Assembly (NCBI GenBank): GCA_963722075.1
Contig: CAVRJM010000001.1
Location: 448,001 to 512,000, forward strand
Direction of reading: 5' to 3'
Source: Candidatus Babeliales bacterium
GTDB lineage: Bacteria > Babelota > Babeliae > Babelales > JANWKD01
DNA length: 64,000 bases
Below the pieces are notes generated by a model, which was not told the origin of the DNA, did no database searches, and saw only the letters and a list, made by a program, of their open reading frames with translations. Each line of letters starts with the position of its first letter. Within the stretch, counting starts at the first letter, position 1. Of this stretch, positions 1 to 64,000 are shown piece after piece. A program made the translations under genes and the position numbers.

Positions 1-1586
1 TTACATTGTGGGCACGCAGGATCAATCTCTAGTGCTTCTATTGAAACGGTATCCCAATATTCTACCCCTTCTTGTTCAACACCACGGGCAACTTTCTCAA
101 TTAATTCGGAACTGGTGTATACATAATTGCAATTTTTGCATAATAACCCAGGAATTGGAACGCCCCACGCGCGTTGCCGAGAAAGGCACCATTCCAAGCG
201 CCCTGAAATCGTTGCTTTCAAATAGTTATTTGATTTTTCAGGCAAGAAGGCAATAGTTTCAATCGCTTCAAGCGCATGCTCTTTAAGATTGTTATGTTCA
301 AGATCACAAAACCATTGATTGGTGGCACGGAATATGAGGCCGTTATGGCAACGCCAGCAATGCGGATACGAGTGGCGTATAGTATTTTTAAAGAATAATG
401 AGCCATTGTGTGCCGCTTTTTTAATGACCCAAATTTGACCGTCGGTAACGCTCATACCCTGGAGCTCTTCCGGGTCAATGCCAACAGTATATTTCCCATC
501 GGGGCTTATGGGAGAAAAAATTTCTAAATTATGTTTAAGGGCAATTTCATAGTCGATTGGCCCGCAACCAGGTGCGCAATGGACGGCTGCTGTTCCATCT
601 TCTAATCCAACAGAATGATCCAAAATCACCGGTACGGTTAATGATTCAATAAAAGGATGCCGCACGTTACTATTTTCCAACAACGCAGAATTGAGCACTG
701 CTACCACCTTTTTAGGGGTTTCTTTAAGATTGCAGATGGTATCAGATAATGCTGAGGCGACAATAATATATTCGTCATTAAAATCTAATACATCATATTC
801 TGTATCGGGTTTAAGTATAACGGCGCGATTAAGAGGCAGTGTCCAGGGGGTCGTTGTCCATACTAATATGCTTACTGGTTTACCTTGACAGATAGGTAGT
901 AGCCGGTGAACGTCTTTTGGTTCGAGATTAAATCGTATATATATTGAAGGATCTTTACGTTCCTTATATTCAATTTCAGCGCTCGCAAGTACGGTTTGGT
1001 CATACATACACCAAGGAACTGTTTTATTTTTTCTTTCAATATATCCTTCCTTAAATAGAATACCAAAGGAACGTATAATGGTTGCTTCGTAATCATAATT
1101 CATGGTTAGGTAGGGTTTATCCCAATGCATTAATACCCCTAGCCTTTTAAATTCTTCTTTTTGAATTTCTATCCATTTAGAAGCATACAGCCGGCATTGT
1201 TTTTTAATTGATTCCGGCGCAAGATCGGGAAATTCTTTTACTACTTTTAATTCAATAGGGAGTCCATGGCAATCCCATCCGGGTATTACGGGAACGTATT
1301 TACCAAACATTCGTTGTGATTTACATACGATGTCTTTTAATATTTTGTTATATGCCCCTCCCAAATGGACATGGCCATTTGCATAGGGTGGGCCGTCATG
1401 GAAAATAAAGGAAGGTTTCCCTTTATTATGGGTAAAGGTTTTATTATAAAGGTCATCGTCTTGCCATCGTTTTAAAATAATCGGGTCTTCTTGCCCAGCG
1501 TTTGCACGGATAGGAAAATCGGTGCGCGGTAAATTAAGTGTATCTTTAAAACTTTTTTGTGTTTTTACATCGCTTTGCGCTGCCAT
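1..1586 (-). CDS. ileS: Isoleucyl-tRNA synthetase (type 1), N-terminal part; runs off the left edge and is absent from the ORF track
   Basis: Manual translation from ATG at 1586: MAAQSDVKTQKSFKDTLNLPRTDFPIRAN...HDGPPYANGHVHLGGAYNKILKD...PGWDCHGLPIE...WTTTPWTLP...GTAAVHCAPGCG...HSYPHCWRC...WCLSRQRAWGVPIP. Confidence 0.97.
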   Translation of the reverse strand, partial: MAAQSDVKTQKSFKDTLNLPRTDFPIRANAGQEDPIILKRWQDDDLYNKTFTHNKGKPSFIFHDGPPYANGHVHLGGAYNKILKDIVCKSQRMFGKYVPVIPGWDCHGLPIELKVVKEFPDLAPESIKKQCRLYASKWIEIQKEEFKRLGVLMHWDKPYLTMNYDYEATIIRSFGILFKEGYIERKNKTVPWCMYDQTVLASAEIEYKERKDPSIYIRFNLEPKDVHRLLPICQGKPVSILVWTTTPWTLPLNRAVILKPDTEYDVLDFNDEYIIVASALSDTICNLKETPKKVVAVLNSALLENSNVRHPFIESLTVPVILDHSVGLEDGTAAVHCAPGCGPIDYEIALKHNLEIFSPISPDGKYTVGIDPEELQGMSVTDGQIWVIKKAAHNGSLFFKNTIRHSYPHCWRCHNGLIFRATNQWFCDLEHNNLKEHALEAIETIAFLPEKSNNYLKATISGRLEWCLSRQRAWGVPIPGLLCKNCNYVYTSSELIEKVARGVEQEGVEYWDTVSIEALEIDPACPQC

Positions 1587-1697
1587 AAAAAACCCTTATA
1601 ATAATCCTTAATAAAATACATAATAAATAATACTTATTAGTATATCACAGCTCCTTCAAAACATAAAAATTAACGTAACTTACGCAGCGGTACAAAA

Positions 1698-1757
1698 AGA
1701 ATAGAGTAAAACTAAATTCTATTTATAATGTAGATAGATTTAGTTTTACTCTATTCT
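1698..1757. repeat. Inverted repeat with 20-bp perfect arms in the divergent ileS/murD intergenic region
   Basis: AGAATAGAGTAAAACTAAAT (1698-1717) and ATTTAGTTTTACTCTATTCT (1738-1757). Confidence 0.85.
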
Positions 1758-1826
1758 AAGTTCTGTATAATAAGTTTAGAAAGCTATGGGAATATTTACA
1801 TATATATAAAATTATCAGAAAAAACT

Positions 1827-3164
1827 ATGAGTTTTATCAATAAAAAAATAGGCATATGGGGATTTGGCGTTGTCGGCAAAGCCGCCCTTAAATTCTTTAG
1901 TAACTATACTGCCAATCTTACCATAATGGATAAAAAAGAATTATCAGATGAGGATCTGATACTACTAAAACGCTATAAAGCGCACGTTATCCCCGAGACT
2001 AACAACTCAGATTTTTTCATTGATAACGATCTCATCATCCCAAGCCCGGGTATAAATACCCAGCCATACCATGCATATCGCCATAAATTTATTACCGAAC
2101 TCGATATTATACAGCAGCTATTTACCAAACCAATAGTGGCAATTACGGGCACCGTAGGAAAAACATCCATTACTCATATATTGTCTACTCTCATAGCGCA
2201 CCATATGCCCATAGTAACTGGTGGCAATATTGGCGTGGGAATGCTTGAACTCATAGAAAAACAAGATGAATGCTCAATGATGTTCCTAGAAGTCTCCAGC
2301 TTTCAATTAGAACATTGCACGTGCTTTGCTCCGCAGTTGGCAATTTGGACCAATTTTTATCCAAATCATTTGGATAGACATCAATCATTGGAAGAATATT
2401 TTAAGGCAAAAGCTACTATAATTGCTCATCAAAATGAATCGCAAAGTGCCCTGATACCCATAGAGCTTGCATCACACGTAAATAATATGCATTACAAATC
2501 GCGCATTCATTTTTTTTCACCAGAAAAACCAACGGATACTCTTTTACATACTATGCCAGCAATGAGCATGATATTTTGGATCCAAGAAAATAATATTGTC
2601 TGTTTTTCAAAAAAAACAGTAAAAAAAATAGCACCATTGCATACCGAAGGGACTTTTTCTATAAACTGGCTCATTATCCAGGCAGCCTTATATATTCTTA
2701 ATTTACCACAACCAACAACAACTCAGATAACAATACCAGAACATCGCATAGAAAAGATTGAATCAGCAAACAACATAGAATTTTACAATGATTCCAAATC
2801 AACTATTATGGAATCAACCATTGCCGCCGTTAATAAATTACAATCAAAGCCTATTATTTTATTATTAGGAGGATTAAGCAAAGGTGCCGACCGCTCATCA
2901 AAAATTAAAGAACTACAACACAAAGTAACATATATAATAACCTTTGGTACCGAATCATCCCTACTCCATCATGCTGCTCAACAACATAATATTCCTTGCA
3001 TATCGGTAAATACCTTAGACCAAGCGGTGAACCACGCCTACTCAATTGCATGCCCCGGAGACCAAATTATATTATCACCCGGCGGATCGAGCTATGATCA
3101 ATTCACTGATTATAAAGCGCGTGGCGCACATTTCAAAAAAATCGTACAGACGCTCATTACATAA
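1827..3164 (+). CDS. murD: UDP-N-acetylmuramoyl-L-alanine--D-glutamate ligase
   Basis: PSPGI, AITGTVGKT, GGNIG, LEVSSFQL, NHLDRH, YNDSKST, LSPGGSSYDQF..RG motifs. Confidence 0.96.
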   Translation: MSFINKKIGIWGFGVVGKAALKFFSNYTANLTIMDKKELSDEDLILLKRYKAHVIPETNNSDFFIDNDLIIPSPGINTQPYHAYRHKFITELDIIQQLFTKPIVAITGTVGKTSITHILSTLIAHHMPIVTGGNIGVGMLELIEKQDECSMMFLEVSSFQLEHCTCFAPQLAIWTNFYPNHLDRHQSLEEYFKAKATIIAHQNESQSALIPIELASHVNNMHYKSRIHFFSPEKPTDTLLHTMPAMSMIFWIQENNIVCFSKKTVKKIAPLHTEGTFSINWLIIQAALYILNLPQPTTTQITIPEHRIEKIESANNIEFYNDSKSTIMESTIAAVNKLQSKPIILLLGGLSKGADRSSKIKELQHKVTYIITFGTESSLLHHAAQQHNIPCISVNTLDQAVNHAYSIACPGDQIILSPGGSSYDQFTDYKARGAHFKKIVQTLIT

Positions 3165-3234
3165 TTTTCATTAAATAATTACGCTAAAATTATCTACATC
3201 AACAGACTAAGATTACTTATTTAGCTTTCCATAT

Positions 3235-3313
3235 TGTCATCCTGAGCGCGTCCGACTTCGCCAAGGCTCCGATGGATTCTTACGATCTTGTAAAACAAGA
3301 TCTCAGAATGACA
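3235..3313. repeat. Composite REP-like palindrome: family A shell with a family B element and a perfect hairpin inside
   Basis: TGTCATCCTGAG...CTCAGAATGACA arms enclose TCCGACTTCGCCAAGGCTCCGATGGA and GATCTTGT-AAA-ACAAGATC. Confidence 0.75.
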
Positions 3314-3427
3314 GCATTAACAATAACACTCGCATTATCAGACACAACCAATCTATTGATTATTTTTTTAATTATGATTTAAATTTAAAAGTACCATTGA
3401 AAATAATTTGATATGTAGGGACAAGTA

Positions 3428-5053
3428 ATGAAAAATAATATCAAAAGTCTCGTACTCATCTTATGCATGGTAATGCCAGTCTATCCGCTTGAACAAATTG
3501 CCATTGTATTTATTGTGGATCAACTTTCCTATAGTGCATTAAAAAAAGTACAACCGTTCCTACAAGGCGGTATAAAAGAATTATTAGATAACGGTGTGAT
3601 ATATACCGATGCGCATTTTAACCATGCACACACCTCAACCGGCCCGGGGCATGCAACATTAAATACCGGCGTTTATAACCATGGCATCATTGGCAATTAT
3701 TGGTACAACAAAGAAGGAAAAAAAATAGCATGCGATTATGATACGCCAGATAGGGCAGCTCAATTTTTATATGCGCATCCTAAAAAAGGAAAATCCCCCC
3801 GCAATCTTGCAACCGACGGCATTTCCGATCAGGTGATGCTTGCATCAACTACTATTGCACAAAATTTGGTGGCAGCAGTTTCTTTAAAAAGTCGTGCTGC
3901 CATATTTTCTGCAGGCAGATTAGGAAAAGCAGCATGGTTTGAAACTGAACTTGGTGCATTCACCTCAAGTAAGGCATATTTTCGTCACTTACCTTCGTGG
4001 ATTCAAGAATTTAATCAGATGAGTAATATGCAAAGTACCAATGCACTTTTTTGGAAGCCCATCTATTCTTTAGGCAGCGCCGCCTATGCCATGGCTAAAA
4101 GAGATTATAGTGCCGCTCGCTTACCCTCGATTATTAACAAAAAATTAACACACGAATTTTTTAAACAAGACAAACATAAAGAGCATCATCATCCGTATAA
4201 TTTTATTTCCTATAGCCCACAATCAAATAAATTATTACTTGATTTAGCTGAACAGTATTTAAAAAAAGCATTACCACAAAATCCGCATAAAATATTACTC
4301 TGGATCAGCATGAGCAGCCTTGATAAAATTGGTCATATATATGGGCCCGATAGCTTAGAATACATCGACACGATTTATCATATTGATACTTACTTACAAT
4401 CATTTATGAACCGTATCAAAAATAGTATTTCTCCAACCAAAATCACCTTCGCATTTACTGCCGATCATGGAAGTGCCCCATTGGTTGAACTGTTGCAAAA
4501 AGAGCAATTTACATTGGCATATCGATTATTTACTAACAAAATACAAGACGAATTAAATGATATATTGGAAGATCGATTTGGGGTGCCATCCAGCATTCAA
4601 GGAATAGATGGCTCTTCAATCTACTTAAATCATAAAAACCTAGAACCACTCACAACAGTGCAAAAAAGACGATTAATCGATGCAATTAAATCCCATATGC
4701 AAAAACAAGAAGGGGTAAAACAAGTATGGACGTACGAGGAATTAGAAAATCAAAATCCAGCTCCCACTGATATTGCTTCATTTTTTAAAAACCAATTATT
4801 TCCTGGGCGAACTGCTTCGATTTTATATCAAACACTCCCCTATACGTACATGACAACTGATAAAGTTGGTACCGGCCACGTTTCTTGTTATGATTATACA
4901 ACGCACGTGCCCCTTGTAATATACCAACCAGTACAAGAAAAGAGACGTACTATTAATAAGCGCGTATCAATGACACAATTTGCACCTACTATAGCAGAAA
5001 AATTATCGATAGATAAACCATCGGCGTGTTTAGATAATGTATTGCCAGAATAG
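3428..5053 (+). CDS. Exported alkaline phosphatase superfamily enzyme (PafA/PhoK-like, Thr nucleophile)
   Basis: Signal peptide; IVDQL, TSTGPGHATLNTG, SLKSRAA, DKIGHIYGPDS, TADHG, GH..YDY.THVPL. Confidence 0.88.
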   Translation: MKNNIKSLVLILCMVMPVYPLEQIAIVFIVDQLSYSALKKVQPFLQGGIKELLDNGVIYTDAHFNHAHTSTGPGHATLNTGVYNHGIIGNYWYNKEGKKIACDYDTPDRAAQFLYAHPKKGKSPRNLATDGISDQVMLASTTIAQNLVAAVSLKSRAAIFSAGRLGKAAWFETELGAFTSSKAYFRHLPSWIQEFNQMSNMQSTNALFWKPIYSLGSAAYAMAKRDYSAARLPSIINKKLTHEFFKQDKHKEHHHPYNFISYSPQSNKLLLDLAEQYLKKALPQNPHKILLWISMSSLDKIGHIYGPDSLEYIDTIYHIDTYLQSFMNRIKNSISPTKITFAFTADHGSAPLVELLQKEQFTLAYRLFTNKIQDELNDILEDRFGVPSSIQGIDGSSIYLNHKNLEPLTTVQKRRLIDAIKSHMQKQEGVKQVWTYEELENQNPAPTDIASFFKNQLFPGRTASILYQTLPYTYMTTDKVGTGHVSCYDYTTHVPLVIYQPVQEKRRTINKRVSMTQFAPTIAEKLSIDKPSACLDNVLPE

Positions 5054-5150
5054 AAATTGACACGGCTTTTAGAAATATATTAATCTGGGTTTTGTTTTGC
5101 TCAGTTTGTAAGTACTAATTAAAGCATAAAAATATACACACTTAGAAAGA

Positions 5151-5292
5151 CGTCGTTGCGAGCTCGTCGAAGCAATCCAGATTAAAAATAGAATAATGAT
5201 GAATATTTATTAATGGATCACCACGCAAGCTCGTGATGACAATGCTACCCATGAATGTCATCATGAGGAGCGTAAGCGACGTGAGGATCCAG
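5151..5292. repeat. Three family A REP-like palindromes in alternating orientation
   Basis: CGTCGTTGCGAGCTCGTCGAAGCAATCCAG (5151-5180); TGGATCACCACGCAAGCTCGTGATGAC (5214-5240); TGTCATCATGAGGAGCGTAAGCGACGTGAGGATCCAG (5256-5292). Confidence 0.88.
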
Positions 5293-5314
5293 GTAAAAAA
5301 AGAAAAAAAACCAT

Positions 5315-6421
5315 ATGTTTTATGATCAAAAACAATTATATACCGACCTCAAAATCTTTCTTTCACTTATTACCTGCCTTATAATATTAGGCTTTCTGTT
5401 TATATATTCATCAAGCTCAGTATATGCATTAGAAAAATTCGGCACTGCCAGTTATTTTGTAAAAAAACAGTTCTTTGGATTTATACTCGGTATGGCAGGC
5501 TTATTAATAGCGCGTTACTTTCCACTTGATTTTATTAAAAGCTTATGCCCGCTATTTTTCGGGTCCTCATTATTGCTTACGCTTTTAACTTTAGTGCCCT
5601 TTTTTTCCGAACGTATTCATGGATCTCGCCGTTGGCTTTATTGCTATGGGTACAGCTTCCAACCGAGCGAATTATTAAAAATGGCACTCATTCTTTTTCT
5701 TGCCTATTTTTTATCAAAACAACAATCATATGGCTACTCATTTAAATATAGCTACCTTCCTTTTGTTTCGATTATTGCTTTAGTAGCAATAATTTTACTT
5801 AAGCAGCCTGATTTTGGCATGGCACTTACTATCTTAATAACATCATTTTTATTATTTTTTATTGTACAATTCAAAACAAAACATCTGGTTTTAACCGCAA
5901 CTACGTTGATACCCACCATTGGCGCATTGATATATTTACAACCATACCGCTGGCAACGAGTCCTGACCTTTTTAAATCCGTGGAATGATCCAAAAGGTGC
6001 TGGGTTTCAAATTATTCAATCATTGATTGCAATCGGATCTGGCAGCTTACTGGGTATTGGAATTTCTCATTCAAAGCAAAAATTTTTCTATTTGCCCATG
6101 CAGCACACAGATTTCATCTTTTCCATTATTGCTGAAGAAACGGGATTTGCTGGATCGCTCGTTATTATTACCCTTTATTTTCTTTTTTTATATTTTGGTA
6201 TGCGTATAGCTTGGCAATTACGGGATAATTTCTCTTCATTAGTTACCTTGGGATTTGTTATTCTTATCACCTTACAAACCACTATAAATCTTGCTGTTAC
6301 TACCGGAATGGTTCCCACTAAAGGTATAGGGCTTCCCTTTGTCAGTTATGGAATTTCAGCACTATTATGTAATTTATGCATGGTAGGGCTTATTATCAAT
6401 TGCGTATCAGAAAATAGGTGA
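5315..6421 (+). CDS. ftsW: SEDS-family peptidoglycan glycosyltransferase FtsW
   Basis: Multi-TM protein; GSRRW, FQPSELLK, KQPDFG, GFQIIQSLIAIGSG, LPMQHTDFIFSIIAEE, PTKGIGLPFVSYG. Confidence 0.95.
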   Translation: MFYDQKQLYTDLKIFLSLITCLIILGFLFIYSSSSVYALEKFGTASYFVKKQFFGFILGMAGLLIARYFPLDFIKSLCPLFFGSSLLLTLLTLVPFFSERIHGSRRWLYCYGYSFQPSELLKMALILFLAYFLSKQQSYGYSFKYSYLPFVSIIALVAIILLKQPDFGMALTILITSFLLFFIVQFKTKHLVLTATTLIPTIGALIYLQPYRWQRVLTFLNPWNDPKGAGFQIIQSLIAIGSGSLLGIGISHSKQKFFYLPMQHTDFIFSIIAEETGFAGSLVIITLYFLFLYFGMRIAWQLRDNFSSLVTLGFVILITLQTTINLAVTTGMVPTKGIGLPFVSYGISALLCNLCMVGLIINCVSENR

Positions 6422-6435
6422 CAACGCAGTTGTCA
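6419..6435. terminator. Short hairpin at the convergent ftsW / LigD-POL junction
   Basis: TGACAAC-GCA-GTTGTCA, starting at the ftsW stop and abutting the LigD-POL stop. Confidence 0.35.
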
Positions 6436-7353
6436 TCATTTCATATCATTAAAAATTTTTTGTGCCTTAATTATTGATCGTGCGGATTTCTTCATTGTTT
6501 CCCATGGATCACCCTTTTTTTCTAAGCGTTTAAACACCGTAAAAATTGAATACCGCTGAGAATCTAATTTGGCATCATCAACTTCATGCCAATCGATGGG
6601 GGTAGCAACGGGAGCACCTGGATGCGCTCTAATAGCATAAGGTGCTACTGCAGTTGCTGTATATGAATTACGTAAATAATCTAAAAAAATTTTTTTTCCG
6701 CGTTTTGATTTACGCAGCTCCAGCGTTAAGTTATCAGGATCAACTTGTTGTAAAAAAAATGCAATATCATAGGCAAATGCACGCACTTTTTCAAAAGGCT
6801 GCTTACGATCAAGCGGAACCACCACATGCAATCCGCGCGATCCGGTGGTCATTACAAACGGCACTAAGCCAAGTTTTTCTAAAAATTCTTTAAAAAGGAG
6901 CGCCGTTTTTCTGATTTGATTAAAATCAAATTTTTCCCCGGAAGGATCTAAATCAAAAATCATACGATCGGGGTAATTGAGCTTATCAATTTTACTCAGC
7001 CAAATATGAGGCGTTAAACAAAGTTGGTTTGCTAAATAAACTAGGGTCGCTTTTTGATCAACCACAACATAATGAACAATTTTACCCTCTTCCGATTTAA
7101 TCGGTTCTAAGGTAATCCACTTAGGAAAATATTCTCCCGCGTTTTTTTGAAAAAATCCTTCTTCATTAATGCCATTAGGATACCGCAGCATAGAAACGGG
7201 TCGATTTTTCATATACGGTATCATGGTAGCAGCAATTTGGTAATAATAAGCAACTACTTCTTGTTTAGTAATTTTATCCATTGGAAACAGAATCTTATCA
7301 AGATGAGTAAGCTCAATAGTATGTCCGCTAATGGTAATATTATTTTTTACCAT
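6436..7353 (-). CDS. Stand-alone NHEJ LigD-type primase-polymerase (POL) domain
   Basis: THLDKILFP, RYPNGI..EGFFQKN, PDRMIFDLDP, TTGSRGLHV, IFLDYLRNSY.ATAVAPYAIRA; ATG at 7353 preceded by GAGG. Confidence 0.92.
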   Translation of the reverse strand: MVKNNITISGHTIELTHLDKILFPMDKITKQEVVAYYYQIAATMIPYMKNRPVSMLRYPNGINEEGFFQKNAGEYFPKWITLEPIKSEEGKIVHYVVVDQKATLVYLANQLCLTPHIWLSKIDKLNYPDRMIFDLDPSGEKFDFNQIRKTALLFKEFLEKLGLVPFVMTTGSRGLHVVVPLDRKQPFEKVRAFAYDIAFFLQQVDPDNLTLELRKSKRGKKIFLDYLRNSYTATAVAPYAIRAHPGAPVATPIDWHEVDDAKLDSQRYSIFTVFKRLEKKGDPWETMKKSARSIIKAQKIFNDMK

Positions 7354-7951
7354 ACTTAGCCTCAACTTGTGCTTCTTTTTTTATTTGAGCTAACGTACGG
7401 TCGGAAAGCGCTGATTTTGTTTTATTCTTTATGGCCGGAATTTTTTTATCCTCTTTCATTTTAAATATAAGCCAATTTTTTTTATCATCATGTAATTTAG
7501 TACGAACTAATGCGTACAAGCCATGTAATTTTTTACCTTCTAAATTAACTTCGATTTTCCCATCCAGCAATGCTTTTTCCATCGAAATGCCATAGGGCTC
7601 TTTAGCATTTTCAAAGGTACCGATATCCCACACCATAACCGTTCCTGCTCCATAATTTCCTTCAGGAATTACCCCTTCAAAGGTTGCGTAATCCATGGGA
7701 TGATCTTCCGTCATCACCGCTAAATGCTTTTCATTAGGATTGGTGGAAGGTCCTTTTGGCACGGCCCAAGAAACTAATACGCCATCAATTTCAAGCCTAA
7801 AATCATAATGCAAATGAGAAGCGTCATGCTTTTGAATAACAAAAATGGGATTCTTTTTTTTAGTTCTTTTAACTACCCCGCGCGGTTCAGGCGTTTTTTT
7901 AAAAGAACGTTTCTTGCGATACTCTTTTAACGGCGTTTTTTTTGTAGGCAT
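7340..7951 (-). CDS. Stand-alone LigD 3'-phosphoesterase (PE) domain
   Basis: EYRKKRSFKKTPEP, FVIQKHDASHLHYDFRLE, SWAVPKGPS, EDHPMDY, FEGVIPEGNYGAG; likely start ATG 7951 with GGAG RBS (ORF track starts at 8053). Confidence 0.92.
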   Translation of the reverse strand: MPTKKTPLKEYRKKRSFKKTPEPRGVVKRTKKKNPIFVIQKHDASHLHYDFRLEIDGVLVSWAVPKGPSTNPNEKHLAVMTEDHPMDYATFEGVIPEGNYGAGTVMVWDIGTFENAKEPYGISMEKALLDGKIEVNLEGKKLHGLYALVRTKLHDDKKNWLIFKMKEDKKIPAIKNKTKSALSDRTLAQIKKEAQVEAKYGKK

Positions 7952-8194
7952 CGAAACTCCAGAGAGAGAATTCAAAATACAAAAACAAATGAGTAAGCGG
8001 TTTAATGATATGTTCATGAGCATATGGTATAATGCCCTATTATATTTTTTCAAGAATATGAGTGGAATCTTTTAAGAGCTGTATAGCCCATTAATCCTAT
8101 TCCTGCTGTTTTCCTCTAGATTCTATTAAGTTTATATCTTTAATTACTTCTAATGCAAAAAAATTTGCTCAATTGATATAAACGTACAAATGTA

Positions 8195-8389
8195 CGTCGT
8201 TGCGAGCTTGTCGAAGCAATCCAGTCTTTTTAAAATTTTTCAAAGTTTTATCAATTTTGCTTGTGAATAATAATACTTATATTTTAAATTTAAACCTTTT
8301 AATAATTCATTCAACTTTAGCCTATCACTTTTTACAAATGCTTATTGTATTATTTTAATCTTGATTGCTTCGACAGGCTCGCAACGACG
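8195..8389. repeat. Inverted pair of 30-bp family A repeats around a 135-bp AT-rich spacer (REPIN/MITE-like)
   Basis: CGTCGTTGCGAGCTTGTCGAAGCAATCCAG (8195-8224) and CTTGATTGCTTCGACAGGCTCGCAACGACG (8360-8389). Confidence 0.9.
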
Positions 8390-8497
8390 GTTTTCCGCGC
8401 TTATGTTATCACCTGGTGCAGATCAATGTGATAGATTAAACACGTTCTAAGTCTTGTGTACAATTATGCTTTTAAGACTCAACACAAAAAAATCACT

Positions 8498-10006
8498 TTA
8501 TTTCCATTGCATTGCTAAATCAACAAGCAAGCGAACGCCTACGCCCGTAGCACCGGTAGAATAATAACTAATATCAGGAACATCAAAAGCAGTTCCAGCA
8601 ATATCTAAATGCACCCATGGCGTTTCGCCAACAAAATTCTGTAAAAAAAATCCAGCCGTAATAGCACCTGCTTTATATTTTGAACTACCAATATTGCAAA
8701 TATCTGCAACCTGAGACTTAATTGCTGCTTTATAATCATTATCAAATGGCAGTGGCCATACGCGATCACCTGATGTTTTTGCTGCTTCTTGCACCTTATT
8801 TGCTAATTCCTGATGCTGGCTCATCATACCGCTAAAGAATGGCCCTAATGCATAGGCGCATGCTCCGGTAAGCGTTGCTAAATCTATAATGGCATCAGGC
8901 TTATAATGCTTTACTGCATACGAAAGCGCATCAGCCAAAATTAAACGCCCTTCAGCATCAGTATTACGAACTTCTGCTGTTTTGCCATTATAAAAACGTA
9001 AAATATCGCCTGGCTTAGTTGCTTTACCACTTGGCATATTTTCTGAAAGTGGTGCAATAGCAATAATATTTACTGGTGGCTTTAAATGAGCAAGTGCTTG
9101 CATAGCACCAATCACCGCAGCAGCACCGGACATGTCTTCTTTCATGGTTTCCATCGAAGCCGCTGGTTTAATACTCAAACCACCTGAATCAAAGGTGATT
9201 CCTTTACCAACAAATGCTATTGTTTGCGCATGCGGCTTGGTGGTCTTATATTCCATAATCACTAATTTTGCATCTTGATCAGATCCTGCTGAAACGCCCG
9301 CAAGTCCGCCCATCCCCATTTCTTTAATTTCATGCTCAGTAAAAATGGTAATACCAAGGCCATGATTATGCGCAATCTGTTTTGCTTTATCAGCAAGCTC
9401 CATTGGCGGTAATGCAGTTGGTGGTAAATCAACCCAATTACGCGCATCATTTACCGCGCGAGCAATAATTAATCCGTCATGCGCACCTTCTTGAGTGTCT
9501 TTAATGAGAGCCGGTTCAACAACACCAGTAATCATAATATTATGATCAACTTTGCGCTCTGGATCAGTGATATACGAATCAAATTGGTACGCTGCCATTT
9601 TTGCAATAACTGCAGTTTGCTGTGCTAAATAGTGCTGCGTAACACCAAAAAGAGTCGCTGAAGGCAATACCATCGCCGTATGTTTTAATTTGCGACTTTG
9701 TACCGTTTTAACCATTTTACCAAGCGCGCGCCGATATACTTCAATATCAATCACCCCTTTAACTGGTTTTCCTAAACCAGCAAAAAATAGGGTGTGATTT
9801 TTTTTACCTACCGAGCAAGGGACAATCAATAATGAACCATTCTTTCCAGTGAATGATGATTCATGCATGAAATCAAGCAACGTAGGGAAATAGGTTGAAG
9901 CAATTTCTTGTAATTGCGGTGTAGTTGAAAAATCTTGCTCTAGAAACAGAGCGGTCGCTTCAGATTTATGAGTTAAAAGCGGTTTATCAGAAAATGTTAT
10001 TTCCAT
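8498..10006 (-). CDS. pepA: Leucyl aminopeptidase (M17)
   Basis: VGKGITFDSGGLSIK, MKEDMSGAA, NTDAEGRLILADAL, DLATLTGA, WVHLDIAGTA. Confidence 0.97.
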   Translation of the reverse strand: MEITFSDKPLLTHKSEATALFLEQDFSTTPQLQEIASTYFPTLLDFMHESSFTGKNGSLLIVPCSVGKKNHTLFFAGLGKPVKGVIDIEVYRRALGKMVKTVQSRKLKHTAMVLPSATLFGVTQHYLAQQTAVIAKMAAYQFDSYITDPERKVDHNIMITGVVEPALIKDTQEGAHDGLIIARAVNDARNWVDLPPTALPPMELADKAKQIAHNHGLGITIFTEHEIKEMGMGGLAGVSAGSDQDAKLVIMEYKTTKPHAQTIAFVGKGITFDSGGLSIKPAASMETMKEDMSGAAAVIGAMQALAHLKPPVNIIAIAPLSENMPSGKATKPGDILRFYNGKTAEVRNTDAEGRLILADALSYAVKHYKPDAIIDLATLTGACAYALGPFFSGMMSQHQELANKVQEAAKTSGDRVWPLPFDNDYKAAIKSQVADICNIGSSKYKAGAITAGFFLQNFVGETPWVHLDIAGTAFDVPDISYYSTGATGVGVRLLVDLAMQWK

Positions 10007-10076
10007 AGAAAATCTCTTATTAAATATTTTTAACTATTTATGTAATTATAAAAAATAATACGAGGTATGACTAGAG

Positions 10077-10109
10077 TTAAGGGCCCGTATACTCGATACG
10101 AGCCCTTAA
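10077..10109 (-). terminator. Stem-loop downstream of the 1934-aa gene
   Basis: TTAAGGGCCCGTAT-ACTCG-ATACGAGCCCTTAA, just past the stop at 10119. Confidence 0.65.
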
Positions 10110-10118
10110 TTATTTTTG

Positions 10119-13100
10119 CTATTTCTTTTGTGCAGCGGGCGGCGCAGCATACCGATATTCCAATCGATATGGGAGGCCATTCTTATCATAACCCACGGAA
10201 AGTTGTAATAAATCAAGCAATGTTAATAATTGGGATGAATTGAGCGATTGCCCTGTTGGGAACCCTGTTTCATCGTATAAAATACCATTGCTGATATCCA
10301 CCGACCAGCCATTACTTTCTGGCGTATAATATGTTTGACCAGCATCTTGCGGTTGGCCAAGCGGATACACATAACGGTTTATGGTTCCCTTCACCTTCTT
10401 ATAAATGAACATATTACCGGTATTATCCAAGGTAACATTCCCTGCACTTTTCATTGGTACCGTTCTCAATGAGGAATTAGTAGGCACAGAAGCAGGAAAA
10501 TATACCGTTCCAGCGCTCTTCTCTGCATTTAATTGGGATACCAATGCACGACGTCCTACGCCCGTTACTGGGGTGCCAAATGGCACAAAGCTACTGACAT
10601 TAAGACCACCAAATCCACCTTCACAATAATTATTTTTCTGCAATTGAGATATGCTTCCTTGTTTTAAGAGTGCAAGATTTAAATGGAAGGTTGTCGAGTC
10701 ATCGCATACTTCAAACTCAGGGTTCAATAAATAATAATCAAATTCAAAATCATATGAAGTACCGCCATCCTGAATGGTTAACCACGTAGCCATTAACCCA
10801 ATACCATTAGATGCATTTGGTTGTATCGACTGCTTATTTATCTTCACCGTAATTTGTTGTTTGGTTACACTACCATCAGTAGTATTTGTTTTATTATAAA
10901 AAGTGGTCATAGTTCCGGGGTTGAACATACACAATTGGTTCTGATAAAGCACGCCCAAGAGCGTATGTTGTTTATCAAACACAATGCCATATGTTTTAGG
11001 ACGTGCTGGCGTTAATGGAATATTATCGATATCAGTAATATAATTATCAGTGGTATTGAATACTCCTTGTTCTACTGGTTGGCCCGTATCACGCGTTTGA
11101 GCGTATAATAAGAGCGAATAATATAAGCCTGGATCTTTATCATACTTACCCAGCAAGGTAAATTGACCAGTTGCAGAAACATTCCATACTAAATAAAAGG
11201 GATTCGTTTCTCCCGTCATAGCAGGATGTTGCACATCTATTTTGCTGCCATCTGAATTGGTAGTACACCACATAACCCGAATCTTCTGATCAGGATTAGC
11301 ATCATTAACCATTTCAAAGTAGGTTCCTTGCACCTTGTAATCCTTGGTTTCCATAGCAGCAAATTGACCAACCATCGTATAAAAGCCATACGGGCTCAGC
11401 GGTTTACCAACAGCTTGACTTGGCGCTAAGGCAACTTTTTTAACATCATCAGCATCGTAACCGATCAGTAATTTATTCCCTGTCTTATCGGTATAAACCT
11501 CCGATTCAAACCAACGTGGCGTACCATCAAGGTTATACCCATAGCCTGAAGCTAAATCGATATAGTATGATTGCACCCCTGAAGTAACTTTTACAAAGAA
11601 TGCATCTATCTGCGTATGATAATAAAAATCAAACTGCGCACCAGCCTTAATGCTTTCAAAGCCAGTGGCAGGTATCATAAATTGCCCGCTTGGATTGTCT
11701 TTCGTTTTAGTACCTTGCATTGGTAATGTTGACACCGTTACGCCAAGCATGCGTTGTTGTTGCCCTTGAGCATTAACAACAACCCCTGCAAAGTTCCGCG
11801 CTTGTAGCAATGCCCATCCCGTCAATAACCCCGTTGCCTGCCCAGTGCTATCATATACCATGCCCATTCCTGAATCGTACGTTTGAGTAATATTGAAATC
11901 GATGAAAGTAGTATCAGGACCAAAATTAGTTGCTGGGGTATTTGCTGGCGGCGTACTAAACACATACCCAGGCGTCATAACATAATATTTTAATAACGTA
12001 GATCCTAATTTATATTGCTTTAAATATCGCGGTAACAAATTAGGATTATCAACAAACGGCAATGTTTTTAATTGTGCTATCACGTCACTATTCAAGGGTG
12101 CATATATTTTCTTATCAGCAGCTTCCTGATCAGCAATTTGCTTACCATACGCTTTAATGTTAGTAACGGTTTGCTGCGCTAACGTTTTAATTTTTTTTAC
12201 CAGATCGGAGCGTAATGGCAACGGCGCCGTTTTTTGTGCGATTATACCAAGGGTTCGATTTGCAAAACCGAGCACATCGGTAATAGTATCTTTGATTTTA
12301 AACATGCCGTAGGAACCAAGATAATTACCGGTACGATCAAAGGTAGCACCGGAAATTAAACTCACAATTGAATACGTATTAGCACCTAACTGCGTACCAA
12401 ATTCATAATTGTACACCGTATTACCTTGCACATCTTTGATTGGGTTATTCGAAGAATCAAGTGCTGCAGTACGTTCCACACATACATAATAATCGTTCAC
12501 TTGTTGTATTACGGATGCCACCTCATTTCCTTTTGCATCCAACGGGCTTGGTAAATTAGTAACATCAGCATAAATAAATTGGTCAGCAAAATAATCTTGT
12601 TTATTTAAATATAAAAGGACCGTACCAAAGCCAGTTCCTGGCCCATACAAATTATTAATAATTGAAGCAGTATATGCTGCTTGCGAATCAGTAATTTTTT
12701 GTAACAAACTTGAAATGGTAATATGCGCTCGTTTTACTAAAGTATCCACATTCAATGGCGGCTGACTTACTTTACTACCCGGTAATTTATTTGCAGTCGG
12801 TTGTGCTGCCGCTGCATATACATTACCATTACTCAAACTTATGGCATATGACTGCCCACCAAACGCTTGTCCAATATTTTTACCGGTAGGATCATCCGCC
12901 ATTACTAAATATTCATCAGGGTAATTATCAGAAACATATACATAGTTTTGTTTTGCAATTGCATCATCACTGACTGCCTGCACTTGAATAGGCCCTAAGG
13001 TAGTTTGCGCAAAATCAAATGGTCCCATTTGATCGGTAATATACGAAGGATTGTTTTTATCAAGTGTTGCTATCCATTTATCATGCGTGGTGTATATGGC

Positions 13101-15923
13101 AGTTAACAATGCTGACTTTCCTAAAAATGTTTTAACGGTATTTGAACCCATTTTTAACTGATTAAGTGCCCAATACTGCCCAAATGCTGTACGTGCAGCA
13201 GCAGGTATCGGTGGTTGAATATCTTTACCAAACAATGGATTAAATGGATATTCCATAAATAATGTATAAAGCGGCGATTTACCAGTATATAAAAGTTTAT
13301 ATTTGGTTACATCATCCGGTACACTATTGGTTACAAACGGGGTTCCGGAGGTGCTGTCGTCACCAATTGTTTGGTAAATATACAGGGGGAGCAAGGTATT
13401 GGTCAACGTGCGATTTCCATAGGGCTGCAAGACAGCATTATAAGAACGACTAGTTACTAAGCTTACAAACAATACCAAATCGGCAGATGGTAATTGAAGT
13501 ATATTTTTCTTCGCATCTATACCTATAAAGTAATCATCAATTCCCTTACCTAAATAATCAGCCGCCTTATAAATAAATGTATTTGCCGCAAGCAATGTTG
13601 GATCAATAGTCAAAGTAACCGATCCGTAACTAAATGGCCCCTTTACTGCTTGCTCCGAGCAATATGTTTTAATTACATCAATTTGATTTGCAAGCATTTG
13701 ATCGCCTTGTACAAGGTCACTTATTTTTATGGCAGGAGCTTTATACGTGGTAAGGCCGCTCGTAGTATATAAATATCCCTCTTCCTGCAATAAGCTCGCC
13801 ATATATTTTATTTCAGGATTTAAAATATAGGTTGCATAATTATACGGCGGTTGCGGAATGGGAACTTGTAACGGTATTATATTATCTTGGTCATCCATAA
13901 ATACCACATAATCCACTAAGTTATCAAGAGCTGCTTTATCTTCAGGATTGTCAGGAGACAATGAGCTGCGAATGTTTTGAATAAATGGCGTATCTTTTGT
14001 TTGATAAATATGAACACCTTTGGCAACATAAGGCTCATCAGTACCAAGTTGTTCTGAAGGGGCAATGAATTTCGCTAATGGAGTGCCATTAAGGCCTCGA
14101 ATGCCCTGAACTGAATAGTTACCAAACTTAAGACCATTTTGAAGTGCCATTATAGTTTGATTTAATAAAGGCGGATAAAGATTCTCCCCTTTCCCCGCTG
14201 GTGTTGCAAATAAACTGCCAATAAACGGGTTTCCTTTATAACCAGTTGAACGATTCAGTTGATAATACTGATACACTTCCCCTTTGGCACCGCTTGCAAC
14301 TTCTCCTGATAGAGCGTCTAAGATTTCTTTTAAACTTTGAGTTTTGCCCGTGGCTTCAAGTAATGGCACCGTCATATTATCAGGATCATTCGGTTGCCCA
14401 TCACCCACAAATACATAACCGGTGTTTAAATGAATCATCACATTTGGAAAATTATTAGCATCATTAATAGCGCTGCTTGCAACAGTACCATACTCTGGAA
14501 AGGCTGCATAATAATTTGCTGTTTTTAAAAATTCATCATTTAAAGGCTGCCCTTCATAAGGAACACCCACATAGACAAATTTAGAATTGGCTGGCTGTTC
14601 ATTATTAATAAACTCATTTGGCAATTTCATTAAAATACCGCCAAATTTTTGAATCTTTTTAAGATTATTTATTTGACTTATATTATTAAAAACATCTTCA
14701 ATAGCTTGCATGCCCATAGGCCCTAAGCCAAAAAGAATGCCTCCAATAAGCTGAGAACCAAAATGAGTCCATAAAAATCCAGGAGATGCTTTGAAACCTT
14801 CAATCAGCTTTCTACCTACATTTCCCATGCGAACGCTATTATTTTCAAACCAGCCGGAATTATCTAATAACTTTTTACGAGAAGTAGTAACTGCTTCTTC
14901 AGCTTCTTTAAGCTCTCCTTGAGCATCAGTCAATTCCGTGGCATTAGAACCTTTACCATGAAGACCTTCATAATACTTTACTTTTTTTTTAGCTAAGTCA
15001 CGAGCTCCTTTTGCCTGTTCATATTCTTGATTTGCTTGTCGTTTTATCAGTTCCTGATTTGTTTTTTCAGCATCTTTAGCAGCCGCCTTATTTTCAGTAA
15101 GCTCTCCCTTGCGTTGTGCAATAGCATCATCATCACCAGCTTCTCGAGCTCGCTTTAAATTATATTCTGATTGAAGCGTTTCCTTGCGCGCACTTAATAC
15201 ATTATCTTGCGCTTCTGTCTTTAATGATTTTGCATTTTTGTTATAAACTTCTTGTGCTGCATCTAAATCACTTTTAGCTGTAGTGAGATCACCTGGGCCG
15301 CCCTTATATATTTCTTTTATATTATTTTGCTTTTGCAAAACGTCATCGTGAGAAATATCACGCGCAACAACTTTTGGCGATTCTTTATCTAAACTTATTT
15401 TAAGTGGCTCAGGAACGTCAACTACGTCATGAGGAACAACTTTAGCACCCTTAATAACCTTACTAGCATTGGGAAAATCTTCTAAAACTGCTTGTTCTTG
15501 AATACTTATACCATTATCTTTTACAATTGTTTCTAATTTATCTATAAAACCAGTATTTGCTTCCACCGCAAGTTTATTGGCTGCCTCCATATCAATTTCT
15601 AGTTTTCCTCCCTCAACTTCGTGAATTTCGCTCTTCAGTTGTTTTGCCCACGAATCAATTTCTTCAGTCATTGCGTTTAGTTCTGCTTCTGGTAAATTGG
15701 CTAATCTATCCCCTGTTAAATTACCCATTTGTTCAGAAATTTCTCCAACAAGTTCTTGTTCAGCTTCTGGTCCCAATTTACTGACAACATCTTCACCGAG
15801 TCCCTCTATAAGTGCTTTTTCAGCAACTTCTCCAACACCTTCCATAGCACAAATTTTATTATTAATTTCGGCACACAATAAAAAAATTAGAAATATAAAA
15901 AAGCTAATTCTAGTAAGCTTCAT
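10119..15923 (-). CDS. Giant (1934 aa) predicted exported protein: coiled coil, hydrophobic segment, repeated beta-rich module
   Basis: 5.8-kb ORF with GGAG RBS; signal peptide; E/K/A-rich region (about aa 200-350); GFLWTHFGSQLIGGILFGLGPMG; recurring (S/D)L.(S/T)G..(Y/F) motif. Confidence 0.85.
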   Translation of the reverse strand: MKLTRISFFIFLIFLLCAEINNKICAMEGVGEVAEKALIEGLGEDVVSKLGPEAEQELVGEISEQMGNLTGDRLANLPEAELNAMTEEIDSWAKQLKSEIHEVEGGKLEIDMEAANKLAVEANTGFIDKLETIVKDNGISIQEQAVLEDFPNASKVIKGAKVVPHDVVDVPEPLKISLDKESPKVVARDISHDDVLQKQNNIKEIYKGGPGDLTTAKSDLDAAQEVYNKNAKSLKTEAQDNVLSARKETLQSEYNLKRAREAGDDDAIAQRKGELTENKAAAKDAEKTNQELIKRQANQEYEQAKGARDLAKKKVKYYEGLHGKGSNATELTDAQGELKEAEEAVTTSRKKLLDNSGWFENNSVRMGNVGRKLIEGFKASPGFLWTHFGSQLIGGILFGLGPMGMQAIEDVFNNISQINNLKKIQKFGGILMKLPNEFINNEQPANSKFVYVGVPYEGQPLNDEFLKTANYYAAFPEYGTVASSAINDANNFPNVMIHLNTGYVFVGDGQPNDPDNMTVPLLEATGKTQSLKEILDALSGEVASGAKGEVYQYYQLNRSTGYKGNPFIGSLFATPAGKGENLYPPLLNQTIMALQNGLKFGNYSVQGIRGLNGTPLAKFIAPSEQLGTDEPYVAKGVHIYQTKDTPFIQNIRSSLSPDNPEDKAALDNLVDYVVFMDDQDNIIPLQVPIPQPPYNYATYILNPEIKYMASLLQEEGYLYTTSGLTTYKAPAIKISDLVQGDQMLANQIDVIKTYCSEQAVKGPFSYGSVTLTIDPTLLAANTFIYKAADYLGKGIDDYFIGIDAKKNILQLPSADLVLFVSLVTSRSYNAVLQPYGNRTLTNTLLPLYIYQTIGDDSTSGTPFVTNSVPDDVTKYKLLYTGKSPLYTLFMEYPFNPLFGKDIQPPIPAAARTAFGQYWALNQLKMGSNTVKTFLGKSALLTAIYTTHDKWIATLDKNNPSYITDQMGPFDFAQTTLGPIQVQAVSDDAIAKQNYVYVSDNYPDEYLVMADDPTGKNIGQAFGGQSYAISLSNGNVYAAAAQPTANKLPGSKVSQPPLNVDTLVKRAHITISSLLQKITDSQAAYTASIINNLYGPGTGFGTVLLYLNKQDYFADQFIYADVTNLPSPLDAKGNEVASVIQQVNDYYVCVERTAALDSSNNPIKDVQGNTVYNYEFGTQLGANTYSIVSLISGATFDRTGNYLGSYGMFKIKDTITDVLGFANRTLGIIAQKTAPLPLRSDLVKKIKTLAQQTVTNIKAYGKQIADQEAADKKIYAPLNSDVIAQLKTLPFVDNPNLLPRYLKQYKLGSTLLKYYVMTPGYVFSTPPANTPATNFGPDTTFIDFNITQTYDSGMGMVYDSTGQATGLLTGWALLQARNFAGVVVNAQGQQQRMLGVTVSTLPMQGTKTKDNPSGQFMIPATGFESIKAGAQFDFYYHTQIDAFFVKVTSGVQSYYIDLASGYGYNLDGTPRWFESEVYTDKTGNKLLIGYDADDVKKVALAPSQAVGKPLSPYGFYTMVGQFAAMETKDYKVQGTYFEMVNDANPDQKIRVMWCTTNSDGSKIDVQHPAMTGETNPFYLVWNVSATGQFTLLGKYDKDPGLYYSLLLYAQTRDTGQPVEQGVFNTTDNYITDIDNIPLTPARPKTYGIVFDKQHTLLGVLYQNQLCMFNPGTMTTFYNKTNTTDGSVTKQQITVKINKQSIQPNASNGIGLMATWLTIQDGGTSYDFEFDYYLLNPEFEVCDDSTTFHLNLALLKQGSISQLQKNNYCEGGFGGLNVSSFVPFGTPVTGVGRRALVSQLNAEKSAGTVYFPASVPTNSSLRTVPMKSAGNVTLDNTGNMFIYKKVKGTINRYVYPLGQPQDAGQTYYTPESNGWSVDISNGILYDETGFPTGQSLNSSQLLTLLDLLQLSVGYDKNGLPYRLEYRYAAPPAAQKK

Positions 15924-16171
15924 ACCTAAACTCCTACTAACTTCGTCTCATTTTTTAATAATTATTTTTTATAATAGAAGAGCGATTTTACAAAATTCAA
16001 TGTTTTATAAAATTCTAAGGTAAAGGAGGGTTGAATTTAGAATTAGCAAACGCTTAAATAAATATGAAAAGAGCATATTATATCTGTTCACTGAAAATAA
16101 TGATATTCATAAGTAATTAACTTATTTAATGAAGGATTATTACAGTAGCAAGTTACATTGCGGTAATATTC

Positions 16172-16984
16172 TTAATTAATTGTAATTCCAAGTTCTTGCA
16201 AATCTTCTAGTAATTGATCCGCATTTTTAAAATGAATACCAATAATACCTTCTTGCGCTGCAGCTTCTACATTTTTTAATTTATCATCAATAAAAATGAG
16301 TTTGCGATTTCTCAATTCAGGATTATTACCAATCGCTTCTTTTAATTTGGTAAAATAGGCAAGATCTGGTTTTTTTAAGATAATATAGGTATGGCTTTTT
16401 GAAGAATCTTCATAAGAATAATCAGTATTATAATCGCAGGTATAAATTAATGAATAATGCCCTACCGATGGCACCACCCCATTGCTCATTAAATCTTTAA
16501 AGGTTGATTCTTCATGACTGGTAGCAATCACAATAGGATATTTTTGCTCAAACAGGTTTAGCATCAATTCAATAGAATGTTTATACGCTTTTGCTTAATT
16601 TATATAACGCCGCAATTGTTCCATCAAAGGAATTGATGAATAAGTATCTTGCGCCACTATAGGAAATTTTTCTTCAACCTGCCGCAAATAAATATCAAAA
16701 CTTCCTTGGTCAACTTCTCTTTTAAAGTTATTTTTAAATTCAACACCTAAAGCAGGAATCGTCTTAACTAATTCTATTTTATTGGTAGCATCGACAAAAA
16801 AATTATAAATAAAACTAATATACGATTCTTCAGCTTTTCCGCGATCTAATAATACTTGATCAACATCCCACATAAGTACTGGTAATGTATCTTCATCATG
16901 AGAAATTGGATTTTCAGGGTAAATTATAGTGCCTTGTAAAGGAAAATAGAGAGCAAGAATAAGAAATAAAGATAATCGTTTCAA
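16172..16984 (-). pseudogene. Exported HAD-superfamily hydrolase interrupted by one in-frame TAA (16595-16597)
   Basis: Motif I WDVDQVL in the upstream ORF; ATS, KKPD and FIDDK..NVEAA..GI.GIHF in the downstream ORF; the two are in frame across the stop (RRYIN*AKAYKHSIELMLN). Confidence 0.8.
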
Positions 16985-17088
16985 TAGTATATAACCTCCA
17001 ACAACTAATAAGTATTTAATGTATCATATACTATGAAAATTGTCAAATTTCTATTTGAATTAAATAAGGACTATAGACAAACGCCTTC

Positions 17089-19650
17089 TTATAAAGATAC
17101 AGACTGTTCATCAATAAAATGAATAGTATCTGCAATTATAGATGTAAGATGGTGTAAATAACCACCAAGCTGCTCAGTATCCGATACTGCTAAAGAAGAT
17201 GGTAGATTCTTCTGCAACTGCTCAATTTTATCATCCATATCTTCAAATTTTACTTTCATCCCTTTTAGGTAAGCCCGCGTAGAATTTTTTAATAAACCGG
17301 GCACCAGACGAGTCAATTTCCTTATATCTTTTTTTATAGAAGAAAACAAATCAAAATAACTATTAATTTTTTCCTGTATCTCTTTATTAGTTATATTTTG
17401 TAATGAAAGGTATTCAGATAGTTCTTTTTTATTAAAACGCTCAATGGCATCAAATGTTTTTTGAATCTTAGATAATTTTGGTATATGCACAAATTCTGCT
17501 ATAAATTCACAATTTTTATTTTCACATATATCTTCTAATTCTAATAAATAGGTTATTTGATCTTCTAACGTGGTGTCCAAGAACAATTTTTTCTCTATAA
17601 GCGGCTTTAAAAATGGATTACCTAACAATATTTCAAAGGGGATTGATTTAAGATTCTTTTCAAGCACCGGTAAAAATAAATCAACATCTTGGCTGGTTTG
17701 AAATTTGGTTATGATTAACGATATAAATTCCTTAATATTTGCTGGCTTTTTTAATGATTCGATTAACAAATTCTTTATAATTAATTTATTAGTATCAAAA
17801 TGCTGTGCAAAATAAGCAAATGCTTTCTCAAATTCACTTCTTTTATTCATATTTAAATAAAACATTAATTGATTTCTCCACCCCGACATCGGTAATGAAT
17901 TTCGTAAGTTATCAAATAAAGAACTTTCGGGAATAAACGAAATACAATTATTATATAATAAATACAAAATACTATTGGTTGGCGCAGGTATTTTAGCAAT
18001 TATGTTTATTATGGTATTTTCTTTATGTTCCTGGGTATCCTGTAATTCAATAAAGGAATGATTAGCCTCGGGAGTGATATACCAATCGAATGTATAACGA
18101 TCATTGAGGATAATGGTGATATCTTCTGATTCTTCTTTACTAATTTCAATAGATTTATTATCCGATGAAAGAACTTTTTCTAATATTTCTAATTTTTGAG
18201 TTTCAGACATCTTTTCAAAAGAATCATTATGATCCAGTATCAAGTGGTGAATAACGGCTAATATATTATTGAGGGTAGGTTTTATTTCGCAAATAGACGC
18301 GTCAGCCGGAATTTTATAAGCAACACGAGCAAGTTCAGAAACAATCGCTGCAAATTGATTATGCACCTTTTTTAATTGAGCTTGAAATGGATCATTATTT
18401 TCTTGGTAAAATGTAACTAGGGACCGATTAATCATTAATTCAGGATATTTTTCAGCCATTGCTAATAAATAATTAATATTAAATATGCCAAGTGTCTCAT
18501 CAAAAAGAACTATATTGAAAAAATTTCTTATAGCTGTTTCTACACAATCAGGAAATTCATGCCCTTTAAAAACAGCATCATCTGGCTTAATAATTGGTGG
18601 AATCTTACCGATGCGGCTAAAATAACAATAAAAAATTATCTTTTCATAATCTTGAACCAATTGAATTGGTTCTTCTGTAAGCCTTCTTTTAATGTTAATA
18701 AAATCTTCTTTAGTATAGCGATCATCAGCAGTAAATAAATCGAGTGCATTTTTGTTAATAAGCGTTGGATTTCTATTATGTAGTTCTTGAGCAAAATCTT
18801 TAAAATCTTGCCGAGATTGTGCCTTTTTCCATAAAAAAGCTAAAAGGAGGTGATGCACGGTAAATGGCAAATAAAAGTAATAAGGAGCGCTACATTCATA
18901 CTGTGCCTTAACAATATTTGTTACCAGTTTAATTAAACTTTCTTTAGTTAAATCATGATTATACTGTTGCTTTAAAAATTCTTTAACATCAAGTTCTTTT
19001 TTTAATTGTGCCAATGAAGGTAACGCTGCCTTTTCTTTTTTTTTAGAAACTAATAACGTTTCTAGTGCCTTTCGTTCTTGTCCGCTCGCTTTTTTAGCAT
19101 CATTGGCTAATTGAATTACTTCTTGATTGAGTTTTACTACCGTAAGGTATTGTCTAACTACCGGCGATCGTTCGCTCATTTCCATCTCTAATTGTTTTCT
19201 TTTTTCCGCCGCTTCTTTTAATAAGCGGTTATAATGAAGATTGTGAATAATATCTGTCAGCAAACTAGTATAAAACTCTTGAATGGTGGCATACTGCCCA
19301 CGCATCTGTTTATCTAAATGAGTAATAATTACTGCTATGGTAGACGGTTTAAAATAGTAAGCAGCATTACGTGGCAATACAGTAGTCCCAAAGGTAATTC
19401 CATCATATTGTAAATGAAACATATTTTTAATTAATTGAATGGTTGTTTGCGTTTCATTCCCGTAACGATACAGGTTTTGCACCATATTATTATTCCACCA
19501 GATCAACCCATTGAGCGGAGATACATATTCTTTAGAAGGGGAAATGAGCGCATGGATCCCCTTAATATCAATAAAAGATAACTCTGCTTTCAATTGAAGA
19601 ACGCAAAAAAAAGTTACTAAATAGAACCATTTTTTAGAACAAATCATCAT
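17089..19650 (-). CDS. Large predicted exported hypothetical protein (853 aa) with FPDCVETAIRNFFN motif
   Basis: Signal peptide; coiled-coil insert; Cys motif codon at 18544-18546 and NHS at about 18060. Confidence 0.8.
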   Translation of the reverse strand: MMICSKKWFYLVTFFCVLQLKAELSFIDIKGIHALISPSKEYVSPLNGLIWWNNNMVQNLYRYGNETQTTIQLIKNMFHLQYDGITFGTTVLPRNAAYYFKPSTIAVIITHLDKQMRGQYATIQEFYTSLLTDIIHNLHYNRLLKEAAEKRKQLEMEMSERSPVVRQYLTVVKLNQEVIQLANDAKKASGQERKALETLLVSKKKEKAALPSLAQLKKELDVKEFLKQQYNHDLTKESLIKLVTNIVKAQYECSAPYYFYLPFTVHHLLLAFLWKKAQSRQDFKDFAQELHNRNPTLINKNALDLFTADDRYTKEDFINIKRRLTEEPIQLVQDYEKIIFYCYFSRIGKIPPIIKPDDAVFKGHEFPDCVETAIRNFFNIVLFDETLGIFNINYLLAMAEKYPELMINRSLVTFYQENNDPFQAQLKKVHNQFAAIVSELARVAYKIPADASICEIKPTLNNILAVIHHLILDHNDSFEKMSETQKLEILEKVLSSDNKSIEISKEESEDITIILNDRYTFDWYITPEANHSFIELQDTQEHKENTIINIIAKIPAPTNSILYLLYNNCISFIPESSLFDNLRNSLPMSGWRNQLMFYLNMNKRSEFEKAFAYFAQHFDTNKLIIKNLLIESLKKPANIKEFISLIITKFQTSQDVDLFLPVLEKNLKSIPFEILLGNPFLKPLIEKKLFLDTTLEDQITYLLELEDICENKNCEFIAEFVHIPKLSKIQKTFDAIERFNKKELSEYLSLQNITNKEIQEKINSYFDLFSSIKKDIRKLTRLVPGLLKNSTRAYLKGMKVKFEDMDDKIEQLQKNLPSSLAVSDTEQLGGYLHHLTSIIADTIHFIDEQSVSL

Positions 19651-19665
19651 TTTTCCTTCTAGAAC

Positions 19666-20262
19666 TTACCAGCAGCAGCCACCGCCGCCCCAGCCGCCAT
19701 AAAAGCCCCAACCACAAGGCCTGCAACAACCACCCCAATTATACCAACACGGGCCCCATGCCGCCCATGCTGCCCATTGTGCTTGTTGCCGTTGTTTATA
19801 TTCTTTTCTTTTTTTATGAATAATAGTATCAATATCCTGCGAAAGATACGATTCAATAAAAGCATTGATATCACATTCATGCACAAAACCATCTAATCGT
19901 GCACCAGGAACGGGGATCCCGCCAGCAAAAATCACGATAATAGGCAAGCGCGAAAAACCCAAATCGCGCGCAATAGAACAATCGGTATCACAATTAACCA
20001 TAATAAAATCAATATCTGCTTGACGAAAACTGCTATTTTGACTTACGGAATTAAACCTGCTTTTAAGTTCTTTTGCTGCTTGTTTTGAACTGATCTGGTT
20101 AGGAGCGCAGGCATTATCAGTACTATAAAATTGCACTACCGATAAATAAGATTCATTTATACGCGAAAAGAATCTGCTACGGGAATTAAGTTCTATAAAA
20201 CGAGAATATATGCATGAAAAAAAGGATAGGCATACCATCACATAAATAAGCAGTCTTTTCAT
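19666..20262 (-). CDS. Exported thioredoxin-fold protein without canonical CxxC, with a Trp/Gly/Cys-rich C-terminal tail
   Basis: Signal peptide; SVVQFY strand, FIMVNCD, LPIIVIFAGG (cis-Pro-like loop), RLDGF; tail WAAWAAWGPCWYNWGGCCRPCGWGFYGGWGGGGCCW. Confidence 0.75.
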   Translation of the reverse strand: MKRLLIYVMVCLSFFSCIYSRFIELNSRSRFFSRINESYLSVVQFYSTDNACAPNQISSKQAAKELKSRFNSVSQNSSFRQADIDFIMVNCDTDCSIARDLGFSRLPIIVIFAGGIPVPGARLDGFVHECDINAFIESYLSQDIDTIIHKKRKEYKQRQQAQWAAWAAWGPCWYNWGGCCRPCGWGFYGGWGGGGCCW

Positions 20263-20283
20263 ATAATGCCTTTATAACAATTC

Positions 20284-21336
20284 TTATAAACTTAAGGTAT
20301 TGTAATCATCTTTATAAACCTTCTGTTGCTTTTTTTGTATGTATGAACCATCTAAGTAGCTATCAATCATTTTTTTAACGATGTACATATATTTTTCTGG
20401 GTTATAAAAAAAGGAATCGAAATGACGACGTCCTGCCGTAATCCAAAGCCGCTTAAAGCTCGCAACGTTATTAAAAAGATTTTTTGCTGCATTTATTGAT
20501 ACTTTTTCATCATTATCACAATGAATAATAAGGCATGGTACTTTTACTTTTTTTATTGATTCCATCGGGCTAACGGGGTAAATATACGTATTAGTAGCGG
20601 TCGCATCCATATTAGCTACTGTTTTTAATAATGCTTTTAATAATTTTTGAATATAGGGGTGAAACGCATATTTTTGGAAAAAAGTACATCCAGGCAAGCC
20701 AAATGAATAACCAAAAAAGGAAAACTGCATATTCTCAAGACCTTTTTTAATCACATTCTTACTTTTATCATACGCACTATCCAGTATCATTAAATGGAAC
20801 AGATCTGGATTGGCAGATTGTGCTTCAATAGCCGCAACGCCTCCCATAGAAAAACCATAGGCAATTCGCGGCAAATCTTTTAAATCAGGCCGTTCTTTAA
20901 TATAATTCACTGCTGCTATTACATCTTGGGCTTCATCCTTACCAAAAGTACAACATTGCGCTTCATCAATATTTTCACCATGGGCCCTAAAATCAAACGT
21001 TACTACGTGAAAATCAGGAAACAAAAATGCTCGAATAAATGAGGAATCAAATTTATCACACATAAATCCATTTAAAATAAATACGATGCCACGGGCATTT
21101 TTTCGTTTTAATAGAAAACCATGACGTAAAATTGTTTCAGTAGAATCTTGGTCCATAAGCGAATTAAAGGAGATTTTTTCTAATGAACCTTCGGGTTGAA
21201 TATATTTGTTTTTTTTGGTTAAAAATTCAGCCATAGCTTCGTAGGTGTTTTGATCAATACAAAAGAGATAACTATAACTGAGTAAAATAAAACAGAAAGG
21301 ATATATGAATCGTGCTATTATGTTTATTGTCTTCAT
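20284..21336 (-). CDS. Exported alpha/beta-fold hydrolase
   Basis: N-terminal hydrophobic segment; FDFRAHGE, GFSMGG nucleophile elbow, IIHCDNDEKV, RH (Ser-Asp-His triad). Confidence 0.9.
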   Translation of the reverse strand: MKTINIIARFIYPFCFILLSYSYLFCIDQNTYEAMAEFLTKKNKYIQPEGSLEKISFNSLMDQDSTETILRHGFLLKRKNARGIVFILNGFMCDKFDSSFIRAFLFPDFHVVTFDFRAHGENIDEAQCCTFGKDEAQDVIAAVNYIKERPDLKDLPRIAYGFSMGGVAAIEAQSANPDLFHLMILDSAYDKSKNVIKKGLENMQFSFFGYSFGLPGCTFFQKYAFHPYIQKLLKALLKTVANMDATATNTYIYPVSPMESIKKVKVPCLIIHCDNDEKVSINAAKNLFNNVASFKRLWITAGRRHFDSFFYNPEKYMYIVKKMIDSYLDGSYIQKKQQKVYKDDYNTLSL

Positions 21337-21362
21337 TAACTATCCTTTCTTTTGGTAAAAAG

Positions 21363-21421
21363 CTGGATCACCACGCCTTGTCCGCCATAGCCTTGGCGAC
21401 GTCGGATACGCTCGTGACGAC
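21363..21421. repeat. Family A palindrome with a family B palindrome in its loop
   Basis: CTGGATCACCAC[GCCTTGTCCGCCATAGCCTTGGCGACGTCGGATAC]GCTCGTGACGAC; compare the copy without insert at 5214-5240. Confidence 0.85.
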
Positions 21422-21621
21422 TTCCGTCGCTATTATCTCTTATCTTTTTACATGGTATGGATTCTTTTTAAGTGACCATACAATGCTCATTATTGAGTGT
21501 ATCAGTAATTATTTTCTATTTGCAACAACAAATTGATTGGTTGAAAAAAGCGCTGATTTTAACGGCGTTTTTATATAAAATAAAATTTATATAATTGTTT
21601 CAGATAGAAACAAATATGCAA

Positions 21622-22761
21622 TTATGCATCACTTTTTGACGGTTGATAAAACCGAGATTCGATTTTGTTAGAAAAATCAGGCGTAAAGCCAATAGCTTGT
21701 AGAAATTCTATAGCATCCATACCCGCTTTTGCACCATCCCCGGCCGCTGTAACACTTTTTTGATAGCGTGGATCTTCCACCGTACCGGCAGCAAATACCC
21801 CTTTTTTAGAGGTTACTTGGGTATGATCAAAAACTTTAATAAATCCTTCCTCATCAAGCTCTAAAGCATCTTTGAATAAAGCAGAACGCGGCACGAATCC
21901 AAGGGCAAAATAAACCGATTGTATTGGCATTTGAGTAGTTTTATTAGTTTTCTTATCCATAACTTCTATTGCTTCTACCCGCTCAGTACCAAGTATTCTT
22001 TTCACCTCAATATTATATTTAATTTCAATTTTACTGTTCTTTTTTAAATAATCCTGCACTATTGCGGTTGCTCGCATCTCAGGCCCACGCACCAAAAGAG
22101 TAACTTTTTTTGCAAATGCCGATAGTTGTTGCGCGCGATCTGCGGCGGCATCGCCGCCTCCTATTATGGCAACTTCTTTATCCTGATCAAAAGGAGCATC
22201 ACAAATGGAACATACCCCTATTCCTTTGCCCCAAAACTCTTTTATTCCCGGAATATCCAATGTTCTTTGCGAACCACCAGTAGCAATAATAACTGTTAAC
22301 GCCTGTATAGTTGTACCATTTGATAAGGTGATTTGGAATGGCCATTCATTAAGATTCACCTGCGAAACTTCAACTTCTTCTAATTGAGCCCCAAAATGTT
22401 GTGCCTGTGCTTTTAAATCATTCATAATATCAAGACCAGGCATTTTTTGGCGGGCAGGCCAATTTTCTACATAACTTGCTTCCGTTAATTGTCCGCCAAT
22501 TTCAGATCCTGAAATCACGCGGGTTCTGAACTTCGCTCGAGAGGTGTACATTGCCGCTGTTAATCCAGCAGGCCCTGACCCAATGACCACTACCGGTTCA
22601 ATTTCAGTTTTATTAAAGAGAGATTCGATTGGGTAATCCTTTGGATCAACCGCCGGAACCGATTGATCATCAGGCAATACAGCATAGCCAATAGAATAGA
22701 GGCTAAAAAAAACTAATATGAAAATAAGATGAAATGCCTTTTTATGCGTAACCATAGCCAT
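21622..22761 (-). CDS. trxB: Thioredoxin-disulfide reductase with N-terminal signal peptide
   Basis: VIGSGPAGLTAA, GGQL, ENWP, IIATG, CSICD, IIGGGDAA, GVFAAG..D; leader KKAFHLIFILVFFSLYSIGYA. Confidence 0.9.
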   Translation of the reverse strand: MAMVTHKKAFHLIFILVFFSLYSIGYAVLPDDQSVPAVDPKDYPIESLFNKTEIEPVVVIGSGPAGLTAAMYTSRAKFRTRVISGSEIGGQLTEASYVENWPARQKMPGLDIMNDLKAQAQHFGAQLEEVEVSQVNLNEWPFQITLSNGTTIQALTVIIATGGSQRTLDIPGIKEFWGKGIGVCSICDAPFDQDKEVAIIGGGDAAADRAQQLSAFAKKVTLLVRGPEMRATAIVQDYLKKNSKIEIKYNIEVKRILGTERVEAIEVMDKKTNKTTQMPIQSVYFALGFVPRSALFKDALELDEEGFIKVFDHTQVTSKKGVFAAGTVEDPRYQKSVTAAGDGAKAGMDAIEFLQAIGFTPDFSNKIESRFYQPSKSDA

Positions 22762-22853
22762 TTACACTCCCCTAATTTAATGGTGAGGCGTGCTCATACA
22801 ACGGGGCTTAACTATTGTTAAGCATACATAAATGGCGCTCTTATTTTCAATAA

Positions 22854-24305
22854 TTAAGCAAGGTCCTTAAGAAATTCTGTAAGCGCCTCATACGATAAGC
22901 TACCAACCTGTTCTTTCACAAGTTTACCATTTTTGAAAACAAGTAACGTTGGTACCGACGTAATTTTGTATTCATTTGCAAGAGCAGGGATTTCGTTAGC
23001 ATTAATTTTTATAAATGTCGTGCGATCACCCATTTCAGACGCAATCTGTTCTAAAGCTGGCAGCATATATTTACATGCTGGGCACTGAGTTGTATAAAAA
23101 TCAACAATCAATATTGCTCGCTCATTACGTAAGGATTCAAATTGTTCTTTAGATGTTACCGCTAAAATAGCCTTGCTAGGTACAGAATCAATCTCGGGCT
23201 TTTTTATATCAAAATAATTAGCTTCTATTTGCTTTGCTACTTTTACATTAAATCCATGATTTTGTAAAAATCCTAAGGCATCTAAAGCCGCTTTAATACC
23301 ACTACCTGCAGCTACCCCCGCTTGCCTATATATTTTATCTTCTATATCACCCGCAGCGAAAATGCCGGGTTTAGAAGTAGCCTGCGTTTTACCAGAAGTA
23401 ATAATGTAACCATCTGCATCAGTTTTAATTTGACCATTACATAAAGAAGTAGTGTTTGGCTTATGACCAATTGCTAAAAAGACCCCGCTTACAGATTTTG
23501 TAAACGTTTCATTTGTTTTATTATTATGTATCAGAACATGCGTTACTTCAGATCCATTCCCATATATTTCTTTAACTTCGCTATTATAGAGTACTTCAAT
23601 AGAATCAACATCCTTAATGCGATCTTGCATTGCAACCGAAGCACGCATAGCATCTTTACGAACTAAAATGGTAACTTTTTTAGCATATGATGATAACTGT
23701 AATGCTTCTTCAAGCGCTGAATCACCACCACCAACTACAACAACGTCTTTATCTTTATGGAACGGTGCATCGCAAATAGCACACGTTGTTACCCCTTTCC
23801 CCCAATATTCATCTTCTCCGGGTATACCTAATTTTGCTGGTGAAGCACCTGCAGCAACTATAATTGTTAATGCATTAATTGTTTTTCCTGATTGAGTGAT
23901 AACCTTATATGGCCATACAGAACAGTCAATAGACGCGGCGCTATCATAAATAATTTCAGCACCAAAATGTTCCGCTTGTTTTTGTAAACTCAACATAATA
24001 TCTGGACCTAGTTGATCCAATAAACCAGGAAAATTTTCAACACGGGTTGTGCTTCCTAATTGTCCTCCTGGTTGAGAACCTACTAAAACTGCTGTCTTGA
24101 TTTTTCCTCGCGCTGCGTAAATGGCCGCGCTATATCCTGCACAACCTGAACCGATAATAAGGATGGGTTCGATATTTTTCTTACCTATTACCGCCGTCAT
24201 ATCAATGGGGTTAGAGCGCAACAATAAGAAAGTACCACTCAAACCAATAGTTAAAACAAACAAAGCCCCTAATAAAAATTTAATATATTTCTGCATTAAT
24301 AACAC
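22854..24305 (-). CDS. trxB: Thioredoxin reductase-thioredoxin fusion with N-terminal TM/signal segment
   Basis: IIGSGCAG, GGQL, VENFPG, CAICD, VGGGDSALEEA, GIFAAGD; C-terminal VDFYTTQCPACK...SVPTLLVFKNG; leader KYIKFLLGALFVLTIGLSGTFLLL; start may be ATG 24296. Confidence 0.92.
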   Translation of the reverse strand: MLLMQKYIKFLLGALFVLTIGLSGTFLLLRSNPIDMTAVIGKKNIEPILIIGSGCAGYSAAIYAARGKIKTAVLVGSQPGGQLGSTTRVENFPGLLDQLGPDIMLSLQKQAEHFGAEIIYDSAASIDCSVWPYKVITQSGKTINALTIIVAAGASPAKLGIPGEDEYWGKGVTTCAICDAPFHKDKDVVVVGGGDSALEEALQLSSYAKKVTILVRKDAMRASVAMQDRIKDVDSIEVLYNSEVKEIYGNGSEVTHVLIHNNKTNETFTKSVSGVFLAIGHKPNTTSLCNGQIKTDADGYIITSGKTQATSKPGIFAAGDIEDKIYRQAGVAAGSGIKAALDALGFLQNHGFNVKVAKQIEANYFDIKKPEIDSVPSKAILAVTSKEQFESLRNERAILIVDFYTTQCPACKYMLPALEQIASEMGDRTTFIKINANEIPALANEYKITSVPTLLVFKNGKLVKEQVGSLSYEALTEFLKDLA

Positions 24306-24411
24306 CTTTATTACTATTTTTATTCTAAAAATAAATTGACAAAAAACCTAAAAAACTCATACTGTAAACGTTATTTTTATAGTATAACCTTAATTTTTAT
24401 AAAGGAAAAGT

Positions 24412-24933
24412 ATGTCCACCCTGTTAAATACAAAAAGAATATTTTTTTTATCATTAAGCCTCCTTATTGCCGCTCCTGTCTCTTTAAGAGCCCACACCGA
24501 TAACCTAAATCCGGCTATAGAAATTACGACAGCCGATCAATTAACATCCTTACTTAATAGTATGGACCCCGTTGAGAAGAAACAATTTGAAGAATTATTG
24601 GATGAAATTGCAATAATTTCTCATAAAGATAAGAAAGAATCTTCTGCCTTAAATCAACTAGCCGCTCTTCTTAAAAAAGTACCTTATGCTAAGCTTTCAG
24701 CAGTTGGTATTTCCCTTATATTTGCTATTTTATACTGGGAATATGTAGCTCCTTATCTCAAAAAGAAATACCCATCAGAACAAGGTGAAACCTTAGTTGA
24801 ACTTCCTAAATTAGTAATGGGTTCTTTAATCTTGGATGAAATTAAAGATTTCTTAAAGGAAATGCGTCTTGCTTTTAAGGAAGACGTTTATTCTTTAGTT
24901 ACAGCAACCAAAAAGGCAATTGCTGCATTATAA
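24412..24933 (+). CDS. Hypothetical membrane protein with signal peptide
   Basis: AAGGA RBS; signal peptide; one TM (LSAVGISLIFAILYW). Confidence 0.75.
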   Translation: MSTLLNTKRIFFLSLSLLIAAPVSLRAHTDNLNPAIEITTADQLTSLLNSMDPVEKKQFEELLDEIAIISHKDKKESSALNQLAALLKKVPYAKLSAVGISLIFAILYWEYVAPYLKKKYPSEQGETLVELPKLVMGSLILDEIKDFLKEMRLAFKEDVYSLVTATKKAIAAL

Positions 24934-24943
24934 TATTGTTAAC

Positions 24944-24981
24944 AAAATATAAGCCTGGCACATTTGTCAGGCTTATATTTT
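24944..24981 (+). terminator. Intrinsic terminator
   Basis: AAAATATAAGCCTGGCA-CATT-TGTCAGGCTTATATTTT. Confidence 0.75.
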
Positions 24982-25063
24982 ATACCGTTAAATTATTATT
25001 AACATTTAGTAATTTTTTTATTGATTCTATTTTATTTTGATAAAGATTTATTTTTATTATTAT

Positions 25064-25092
25064 TTGACATGCCTTATAAGGAATTTTATTAT
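25064..25092 (+). promoter_or_regulatory. Sigma70-like promoter upstream of the FtsH-like gene
   Basis: TTGACA-17 nt-TATTAT. Confidence 0.55.
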
Positions 25093-25153
25093 TGATATAA
25101 TCAAATAATAATGAAATATTCACTAACTGTTCATCGCTAAAGGTCAAATTTCA

Positions 25154-28093
25154 ATGAATTTTCACGTATATCGTCCCTATATATATATTTTCCTGTATAT
25201 TTGTTCCACCTTAGCAATAGCAGAAAATCCTACTCAAGCAATTGACGAAGTTTTTATTGATGAGCAAGAATTTGAAAATTTGTCACCCGCCAGCCCTCAT
25301 CTTCCGGTAACACCGCAACCACAAAGCCCCGCACAACCAATCGAGGATGTTACTCCTCAGGCCTCAACCATAAATCAAAAGCAGCTTGATGTGTTAGTGG
25401 TAACATTAGAAAATAACTTTAAACAATTAGATGTTATCTTAGAACAAATCGCCTTAGTAATTAATAATAATCAAATACGAAAATTATCTACAAAAGATGT
25501 AATTTTAGATGAAATTATTAAAATTCGCTCTTTAGTAGGTATGATCATACAAAATATTGCTTCTATTAATACCCCAGATAAAGCAACTCAACTGATTGAA
25601 ATTGCTCAAAAATTAACAAGCCATGTACAATATCTTTTAACCACGAATCTTGTTAATTTTAAGCCTTTTGACTTTGAAAAAGCCTTTGCACCAACTACAC
25701 GGGTATCTTTACCAACAACCTATGGTTTTGAACAATTAGAAAAAATGGCACTGCAAAATACGCTTACCCTTGGTACCTTGAAGGCGCATTCAGAAAATGT
25801 TGGGCTCAATAGCTTTCATATTTTTTATCGAAAACTAGAAAAACTCAACCAAGAATATAAGATTCTTCATAAATTAACCATTGCAGCTGGGGTGGGATTG
25901 GCGTTGCTCTGGTTTGATTTCTTATGTGATCGCGCGTTTTCAGTAAAATTACAAGAATGGTGGAATAAATTATTTAATATACAACCGGAACCTTCTCATA
26001 CAGTATTGAATCCCTCCTTATTAACTACTTCCCCACCACAAAATTCAAGCACCATTACTCAATTAATTACCTCTAATCAAGTAACTCCCGCAGTTACTAA
26101 TAATAAACCCACTGTTGCATCAGTTAAACCATCGAGCCCTTCTGAGACTAGCAATATGCCAACAGATGTTACTGATTTTCAAAAAGGAGTAGATTTTGGA
26201 AAAGGTGTAGTACAGGGAAAATGGCTTGCACAGCAAGAGCTTCGTGAGAAAATGTTACAGCAACAACAAACTGCTACATCTAAAAGCATGTGGGGCAATT
26301 GGATTTTATCATTAAAAAATTTCCTTGGTAATAGAGTTCCTGATACACGCGCTGGTATCGAGGCTATCCCACCTGAGCAACGTGGTATGGTAACTTATAC
26401 ACAAAACTTCTTTGAACGTCATTTAAAATTATTTACGTTCGCCTTCACCCCCATTGCCCTTTTTGATCTGTTTAAACCTACCCTTAAAGAATGGGGAACC
26501 GGTAGCTATAATTGGTTAATGGCCAAAGTGGAGCATGTTACCGCCTTTTTACGGGGTGGACCGGTACGGCGTCAGATGGATATTTGGGCAGAAAAAGAGA
26601 TTACGATTACCTTTGATGATGTTATTGGCAATGAACATGCCAAAAAAATATTAATGCGTATTGTTGATTATATTATCGATTATGAAAACCGCGATCGCCA
26701 AGGAATTATACCAGAAACAGGCATTCTATTAGTAGGACCGCCACGTACTGGTAAAACATACTTAGCGCAAGCATTAGCGGGCACCATCAAAAAAGGCTTG
26801 ATTGAAAGTGGTAATTTTGAAACAATGCGTTACTTAGAACTTACTACCGCAGAACTAAAACAACATGGTATTAGCAATATTCTTTTAGGCGCTAAGACTT
26901 TTGCCCCTATTATTATCTTTATCGATGAAATTGATAGCGGTGGATTCCAACGTGAACGTGATGCTGCTGCATTGGGTGAACTGCAAGTGGCTATGAGTAC
27001 CCTTAATAGAGATAAATCTAAAAAAGTAATCATTTTAGCAGCTACCAATAAACCTGAAAATCTTGATTATTCACTTCTTGAACCAGGACGATTTGGTAAA
27101 CAAATTGACTTCACTAAGCCAACGTTCACCGAACGCAAAGAATATCTCACCCGTGAATTATCAAAACGCTCAGCACTTATCGATGAACAATATATTGATA
27201 AACTTGCCCACCAAAGTGAAGATTCCACCTATGACGCATTGCATGAGGTTATTGTAACGGCATTACAAAAAGCTAAATCACGAGGATCAGTACTCACCTG
27301 GAACGATTTAGACGAAGCATTTGATGAAGATGTTAATAAAATTATCTTAGATGACCATATGTTACCGCCAGCAGAACAATATACTATTGCAGCCCATCAA
27401 GCTGGACATGCTTATATGCGTATTTTAAGTAATGCGCGGCTACAATTAACCAAAGTTACGATCAAGCCAACCTCTGCTAAAGTTAATGAACAAGCAGTAA
27501 TTGCTAAATATTTTGACAATAATAATAAGAAAAAAGATCAAAAAGAAACCAAAACAATTGAATATGGTAAAGTATTTACTGCTCATGATACCGGCGCACT
27601 TAAATTTGAAAATGCGCAGGATTTACGCCATGAATTACTCATCAGCTTAGCAGGTCACGTGGCAGAAAAATTACTTTTTGATGCAACCGGATATAGTTAT
27701 CATAGTCATGATAATGAAGACGCATTAAATATTGCTAAGCATATTGTTTTTGAGGGCATTCCAGACAAAGAAATGCCAAAATCAATTCGTGAAGAATATC
27801 TGATGAAGGCATATGATTTGGTAAAAGAGTATCAACAAAAAGCAATAGAACTATTAACGCAGCACAAAGAAGAACTCATTGTTATTACCAATATGTTGTA
27901 TGAACAAAAAACATTACTGGCAACCGATATTATAGAGATATTGCAGCTTCTAAAAGAGGAAGACGGGCATCCTCAGGATGATACTGCTGATGAACAGGAT
28001 AGCTCAGAAGAAGTTGATGAAGAAGTAGTAGATGAGACTCCTTCTTTTACAGAAGCTGATAATGCGCTCATCCCTGATGTTGAATTTGCCTAA
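25154..28093 (+). CDS. FtsH-like AAA+ ATPase with M41-like domain (HQAGH) and long N-terminal extension
   Basis: ITFDDVIG, GILLVGPPRTGKT, IIFIDEID, AATNKPENLD.SLLEPGRF, IAAHQAGHA, LAGHVAEKLLF; signal peptide and TM segments. Confidence 0.88.
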   Translation: MNFHVYRPYIYIFLYICSTLAIAENPTQAIDEVFIDEQEFENLSPASPHLPVTPQPQSPAQPIEDVTPQASTINQKQLDVLVVTLENNFKQLDVILEQIALVINNNQIRKLSTKDVILDEIIKIRSLVGMIIQNIASINTPDKATQLIEIAQKLTSHVQYLLTTNLVNFKPFDFEKAFAPTTRVSLPTTYGFEQLEKMALQNTLTLGTLKAHSENVGLNSFHIFYRKLEKLNQEYKILHKLTIAAGVGLALLWFDFLCDRAFSVKLQEWWNKLFNIQPEPSHTVLNPSLLTTSPPQNSSTITQLITSNQVTPAVTNNKPTVASVKPSSPSETSNMPTDVTDFQKGVDFGKGVVQGKWLAQQELREKMLQQQQTATSKSMWGNWILSLKNFLGNRVPDTRAGIEAIPPEQRGMVTYTQNFFERHLKLFTFAFTPIALFDLFKPTLKEWGTGSYNWLMAKVEHVTAFLRGGPVRRQMDIWAEKEITITFDDVIGNEHAKKILMRIVDYIIDYENRDRQGIIPETGILLVGPPRTGKTYLAQALAGTIKKGLIESGNFETMRYLELTTAELKQHGISNILLGAKTFAPIIIFIDEIDSGGFQRERDAAALGELQVAMSTLNRDKSKKVIILAATNKPENLDYSLLEPGRFGKQIDFTKPTFTERKEYLTRELSKRSALIDEQYIDKLAHQSEDSTYDALHEVIVTALQKAKSRGSVLTWNDLDEAFDEDVNKIILDDHMLPPAEQYTIAAHQAGHAYMRILSNARLQLTKVTIKPTSAKVNEQAVIAKYFDNNNKKKDQKETKTIEYGKVFTAHDTGALKFENAQDLRHELLISLAGHVAEKLLFDATGYSYHSHDNEDALNIAKHIVFEGIPDKEMPKSIREEYLMKAYDLVKEYQQKAIELLTQHKEELIVITNMLYEQKTLLATDIIEILQLLKEEDGHPQDDTADEQDSSEEVDEEVVDETPSFTEADNALIPDVEFA

Positions 28094-28109
28094 GGATGTT
28101 ATTAATTAA

Positions 28110-28239
28110 TGGATTCCCACGCAAGCTCGGAATGACAAAAAGAACGATGAATGTCATCCTGAACGAAGTGTAAGGATCCAGTGAATAAATCCAATAACAT
28201 TTAACAAAATCTGGATTGCTTCGACAAGCTCGCAACGAC
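28110..28239. repeat. Three family A REP-like palindromes
   Basis: TGGATTCCCACGCAAGCTCGGAATGACA; TGTCATCCTGAACGAAGTGTAAGGATCCAG; CTGGATTGCTTCGACAAGCTCGCAACGAC (identical to 43084-43112). Confidence 0.88.
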
Positions 28240-28306
28240 AGCTATTTTAAATTACGTATATCTTGATGATTTGAGTATATTATTGCTTCATAAAAATCAA
28301 TAGAAC

Positions 28307-28768
28307 CTAATCTACTGTAATCGCATCAATCATAGCAATTCGTTTCTCATAACGATCATGTTTAAATGATGCATGTAACCACGCGGTTACCATGCTTGTT
28401 AATTGATCGTATTCAATAAAATCTGCCGGAATTACTAATATATTGCTATTATCATCTTCCTTAGAAAGCCGAGCAATCTCTGTATTCCAGGCAACTGCTG
28501 CGTAAATGCCAGTAAACCGATTTGCTGCTATTGCCATGCCAACGCCCGTACCACATAATAAAATGCCACATTGCGCATCACTATTTAACATTTTCTGGCA
28601 TACGGCAATAGAAAATTCCGGATAATCAGAGCGCTCATTAGTATAAGCACCCACATCGATCCATGCAATCGCAAACAATTCAGAATTATATTGTTGCTTC
28701 AATTTCTCTTTTAATGAAAAACCCCGGTGATCAGCGCCAACGGCAATTATTATTTCTTTTTTTATCAT
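28307..28768 (-). CDS. rpiB: Ribose-5-phosphate isomerase B
   Basis: GADHRG, DYP, GILLCGTGVGMAIAANR, N.N.L, RY.KRI. Confidence 0.93.
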   Translation of the reverse strand: MIKKEIIIAVGADHRGFSLKEKLKQQYNSELFAIAWIDVGAYTNERSDYPEFSIAVCQKMLNSDAQCGILLCGTGVGMAIAANRFTGIYAAVAWNTEIARLSKEDDNSNILVIPADFIEYDQLTSMVTAWLHASFKHDRYEKRIAMIDAITVD

Positions 28769-28775
28769 ATTGTTA

Positions 28776-29507
28776 TTATATGTTCGTTTTTAAATCGTAC
28801 GCTAGAATATCTTCCTGCAGCGGATGCGTATCAATAACGTGTAACGCCATATCCAATGGCCAACATATAGCTGTTTCATAGCCAACCCGCCGTAGTACCA
28901 ATTCTATAGTGCTCACGCCAGGGTATAAAATTGCATTATCATATTCATCATGTGCATTAAATTGAATAAGGTACTGCTTTTTAAAAACCGTTAGATATTT
29001 GCCAAAAAAATAACGAAATTCATGTGGCAATTCAACTAGCTTAATTTTAGCGGGCGCATAATAGTTATTACCAATTTTTAGCTGCACAATCCATTGGGGG
29101 TTTTCATCAGTTAATAAAGCACCTACATTTCCGTTGATTACTGCTAACATATAAAATGAAATATACGGTGCAAACTCATCATATTGATCCTGTAAAAATT
29201 CGTCATATTGGTTAGCATTCAAGCCATATTTAGAACCATACGAGCAGGCATATGCTTGTAATACCTGTTTATTAATCCATAATGCATCAAATAATCCAAG
29301 CGTAGTAAATTGATCGTAGGCACGCGCTGAACGAATATAGGGTTGAACAATAGAAAAACAGGTCTCGATTTTAGTTCCTTGGCATACGATGCTTTGTCCC
29401 CAATAAATATAGCGATAACAGCCAGGAAACGGTATAAGGATGAGTAAAAAAAATAGATAATACAAGGATTGCTTCATCAATGCCTCTTTATTTTTGTAAT
29501 CAAACAA
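28776..29507 (-). CDS. Hypothetical protein, possible lipoprotein
   Basis: MKQSLYYLFFLLILIPFPGC lipobox-like leader; start may be 29477. Confidence 0.7.
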   Translation of the reverse strand: MFDYKNKEALMKQSLYYLFFLLILIPFPGCYRYIYWGQSIVCQGTKIETCFSIVQPYIRSARAYDQFTTLGLFDALWINKQVLQAYACSYGSKYGLNANQYDEFLQDQYDEFAPYISFYMLAVINGNVGALLTDENPQWIVQLKIGNNYYAPAKIKLVELPHEFRYFFGKYLTVFKKQYLIQFNAHDEYDNAILYPGVSTIELVLRRVGYETAICWPLDMALHVIDTHPLQEDILAYDLKTNI

Positions 29508-29563
29508 AGGATACTAGTATCCTAAATAAAAGAAAACGATTTTACAAGGTCCAAAATAAATAA

Positions 29564-30793
29564 ATGAAAAGCATTAGTTTACTCTTATCATGGCGCTATT
29601 TACGCGCTCTACAGTATGAAAAAAATATCAGTACCATGGCAACAATATCATTTATAGGAATTATGGTGGGAACTATATGCCTTACCCTAGTCGCTTGTAT
29701 TATGCGTGGCTTTGAACGTGCTACGTATCAAACATTACAAGGATCACATGCAACATTCACTATGGAATCACATGGTAATCAATTAGCGTTTGAAGCCATA
29801 GAAAAAATTGTTCAAAAAGAATTTCCGCATCTTTACTGTAGTCCCAGTGATATACAATATATAATGGTACAAGATCATGCTGGTACCTTAAGTAATTTAG
29901 TAGCATTACGAGGCATTGATGCTGATAAAGAAGTGTATACGGCGCAATTAGAAAAAAAAATAATTGATTCTATAATTCCTGATCAAAAAACATTTCATGC
30001 AACACTTAATAAAAGCGTTCTCATTGGCCATCAGCTGGCACGCATACTTAATGTAACAAGTGGTGATACCATTCCCATTTTTTTTGTGCCCGATCATGAA
30101 CAAGACAATAAAAAAATTACGTTAGAGCAGCTTGAATTAACTATTGGTGGTATCTTTAAAACCGGCATAGAAGAATTTGATGCTAATCTTATTATTTGTT
30201 CGCTTGAACAATTACAATCTATTTTTCCCCAAAGCGGTATCACCGCCATACATTTCACCCCAAAACAAAGTTCCGATGAAAAAATAATCCAAGAACAATT
30301 AAAAAAAAGATTTCATCTGCCAGTATATTCATGGAAAGATCGTTATCCAGCATTGGTGGCTGCACTTACCCTAGAAAAATATGCCAGCATAATTGTGTTA
30401 ACATTGATTATTATTATTGCGAGCATGACTATTTTATCGTTATTATTTATGCACATATTTCAAAAGCGTAGCGATATTGCCATATTAAAAATCACCGGCG
30501 CTTCTACTCAACAAATACGGGCACTTTTTTTTAACATGGGAATTTTTATTACGCTTTCAGCGTTGGTTATAGGACTTATTATTGCCTTCTTACTGGGCGT
30601 AGCATTACAACATTATATTATCATAGAGCTTCCTGATGCCTATTTTGTAACTAATTTACCTATAGCATTAGAACCTTCAATTTTTGGTATGGTTTTTTTA
30701 ATTGTCTTATGTATTAGTATGTGCGCTACTTGGCTAGCAACGTGTGCTGCTCATACCATTAACATCGCTGATGTATTACGTTTTGAACGGTAA
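29564..30793 (+). CDS. LolC/E-type (MacB/FtsX family) ABC permease
   Basis: LSWRYLR, N-terminal TM, MRGF, periplasmic domain, GIFKTG, SWKD, KRSDIAILKITGA, AYFVTNLP, ADVLRFE. Confidence 0.88.
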   Translation: MKSISLLLSWRYLRALQYEKNISTMATISFIGIMVGTICLTLVACIMRGFERATYQTLQGSHATFTMESHGNQLAFEAIEKIVQKEFPHLYCSPSDIQYIMVQDHAGTLSNLVALRGIDADKEVYTAQLEKKIIDSIIPDQKTFHATLNKSVLIGHQLARILNVTSGDTIPIFFVPDHEQDNKKITLEQLELTIGGIFKTGIEEFDANLIICSLEQLQSIFPQSGITAIHFTPKQSSDEKIIQEQLKKRFHLPVYSWKDRYPALVAALTLEKYASIIVLTLIIIIASMTILSLLFMHIFQKRSDIAILKITGASTQQIRALFFNMGIFITLSALVIGLIIAFLLGVALQHYIIIELPDAYFVTNLPIALEPSIFGMVFLIVLCISMCATWLATCAAHTINIADVLRFER

Positions 30794-30919
30794 TATTACT
30801 ATACGTGATAATTTTTAAAAAAAATCTATTAAAATAATCCTTGATAATTTACTTTCAATAACAAATTTTGTACTATCGGATGGACACAATTTTTAAACAC
30901 TTTTTCATAAAAGGAATGT

Positions 30920-31591
30920 ATGAAAAAAATACTTATATTTGCAGCGTTTGCTGTAGGTGCATTGAGTAATAATTCGGTGCATAGTATGGAAACGTTACAA
31001 AATAATACTATGGTAAAAGTAGTTGGTACAGGGTTAGGTGCTTGCGCATTACTTTATACAACGCATAAACTTTCAGAAAATAAAAGGGTTAAAGGCATAT
31101 GTAAAAGTTACGATGTTCACCCAAAAGCACTGAGCAATCTTATTAATTTATCAGGGGGCTTGCTCTGTGCTAGTTTATTTACGAATAAAGATACTTCCCA
31201 GGTTTTCCGCGAATTTGCCTGGAAAGCGCCCTTAATTGCATCTATTTTTGTTGCCACACACACAGCTCGTGCAAAAGAATTTTTAAGTTGGGCTTCATTT
31301 GATCTGGGAGAATATATTACCTGTTCTCGTCCTCATCCAAGCACGGTTGATCGTATGAGAAATGAAGAAATAAAAAAGATACAAGATGATACAAAGAAGA
31401 GTGAAGAAGAAAAAGCAGCTGAAATAGTTAAAGTAAATAAGAAAGCTGCTCAAATCAAAACGTGCACCTTTGGATGCGAGAGATGTCAATTAACAGGAGC
31501 AGTTACTATAGTTGGTCTTTGGAAATTTGCAACTCAAGGATGTCCGATACTTATAGATATTATAAAACAAAAACTTTTTTCCCATGCTTAA
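30920..31591 (+). CDS. Hypothetical membrane/exported protein with Cys cluster
   Basis: Signal peptide; TM segments; CSRPH...CTFGCERC. Confidence 0.75.
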   Translation: MKKILIFAAFAVGALSNNSVHSMETLQNNTMVKVVGTGLGACALLYTTHKLSENKRVKGICKSYDVHPKALSNLINLSGGLLCASLFTNKDTSQVFREFAWKAPLIASIFVATHTARAKEFLSWASFDLGEYITCSRPHPSTVDRMRNEEIKKIQDDTKKSEEEKAAEIVKVNKKAAQIKTCTFGCERCQLTGAVTIVGLWKFATQGCPILIDIIKQKLFSHA

Positions 31592-31609
31592 AATAAAATT
31601 CTAATATAA

Positions 31610-31638
31610 AAGCAGTATGGTTTTATTACATACTGCTT
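31610..31638. terminator. Hairpin between the hypothetical gene and pgk
   Basis: AAGCAGTATG...CATACTGCTT. Confidence 0.45.
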
Positions 31639-31648
31639 AATATTTCAT

Positions 31649-32824
31649 ATGGTTACCATAGAGCAAAAACTCTTCAAACTTCCATCTTTTCACCTCACTA
31701 ATAAACGCGTTTTATTACGCGTTGATCTTAATGTTCCCATTCATAATGGAAACATTATGGATGATTTTCGCTTACACGCCATTCTTCCTACGCTTAATTA
31801 TTTAATTGAACATCAGGCTATTATTATTTTGGCAACGCATATCGGTCGCCCACAAGGCAAAAAAATTCCCGCACTTTCTACCCAGCATTTAGTGCCATGG
31901 TTTAAAAAACATGGCTACGAGGTTATTTTTGAACCGAATCTCACAACAGCAATTAACACCAATTATCCTTCATCATCAATTATTTTGCTTGAGAATATGC
32001 GTTTTTATGCCGGCGAACAAACGCAAGACGATAATTTTGCGCAGCAGCTTGCTTCATGCGCTGATTATTATATTAATGATGCTTTTGCAACGTTACATCG
32101 GCAAGATGTTTCAGTAAGTTTAGTGGCTCGTTATTTTCCAGAAGATAAAAAATCAATCGGGTTTTTAGTCAAAAAAGAGTTAGAAGCATTAGACACATTA
32201 AAAAACGATCCGGCACATCCCTTTCTTTTAATTCTGGGTGGTGGAAAACCAGAAACTAAAATCTCCTTAATAAAAGGAATGCTGCCGTTAGCAGATTCTA
32301 TTTTATTGTGCCCTGCCCTTGTTTTTACCTTTTTAGCCGCACAGCATAAAGAGGTAGGAAAATCGCTCATTGACGCTGCACAATTTGAGCAAGCAAAGCA
32401 GCTTATGAATGAAGCACAAAAAAATAATATGTTTCATTTTCCCGTTGATTACCAAATTGCCTTAGATTCCATACATGGACCATTAGAAGTAGTGTCCTCA
32501 GGTCAATTTCCACATAATGGAATCGGTATTGCAATTGGACCAGAAACAATAAAATTATGGCATCCATTAATACAAAATGCCCAAACAATTTTTTTTAATG
32601 CAGCGATGGGATTTGCTCAACAACCACATACCCAAGAAGCACTTAAAACATTATTGCAATGTGTTGCGCAATCAGCAGCTTATAGCGTGGTAGGTGGCGG
32701 GGATTCGGTAGCGGCAGTTCAGCGATATGGCCTTACCGCTCAGATCGATTTTCTTTCAACCGGTGGCGGTGCTACCCTTGCCTATCTGACTGGCAAGCAA
32801 TTACTAGGATTACAATATCTTTAA
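31649..32824 (+). CDS. pgk: Phosphoglycerate kinase with a divergent nucleotide-binding domain
   Basis: RVDLNVP, HIGRP, LLENMRF, INDAF, VGGGDS, STGGGA. Confidence 0.9.
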   Translation: MVTIEQKLFKLPSFHLTNKRVLLRVDLNVPIHNGNIMDDFRLHAILPTLNYLIEHQAIIILATHIGRPQGKKIPALSTQHLVPWFKKHGYEVIFEPNLTTAINTNYPSSSIILLENMRFYAGEQTQDDNFAQQLASCADYYINDAFATLHRQDVSVSLVARYFPEDKKSIGFLVKKELEALDTLKNDPAHPFLLILGGGKPETKISLIKGMLPLADSILLCPALVFTFLAAQHKEVGKSLIDAAQFEQAKQLMNEAQKNNMFHFPVDYQIALDSIHGPLEVVSSGQFPHNGIGIAIGPETIKLWHPLIQNAQTIFFNAAMGFAQQPHTQEALKTLLQCVAQSAAYSVVGGGDSVAAVQRYGLTAQIDFLSTGGGATLAYLTGKQLLGLQYL

Positions 32825-33355
32825 TTAAAATACGGGGCATAGACTCAATAAATGCAGCCCATTCATTAAATCATCATCTTGCCACTCGGCATGTCCGTTC
32901 ATATTTTCATAAACAAATAACCCGTGATTATTATGCTTCATGGTCCAGCAAAAAAATTTAGGATTATCCATGCCTAATTCATCAGCTACCGCTTCTACAA
33001 CCTGATCTGCTTGCAAACAGCCCCGCTTAGGACTTGGCTTTAAAATTGAGCGTACCGATTTATTGAAAGGAGCTTTTTCCATATGGCGAGAAAAGGTATC
33101 AGCACTATCCCAAATTGCATCGCCATGCTCAAATGCTTGAGTATGTAAATACCCGGCAACCCCTTTTAAATGATCAAAATCAGGATTATCTACTAAATAG
33201 GTTGCTTTTGCTAAATTAAAACATGATTTACTTGCTAAATCATGAAGTACAAATTCAGTAATATTTTCCCTACCGTGAAGAGAAACTATTTTACCAGGCA
33301 TGCTCGATAAAAAAAGGGGAACTTTGTAATTTCTATTCTTATTATTTTTCTCCAT
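32825..33355 (-). CDS. Hypothetical protein, possibly GAF-like fold
   Basis: 176-aa ORF with AAGGA RBS; the fold guess is tentative. Confidence 0.7.
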   Translation of the reverse strand: MEKNNKNRNYKVPLFLSSMPGKIVSLHGRENITEFVLHDLASKSCFNLAKATYLVDNPDFDHLKGVAGYLHTQAFEHGDAIWDSADTFSRHMEKAPFNKSVRSILKPSPKRGCLQADQVVEAVADELGMDNPKFFCWTMKHNNHGLFVYENMNGHAEWQDDDLMNGLHLLSLCPVF

Positions 33356-33559
33356 ACCGCTTCCTTTTTAGGTTTAGTATCCACTTTTGCTTCTGTAGAT
33401 CACCATACTATGTTAGAGCCTGATAAGCAATCAAATTTTAACAAGCGCGCATATATGCTTTATACTAAAGGGTACAGACCGTTGAAAATAATATAAAACT
33501 ACTAGTAGCATTAAAACTCATGCTATACTAGAAGAATAAACCATTTAATTGATAAATAT

Positions 33560-34618
33560 ATGATAAAAACTAAACAGTGGTATCCAACGTTATTTTTGTG
33601 TTTATTATTTTTATTTGCTCAGGGACGCAGTATACATCGGCCTATCGATCCACATGACCCTTTTATTACCGTATATTGGGTTCATGATTCAATAAAAAAA
33701 TATTATTTTCGCGATGCTCATTTACCTGAAGCTATTTTTAAACTTTATGAACCGGCATATTTTACCCAACGGCTACTTCCCAGTGGCCCAGTAAATTACC
33801 GCTATGAACCAGAAAAAACAGTTGCCGGAGCCACTCTATCAGCGCTTATTGAAGAACTCATCATTGAAATTAAAGGTCTTAAAAAAAGACAACGTAAAAT
33901 AGTATTTAAAAATTTTAACATGCTTAAAATACGTGATGTTAATAAAAAAAATCATACAGGCCTTTATGTGGTAGAATTTAAGGATTACCCATTCATTTTA
34001 AAACTGTTTGTAGAAACACCCGAAGGAATCGTAAAACCTACCGATAAAGGATTTGAACCTGTTTGCTTTTATTACTTAGCGGGATTAAGCAGACATTTTA
34101 ATGGATTTTCACGCATAAAAAATTTAGAAAATATAAAAAATATTATCCAAGCAGATCAACAATGGGCAACTAAAATCGGGTTTCCACGCAAGTGGTTTTG
34201 GCTGCCCACAAATCCTCAATGGATTACCATTGAAGGAACTAATATTGGAACTCAAAAGAATACCGTTACAACCATCCCCGCAATTTATGGCATCATTTGC
34301 GATAAAATCATTTGGCAAAAGCCCTTTACCTTATATGATCCGCAAGATCGTGAACAGGCTATTGCCTTAAGCAATTTTTTAGGCCAACGTATAGACTCGC
34401 ATATCAATAATTTTGGTATTGAAATACAAACGGGGCATATTGTTCCTATTGATTATGAACATTTTATAACGGCGGTTGGCATTGAAGAAAATTGTATTTG
34501 TAAGAACTATTTTGAATGGTATACCCATTTAACAGGCAAAATGGTAAAACGACTGCTGTTTCAAAATAAAGAGGATCGAAGAAAAGCCCAATATAAGCCA
34601 TTTAAACCAATTATATAA
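33560..34618 (+). CDS. Exported atypical kinase-like protein
   Basis: Signal peptide; FILKL (beta3 Lys), DSHINN (DxHxxN), VPIDYEH (DFG-equivalent). Confidence 0.65.
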   Translation: MIKTKQWYPTLFLCLLFLFAQGRSIHRPIDPHDPFITVYWVHDSIKKYYFRDAHLPEAIFKLYEPAYFTQRLLPSGPVNYRYEPEKTVAGATLSALIEELIIEIKGLKKRQRKIVFKNFNMLKIRDVNKKNHTGLYVVEFKDYPFILKLFVETPEGIVKPTDKGFEPVCFYYLAGLSRHFNGFSRIKNLENIKNIIQADQQWATKIGFPRKWFWLPTNPQWITIEGTNIGTQKNTVTTIPAIYGIICDKIIWQKPFTLYDPQDREQAIALSNFLGQRIDSHINNFGIEIQTGHIVPIDYEHFITAVGIEENCICKNYFEWYTHLTGKMVKRLLFQNKEDRRKAQYKPFKPII

Positions 34619-34622
34619 AAAA

Positions 34623-34650
34623 AAGAAGCACTCTAAATCGAGTGCTTCTT
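34623..34650. terminator. Bidirectional intrinsic terminator
   Basis: AAGAAGCACTC-TAAATC-GAGTGCTTCTT between convergent genes, preceded by an A-tract. Confidence 0.75.
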
Positions 34651-34678
34651 GGTATTAAATTCAGGATACTATTATATA

Positions 34679-35686
34679 TTATATAATTCCACTTTTGAAG
34701 CTATCTACTAATCTTTGTTTTTCCTGTTCATTTTTTTGTTCTTCTTGTCTTTGATGCTCTTTAAGTAACTTCGCTCTTAAAGTGTTGCATTGCCATATTT
34801 CTTCACATTTTTTATCACTTAATAAAACATTCCATGAATTATCACAATTATCTGCAATTGAGACATCAGGCGCGCAAGCTAGAAGCGCATCAGCACATTC
34901 AAAAAAAGACTCTTTTTCATCTTCTTCTTTATCTGGATCTACCATAGCAACTTGTTTAACAAGCTTAAGCAGCGGTGTATCGCCTTTATTATTCTGTATA
35001 TTAACATTCGCCCCAGCTTGCAATAATAATTTCAGCGCTTCTAAGTTTTCAGTTTTAATTGCGTAATGTAATGGTGTATTTCCTCGAAAATCTTGCTTGT
35101 TAACATTTGCTCCCCAGCGAAGTAATGCGGTAACAGCATGCACAACTTTTTGCTTATGGTTATTATTATTAATATCAAAATCAGAGTAGCATTTTTTAGT
35201 AAGAATCCAATGAAGTAATTTATGAGATTTGTTATTATAAACATCTTTATTAACATCGGTAATTTTATATGCTGAATATCGTTTTAAAAATTTTTCTAAA
35301 ACTATAGGCTTTACTACAGATCTAGATCCATAATAATCCCTAAAATAATCCCCTAAAGCCGTTCTTGCAGGAATTTCAGTTATTAATTTTTCAATAGTTT
35401 CTTTTTTTGGCATTAAACTTTCAATATATCTATTGCGTGCTTGGGTAAATATGGCAGGTTTATGTAACTCATGCTCCCAAAGTATTTCAAATCCTTTAGC
35501 TAAATTATAAGCAATCTGTGATCTATTTTTTTGTTGATGCGTTCTTATTAATCCACTATATATTTTTGTAACTTCTGAAAATCTATTTAGACCTTGCTGT
35601 TGGTTTATAAAAGGAATCCAATCAACCCATCCGGCCGTTACGATTTGAAATGTCGTTAAAAAGGCGAATATAGTTATTTTTTTCAT
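34679..35686 (-). CDS. Ankyrin-repeat protein with signal peptide
   Basis: GANVNKQDFRGNTPLHYAI...LLLQAGANVNIQNNKGDTPLL; start MKKITIF at 35686 with GAGG RBS. Confidence 0.92.
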   Translation of the reverse strand: MKKITIFAFLTTFQIVTAGWVDWIPFINQQQGLNRFSEVTKIYSGLIRTHQQKNRSQIAYNLAKGFEILWEHELHKPAIFTQARNRYIESLMPKKETIEKLITEIPARTALGDYFRDYYGSRSVVKPIVLEKFLKRYSAYKITDVNKDVYNNKSHKLLHWILTKKCYSDFDINNNNHKQKVVHAVTALLRWGANVNKQDFRGNTPLHYAIKTENLEALKLLLQAGANVNIQNNKGDTPLLKLVKQVAMVDPDKEEDEKESFFECADALLACAPDVSIADNCDNSWNVLLSDKKCEEIWQCNTLRAKLLKEHQRQEEQKNEQEKQRLVDSFKSGII

Positions 35687-35789
35687 ATTAATACCTCTAT
35701 TTTTCTTAATTATTTTATATATCAACACAACTTACTAATTGTCAAATATGTGCCCTGCTCAATTATAGGTCTTTTCTCCCCACCCTATT

Positions 35790-37205
35790 TTATTCAAACC
35801 ACATAGATTTAGTTAAATCTGTCTGATTTAAAGTGGATTGATTTAAAGAAGAACTGGAACTTGCCGAAGAAGTCGAACTCGATGGTATAAAGTTACCAGG
35901 GATCATACAAAAATCGCTACTATCATTTAAATTGTTAAGTAGATTATTAATCGAATTTTCATAATTCATAATATCAGCACGAATGGTATCTGGATAAGTT
36001 CTACTGGTATATCGTTTAGTTTTTTCTAAAATAGATCTAACGCTATCTCCCTTACTATCCTTTAAGTCAAAATTAAGAATAGGTCTATAAGAAGTATTAA
36101 GCATTACATTTATACATTTTGCGTAATCGACATTCATTCGACTAAATGGATCATTATTTACATGTGCAGACTTATCATCAGCAGCTTGTAGGGTTTCAAT
36201 AGCCTTAATAGCAAATAATAAAGGTGTTTCTTCTTTATTATTTTGAATATTTGCATTAGCCCCTTTTTCTAATAATAATTTTACTGCGGCATGATTTTCA
36301 TGCTTCATTGCATAATGTAATGGCGTATTTCCTCTACCATCCTGTCCATTTACATCCGCTCCTGCTTCAATTAATATTTTTATCGCATTTAAACTATGTT
36401 TATTTTTTAAAGCCATATGCAAAGGCATTCGCTCTCTATAATCCTTCTTATTTACTTCAGCGCCCCATTTTATGAGCGCATAAGTAAATAATTCAAGCTT
36501 TTCTTTTCTTTTAGATAAATTACCGGTTAAAAATTTATTGCTGAATATAAAATGTAACCATGAAGTTGCTTTAAAACTTCTACTTCCCTCAACTAATTGA
36601 TTTTCTCGAGGAACTTCATTTACATTGCCAATTTGATATCGTTTTGGAAAATTATCAATTACTACATCCAAATGCCTTCCTTTTTTTACATTTAATAATG
36701 CATTTAACGCAATCAATACGGGATATTGTCTTTTGTCAGCATTTTCATTTTTTATAGACTGGCATTTGATCAACGCTTCAGTTGGCGATTTTTTTGGCCT
36801 TTTGTTTTTTGATATGTTTTTTCCTGTATATAATGGTGTAGGTTCGTACAATGAACGAACATGGCTATGAGATTTTTCATGAGAGGTTTTTATATCTTCT
36901 TTGATATCGTTTTTTTGCTTATCAACCCATGGAGCATTATAAAACCCTTTTAGTAATTCCCACGCAGGACGACGCCAATTTTTTTTCTCATCATTAATTT
37001 TTTCAGATACATCATCTAGGCTTTGAATAGCTTGATCATTCGATTTAAGTGCAGAATTAATCTGATATTGTTGAGCATACTTAAATGGGCTTGATAATTG
37101 ATAGGCGACTTCTTTCATCCCCAAAAGTGTTATCCAACTATTAGATTGCTCACCATTGACTAGTTGAAATCCTATTAAAACAGTTAAAAATGCTATTTTT
37201 TTCAT
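35790..37205 (-). CDS. Ankyrin-repeat protein with signal peptide and Ser-rich tail
   Basis: GAEVNKKD..ERMPLHMA, GADVNGQDGRGNTPLHYA, GANANIQNNKEETPL; paralog of the adjacent gene. Confidence 0.92.
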   Translation of the reverse strand: MKKIAFLTVLIGFQLVNGEQSNSWITLLGMKEVAYQLSSPFKYAQQYQINSALKSNDQAIQSLDDVSEKINDEKKNWRRPAWELLKGFYNAPWVDKQKNDIKEDIKTSHEKSHSHVRSLYEPTPLYTGKNISKNKRPKKSPTEALIKCQSIKNENADKRQYPVLIALNALLNVKKGRHLDVVIDNFPKRYQIGNVNEVPRENQLVEGSRSFKATSWLHFIFSNKFLTGNLSKRKEKLELFTYALIKWGAEVNKKDYRERMPLHMALKNKHSLNAIKILIEAGADVNGQDGRGNTPLHYAMKHENHAAVKLLLEKGANANIQNNKEETPLLFAIKAIETLQAADDKSAHVNNDPFSRMNVDYAKCINVMLNTSYRPILNFDLKDSKGDSVRSILEKTKRYTSRTYPDTIRADIMNYENSINNLLNNLNDSSDFCMIPGNFIPSSSTSSASSSSSLNQSTLNQTDLTKSMWFE

Positions 37206-37296
37206 ATAAATACCCTCAATTCTATTAGAATTATTTTACTTATACAATACAGCATAATTTACTAATTGTCAAATAAGAACAGGGGTAATTATAGGT

Positions 37297-39306
37297 TTAT
37301 GCAGCGGTAGTTGTGGTAAGCACAGCCATCTGATTAAGTGCTTTGCCAATGTTAGCGTGAAGCTCATTATGTTCAAAAGCATCTAACAGTTCTTTTTTAG
37401 TGGTATCGTAAAATGCTTTATATTTAGTAACTGCCTTTTGACTCATAACCGCTAAAGAATTTAAGCTCGGTTCTTCATGCCCCTGCATATAGCGACCATG
37501 AGCAGAAAAATATGCCCCTTCTTTATTCTTAAAGAAGATTCTAACTAATGAATCTCCCTCTATTTGCACCAGCATGTCATATACCGTTACTGCATTATCA
37601 CCAGCATTGAGGATTTTTGCCTCAACTGAATCAGGATCATTGGCAAGAACAAACTCATTAATAAGATACGATTTATTAAAACAGCTCAGTGACAGCGGCC
37701 AAAAGCCTTTTAATAAATCGATAGCATAATATTGAGGCGCTTCAATCTTTTCAATATAGTGAGATGCGCAGCCAGGTAAAACCGAAATAAAGCGAGGATA
37801 AGGGGTATTATTCGTAGATTTAATAATAAGGGGAACCGATATTACCGGTGATTCTATTAATACATTATAATGATCGGTGATTTGTATGGGTAATTGTAAT
37901 TGCTGTTTTAAGCACGCCAATAACGGACTGATTTTAAATACCGTAGAGCTTTGATAAATCATAAAATGAGTACCATTTATAGGACGTATATTAGGCTCTG
38001 TTTCAATAAATTGCGGACTAATAAGCCGCCATATTTCATTATTAGCTAATTTTTCTACTTCATTAATTTTATCAATACGATTAATCATGCTAAAAAACTT
38101 TTTAATGTTAATATTAAGGAGCAATTTTAATGACCACATATTTGATAGCTGATCTAGTTCATAATAATCAATATTAAACTTATTTTCCTCTACTATTGGT
38201 AAAACAAATCCGCTATTAGTGCAATACGTAGGAATATCGGTACTATTATTAATAATAATAGGAAAATTAAAGCAATCTGGTTTGCCATCAGTGCAATATG
38301 GTTCATCCAAATGAGCTCCTGCACCAAAACAAGTAGAATAACCAAAAACGCCCATAGTAATTTTATTATTCATAAAAAGCAGAAACTTTTTAAATTCACT
38401 CACCGATAAATTACCGATTAATTCAAATTTTTCATTATTATTAGGATAAATCGGCTCCATGTTATACCCATGGCCAACTAAAAATATATCCCAGATATAT
38501 TGTGCCTTACTTCTAAATGGTGAAATAAAGATACGCTCTATTGCCGTTAAAAAATCGCCCTCTGGGCGAGCCGTTGGTTCAAAACTAACAAGCGAACTAT
38601 CACACGGATCATCAACTCGTTCCAATGAGTTCACAGATAACCCTAAAAGTTGTTCATAGTCTTTACCGGCTAACGGAACTTCTTGATTATTATTTTTTTT
38701 TGCCAATTTTTGTATATAGTTCTTTGGTATAAATAGATAATAAAAATCAGTTACTTGATATACATCCCAATCTGCTTCATTAAATTCAAATAAATAAAAA
38801 TTAAAATTAACATACAACTCTTCATTATTATCTTGTGGCAACAGCTTTTCATCTTTGAGTTGTGTTAATGCGTTCTCATTACAAAATTCTTCAGTGATCT
38901 GATCAGATACTAATAATTTAATATCGGAAAAATTAGTCGTTTGTTTTTTAAAAAAATCAGTCCAGATGTTTAATTTATTAAGTATTGCCTCATGATGAGC
39001 CTTTAATTTTGCTTCTTTAGTATTGGGTATTTGAGAGCGTAAAGAGAATTCTTGTTTACGTTCAAGGAAATTTCTCCATATACACGTAGATACAAGCATT
39101 GGAACTGATTTTTGATGAAGTGCCGCAGTCAAAAAAGCAGAAGCAAACAATCGTTGACTTGATGAACCAATACGTTCAACATTTTGACTGTTCAATATCA
39201 ACAAGTTTCTTTGCTCTTTGTTTATTTGAGTTGCATTAATTTTTGTATAAGCTGCTGAAATAAAAAAAATAAAAGAAAAAAAACGTAGGGTTAAATACAT
39301 TTTCAT
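37297..39306 (-). CDS. Exported hypothetical protein with possible clan CD (caspase/C80-like) His-Cys dyad
   Basis: Signal peptide; WDIFLVGHG and YSTCFGAG, with His and Cys 47 residues apart. Confidence 0.6.
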   Translation of the reverse strand: MKMYLTLRFFSFIFFISAAYTKINATQINKEQRNLLILNSQNVERIGSSSQRLFASAFLTAALHQKSVPMLVSTCIWRNFLERKQEFSLRSQIPNTKEAKLKAHHEAILNKLNIWTDFFKKQTTNFSDIKLLVSDQITEEFCNENALTQLKDEKLLPQDNNEELYVNFNFYLFEFNEADWDVYQVTDFYYLFIPKNYIQKLAKKNNNQEVPLAGKDYEQLLGLSVNSLERVDDPCDSSLVSFEPTARPEGDFLTAIERIFISPFRSKAQYIWDIFLVGHGYNMEPIYPNNNEKFELIGNLSVSEFKKFLLFMNNKITMGVFGYSTCFGAGAHLDEPYCTDGKPDCFNFPIIINNSTDIPTYCTNSGFVLPIVEENKFNIDYYELDQLSNMWSLKLLLNINIKKFFSMINRIDKINEVEKLANNEIWRLISPQFIETEPNIRPINGTHFMIYQSSTVFKISPLLACLKQQLQLPIQITDHYNVLIESPVISVPLIIKSTNNTPYPRFISVLPGCASHYIEKIEAPQYYAIDLLKGFWPLSLSCFNKSYLINEFVLANDPDSVEAKILNAGDNAVTVYDMLVQIEGDSLVRIFFKNKEGAYFSAHGRYMQGHEEPSLNSLAVMSQKAVTKYKAFYDTTKKELLDAFEHNELHANIGKALNQMAVLTTTTAA

Positions 39307-39413
39307 GTTATAAGGCCACCATTTAATAATTTAGAAAGAATAAGCATTATTTATTATAATAATACAAAATTTTAATAATACAAACATTTATTGATTTATA
39401 TTTCAAATTGAAT

Positions 39414-39920
39414 TTATGCCACTTCTTTGGTACGCCAATTTTCCATCCAATGAACACAACGCTGTGTTACATGCCTTGTATATGTTTTAAATTTATTCCA
39501 CATATTTGAGTGCGCCAATGCTCGTTCTTTTAAGAATTCCTCATAGGCTGCATAGCGGGTTAAAAAAAGACGTATATCTTTGAGCTGATCTGCTTGGGCA
39601 ACCTTTTCATCTCGTTCATAAAAAGCGTATGGTTTTAGTTGTTGTGCCCATTCCGGATGTTTAATTTCTAAACTATGCAGTGCGGTTTCACGGATTTTTT
39701 GTAGTTCATTTTTTTTATTTGTTTGGGATAGTTTCTCTAATTTATGAATATACCCATTTTTCTTTTCACTCACGCCAAGATAGAATTGTTTGAATTCAGG
39801 GGCATCATCTGGCGCAACTATTCGTTTTATAAACCCATCAACTGTTTTATCAATAAAATCTAGTGAATATAATGGATAGAAAAAAAATAAGAATAATAAA
39901 AAATGTAATTTGGCTTTCAT
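39414..39920 (-). CDS. Hypothetical exported protein directly downstream of dnaA
   Basis: Signal peptide; 12 nt after the dnaA stop; GGGA RBS. Confidence 0.75.
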   Translation of the reverse strand: MKAKLHFLLFLFFFYPLYSLDFIDKTVDGFIKRIVAPDDAPEFKQFYLGVSEKKNGYIHKLEKLSQTNKKNELQKIRETALHSLEIKHPEWAQQLKPYAFYERDEKVAQADQLKDIRLFLTRYAAYEEFLKERALAHSNMWNKFKTYTRHVTQRCVHWMENWRTKEVA

Positions 39921-39932
39921 AATAGTCCCTTC

Positions 39933-41321
39933 TTATCGATTGATTTCTTGTTCCAATCTTTTTATCTCTTTATTGAAGGTTACATCATTTTGTAAGTAAT
40001 TTTCTATCTTATTGATTGCATGAAGTACCGTAGTATGATCTTTCCTCCCCAAAAAAAGGCCTATTTCATGCAATGATTTGTTTGTTAATTTTTTCATAAG
40101 ATACATAGCAAGCTGCCTCACTAAAGATAATTTTTTATCACGACCTTGAGAACGCAGATCTTGTAAAGAATAGGAATAATGTTTTGTTAAACATTTAATT
40201 ATTCTATTAAAATCTACTATTATTTCTTTAGCTTCATTATTGCGCATTAATAATTTTTTACTGAGTTCTATGGTAATCGGTTGATTGGTAAGCGCCGCAT
40301 ATGCCGTAATGCGAATCAAGGCCCCTTCTAATTCACGAATATTAGACATCACCCGTGCTGCAATAAAATAGAGCACGTCATCCGATATTTCTTGATTTTG
40401 CATTTCAAGTTTTCTTTTTAAAATCGCTATTTTGGTTTCAGTCGTAGGTACCTGAATATCGGTTACCAATCCCCATTCAAAGCGAGAACGTAATCGTTCA
40501 GCAAGACCGTTAATACAGGCAGGATCTGAATCACTTGAAAATACAATTTGTTTATGTGATTCATAGAGCATATTAAAAATATGAAAAAATGCTTCTTGGG
40601 TTTGTTCTTTATTAGAAATAAATTGTACATCGTCAATAAGTAAGACATCAATCTCAGTATATTTTTCTTTAAATTGAGAAACTTTATCAAATCGAATAGC
40701 ATTTATAAATTCATTAACAAAATGATCAGCGGTTTGATACAAAATTTCAGTTTTTTTATTGCGCAATTTAATTTCATTACCAATAGCATGTAATAGATGT
40801 GTTTTACCAAGACCTGATCCGCCATAAATGAATAGCGGGTTATACAGTTTTCCGATTTTTTCAGTTACGGCATGAGCTGCTGCATAGGCCAATTGATTGC
40901 TGGGGCCTACCACAAAACTATCAAATTGATAATTTTTATTAATATAACTTTTTTGTTTTTCATAATGCTTTTTTAACGAACTATTTTTTTTTATCGTAAT
41001 ACTAAAATCACGTGTAGCAACTGCTGGTATAATAGCAGGCTCTGTACCTGCTGCCATTTTCTCATCAGGATAATGATTATCAAGAAAAATAACACTTATT
41101 TTATCAACATTTAATAATCTGCTCAGATGTTGCTGAAATAAATTAAGATAATTAGATTTGATCCATTCTTTAATGAATAGGTTTGGTGCTTTAAGATACA
41201 CAATTTTTTCAAATGCATCCCATTGTGACAAGCAGACCGCTTTGAACCAAGTATGAACTACATGGCTCCCCGCTTCTTGAGCAACAATTTTTAAAAATTC
41301 TTCCCAAATTGAATCAATCAC
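39933..41321 (-). CDS. dnaA: Chromosomal replication initiator DnaA
   Basis: FDSFVVGPSN, YNPLFIYGGSGLGKTHLL, LLIDDVQF, RLRSRFEWGL, NIRELEGAL, RQLAMYL, GRKDHTTV. Confidence 0.98.
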   Translation of the reverse strand: MIDSIWEEFLKIVAQEAGSHVVHTWFKAVCLSQWDAFEKIVYLKAPNLFIKEWIKSNYLNLFQQHLSRLLNVDKISVIFLDNHYPDEKMAAGTEPAIIPAVATRDFSITIKKNSSLKKHYEKQKSYINKNYQFDSFVVGPSNQLAYAAAHAVTEKIGKLYNPLFIYGGSGLGKTHLLHAIGNEIKLRNKKTEILYQTADHFVNEFINAIRFDKVSQFKEKYTEIDVLLIDDVQFISNKEQTQEAFFHIFNMLYESHKQIVFSSDSDPACINGLAERLRSRFEWGLVTDIQVPTTETKIAILKRKLEMQNQEISDDVLYFIAARVMSNIRELEGALIRITAYAALTNQPITIELSKKLLMRNNEAKEIIVDFNRIIKCLTKHYSYSLQDLRSQGRDKKLSLVRQLAMYLMKKLTNKSLHEIGLFLGRKDHTTVLHAINKIENYLQNDVTFNKEIKRLEQEINR

Positions 41322-41468
41322 AATAACAACACTCTAAAAAGGATCAAAAAGACATTACTATACTATGAATTCATTATTACTTTACTTTAGCAAATCAACA
41401 TTTTTTGAGGAAGTCTAGAATTTAAAAAAAATTAAAAAAAGAGATAAAGAAAACCAAAAGTTTATTAA

Positions 41469-42602
41469 TTAGACCCGGCATTGTTTTAGATAATTTATGA
41501 TACCTTTTGCAATTGCCTGCGCTAAGATCATTTGATATTTTTCATCTACAAGGAGTTTTGTTTCTTGAAGATTCGAAAGAAATCCTATTTCAATTAATGC
41601 TGCCGGTACCAACATATCAATACCCAACAAAACTTGCGCTACCGATGTTTTCACCGTACGATCATTCACCTTATATACTTTTTGAGCTGCTGCTATTACT
41701 TCACTATGTACCGCTTGGGCAAATAAAGAGCTTAGCCTATTACGCATTGCTCGTAATTGATCAACATGTTGATGTGATAAAGACCCCATGCGTTTTAACA
41801 AGCTACTATCTAACCAATAGGTTTCAATACCACACGCATTTTGTGAGCCTGCATTTGCATGAATAGAAAGAAATAAATCAACTTTTTTTTTATTAGTTAA
41901 CGTCGTTCTTTCATCTAATGCAACAAATGAATCATCAGCACGCGTTAATAATACATCACAACCATTTTTATGTAAAACCTGTGCTACTTTCTTTCCCACT
42001 TGTAAGTTGATTTCTTTTTCTTGAATATTCAAACAACCCACTTTTCCTTCATCACAACCGCCATGTCCTAAATCTAACATTATTTTGGGTTTTTTATTTT
42101 TCTGCAAATTCATCGCATATTGCAATAATGGATCAGTAGTTAGTTTTATTTTCGATAATACATTTTTATTATGAAGTGAAAAAACCATTCCTTTATTGCC
42201 CGTAATTGCATTAAATGATTGATACTCATAGAAAATAGTTTCTGGATCATAATTAAGCGTAATTTTTATTCCTTTAATAGGGGTTTTTACCTCTTGAAAT
42301 GAAATCGTATAATGATTCGATTTTGTTTGATGTAATTTTTTTAACATATCCTTTGCTTCAATGCTTGCAATACTGGTTCTTGGCAAAAAAAATATTGCCT
42401 GCGAACTTTTTTTTTCGGTAGGTTTTTGTGGCAATTGATTACAAATGGGGTCTTGTGAAAAATAACAGACCACATGATCGGTAACCGTTCCCTTATGATA
42501 ATAAATTTTGGTGATCTCATTGGATTGTTGCGCGGCTACAGAAATAAAATGCCAAAGCAGTATACCGTACATATATCTTAATTTCATGACCGTTCCCCTC
42601 AT
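41469..42602 (-). CDS. N-acetylmuramoyl-L-alanine amidase (Amidase_3, AmiA/B/C type)
   Basis: Signal peptide; LDLGHGG, EKEINL, LTRADD, SIHANA, LIEIGFLSN. Confidence 0.93.
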   Translation of the reverse strand: MRGTVMKLRYMYGILLWHFISVAAQQSNEITKIYYHKGTVTDHVVCYFSQDPICNQLPQKPTEKKSSQAIFFLPRTSIASIEAKDMLKKLHQTKSNHYTISFQEVKTPIKGIKITLNYDPETIFYEYQSFNAITGNKGMVFSLHNKNVLSKIKLTTDPLLQYAMNLQKNKKPKIMLDLGHGGCDEGKVGCLNIQEKEINLQVGKKVAQVLHKNGCDVLLTRADDSFVALDERTTLTNKKKVDLFLSIHANAGSQNACGIETYWLDSSLLKRMGSLSHQHVDQLRAMRNRLSSLFAQAVHSEVIAAAQKVYKVNDRTVKTSVAQVLLGIDMLVPAALIEIGFLSNLQETKLLVDEKYQMILAQAIAKGIINYLKQCRV

Positions 42603-42734
42603 AAAACAAATTAATAATAGACATAAGATATATTTAAGGTATCAACTTTTATTTCAAACAGTCAATAAATTTGGCAGATAAGTACTTTTCTTGGGAGGTG
42701 AATGAAAACAAATAATAGGTGATTAAGCAAAAGA

Positions 42735-43112
42735 CGTCGTTGCGATCTTATTGGATTTCTCCAAGGCCACTTGGAACTCGGGCAAACGCACCAAATGTTA
42801 CGCGATAAATTAAAATGAAGAATATTAATTTGGCCTTGAGCCGATTACACTAAAAGCTTCGACGCCCAGGTCCCCCACAACGCCTTGTCCACCGAAACCT
42901 ATAGGTGAAGGCTGGATCGGGACCGATGACGATCGAAAAAAAAGTACGTCGTTGCGAGCTTGTCGAAGCAATCCAGGTTAAATTAAATGATACCAAGTTA
43001 TAGAAGGCCAATAAAGTTGTGTTAAATTATTAAACAATTCAAAAATTTCTTCATATAAAAATAACAAATAATGTTAATAAATACTGGATTGCTTCGACAA
43101 GCTCGCAACGAC
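42735..43112. repeat. Dense patch of family A and B palindromes, including an inverted family A pair with a 107-bp spacer
   Basis: Partial CGTCGTTGCGA at 42735; B-like copies at 42841-42870 and 42882-42917; A copies at 42947-42976 (identical to 8195-8224) and 43084-43112 (inverted). Confidence 0.85.
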
Positions 43113-43197
43113 ATACATTCGTAAATTTACATCATCATGCAAAAATTCAGCATCCATTAGTGAATTATATTTAAGGTATAAAAGTTCTAAATACCAA

Positions 43198-44823
43198 CTA
43201 ACTAGACGGAAGTAAGAAATTATAATTAAAATACATGCGTTGAATCGTATGCAGTTTTTGAGTAACGCTCATTGAAGCATCTTCCAAATGAGCAATATCT
43301 TCAAGTATCATAATTTGCTCGTCAATATTCATTTGAGAAGTATGTTTTTTAAATTGTTCAAGCCAGTAATGGCAATACCCTTGATCAATTAATGAAACGG
43401 CAGATACATCACTTAAATATTTATTGTAAATAATATCTAAATTTCGTAATGCTTTGCGTAATGGCTCATACGTATTTTTTTGTAGCATAATGTGTACAAA
43501 AAGTTTCTTAGCAAGGGAATACGTACCATATAAAACTAACGCTGATGGTAATATGGCAGCTATTTCAAAATTAAATTTATTAGCATTAAATTGCGTTTCT
43601 CCTTCTAATGCTATTTTACTTCCCATTAATAATGATGCTTGAAATAACATATAACATAAAACTCCCATCTTTTTTACCTGAGGAAACAGTTCTGCAATTT
43701 CGGAAGCTTTTTTAGTAATTATTTCCAACCTTGCTATAGCAACATTAAACCGTTCAATAGATTTTTTATCTCCAGTAATCCATCTTAGAGCACTGGCACC
43801 ATACGAATCATCTTTCACATATGAATCTAGTTCTATCTTTAATTCTTCAACATCACTTTGTTTTTTATCTATAGCTTGAACAATATCATTTAATTCATTC
43901 ATAATAAATTCAATATTGCCAGTCTTAACCTCTTTAATAATCCCTTCAATTTCTTCAGAAGAATATGGTAAATTGTTGGTTTCTATATATGAGCGCACCT
44001 GAAGTTCTAATAAATTTCCACAAGATTGAACACCTTTTTTAGTTATTACCGGATCACGATCACGTCGCAAAAGCGCCTTTAGTGATTTTACAATCGGCGC
44101 GGATATGTGCTCATCATAATACTTTTTAACCGCATCAAAAGCCATATCAGACCAGTTTTTTAAATTATTTTTATTTTGATGAATAAAATAACCCATTCCT
44201 AATGAGCTTGTTACCAGAAGAAAATAGGCAATCCAATTCCGTTGAAAATGATTAGGTTTACTACAATGCGCGCAGGAATATAACGCATTTTTTTTGTAAT
44301 TTTTTATCCATAATTCAATGCGTTTAAGCCGCTCTTCAACCACACCACTTTGTGCGGTTTTATTGCTTATAACAGTATAACGAAATAAACAGGATTCAAG
44401 AGCATCAATCATAGCATCTGCTAGTTCAGGAGAATAAGTCGCCGTTTGAATGTAGTGTTTAAAGAGCGCTAAATAATAGGCATTGTGCTCTTGCTCTTGT
44501 TGTAAGTACTGTAAATATTCATCAATTTTGCGCCATTCCTTTTTACGGTAAATCCATTTGCTAGGATCTTTTGAAAGAAAATAGCTAAACGGCATTAATT
44601 GCTGTTTTTTCCAGTAATGGGTGTTTAATAGGAACTGATGTAATACCTCAATAAGGATAGGGCATAATTGCTCCATTTGATCAAGCACCTTGTTAAACAC
44701 TACTTTATTTTCATATTCCTTAATAATACGAGCTGTTTTTTCATTTTCTAATAGCAATAAAGAATCGGTACCATTTATACTTAAAAAGACTAGTAAAAGT
44801 ACACTAAAAATATAATTAACCAT
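43198..44823 (-). CDS. NCA2/DGS1-like protein with signal peptide
   Basis: HFQRNWIAY...YYDEHISAPI, ANKFNFEIAAILP, KLHTIQRMY resemble conserved NCA2/DGS1 blocks (recognised from memory); start ATG 44823. Confidence 0.68.
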   Translation of the reverse strand: MVNYIFSVLLLVFLSINGTDSLLLLENEKTARIIKEYENKVVFNKVLDQMEQLCPILIEVLHQFLLNTHYWKKQQLMPFSYFLSKDPSKWIYRKKEWRKIDEYLQYLQQEQEHNAYYLALFKHYIQTATYSPELADAMIDALESCLFRYTVISNKTAQSGVVEERLKRIELWIKNYKKNALYSCAHCSKPNHFQRNWIAYFLLVTSSLGMGYFIHQNKNNLKNWSDMAFDAVKKYYDEHISAPIVKSLKALLRRDRDPVITKKGVQSCGNLLELQVRSYIETNNLPYSSEEIEGIIKEVKTGNIEFIMNELNDIVQAIDKKQSDVEELKIELDSYVKDDSYGASALRWITGDKKSIERFNVAIARLEIITKKASEIAELFPQVKKMGVLCYMLFQASLLMGSKIALEGETQFNANKFNFEIAAILPSALVLYGTYSLAKKLFVHIMLQKNTYEPLRKALRNLDIIYNKYLSDVSAVSLIDQGYCHYWLEQFKKHTSQMNIDEQIMILEDIAHLEDASMSVTQKLHTIQRMYFNYNFLLPSS

Positions 44824-44972
44824 GCTAAAAACCTTTCTTTGAGTAATTAACGTACCATAAAATGAGCTCAACAGCCAATATATGATACGAGCTTGTCAAT
44901 AACCCTTAAATACGATAAAATAACTATATCGCTCAATTTAAAGATATATATAGTATAAATTCCAAAGGAATA

Positions 44973-45320
44973 ATGTTAATGTCTCAAGAAAAGCAAGCCG
45001 TACCTGTTTTTAAGCGATATGCCATTTTTCAGACTGGCGGCAAACAATATCAAGCAATAGAAGGTAAAACAGTAGCCATTGAAAAACTTGAGGGGAATCA
45101 AGGCGACACGGTAGAATTTACAGATGTATTGTTACGTAAAACAAATGATGCCGATATTCAAATTGGTCAACCATTCTTGAAAAACGCTATTAAAGCAACC
45201 ATTGTTAAGCAGATGCGCGGACCAAAAATAGTTGTATTTAAATTCAAACGTCGCAAAAAGTCACGCGTTAAAAAAGGACATCGTCAATCCATTACCGTAG
45301 TACGAATTGAAGCAATCTAA
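44973..45320 (+). CDS. rplU: 50S ribosomal protein L21
   Basis: YAIFQTGGKQY, IGQPF, KIVVFKFKRRK, KGHRQ. Confidence 0.97.
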   Translation: MLMSQEKQAVPVFKRYAIFQTGGKQYQAIEGKTVAIEKLEGNQGDTVEFTDVLLRKTNDADIQIGQPFLKNAIKATIVKQMRGPKIVVFKFKRRKKSRVKKGHRQSITVVRIEAI

Positions 45321-45328
45321 AAAAATAT

Positions 45329-45376
45329 AAGTCATTATACTTATCTTATGTAATAGTTTAATAAGTATAATGACTT
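45329..45376. terminator. Terminator-like inverted repeat between convergent rplU and trkA
   Basis: AAGTCATTATACTTAT...ATAAGTATAATGACTT followed by a T-tract. Confidence 0.7.
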
Positions 45377-45390
45377 TTTTTATGCTCTTT

Positions 45391-46032
45391 TTATAATTTA
45401 GCAATAGTCATAAGTTTATTAATCGATCCAGCAAATACTACTGTTTCATCTGCGTTAATAGTATAATCGGAATTAATAGGGATAATATCTTCGCCTTTTT
45501 TAACACCAATACAACGCGCTTGATAACGGTCAAATAATTTTAATGATTGAACGGTTTTACCCACAAATTTTTCAGGAGCCGTAATTTGAATAATCCCAAA
45601 ATTAGCAGTTATGCGTACCAATTGAGCATATGGATAGCTTAAACTATCGGCTAAGCGAACGCCAACTTCTTGCTCTGGTAATATTACTTGATCAGCGCCA
45701 ATCAGTTTTAAAATTTCCTTATGAATTTCGCTAACGGCACGGGTAATAACCATCGGAATATTAAGACGTTTTTTTAATAATGCGGTTACCAAAATAGATT
45801 GCGCAAAATTTTCACCCATCGCCACAATAACTATATCCATTTCCTCAACACCCAGTGATCGCAATGCGGCTTCATCATTCACCCGTAAACAAATTGCTTG
45901 AGTTATTTGATCACGAATAGAGGAAACGATTGATTCGTTGCTATCAATACCTAATACTTCCATGCCATTATCTGCCAATGTGGTAGCAACCCGATACCCA
46001 AATCTACCCAACCCTATAACACAAAATTTCAT
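45391..46032 (-). CDS. trkA: K+ uptake NAD-binding RCK subunit (TrkA/KtrA)
   Basis: VIGLGRFG Rossmann motif; IGADQVILPE; TrkA-C domain. Confidence 0.93.
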   Translation of the reverse strand: MKFCVIGLGRFGYRVATTLADNGMEVLGIDSNESIVSSIRDQITQAICLRVNDEAALRSLGVEEMDIVIVAMGENFAQSILVTALLKKRLNIPMVITRAVSEIHKEILKLIGADQVILPEQEVGVRLADSLSYPYAQLVRITANFGIIQITAPEKFVGKTVQSLKLFDRYQARCIGVKKGEDIIPINSDYTINADETVVFAGSINKLMTIAKL

Positions 46033-46051
46033 GTAAGATCCTTATTATACT

Positions 46052-47377
46052 TTAACCAATTAATACTCGTTCTTCAGGATACGAAAATTCTGGCAATTCA
46101 TGACGTTTATATAATGCAAGAACAAATGCTAAAGCACCAATACGCCCTATAATCATTGTCAAAATTATAAAAATCTTACCTATAGCTGATAAATAAGGCG
46201 TTATACCTAAAGAAAGTCCTAATGTTGCAAAAGCAGAAACAACTTCAAATAAAATTTCTATAAATGACCAATCCTTTTCAGTAATTAATAAAAAGAATGT
46301 TGTAATAATAATCCAAATTAATGAAAGAAATGTAATTGCAATTGCTTTATATAACTGATCTATTGCAATAGACCTCCCCATAAGTGAAACATTTGTTCTC
46401 CCAATCACTGCTGCCTTTATAAACCCGATGCATAGTGCAAATGTGGTAACTTTTATACCTCCTCCAGTTGATAGAGGTGCTACACCAATAAAAGATAAAA
46501 TTATTATCAATAAGATTGTAGCTAATTGCAATTGATTTGTTTGAATTGTAGTAAACCCCGTACCACGACTTGAAATGGCATTATAAAGAGCATTTACTAT
46601 TGCCGTAAGGGGATTCATTTCAGCAAAGGTATTGTGATGCTCTAACATCCAATAAAGTAGTGCTCCACTTACAACTATAAAAATAGTCATATATACCATT
46701 ACTTTTGTTTGTAATGAAAAATGAAATCTTTTTTTATTACCAATGCTTTTCATATAGTTAAAAATTTCATTCCAAGCAATAAATCCTAGCATGCCAGATA
46801 ACATAATAAAACAGTTACCCAATAATAATATTAAATTATCTTTATAGGGAATCATACCTTCAGGAAATAAAGAAATTCCTGCATCACAAAACGTAGATAC
46901 TGCATGAAAAAAAGATAAAAAAAGAGCTCGTAAAAAAGAATAGTCATTATAAATATTAAAAAAGAAAATAACGGTACCAAGTACTTCTATAAAAAAAGTA
47001 AAAAATATAATAAAATAAATAAATTTTTTAATATCTCTTAATGATTCCAAGTCAAGCACTTGTCCAGCCATAACTTGGGTTGAAAAAGATGGATTAACAA
47101 AAAATAATATGAAAAAAAAAGTTACAATTCCTAACCCACCAATTTGAATAAGGAGCAACACTATACATTGACCCAAAAAAGTAAATTCGATACAAGGTAC
47201 GGTAGTTAATCCACAAGTACACAAACATGTTGCTGAAGTAAATAAGGCATCTATCCACGAGATTACACCGGTATGGCAAAAGGGTAATTTAAGTAGTATT
47301 GTTCCGCATGCTATTGCTATTAAAGTAAACATAAATATTAATCGTGCAGGTGAAACGTGCGCCATAGAATGCGGCAT
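46052..47377 (-). CDS. trkH: K+ uptake membrane subunit (TrkH/KtrB)
   Basis: IDALFTS..C..GL, LIQIGGLG, FHAVSTFCDAG, STGGGIKVTT, FEVVSAFATLGLSLG, YPEERVLIG. Confidence 0.93.
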   Translation of the reverse strand: MPHSMAHVSPARLIFMFTLIAIACGTILLKLPFCHTGVISWIDALFTSATCLCTCGLTTVPCIEFTFLGQCIVLLLIQIGGLGIVTFFFILFFVNPSFSTQVMAGQVLDLESLRDIKKFIYFIIFFTFFIEVLGTVIFFFNIYNDYSFLRALFLSFFHAVSTFCDAGISLFPEGMIPYKDNLILLLGNCFIMLSGMLGFIAWNEIFNYMKSIGNKKRFHFSLQTKVMVYMTIFIVVSGALLYWMLEHHNTFAEMNPLTAIVNALYNAISSRGTGFTTIQTNQLQLATILLIIILSFIGVAPLSTGGGIKVTTFALCIGFIKAAVIGRTNVSLMGRSIAIDQLYKAIAITFLSLIWIIITTFFLLITEKDWSFIEILFEVVSAFATLGLSLGITPYLSAIGKIFIILTMIIGRIGALAFVLALYKRHELPEFSYPEERVLIG

Positions 47378-47405
47378 ATAATAAATTCCTTAGAAATGCT
47401 ACATG

Positions 47406-47990
47406 TTACTTGTGTAAAAAGCACCGCCAACAGGTTGCAATAACAATTACTGTAAATAAGATTACAAGGAGATTGAAATAGCGGTCAATATATTGCTTAA
47501 TCTGCTCACCCCAAAACCTAATACTTAGAGCTATCAAGAAGAATCTAGCTCCTCTTCCTATTAACGAAAAAATAATGAAAGGGACCACCGGCAATTTGCA
47601 AAAACCCGCGCTTAACGTTATCGCCTTATAGGGTAATGGGGTAAATCCTGCAATTAATACCGCCCATGATTCATACTGTTTATATTGATAAATGGCAAAA
47701 TCAAATGTTTCTGGCTTAAACAATAATGACACCAATAATTTACCGCACGATTCCCAAATAGCAAATCCAATAAGATATCCCATCAACCCTCCCGCTACTG
47801 ATGAAAAGGTTGCAATGGTAGCAAAGTAAAAAGAATTTAAACGATCTTCAATACAATACAAAATGAGCAACGGGTCAACGGGTACAAAAAAAATAGCTTC
47901 AATAAAAAACAATATCGCTAATAATGGTACTGCATATGCCGTATGCACCTGTTGGCCACACCAATGGTACATTCTCTTTAATGCAAACAT
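47406..47990 (-). CDS. YqaA/DedA-family membrane protein
   Basis: EAIFFVPVD, SVAGGLMGY.IG, AGFTPLPYK, GRGARFF. Confidence 0.88.
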   Translation of the reverse strand: MFALKRMYHWCGQQVHTAYAVPLLAILFFIEAIFFVPVDPLLILYCIEDRLNSFYFATIATFSSVAGGLMGYLIGFAIWESCGKLLVSLLFKPETFDFAIYQYKQYESWAVLIAGFTPLPYKAITLSAGFCKLPVVPFIIFSLIGRGARFFLIALSIRFWGEQIKQYIDRYFNLLVILFTVIVIATCWRCFLHK

Positions 47991-48009
47991 AGCTATCTCC
48001 CTTTAATTT

Positions 48010-49323
48010 TTATAATAGCTGTTTTTTCAAAAATAGTTCCAATTGATCTATTGCTATTCGCTCTTGATTCATCGCATCGCGATAACGCACCGTTATCGAA
48101 TTATCAGTTGGCGAATCAAAGTCATAGGTAAAGCAAAAAGGTGTCCCAATTTCATCATATCTTCTATAACGCTTGCCTATTGAGCCAGCCTCATCAAACT
48201 CAACCATAATTCCTGATTTTCTAATCGATTCATAAAGTGCATAGGTCGGCTCTACTTGTTTTTTAGTAAGCGGTAAAAACGCTGCCTTTATGGGAGCCAT
48301 TGATGGTTTAAAGCGCAAAACAGTACGTTGCTCGCCCTCAATAGTTTCTTCTTGATATGCATCAAAAAGCATAGTCAAAAATATACGCCCTACGCCAGCT
48401 GATGTTTCTACTACGTACGGGATGATTGATTTTTTATCCGCTTCATCAAAATAAGAAAGGTCTTTACCAGAAAATGAACTATGCTGCATCAAATCAAAAT
48501 CACCCCTATTTGCAATGCCTTCTAATTCTTTCCAGCCAAACGGAAATTGATATTCAATATCAGAGGTTCCTTGCGAATAGTGAGACAATTCTGTTTTTTC
48601 GTGAGCACGAATACGAATATGCTCAGCTTTCAACCCTAATACTTCAGTGTAAAATTTTTCACGCTCGTGGCACCAAAATGCAAAATCTGTAGCCGCCGTT
48701 TCAGGTTTACAAAACCATTCCATCTCCATCTGCTCAAATTCTCGTACACGAAAAAGAAACTGCTTGGGAGTAATTTCATTGCGAAATGCTTTACCAATTT
48801 GTGCAACACCAAAAGGAAGTTTCACGCGATTAGTTGAAATAATATTTTTAAAATTAATAAAAATAGACTGTGCCGTTTCAGGTCTCAAATAGGCATGCGT
48901 TGCATGTTCTGTTGAGGCCCCCACTTGTGTTTTAAACATTAAATTAAATTGACGAACGGGTGTCCATGCTTTTTTACCACAATGTGGGCACGGCTCATTA
49001 AGATCTAATTCATCAGCACGGTAGCGATGCTGACATGATAAGCAATCCACCATAGGATCTTGGAAATTCGAAATATGTCCAGAAGCTTCCCATACCGATT
49101 CAGGACCTAAAATAGATCCTTCAAACAATAATATTGGTGCTTTTGCTTCACTAACTGATTTAAGCCAAGCAGCTTTAATATTATTTTTTAATAACGTACC
49201 AATATAGCCAAAATCATAAACACCATTTAACCCACCATATATCTCAGCTGAAGGATAAACAAAACCTCGTCGCTTACACAACGCTACTATCTTATCAAGT
49301 GTTACTACTGTTGAAGATTCCAT
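48010..49323 (-). CDS. glyS: Glycyl-tRNA synthetase, alpha2 (archaeal/eukaryotic-type)
   Basis: LCKRRGF.YPSAEIYGG, YLRPETAQ, AQIGKAFRNEITP, REFEQMEME, ELEGIANRGDFDL, SIGKRYRRYDEIGTP. Confidence 0.96.
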   Translation of the reverse strand: MESSTVVTLDKIVALCKRRGFVYPSAEIYGGLNGVYDFGYIGTLLKNNIKAAWLKSVSEAKAPILLFEGSILGPESVWEASGHISNFQDPMVDCLSCQHRYRADELDLNEPCPHCGKKAWTPVRQFNLMFKTQVGASTEHATHAYLRPETAQSIFINFKNIISTNRVKLPFGVAQIGKAFRNEITPKQFLFRVREFEQMEMEWFCKPETAATDFAFWCHEREKFYTEVLGLKAEHIRIRAHEKTELSHYSQGTSDIEYQFPFGWKELEGIANRGDFDLMQHSSFSGKDLSYFDEADKKSIIPYVVETSAGVGRIFLTMLFDAYQEETIEGEQRTVLRFKPSMAPIKAAFLPLTKKQVEPTYALYESIRKSGIMVEFDEAGSIGKRYRRYDEIGTPFCFTYDFDSPTDNSITVRYRDAMNQERIAIDQLELFLKKQLL

Positions 49324-49526
49324 AAATCAATAACTCCTGCCAATAAAAATAAGCAAAATGTTTAAACAATAATGGTAATGATGAATTTGTCTTTTAGCAA
49401 CCCTCTTATAATAAGGCTATTTCTATATTTATAATAAAAATAGTTTATTTTATTAAATTTAATGTTATATTATATTTGTAATTAAAACATTATCATGTAT
49501 TTATTTTTTCTAGTCGAAAGTTACGT

Positions 49527-50597
49527 ATGATCATATTATTCTTTTTTCTTCTGCTGCCTTTTAATTCATATGCTGGTTATTTTTTTAGAAACATTGATAA
49601 AAAATCACTTATTATCAAGATGATTGATCAAGATGATAATACTCTTGTTGATGGCCTGATCTTAGAACCCCGTTGCCAATTGGAACTTGACAATAGTTAT
49701 ATAATAGACAAAAAAATTAAGACATGCACCATGTGTATAAAAGGATCAGACGAGCAGTTTTTCAATCAAGAAATTACCATAAATCTTAAAAAAATTCTTG
49801 TTTATTCAGTTATAATGAATCTACAGAGCGCAGAATTTTCCAAGCAAATAAAAGAATATACTAGTCATTTAGAAAACCTTAAAACCAAATATTTTAATAC
49901 CATACGTTTAAGAAATGCACAGTTAAATAATGGATATTTTATACGTAATATAGATACCAATGAAATTTGGCTATTATTACTTAATAATATAAATATGCAT
50001 GCTTCTTTTCATTTGAAACCAAATGAAGAACTTTTTATTCCTGATTTTTTTTACCAACATGCTAAAATGGATCAATTAATATTTGCTATCCAGAGTGGTG
50101 TTATCATTATTGAAAGTATAAAAAATAAAAAGCCTGCTATTGATTCAGTAAGAGATCAAGATGAAGAACATCAATCACTCTCTGATCAGCTGAGGGCTCT
50201 AGTGGGCGGTAGTGATAGCGAAGAGGATGATAAGGTTAAAGAAGAGGAAACAAGAATCACATTCCCACATCCTTTTCAATTAGGTACATTAACCATTGAT
50301 AAACCATCTTGGATTATTGCACACACTGTTTATAATATATGTCATGGTGTTTCACCATTTAAAATAGAAGATTATGAATCTAAAAATGCAAAAGATATTG
50401 AAATGATCGATGCAGCTAAAGATATGCGTGCATTTTTTAAAATGACCTTTTTAAATAAACCACGAAATAACGTGTATTATATATTAAGCAATCATAACTC
50501 AATTCCAGATCAAGAAAACGAGCACGCCAGTTCATCGGATTTACTACCACGCTTAAAAAAAGCTGTAAGCGATCCTGATCAAAGTATTACAAAATAA
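49527..50597 (+). CDS. Exported hypothetical protein with internal duplication
   Basis: Signal peptide; GYFFRNID...LEP and GYFIRNID...LKP. Confidence 0.75.
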   Translation: MIILFFFLLLPFNSYAGYFFRNIDKKSLIIKMIDQDDNTLVDGLILEPRCQLELDNSYIIDKKIKTCTMCIKGSDEQFFNQEITINLKKILVYSVIMNLQSAEFSKQIKEYTSHLENLKTKYFNTIRLRNAQLNNGYFIRNIDTNEIWLLLLNNINMHASFHLKPNEELFIPDFFYQHAKMDQLIFAIQSGVIIIESIKNKKPAIDSVRDQDEEHQSLSDQLRALVGGSDSEEDDKVKEEETRITFPHPFQLGTLTIDKPSWIIAHTVYNICHGVSPFKIEDYESKNAKDIEMIDAAKDMRAFFKMTFLNKPRNNVYYILSNHNSIPDQENEHASSSDLLPRLKKAVSDPDQSITK

Positions 50598-50611
50598 ACT
50601 ATTTCTTCGTG

Positions 50612-50911
50612 TTATTCTTCGATAATGTTGTGCAGTTCATACTTACCAGAATTGGCTAAAGCAGCAATTTGGATAACTCTTTTTTCATTTATTTTTTCTT
50701 GTTCGTCAACTCTTAATGGTAAATATCGCATAACAGGCTCTAGCTTAAATTCCTCCGTATCTAATTGCTCTACGTAGGCTAATAAAACTTCTACTTTGCT
50801 TTTTTTACCATTTTTTACGTCACATGAGTTATTATTCTTATTTTCTTTTTCTTTATTCATAGCAAAGCACACATTATGAAGTACTAGTAATAACAATAAA
50901 ATCTTTTTCAT
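50612..50911 (-). CDS. Small exported hypothetical protein
   Basis: MKKILLLLLVLHNVCFAM signal peptide; AAGGA RBS. Confidence 0.7.
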   Translation of the reverse strand: MKKILLLLLVLHNVCFAMNKEKENKNNNSCDVKNGKKSKVEVLLAYVEQLDTEEFKLEPVMRYLPLRVDEQEKINEKRVIQIAALANSGKYELHNIIEE

Positions 50912-51086
50912 ACTATTCCTTTTAAAATGAATATTATAAATAATTATAAATAATATTATGATAAAATATTTTCAAAAATAAATACTTTTGTTGCCAAACA
51001 GCTATTGGTATTTCTATTTTTTAAATTTTCTATATTATTAACTTATTCTTTAACTTTTAAGTAAAGCAATTATTATAAGGTTTATA

Positions 51087-52760
51087 ATGCATATTAATAA
51101 ATTTGTTAAAACAACACTTATTGCTCTATTTGTAGCAGCCTTTATTATACTTTCTTATTTTGTATTTAAATTTAATAAAAACCAGCAAGAACTTTTAGAA
51201 TTAGTAACTCACAAGAAAGAATTAAAGACAAGCGCACCAATCATAGAAAAATTAGTTTCAGCTCAACAATCGTGGAGTAATTTACAATCTAAAGTTAAAG
51301 ATACCGTCGTACAAATATTTGCCCAAAAAGCGGTGATTGATTTATTGCAACCCAATAGAACACCAATTCAAGGACAAGGAACGGGGAGCGGCTTTTTCAT
51401 AAACGATATGGGGGAAATTATTACCAATGCCCATGTGGTCGATCAATCGAAAGCGGTATGGATCCAAGTCCCTTCTCTGGGCAAACGGCAAATCGATGTT
51501 GATATTGTTGGCGTTAGCCCCGATAGAGATTTAGCTTTACTAAAAATAAAAGATGAAGAGTTAGAGGCATTTAAACAAGATCTCGGTGGTATCAAATTTT
51601 TACCGTTGGGTAATTCTGATTTTGTACATCGTGCTGACGAAATTATGACGCTGGGGTACCCATTAGGTCAACAAGGGCTAAAAAGTACTACTGGGGTTGT
51701 GAGTGGCCGCGAGCAAAATCTTATTCAAATTGATGCAGCAATCAATCCAGGCAATTCCGGTGGCCCTTCCCTTAATCTAAAAGGCGAAGTAATTGGTATT
51801 AATACCTTATATGCACCTGATGCTCAAAATGTTGGTTATATTATTCCTATTAATGAACTCAAAATTATTTTAGATGATTTGCGAAAATTTAAATTATTAA
51901 AAAGACCATATTTAGGCATCCTCTATAACAACGCAAGCGAAGCGCTCACTCAATTTCTTGGTAATCCATTACCAGGTGGGGTATACGTGGTGGAAGTATA
52001 CAAAGATAGCCCATTGCATAAAGCAGGTATTCAAAAACGTGATATGATTTATGAAATTAATGGTCATCAATTAGATGTGTATGGCGAATTATTATGGAAT
52101 GAAGATCGTATTTCTATTATTGATTATGTTTCGCAGCTTAAAATTGGCCAAGAAATTTCAATAGTTGCTTATAGGCAAGGAAAACGCATAGAAATTAAAT
52201 TTATTTTTAATAATCCTCAACCATTACCGATCCATAAGATATATCCTGGTTATGAACCTATTGAATATGAAGTAGTTGCAGGTATGGTAGTACAACCATT
52301 AACAACTAACCATTTACCAATGCTCGTTAATATTGCACCAGGCCTTACCAAATATGCTGAAATGAAACATCAAATGGAACCTGCTTTAATTATTACTCAT
52401 ATTTTCCCTGATTCACAAGCACAACGATGCCGTTCATTAATGCCAGGCTCAGTATTATCTGAAATTAATGGCATGAAAGTTACTACGCTTGATTCGTTAC
52501 GTACTGCATTATTTAAAAGTTTAGAAAGTGGTATCGTCTCTATTGAAACAACTGATTCAGTATTTGTGGTATTATCATTCAAAAAAATACTCGAAGAAGA
52601 TCAACGCTTAGCAAAAGATTACTTCTATCCGCTTACACCAGGAGTCAAAGCATTAGTTGATGCAGTAGAAAAACAAAAAGCTAACACTAGCCCCGCAGTT
52701 AGTAACAATAAAGAGTTAGATTTGCAGACACCACTTAGATCCCTATTAACGATGTACTAA
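51087..52760 (+). CDS. HtrA/Deg-family serine protease with PDZ domains and N-terminal TM anchor
   Basis: GSGFFI, TNAHVV, DLALL, IQIDAAINPGNSGGP, PYLGI, PDZ-like segments. Confidence 0.95.
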   Translation: MHINKFVKTTLIALFVAAFIILSYFVFKFNKNQQELLELVTHKKELKTSAPIIEKLVSAQQSWSNLQSKVKDTVVQIFAQKAVIDLLQPNRTPIQGQGTGSGFFINDMGEIITNAHVVDQSKAVWIQVPSLGKRQIDVDIVGVSPDRDLALLKIKDEELEAFKQDLGGIKFLPLGNSDFVHRADEIMTLGYPLGQQGLKSTTGVVSGREQNLIQIDAAINPGNSGGPSLNLKGEVIGINTLYAPDAQNVGYIIPINELKIILDDLRKFKLLKRPYLGILYNNASEALTQFLGNPLPGGVYVVEVYKDSPLHKAGIQKRDMIYEINGHQLDVYGELLWNEDRISIIDYVSQLKIGQEISIVAYRQGKRIEIKFIFNNPQPLPIHKIYPGYEPIEYEVVAGMVVQPLTTNHLPMLVNIAPGLTKYAEMKHQMEPALIITHIFPDSQAQRCRSLMPGSVLSEINGMKVTTLDSLRTALFKSLESGIVSIETTDSVFVVLSFKKILEEDQRLAKDYFYPLTPGVKALVDAVEKQKANTSPAVSNNKELDLQTPLRSLLTMY

Positions 52761-52773
52761 TGAAAATAAATAA

Positions 52774-53563
52774 ATGGTTACTAAAAGAAGATTGGATCAA
52801 GTAATTCTTGAACGATACCCACAATTCTCGAGAAATTACATACAAAGCCTTATAATGCAAGAAAAGGTAACGGTGAATGATAAAACCATTACCAAACCGG
52901 GAATCTTAATCAAAGAAGATGCGGTTATTACACTTGATACCCATGAACCTAAATATGTTTCTCGTGCAGGTTTTAAATTAGAAAAAGCATTAGAACATTT
53001 TAAGATCGATGTACATAATAAAATTGTTCTTGATGCAGGGCTTTCTACTGGCGGGTTTACCGATTGCTTATTACAATCTGGCGCCGCTAAAATCTATGGC
53101 ATTGACGTTGGCTATGGGCAAGTGCATGAAAAGATTAGAAATGATCCGCGCGTAATTGTAATGGAACGCACTAATTTGCGCCATTTGGAATCCCTGCCAG
53201 AAAAGGTAGATGTGGTTACCTTAGATCTTTCTTTTATTTCCGTACTTAAGGTAATCCCTGCCATTAGTAACGTTTTAAAAGAACATGGACAACTGGTTAT
53301 TCTTATTAAGCCACAATTTGAAGCAGCTAAGGGAGAAGTATCTAAAGGGGGCATTATTAAAGGACCCTGCTATTCATGAAAAGGTGGTGAATCATGTTAT
53401 AAAAGGGGTCACTGAATATGGGTTTAATTTTCAAGGAGTTATCGAATCCCCCATTCTGGGCACAGAGGGAAATAAGGAGTTTTTAGCCTATTTTAGGTAT
53501 AATTATTATTTTTTTATTGACAAATTGGATATAATTGATATATTAAGAACACCACTTATTTAA
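52774..53563 (+). pseudogene. tlyA: TlyA-family rRNA methyltransferase, frameshifted near 53360
   Basis: S4 domain, YVSRAGFKL, DAGLSTGGFTD, DVGYGQ, DLSFIS, LIKPQFE; continues in the +1 frame as KDPAIH...SPILGTEGNKEFL. Confidence 0.88.
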
Positions 53564-53575
53564 AGGAGTATTTAT

Positions 53576-54624
53576 ATGAAAAATCTAATTTCTAGATTAT
53601 TTTTAGTTTCATCATTTGCCAATTTTATCGGCATCAGCAATGGAAGCACCTACGCAGGAACGTCAAACCATACACCACAATATCAAACTTATCAAGGGCA
53701 AGTTATCGACGCCCGTACTATTGGCTCTTTGGCCTTAGCACATCAAGCACCTGAGCATGATGCATTGGTCATAAAAAAATGGCGCGATGAGAATAAGGCT
53801 TTGCTCGTAGGATTAACTGATTTTACTTACAAAAATTCAGATTATAGAGCAGTATTTAATACTAATAAAATTTGATTTAAAAGAGCGTGGTATTGAAAGT
53901 AAATGCCCCTGGAGTTATATTTTTGAATTACCAACTGATGATAACTATTATGTACAAATAGCAGGCCCGGTACTCAGAGTTGGTAATATACGAGAACGCG
54001 CTCAAAATTTTAATGAAAAAAATATGGCAACTGAAAAACTTGATGCAACTGAAAAAACCCCAACATTTCAAACAGTAAGTAGATTTGCTAATTATTTACG
54101 GTATTTAGATCTTAACCAAAAATATAATTTTACTAGTTTCACTATCCCTGCAATTTATTTAGTTCCATTAGCGGAAAACCAAGATAAAACTCAATATTCA
54201 GATAACAACTGTTTTGTAGTACAGCAAACGTTTCCTGCAACTGCAGTAGCCATACATGAACATAAAGATCGTATGCAAGATGTTGATGGGAAATCATTTA
54301 AGGAACTATTGATGGCAATTGATCAAATACCCCTCTGGGATATTTGAAAACTTATACATTGACGAAAATGATAATCTTTTTGTATCAAATATTGAACAAG
54401 GTTGCAATGCAAATCCTGATTATTTTCTCAATAAAAGTGCTCATATGTACAACCATTTAATTTTATGCGGATTTGAAGGACTTTATGGTCTTTGTTCTGA
54501 AAATAAAGAACTACAACATCAAGTTCAACAATATATCGCAGATAAGGTTACTTTAGCAGAATCTTCTCACAATATTGAAGATCAGCAAAAAAGACTTAAA
54601 GAGGTAGTTGGATTAAATCAATAA
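53576..54624 (+). pseudogene. Exported hypothetical protein (possibly kinase-like) split in three by two +1 frameshifts
   Basis: AAAGGAG RBS and signal peptide; the second frame is open from 53817; removing one base near 53870 and one near 54344 gives a continuous ORF (...NKFDLKERG...; ...LWDIENLYIDE...). Confidence 0.7.
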
Positions 54625-54652
54625 TTAATAATCGTTCACTTTTTGTAACATT

Positions 54653-54690
54653 AAAAGGCACTCTTACATTATAAAAGAGTGCCTTTTTTT
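54653..54690 (+). terminator. Intrinsic terminator
   Basis: AAAAGGCACTCTT...AAGAGTGCCTTTTTTT. Confidence 0.8.
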
Positions 54691-54701
54691 TGCAGATTTT
54701 T

Positions 54702-54730
54702 TTGGTATTTTTTGTGATAAAAAGTATACT
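54702..54730 (+). promoter_or_regulatory. Putative sigma70 promoter of the tRNA pair
   Basis: TTGGTA-17 nt-TATACT, 15 nt before the first tRNA. Confidence 0.5.
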
Positions 54731-54745
54731 AAATAACACAAAAAT

Positions 54746-54810
<65 letters not shown>

Positions 54811-54821
<11 letters not shown>

Positions 54822-55100
54822 GTCATTTCTGAAGGAAATGCCTGGCAGGCCAGTTTCTTAAATGATTTATAATAAAATGAACATAGATTGCCTTCATGCT
54901 GATAAACTAGCAAGGGGGGTGGTAATGTATCCGCCGAAGTTTTTAACGAAGGCTGTATCCATTAATACTATAAATCCATTGTATATATTTAAGCGCCCGT
55001 AGCTCAGGTGGATAGAGCGATAGATTCCTAATCTGTAGGCCACAGGTTCAAATCCTGTCGGGCGCACCAGGCATTTCTGAAGGAAATGACTGGCAGGCCA
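54811..55100 (+). repeat. 42-bp direct repeat (40/42 identical) covering each tRNA 3' end and trailer
   Basis: 54811-54852 and 55059-55100: CGGGCGCACCAG(T/G)CATTTCTGAAGGAAATG(C/A)CTGGCAGGCCA. Confidence 0.92.
54993..55069 (+). tRNA. tRNA-Arg (anticodon CCU)
   Basis: GCGCCCG/CGGGCGC acceptor stem; anticodon loop TT-CCT-AA; GGTTCAAATCC T arm; encoded CCA. Confidence 0.95.
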
Positions 55101-55247
55101 CAAACTTATTAATAAACAGTCCTTCATGCAACCTGTCCGTCGTATCTCAGTTATACTTCAACGTTACTCCATCGCAAGCGAAGTCGGAAGGAGGATTGAA
55201 GATAATTTTATTTCTGTTATACTTAAGAATAATGGAGGAAAATTACA

Positions 55248-56228
55248 ATGAGAAATATTATTAAGCTATCTATATTTATATTACTTTTTTCGGGCATTAT
55301 AACTGGATCAGCAGCCAGCAATCCTTTAGGATTTAATCCCCGTCAATTCTTCAATAATGTTATAAATCCCCAACCAATACCTACCCCCACTCTTTCAACC
55401 AATACTTTTTCATTTTCTAATATTACTAAAGGGATAATCGGAGGAACCATAGCATTATATGGCTTATATGCCCTTAAGCACTATTATAATTTACATAAGA
55501 TCGATAATTGGCTTACCAATTCATCTCCGATAGTAAAAAATAATAACGATTTCCGTTTTTCAGGCTGGCTACAAGATACATATAAGGATGCTTCTTCACT
55601 TTATTTCTATGCGCCTAAGGTCAAAGAAGCATTAGGAAAACAACTCAGCAGTAAAGAATTTCAATTCAAAAAGATCGAAGATGTTAAAAATCAAATTAAC
55701 AAAGAAATAAGAGCTGTTGAAAATGATTTAGAATATCTAACAAATTTAACGAATTTTCCCCATTTATTATTGGTAGCGGCAAATAATAAACTGGGCTTTT
55801 TTGATGTTGATAATGATTGCTTATCTAATAAAATTCTTGTTCATTGTAATCAAAGCACACAATATTTTGAACCATTACAATACTTTGAATCATTAATCGA
55901 TAATGTAAAAACCTATCTTGAAGAAAATATGGGAATTATCGATAGAATACTGTATAGGCCTATAAACATTGAAAATAATAACAATAATGTTTATAGTACA
56001 CAGTCACAAGAGGCTACAGCAGCTCGTCCAAAAGAAAAAGAGAAAGAGTACGAAAATAAAGAACATCCTGATTATACGTTTATAAAAAATATTAAGTATA
56101 CCTATACTTCTTCTTTCTGGCCGTTGATATCAACCAAATATGCTACACAAATGTATTATAAAACATTGCGCCGCTATCTACGATTGCTTGTTTTAAAAGA
56201 TATTGTAAGTAATTTTGGAGAAAAATAA
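55248..56228 (+). CDS. Hypothetical exported/membrane protein
   Basis: GGAGG RBS; signal peptide; one TM. Confidence 0.75.
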   Translation: MRNIIKLSIFILLFSGIITGSAASNPLGFNPRQFFNNVINPQPIPTPTLSTNTFSFSNITKGIIGGTIALYGLYALKHYYNLHKIDNWLTNSSPIVKNNNDFRFSGWLQDTYKDASSLYFYAPKVKEALGKQLSSKEFQFKKIEDVKNQINKEIRAVENDLEYLTNLTNFPHLLLVAANNKLGFFDVDNDCLSNKILVHCNQSTQYFEPLQYFESLIDNVKTYLEENMGIIDRILYRPINIENNNNNVYSTQSQEATAARPKEKEKEYENKEHPDYTFIKNIKYTYTSSFWPLISTKYATQMYYKTLRRYLRLLVLKDIVSNFGEK

Positions 56229-56599
56229 TGATTAGAAATATTAAATTGGCACATAAATTTATAGTACTAATAAGTTGTTTATCAATGCTCGCACCGTTAC
56301 AAGCAAATAGAACTGATACTATTATTAGAGCAGGTTTAGGATTAGGCGCTGTTTTTTTTACCGCTTCTGCAATCGCATTATTTCGTTATGGCAATGCATT
56401 GGAGCAGCCTATAAATGATATTTATTATCAAGCTTCGAGTAACTCCCATAACGCAACCAATGCATTTATGGGCCAAGAACAAAATGCTGGCCGTCCAATG
56501 GATTGGACACTTATATCTCCTATGGTGGGAACAATTTATTCAGAAAGTGAGAAGAAAAATGCTAAAATTTTCTATAAAAAAAGGCTGTGTAATTTGTGA
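56228..56599 (+). CDS. Hypothetical membrane protein; may originally have extended to 56680
   Basis: TAATG overlap with the upstream gene; signal peptide and TM; in-frame hydrophobic LIGAIAGAAVCSCL follows the TGA. Confidence 0.6.
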   Translation: MIRNIKLAHKFIVLISCLSMLAPLQANRTDTIIRAGLGLGAVFFTASAIALFRYGNALEQPINDIYYQASSNSHNATNAFMGQEQNAGRPMDWTLISPMVGTIYSESEKKNAKIFYKKRLCNL

Positions 56600-56791
56600 C
56601 TTATAGGAGCAATTGCAGGCGCAGCAGTTTGTAGCTGTTTAACCCTTGTAGAATTAACTGATCTTTGCAAAAATTACTAAAACTATCAATATGCCATAGA
56701 TATAAACTATGGGTATAGCCCAATTACTTGCCTAACCAACCCTAAAAAACGTACACTAATAAAGGATTTATATAACATATGAGGTGGTTTT

Positions 56792-57559
56792 ATGGGATTT
56801 ACGTTAAAAGCTGTTGCTCAATTAAAGAAACGAAAATACAAATATAAAAAATCACTTTTTATAATCCCCTACTTTTTTACTTTTGCTAATGCCCTTTTTG
56901 GCTTTCTTTCAGTAATTGCCGCCCTAAAAGGAAATTTTATCCTAGCTGCTTCGTATATAGGGCTGGCTGCCTGCATGGATTGTTTTGATGGCAGATTAGC
57001 GCGCGCATTGGGATCATGCAGTTACTTGGGAGCAGAACTTGACGGCTTGTGTGATGCCATATCATTTTGCTGCGCACCGCCTATTTTACTGTATTGTTTT
57101 TATCAAGATATTTTTGGCGTTATTGGCGTTGCTATTTTAGGAATGTATTTATGTGCAGGTTTGTTTCGACTTGCTAAATTTAATACTACTCCTGCCGCAT
57201 ATTATGGTTATTTTTCAGGGTTATCTACCCCCGTTTCAGCATTCTTTTTGGCATCGCTTATTGTATATTATGATTGGATGAAAATTCATTATATGAATTG
57301 GCTGTTGCACCCAACCAGTATGTGTATTGTTGTGCTTATTTTATCATTGTTGATGATTTCAACTATTCCGTTTCCCTCATTTAAGAACTATAAAATTGAT
57401 CCCTATGTAGCACCTTTTTATCTGGTGTTATTCGGGTTAATAATAACTATTTGCTGGAAACTGCATATGCCCACCATATTTCTCATATTATTAGGATATA
57501 TACTCATTTCCTTATTGCATTGGGCCTACTCTCAGGGCAAACAGTACTTTCACTTTTAA
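56792..57559 (+). CDS. pssA: CDP-diacylglycerol--serine O-phosphatidyltransferase
   Basis: IPYFFTFAN, DCFDGRLAR...GAELDGLCDAISF..AP, RLAKFN, FSGLSTP, LMISTIPF.SFK. Confidence 0.9.
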   Translation: MGFTLKAVAQLKKRKYKYKKSLFIIPYFFTFANALFGFLSVIAALKGNFILAASYIGLAACMDCFDGRLARALGSCSYLGAELDGLCDAISFCCAPPILLYCFYQDIFGVIGVAILGMYLCAGLFRLAKFNTTPAAYYGYFSGLSTPVSAFFLASLIVYYDWMKIHYMNWLLHPTSMCIVVLILSLLMISTIPFPSFKNYKIDPYVAPFYLVLFGLIITICWKLHMPTIFLILLGYILISLLHWAYSQGKQYFHF

Positions 57560-58777
57560 TTATTTCTGCCATAAACTGCTTAATTTTAATATTTTAAATT
57601 CATCGATAATCTGAATAGATTTTCCTTTACTATCAAGCCGCTCTAATTGTTTTTTTTGATGAAATATATCCTTTAATTGGCTATATGAATTGATTCCTTT
57701 AAACACTTCCGCTAAAGATACTTCGTGTACTTTACCAAAACCTGCATTGTACGCACGTGCTTCAATAAGCTTATTATTCACTATATCTGAGACAATCATT
57801 ACATGCCCTGGTATCCATAAAACATCACCCTCAGCAATTGAATCGTTATTATTAAGGGCCTGAAGATTTTTTTTAATAGTAGTAGAATTTTTAAAGAAAT
57901 AGGGCAGTCCAGCAATTTGCGCTGCTCGCACCATAAGACCAGTACAATCAAACCCTGTTTTTGGAGACTCTTTTAACTCAGGTCGCCTATAAAACAATTT
58001 TTTTTGCAGATCATTTGAATGCTGTAAGGTGAAAGTATTATTTTTACAGGTAGTCGTAAAACTACATCCTCCCCATACATAGGGAATTATACCCGTCGTA
58101 TGGGCCCATCGTTTTAATAATGCTACATACGTTTCAATTTTTTTATTATTAGTTATCCTTTTACTTTCATCAAGACATAGATGGCGTGGGATGCAAACGC
58201 TCGCCAGTGCATTCGTTTTGTTATTAAATACATATGCGCAATAATTGGTACGGTTATTTTTATTCTTAGCAAGCGCAAAACGCGTTCCAACTGAAAAATA
58301 TTGCTTTGTTACATCATCATAAAAAGGCTCTATGAGAACTACCGTTGGTTTACTTGCTTGTTTTTGAGGATAATTATAATCGATGTAGTCAGGAAACTGC
58401 TCTACCTTCATTCCCAAAGATTCTAATGCGCTGATCGTAATAAAATTTTTTTTAAGCGCCCAGTAGGTATCGTTCTTTTCATCATTTTTTTCCGATTCAA
58501 AGTAAACTGAGGCGATTTGAATCAATACTTCGTCTCCCTTTTGCTCTAAAATAGTAACTCGTTCATTAAAAAGAAGCTGATGAACGCGCAAACAATCTGC
58601 TATATTTTTGCTAAATAACGGTAAATTATTATAAAGCTGCGCAACAGATTCTGTTGAATATTTTTTGGCTAATGCATCCCCTACCAGATCCACGACGGGT
58701 ACAATACAATATGCAGCTTCTTTAGCAATTACCGATGTTAAAGAAAATGCCATTATTAGAGCAATAATAAATTTCAT
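57560..58777 (-). CDS. Exported NlpC/P60 cysteine peptidase
   Basis: Signal peptide; PYVWGG, GFDCTGL, GDVLW.PGHVMI. Confidence 0.9.
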   Translation of the reverse strand: MKFIIALIMAFSLTSVIAKEAAYCIVPVVDLVGDALAKKYSTESVAQLYNNLPLFSKNIADCLRVHQLLFNERVTILEQKGDEVLIQIASVYFESEKNDEKNDTYWALKKNFITISALESLGMKVEQFPDYIDYNYPQKQASKPTVVLIEPFYDDVTKQYFSVGTRFALAKNKNNRTNYCAYVFNNKTNALASVCIPRHLCLDESKRITNNKKIETYVALLKRWAHTTGIIPYVWGGCSFTTTCKNNTFTLQHSNDLQKKLFYRRPELKESPKTGFDCTGLMVRAAQIAGLPYFFKNSTTIKKNLQALNNNDSIAEGDVLWIPGHVMIVSDIVNNKLIEARAYNAGFGKVHEVSLAEVFKGINSYSQLKDIFHQKKQLERLDSKGKSIQIIDEFKILKLSSLWQK

Positions 58778-59030
58778 AATTTAACTCCTTGGCAATTAAA
58801 ATATTGCAATATAATTTATTATTGACTATTGGAAAGTATTTTTTCAAGAAATTTGAAATGATTTTCTTTTTGGCAATCATATACGGCAAAAAATAGGGCT
58901 TATTTTATAGCATCTATTAATTATTGATTATTAGAAATAAAAATATATATACTTAAGAACGAAATTTGTGCTCTTGCTAGACAGGATTATACTAGTTTTA
59001 CTTTGCTAGTAATAATTTTAAAAAAAGTGA

Positions 59031-60056
59031 ATGCATATGGCTATGATAAAAAAATGTTCTTTTTTTATGCTCTTCTTTTTAATGAATACCACATCTGCTC
59101 AACAATGGGCATGGCTGTACACTAAAAAATTTTCGTCAATTGAAACGCGTAATAATCAAAAAAGAAACCATCTTCTGCTTGCAAAAGAAGATACCCCCTT
59201 TTTTTCGCAAATGATTTTTTCTTGGAATAGCGTTAAACCAGCACAGGGTCATTTTACCTTTTACGCCCAAGTACGTGATGCTAAAACACGTGAGTGGCAT
59301 ATCTGGCACAAGATGATTGAATGGGGCAACAACATTCAAAAATCGTATTTACATAAAGGGCCGGTTACCCAATACTCCCATGTGCGGTTAGAAGTGCCAA
59401 AAGATGTGCTTGCTGATGGCGTACGTATTAAAATTGTTCCCAATAATCAAGCTGATTTATCAGCAATGAAATCACTTTCAGTAACGCTCGCAAATTTTAA
59501 TACCTTTAATCAGCAGAGTCAGCACTATTATAACCACCCCTCATTGTTTATTAATAATATTCCGCAACGATCGCAAATGATCTTAGAACACCCAAGAGCC
59601 GAGCATATGTGCTCACCAACATCGTTATCTATGCTTATTAGTTATTTAAAAAAATACCATATAAATCCGTTGGAATTTGCCTTAAATGTATATGATGAAG
59701 GGCTTGATTCATTCGGCAGCTGGCCATTTAATATAGCACAAGCATATCAAGCCTGTGAGGGGAAATTATTATTTTATGTAACGCGCCTTAATTCCTTTGA
59801 TGATTTATATACTAAATTGAAGCAATCGATTCCCGTTGTTGTCAGTGTACGCGGTCCCTTAGAAGGGGCGCCACGGGAATTTAAAAATGGACATCTTATA
59901 TTAGTTATTGGTTGGGATAAAGAAAAACAACGAATAATGTGCCATGATCCTGCTTTTGATGCTAATCAACTGGTACTTACTTCATATGATATAAATTCTT
60001 TTTGCAAGGCCTGGGCGCGGTCACACCATTTAGCATATATTGCCGAACCAAGGTGA
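59031..60056 (+). CDS. Peptidase C39-like protein with signal peptide
   Basis: PQRSQM, CSPTSLSM, FGSWPFN, IPVVVSV, GHLILVIG, CHDPA. Confidence 0.85.
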   Translation: MHMAMIKKCSFFMLFFLMNTTSAQQWAWLYTKKFSSIETRNNQKRNHLLLAKEDTPFFSQMIFSWNSVKPAQGHFTFYAQVRDAKTREWHIWHKMIEWGNNIQKSYLHKGPVTQYSHVRLEVPKDVLADGVRIKIVPNNQADLSAMKSLSVTLANFNTFNQQSQHYYNHPSLFINNIPQRSQMILEHPRAEHMCSPTSLSMLISYLKKYHINPLEFALNVYDEGLDSFGSWPFNIAQAYQACEGKLLFYVTRLNSFDDLYTKLKQSIPVVVSVRGPLEGAPREFKNGHLILVIGWDKEKQRIMCHDPAFDANQLVLTSYDINSFCKAWARSHHLAYIAEPR

Positions 60057-60077
60057 ATTATAGTACACAGGAATTAA

Positions 60078-60509
60078 ATGAATACCTTAAAAACAGGAGA
60101 TATCTTTATGAATAAAAAATACCTAGTAATCAGCACCTTCCTCTACTTTACTATTTTTACCTTTGCACCGATGGAATCTGCTACTATTTGCCGCCGCAAA
60201 CCAGTTGAAGATGAATACAATAACGCTATAAACCAATTACAAAAGCACCTTGAAGAAACATCGTTAACCGTTATGGATCGTAATAATCTCATTAACAAAT
60301 TAAAGGGATATTTCTGCCCAGATAGGCCCCACACTGATATTTTTTTAAAAAACCCAACTGCAGCGCAAATGTATAGCTCAATTATAAAATCATATAATCA
60401 ATTATTACAGGCGCAAAAAAGCAACGCTAAAAATAATGGGGTAGCTCGAAAATTTGCCGAACACGCCGTTGGTAAAATAATATTATTTTGTTCACCTCGT
60501 AAAAAATAA
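60078..60509 (+). CDS. Small exported hypothetical protein
   Basis: Likely start 60108 (MNKKYLVIS...) after AGGAG; signal peptide. Confidence 0.65.
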   Translation: MNTLKTGDIFMNKKYLVISTFLYFTIFTFAPMESATICRRKPVEDEYNNAINQLQKHLEETSLTVMDRNNLINKLKGYFCPDRPHTDIFLKNPTAAQMYSSIIKSYNQLLQAQKSNAKNNGVARKFAEHAVGKIILFCSPRKK

Positions 60510-60602
60510 AGAATTATTAAAAATATTGAATTAACCAAAATCAAGCTGTTATTATTATTAATAGTAAAATTATAACCAATTTTTTTTAAAGGAGTTGTTC
60601 AT

Positions 60603-61112
60603 ATGGAAAAGAAATTGTTAATGGTTTTTGCCGTTGCATTATGCATTTCATCAGCAGACGCTGCTACGGTATATATGCAAAGAAAAAATCCTAGTATGAA
60701 AATGCAAGCGCAGCCAAAAGGCGCGGCACCATCGAAGTCTCAAATGGTATTGGATAGCGTTGCAGACATTTACGATAATACCATTGAAGGTCTTTTTATG
60801 AAAATTCAAACGCTTGAAAAACAGGGTTTTCCTATAAGCACCGCTGATTTTAAGAAGTTAACTCTAGACCTCAAAAATCTAAGAGGCGCAAAAGCCCTTC
60901 TTGGAGTTGGTGGAAATTTAAGTCCGCATTCAAAACCAATATTTGATATAGTTTATAGCGCTGTACAACATATTAAAAAAATGCCTAAATTAGATCAACA
61001 AGCTATGGCAAAAGCAATCGAAGAATTAACTTACATTGCACAAGGGATCATTTCTGAACATTATGTTTCTACTAATGCAGAAGCAGGCCGAATCGCACTT
61101 AAAGGCAAATAA
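60603..61112 (+). CDS. Small exported helical hypothetical protein
   Basis: AAGGAG RBS; signal peptide; similar to 61200-61547. Confidence 0.75.
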   Translation: MEKKLLMVFAVALCISSADAATVYMQRKNPSMKMQAQPKGAAPSKSQMVLDSVADIYDNTIEGLFMKIQTLEKQGFPISTADFKKLTLDLKNLRGAKALLGVGGNLSPHSKPIFDIVYSAVQHIKKMPKLDQQAMAKAIEELTYIAQGIISEHYVSTNAEAGRIALKGK

Positions 61113-61121
61113 AATATTTAG

Positions 61122-61167
61122 TTAAATAGAAAAAGGAGCTTGTTAAAAAGCTCCTTTTTCTATTTAA
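61122..61167 (+). terminator. Intrinsic terminator
   Basis: TTAAATAGAAAAAGGAGCTT-GTTAAA-AAGCTCCTTTTTCTATTTAA (20-bp arms). Confidence 0.82.
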
Positions 61168-61199
61168 AATTCTAATAAAATTTCGAAAGAAAATAAGTC

Positions 61200-61547
61200 A
61201 TGAAAAAATTATTATTAGCCTTATGCGTATCATTTGGAATAGCATCGTTTATTTATGCAGATTCTATACAACGCGAACAAGCATTAATGCACGTAAAACA
61301 GATTTATGGTAGCACTTTACAATCTGCGCAAACGACCCCGATTACCAATAAACGTTCATTAATCAACGCTCTGAATGATTTGGCAAAAGGTTTGCCAACT
61401 AAAAGTTCCGAAAAGCTTTATACCATTGTTTATAATGCTTATAAACAAATTAAATATTATACGCCGGTTTTAAAACCTAATGAAGGCGATGCACGCGCTC
61501 AACAGCTTATTGATTCAGTAATTGGGGAAATTTCAGGTAGAGACTGA
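61200..61547 (+). CDS. Small exported helical hypothetical protein
   Basis: MKKLLLALCVSFGIASFIYA signal peptide. Confidence 0.75.
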   Translation: MKKLLLALCVSFGIASFIYADSIQREQALMHVKQIYGSTLQSAQTTPITNKRSLINALNDLAKGLPTKSSEKLYTIVYNAYKQIKYYTPVLKPNEGDARAQQLIDSVIGEISGRD

Positions 61548-61600
61548 TTAATTCTGTTAACTTTTCAAAATTCAATGTTTAGCTCAAAGCTAAAAAAAGC

Positions 61601-61791
61601 CTGGATCACCACGTTCGCTACGCTCCTCGTGACGACGGGAGGTGGGAAAAATCGTTGTTGATCGAAGCAATCCATTAATGCGGTATTTTCATTTTATTAA
61701 TGGATTCCCACCCCAGCCTATGCTAAAAGCTTCGGCGGGTCGGGATGACAATGGGCAAAAATATGTCATGGCGAGCTTGCGTGGCCATCCA
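61601..61791. repeat. Four family A palindromes, one containing a family B element
   Basis: CTGGATCACCACGTTCGCTACGCTCCTCGTGACGACG; degenerate CGTTGTTGATCGAAGCAATCCA; TGGATTCCCAC[CCCAGCCTATGCTAAAAGCTTCGGCGGGT]CGGGATGACA; TGTCATGGCGAGCTTGCGTGGCCATCCA. Confidence 0.85.
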
Positions 61792-61813
61792 TGATTAAGT
61801 TAAATTCCTTTTT

Positions 61814-64000
61814 TTATAATCCCTTCTGCTTCAATTGCCATAGCAAATCAAATGCTTTTTTGGGCGATAACTCATTAATATCAATACTATCAATCAACTT
61901 CTGCACTTCTTCTAAGTTATTTATCTTTTGAGTAAGTTCATCAATCTTTTTTTGGGAGGTAACATTAGAAGATTCCATTGCCGCAGGCAGTACCGTAATC
62001 TCATTTTGTTGCAAGGTATGCAAAATTTGTTCTGCACGCTCGATAATGGAAACTGGCAGATCTGCTAATTTGGCAACTTCAATACCAAAACTACCATCAG
62101 CAATCCCTTCTATGATTTTATATAGAAAAACAATCTTATTATCGATTTTTTTACTTGCCGCATAATAGCAGGTAATCCCCGCAAATTGATTTTTAAGCGC
62201 TGTTAATTCATGATAATGGGTGGCAAATAAGCACAGCGCTTTTACCTGCGTATATAAATATTCAATAACCCCTTGCGCTAATGCTAACCCATCAAAGGTA
62301 CTGGTACCGCGTCCCACTTCATCTAAGATAATAAGGCTCCGCTCATTGGCTTGCGTGCAAATATGCGCCGTTTCTTCCATCTCAACTAAGAAAGTACTTT
62401 TACCCTCTGCAACGTTATCACCAGCGCCAATGCGCGTAAAAATCTTATCCCGAATACAAATGGATGCTTTTTGTGCTGGCACAAATGATCCAATCTGTGC
62501 CATAAGCGTGATAAGAGCAACTTGACGCATATAGGTAGATTTACCCCCCATATTAGGGCCGGTAATAATAAATAAATACTGCTTATCATTTAATATCGTA
62601 TCATTAGGAATAAAACGATGCGCTAAGTGAGCAGCAATAATGGGATGTTTTCCTTGATGAATAGTAATTTCCTGAGATTCATTAAAATCTGGCCTACAAT
62701 ATCCGTTATTATAGGCAACCACTGATAAGCCAAATAATGCATCTAAATGAGCAAGCGCTGCGGCCATTTTACGCAATTCAGCACCATACTTTAATACTTC
62801 CCGTTTAACTGACTCAAAAATCTCTTTTTCTAACTGTTGAATTTGAGAACGAGCTAATAATAAATCCGCTTCTATAGTTTTAAGATGGATAGTAGTAAAT
62901 CGATCTTTACCTACTAATGATTGGGATCGAATAAAGTAATCAGGAACCAAATGACTATTTGCTTTAGTGATTTCTATGTAATAACCGTATAATTGATTGT
63001 AGCGAATTTTTAATGAATTAATTCCTGTTTTTTGTTGTTCTTGTTGCTCATATTCATTCAAAATAACAGTACTCTGCTCTACTAGTAACCGTATCTGGTC
63101 AAGTCGCTCATCAAAACCCGTTTTTATGACCCATTCCTGCATCATATCGCAATTAAGCGCGCGTTCTAAAAGCGCTTGTAATCCAGAAAAATTACCCAAT
63201 TGACTATAAATACGTTTCATCAATGAGCTTGAACGCATATTCAACATCGATTGTAATGATGGTAATAAGGATAATGCCCGTTGCAATGTATTAAAATCTA
63301 TAAGAGATGCTCGTTTTAATAGCAACCGTCCTACTACGCGTTCTAGATCACCAATACTCGATAATAATTTTTTAAGTTGATGACTCAAACTAATATCAGT
63401 TACCAATTCCTGTACCATTTCTTGACGCGCACCAATAGCATCTTTATATATGAGTGGCCGCATGATCCATTTTTTTATCATACGCGAGCCCATTGGCGTA
63501 GCTGCATAATCAAGTTGTTCATACAGTGTATTTTTACGTGAGCCATCTTGCATATTTTGTATTAATTCTAAATTACGCTGAGTAGCCCAATCCATAATAA
63601 GAAAATCTTCTGGGTTATAGAATTGAATATGGTTAAAATGTGCAAGCGCTTGTTCTTGGTTCTTTTTTAGATATGAGTACAGTAAACTCATAGAAGAACG
63701 AATAGGCGCATAATTAGTAAGTTGTTGTTGGGTTTCTGAAGAAAATCGCGCTTGAATCCACTCTGATTCAAAAGTACCATTAAACAAATCCAAAGCTATT
63801 GGCGTTACAAAATAGCCTTTTTTTGAAAATGATGATTGAAATTCGTTTGCAGATTGGCAAGGGATTAAAATTTCATCGGGTAAAAAGCGTGCCAACTCTG
63901 CATCAAGAATTTTATCGGCACCGCGTTGAATAACGGTAGCATGCAATTGCGCCGTCATAATTTCTGCAAAAAGCAAGCCCAGTGATTGTTGCGTCGGGAA
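61814..64000 (-). CDS. mutS: DNA mismatch repair protein MutS (N-terminus beyond the right edge)
   Basis: TQRNLEL, TPMGSR, DLERV, ITGPNMGGKSTYMRQ, IFTRIGAGD, STFLVEM, DEVGRGTST, FATHYHEL, SFGIEVAKLA; frame open to the window end. Confidence 0.97.
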   Translation of the reverse strand, partial: FPTQQSLGLLFAEIMTAQLHATVIQRGADKILDAELARFLPDEILIPCQSANEFQSSFSKKGYFVTPIALDLFNGTFESEWIQARFSSETQQQLTNYAPIRSSMSLLYSYLKKNQEQALAHFNHIQFYNPEDFLIMDWATQRNLELIQNMQDGSRKNTLYEQLDYAATPMGSRMIKKWIMRPLIYKDAIGARQEMVQELVTDISLSHQLKKLLSSIGDLERVVGRLLLKRASLIDFNTLQRALSLLPSLQSMLNMRSSSLMKRIYSQLGNFSGLQALLERALNCDMMQEWVIKTGFDERLDQIRLLVEQSTVILNEYEQQEQQKTGINSLKIRYNQLYGYYIEITKANSHLVPDYFIRSQSLVGKDRFTTIHLKTIEADLLLARSQIQQLEKEIFESVKREVLKYGAELRKMAAALAHLDALFGLSVVAYNNGYCRPDFNESQEITIHQGKHPIIAAHLAHRFIPNDTILNDKQYLFIITGPNMGGKSTYMRQVALITLMAQIGSFVPAQKASICIRDKIFTRIGAGDNVAEGKSTFLVEMEETAHICTQANERSLIILDEVGRGTSTFDGLALAQGVIEYLYTQVKALCLFATHYHELTALKNQFAGITCYYAASKKIDNKIVFLYKIIEGIADGSFGIEVAKLADLPVSIIERAEQILHTLQQNEITVLPAAMESSNVTSQKKIDELTQKINNLEEVQKLIDSIDINELSPKKAFDLLWQLKQKGL

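Follow-up and report, generated by a model that had tools for sequence, protein, structure and literature searches.

A gene in the window, which is a stretch of 64,000 nucleotides from contig CAVRJM010000001.1 of a Candidatus Babeliales bacterium, encodes a protein (P0001) that by sequence comparison is a true, full-length homologue of the eukaryotic mitochondrial proteins Nca2 and DGS1. It belongs to a bacterial branch of this known eukaryotic family, and the branch is real and new. No report of a bacterial NCA2/DGS1, or of NCA2 in Dependentiae, was found in the literature searched, which lay largely outside the subscription journals. Automated Pfam matches for these proteins are already present in databases, and the source names read 'hypothetical'. 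Nca2/DGS1 has been described as a eukaryotic mitochondrial family without an agreed mechanism, and no solved structure of it was found here.

The gene and its surroundings

The P0001 gene is divergent from rplU and lies upstream of amiC and dnaA. Its open reading frame is intronless and free of internal stop codons. An in-frame TTG is found 16 codons upstream of the ATG, and homologues begin at the position equivalent to the ATG. The contig measures 1.42 Mb and the source genome 1.47 Mb (99% complete). An assembly artefact or eukaryotic contamination can be excluded, as the intronless gene is flanked by rplU and amiC/dnaA on a contig of 1.42 Mb, its GC3 (0.24) is close to that of rpoB (0.26), and the synteny of the gene across families refutes contamination. 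A family profile gave one match among the 4207 ORFs of the source genome, hence no paralogue of P0001 there. The promoter scan stayed at chance level, with 10 found and 13.8 expected.

Features of the P0001 gene and its divergent neighbour (positions in the window; res, residues of P0001)
Feature	Position	Strand	Basis or remark
Whole gene, Nca2/DGS1 homologue P0001	43198..44823	-	541 aa; ATG 44823 to stop 43198
Predicted Sec signal peptide, res 1-20, without lipobox	44764..44823	-	Best 10-mer hydropathy 3.3
N-terminal helical bundle, res 28-190, YW and P..W motifs	44254..44742	-	pLDDT mostly >90; hhalign
P.HF.RNW..Y motif and weakly hydrophobic segment 1, res 190-215	44179..44256	-	Residue conservation
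Amphipathic helix, res 218-252, holding H239..P243	44068..44172	-	Hydrophobic moment up to 1.4; model helix
Middle helical domain, res 253-415	43579..44067	-	Variable in bacteria
Hydrophobic segment 2, res 419-437, then basic residues	43513..43569	-	P426 in 38/44 bacterial and 10/10 eukaryotic rows
C-terminal four-helix bundle, res 441-537, K...I.RMY..Y.FL end	43213..43503	-	Only generic four-helix-bundle matches
rplU (ribosomal L21), divergent neighbour	44973..45320	+	Pfam L21; context marker, functional link not claimed

The dnaA gene is found at 39933-41321, and the cumulative GC skew declines across the window until it almost levels off near 50 kb. On these two grounds the P0001 gene may lie near the replication origin. 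Just downstream of it is an inverted pair of a REP-like palindromic repeat (42941-42986 and 43074-43119). The repeat is present six times in the window, against 0 expected, and 52 times in the genome, and its copies often face each other in pairs separated by 140-360 nt. Beyond dnaA, the region 33560-39920 holds genes with leader-like starts, among them two that encode ankyrin proteins of 471 and 349 aa and three, of 669, 352, and 168 aa, that have no Pfam match. At 52774-53563 a methyltransferase gene, which we take to be TlyA-like, is seemingly split into overlapping ORFs of 201 and 92 aa, suggesting a frameshift or an assembly error.

Homology to eukaryotic Nca2/DGS1

The initial annotation had proposed NCA2/DGS1 homology from the order of sequence blocks, and Pfam, a profile-profile comparison and the ESM Atlas agree on this assignment. 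The Pfam NCA2 family, against which it had suggested to compare the protein, was the sole family matched by P0001 (PF08637, 63.1 bits with the cut-off at 20.6, E=3.3e-17), and the match comes in two stretches. A profile of 136 bacterial-type sequences aligned by hhalign with one of 10 eukaryotic sequences gave a probability of 100 and E=1.4e-55 over 434 columns, and this alignment takes in an N-terminal region missing from the Pfam model. Using P0001 as phmmer query against 1.84 billion representative sequences we obtained 219 matches, 150 of them listed, and at least 10 eukaryotic sequences are among the matches listed. The names given by the sources mark four of the 10 as eukaryotic (Planoprotostelium, Willaertia, Andalucia Nca2, and Diacronema via a cluster member), and the other six were assigned by tree position. 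Because these 10 rows came from a bacterial query they are biased in its favour, whereas Pfam and the ESM Atlas provide checks that do not depend on it.

In the ESM Atlas features, eukaryotic NCA2 clusters rank first for P0001 (0.95, with a low recognition value). They also rank first (0.96) for P0103, a family member named by its source a hypothetical protein of Ca. Chromulinivorax destructor (Pfam E=5.7e-10, above the cut-off), and here the cluster 'Protein DGS1, mitochondrial' was found at 0.94. The top structure match of P0103 in the same resource was a plant NCA2 cluster with TM 0.52 over 383 residues (next 0.30), a score below the naming bar of the tool and obtained with models of modest confidence. 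The AlphaFold model of P0001 is all-helical with a mean pLDDT of 88.6 and a pTM of 0.70; a probably exported branch of about 100 diverse genomes provides the sequence depth for so confident a model. Compared without superposition, the model of Andalucia Nca2 (pLDDT 69) has a helix order like that of P0001.

All eight close relatives of P0001 passed the PF08637 cut-off, while 30 more distant Babelota copies were divided into 16 above it, 2 below it and 12 without a match. The identity between bacterial and eukaryotic copies is about 16-24%. A sequence search of solved structures gave a best E of 0.005, to an unrelated protein, and Foldseek found no match at E<=0.001 in the PDB and viral libraries. 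The best VIA-align result (Z 9.6 over 92 residues) was to generic four-helix bundles. All of these structure searches leave room for a known fold. An identity of the family with mitofilin was rejected, as no Mitofilin (PF09731) match was found in P0001 or in 38 family members.

Protein anatomy

The initial annotation had named an N-terminal hydrophobic stretch, QRNW..Y, HI..P, AN.FNF.IAA.LP and a terminal K...I.RMY..Y.FL, and all of these blocks were located. QRNW..Y occupies residues 194-200 of P0001, AN.FNF.IAA.LP residues 414-426, and the terminal block reads K523...I527.RMY..Y534.FL537. The proposed signal peptide was recovered as a leader-like hydrophobic start by a hydropathy proxy. The two segments that had been called transmembrane (the first at residues 197-215) are only marginally hydrophobic, with Kyte-Doolittle 19-mer values of 1.27 and 1.38 in P0001. 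Peaks occur at the same columns in bacteria and eukaryotes and are marginal in both, with medians for segments 1 and 2 of 1.08 and 1.62 in bacteria and 0.94 and 1.95 in eukaryotes. On a crudely applied insertion scale, the bacterial means of the two segments were +2.4 and +2.8; the anchor of HtrA scored -2.1, and the helices of TrkH ranged from -2.4 to +2.8.

Conservation was assessed in 44 bacterial and 10 eukaryotic rows. Bacteria and eukaryotes alike keep the two end bundles and the residues flanking each hydrophobic segment, and W71, P87, P190, R195, W197, P243, P426, G482, and D509 are common to the two sets. The N-terminal bundle lies outside the Pfam model, yet it is common to bacterial and eukaryotic copies, W71 being present in 42/44 and 8/10 rows, respectively. 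P190 was found in 40/44 bacterial and 10/10 eukaryotic rows, R195 in 37/44 and 9/10, and W197 in 34/44 and 10/10. G482 is invariant (44/44 and 10/10), and K523 is found in 42/44 bacterial rows. The eukaryotic motif L.IQ.Q..K..D, with its L, Q and D each in 10/10 rows at columns 391, 393, and 409, is not kept in bacteria, where the commonest residue at these columns is found in just 9/44, 7/44, and 10/44 rows. As this middle-domain motif is not conserved in Babelota, we class the bacterial branch as a family variant and not as a functional orthologue. The branch thereby tells a core that is kept apart from a middle motif that is dispensable.

Lysine and arginine are more frequent after segment 2 than before it in 27/44 bacterial rows, less frequent in 6 and tied in 11; they are more frequent after it in 9/10 eukaryotic rows. 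Segment 1 has no charge bias in bacteria (14 vs. 17 of 44). A hydrophobic leader, judged by the hydropathy proxy and not by SignalP, was found in 41/44 bacterial but only 1/10 eukaryotic rows, and a lipobox in 1/44 bacterial copies. The same leader test is positive for 559 of 1020 ORFs of the source genome (55%), and the leader thus marks export from the cytoplasm only, a property common in this genome.

The bacterial copy evolves fast, judged from its identity of 41% to a same-genus copy compared to 87% for the matched part of RpoB. Across Babelota families the identity is 18-25%, and the proteins range from about 420 to 880 aa, with a middle domain that varies by hundreds of residues. dN was smaller than dS in four of four pairs, with dS near saturation.

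Distribution of the gene

The phylum set consisted of 261 Babelota genomes from one order. A bacterial profile (E<=0.001) had matches in 106 of them, six being weak (E above 1e-5), while PF08637 alone matched in 64/261. The strong matches came from 100 genomes in 10 of 21 families, and the gene is absent from the other 11. It is found throughout families f1 (4/4), f5 (14/14), f12 (10/10), and f16 (2/2), nearly throughout f3 (15/16) and f18 (11/12), and in 43/80 genomes of the mixed family f21; f17 has none in 35 genomes and f2 one weak match in 41. For f18 and f20, four proteins tested had no Pfam match, and their membership is given by the profile (E 2e-34 to 3e-13) and shared motifs. Tandem duplicates of the gene were found in two f21 genera (L071, L072, L073). 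In one genus the second copies branch separately, and a weaker leader was seen in the two of them examined.

Among non-Babelota genomes, small samples in which Chlamydiota, Rickettsiales and Legionellales were not targeted, PF08637 was found in 0/140, and likewise in 0/14 controls. A sensitive profile found a full member in 0/80 non-Babelota genomes, with one short motif-only match, and in 0/38 genomes of the class of a translocase-bearing genome. Viral contigs held no relative with either alignment, and plasmids gave no match. The non-Babelota locus L172 (G391:C94:16231-16413) holds a 175-aa ORF ending in an HF.R.W-like motif and the first hydrophobic segment (22.8 bits, 58 positions). Its segment looks like a tail anchor and may reflect chance or a shared membrane-targeting motif. 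The sources of relatives of P0001 give their names as Ca. Dependentiae or Ca. Babeliales. From these names, together with the ATP/ADP translocases, the secretins and the ankyrin proteins near the gene, we assign the source genome to Babelota (Dependentiae/TM6). A FastTree of 187 rows included 133 that were unlabelled; 4 of these fell with eukaryotes, 2 were unresolved, and the rest were nearest to Babelota families, which is a weak assignment.

Descent within Babelota and direction of transfer

The gene was probably present in the common ancestor of the sampled Babelota, descended vertically and was lost repeatedly. This is suggested by its occurrence on both sides of the RpoB tree, family-congruent gene trees, conserved neighbours and empty sites. 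The RpoB FastTree (56 Babelota and 4 distant outgroups) divides the phylum into two halves (99, 98) with carriers on both, and nine changes are needed to explain gene presence. In the gene tree of 54 rows, 6/8 multi-row families each occupied one branch side, and 8/8 did so when 15 rows (long branches, second paralogues, close duplicates) were dropped. The reduced tree grouped f18 with f20 (99/96), which are on the same RpoB side, and f1 with f16 (86/91).

Gene order was compared in the window and 40 regions from positive genomes chosen to span the families. The context is constant within clades and consists of housekeeping genes, and the copy number is mostly single. The rplU gene is near in 17/41 regions from 6 families, with mutS on the opposite side in 14. 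In f5, ybeY is found in 5/5 regions, phosphomannomutase and serS are present in 6/6 f18/f20 regions, and f21 has mnmA-pgsA in 10/12 regions and ssb in 10/12. Empty sites were found where mutS lies beside rplU in 4 of 29 rplU loci without the gene (f8 and f19; one with an unrelated ORF between them), and where pgsA runs on to ssb in 4 of 5 f21 genomes without the gene. Among 169 ORFs at the 29 loci, no hidden diverged copy was found beside rplU in unmatched genomes. In f21 (L063, L066, L067, L071, L072) a small unannotated leader-bearing protein of 116-148 aa is encoded between pgsA and the gene, and a similar-sized small gene remains where the Nca2-like gene was lost.

The initial annotation had expected a phylogeny with eukaryotic members to inform on the origin of the family. 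The probable ancestry of the gene in sampled Babelota is such information, but the tree does not fix the direction of transfer. The eukaryotes form one side of a branch (87/96), and their attachment among Babelota families is without support (26/5). Word-index homologue searches with eukaryotic queries each returned one protein, the query, and plant and fungal sequences are therefore absent from the trees. Most likely the gene moved from host to bacterium, probably once, from an early protist. This direction follows from parsimony, with a family found across eukaryotic supergroups and in one host-dependent bacterial phylum.

The reverse, a separate question of origin, is that the family arose in stem Babelota and passed to a eukaryote ancestor. 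The gene is on both sides of the Babelota RpoB root, diversity is greater among the bacterial copies than among the 10 from eukaryotes, and the free tree places eukaryotes among Babelota families, although without support. However, an attachment of eukaryotes at the Babelota root was not rejected in the AU test (p=0.37), nor was Babelota beside the amoebozoan (p=0.07), and no outgroup was available for rooting. Faster rates explain the greater bacterial diversity, the family occurs in plants, fungi, Discoba, Amoebozoa and haptophytes, and Babelota need eukaryotic hosts. We therefore consider the reverse transfer quite improbable.

A proposed secreted mimic at the host mitochondrion

Babelota are described as strictly intracellular bacteria of protists (PMC12172432). 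Ca. Chromulinivorax destructor (Chromulinavorax destructans), the species named as the source of P0103, is reported to replicate enclosed by an expanded, intact host mitochondrion, to have no lipid biosynthesis and apparently to shed outer-membrane vesicles (PMC6561590).

The reading that we favour, at an even balance of probability and in line with the candidate mitochondria-targeting effector of the initial annotation, is that the Nca2/DGS1 homologue would act as a secreted mimic on the outer membrane of host mitochondria. The protein would be exported by Sec via its leader, its two segments would lack the hydrophobicity needed for a reliable stop in the bacterial inner membrane, and it would leave the cell through a secretin (type II-like) system or in outer-membrane vesicles. 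It would then insert into the outer membrane of the host mitochondrion, its end bundles both facing the cytosol like the two ends of plant DGS1. Since the end bundles and membrane flanks are kept and the middle motif is lost, it might act as a tether or competitor at the host TOM40/MIC60 lipid-transfer contact rather than as a replacement of the host protein. A speculative outcome is that mitochondrial membrane, lipid and ATP could be drawn to a bacterium that makes little of its own.

Several observations count for the mimic. The leader is frequent in bacterial rows, above the genomic background, and rare in eukaryotic ones, the gene is restricted to Babelota among the genomes searched, and it evolves fast. 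The basic residues after segment 2, as in eukaryotes, are unsuited to a periplasmic C-terminus in the inner membrane. A cleaved leader on a two-pass inner-membrane protein would give such a C-terminus, against the positive-inside rule, and this modestly favours full export. The source genome encodes two secretins (the pair G000:C1:1154637-1159968, with ORFs of 941 and 800 aa that lie some 5 kb from each other) and three ATP/ADP-translocase ORFs, which also count for it. Similar secretin pairs were found in 5/5 Babelota genomes tested, including two without the Nca2-like gene, and type II is reported as the sole secretion system detected in Babela massiliensis (PMC4378268). Finally, the mitochondrion-wrapped Chromulinivorax encodes P0103. 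Counting against the mimic, about half of Babelota proteins have leaders (44% of proteins as given in PMC6561590), the setting is housekeeping and mostly single copy, unlike that of expanded effector families, and the families lacking the gene are still presumed parasites. The motif best conserved in eukaryotes is lost, the charge bias is found at segment 2 only, some true inner-membrane helices are as weak on the crude scale (TrkH), and mitochondrial wrapping has been described for one species only, the severe cell remodelling having been absent from the amoeba hosts (PMC6561590).

The main rival of the secreted mimic, a possible though less than probable one, is that the protein stays in the bacterial envelope (periplasm, inner or outer membrane), where it would move scavenged host lipid between the two bacterial membranes or join them, much as DGS1 does between those of the mitochondrion. 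For delivery to the periplasm a Sec leader is enough, and the housekeeping context, the single copy and dN below dS in all four pairs, with dS near saturation, are consistent with this role. So are lipid-related neighbours in two clades: in 10/12 f21 regions a CDP-alcohol phosphatidyltransferase gene and then one small gene precede it, and in 2/5 f5 regions it comes after an MlaD-domain gene. However, the neighbours change wholly by clade (rplU/mutS, ybeY, serS, pgsA/ssb) with no constant lipid-gene partner, and many lineages have lost the gene cleanly while keeping the neighbours. The charge bias of segment 2 fits the eukaryotic topology. A Mitofilin match was found in 0/5 Babelota genomes tested, and the known DGS1 partner is thus not bacterially encoded.

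Secretion combined with a drift to a different host membrane or function (vacuole, ER contact), with the fold alone kept, is unlikely. The low identity across families, the size variation of the middle domain and the tandem paralogues in two f21 genera are in line with such a drift, whereas the residues in common with eukaryotes are kept over the whole length, which suggests that a membrane or partner has been kept as well. The name of the Pfam family suggests that the protein regulates the ATP synthase of the bacterium itself, but this role was rejected as very improbable: yeast Nca2p is implicated in Atp6 expression according to PMC12315970 and Babelota have F-type subunit a, but subunit a is present in 252/261 genomes compared to 106 with this gene, and no atp gene was identified among the recurring neighbours.

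The family offers a named, testable candidate for how Chromulinavorax destructans expands the host mitochondrion around itself without damage. That the Babelota ancestor probably had the gene would point to a very old contact of the phylum with host mitochondria. A fuller scenario, tentative and rather doubtful, is that the Babelota ancestor captured, from an early eukaryote, a MICOS-linked protein of the mitochondrial outer membrane that became an effector for mitochondrial wrapping and feeding. The Chromulinivorax copy would then cause engulfment, and the stripped bacterial form would reveal the parts needed for tethering and lipid transfer.

Comparison with known systems

The bacterial proteins resemble Arabidopsis DGS1 (DGD1 SUPPRESSOR1) in family, block order, two hydrophobic segments and basic residues after the second. 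They differ in having a Sec-type leader and in the loss of the middle-domain motif, in a comparison made without direct alignment of plant sequences. Reviews describe plant DGS1 as a protein of the outer membrane that partners with TOM40 and MIC60 and has effects on cristae and lipids. Protist Nca2 (Andalucia, Planoprotostelium, Willaertia), related to Saccharomyces Nca2p, aligns with the bacterial proteins over the full length and has a similar helix order, but 9/10 eukaryotic rows are without a leader and the Babelota copies are not tied to ATP synthase presence. Andalucia Nca2 has been suggested to be MICOS-linked (PMC7050145), and the trypanosome NCA2 is given as mitochondrial (PMC9981465).

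With the proteins by which other bacteria act on mitochondria the likeness is limited to the proposed target organelle, and no homology is claimed. A Listeria effector action is reportedly linked to Mic60, and Legionella MitF and LncP act on mitochondrial membranes.

A distantly mitofilin-like CDS of Chromulinavorax destructans has been proposed as a candidate for mitochondrial remodelling (PMC6561590). DGS1 is a partner of mitofilin (MIC60), but with P0103 the Pfam Mitofilin family gave no match at E<=0.01. NCA2 is mentioned nowhere in the text of this paper or of its preprint (10.1101/379388).

In Babela massiliensis many eukaryote-like secreted proteins have been described, among them ankyrin, F-box, and Ulp1-like proteins and ubiquitin hydrolases, and nine supplementary files of that paper contain no NCA2 term (PMC4378268). 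These proteins and P0001 have in common a signal peptide and a eukaryotic domain in a parasite. The Babela proteins are expanded or lineage-specific families, whereas the Nca2-like gene is single-copy, syntenic, probably ancestral, and encodes a homologue of an organelle membrane protein.
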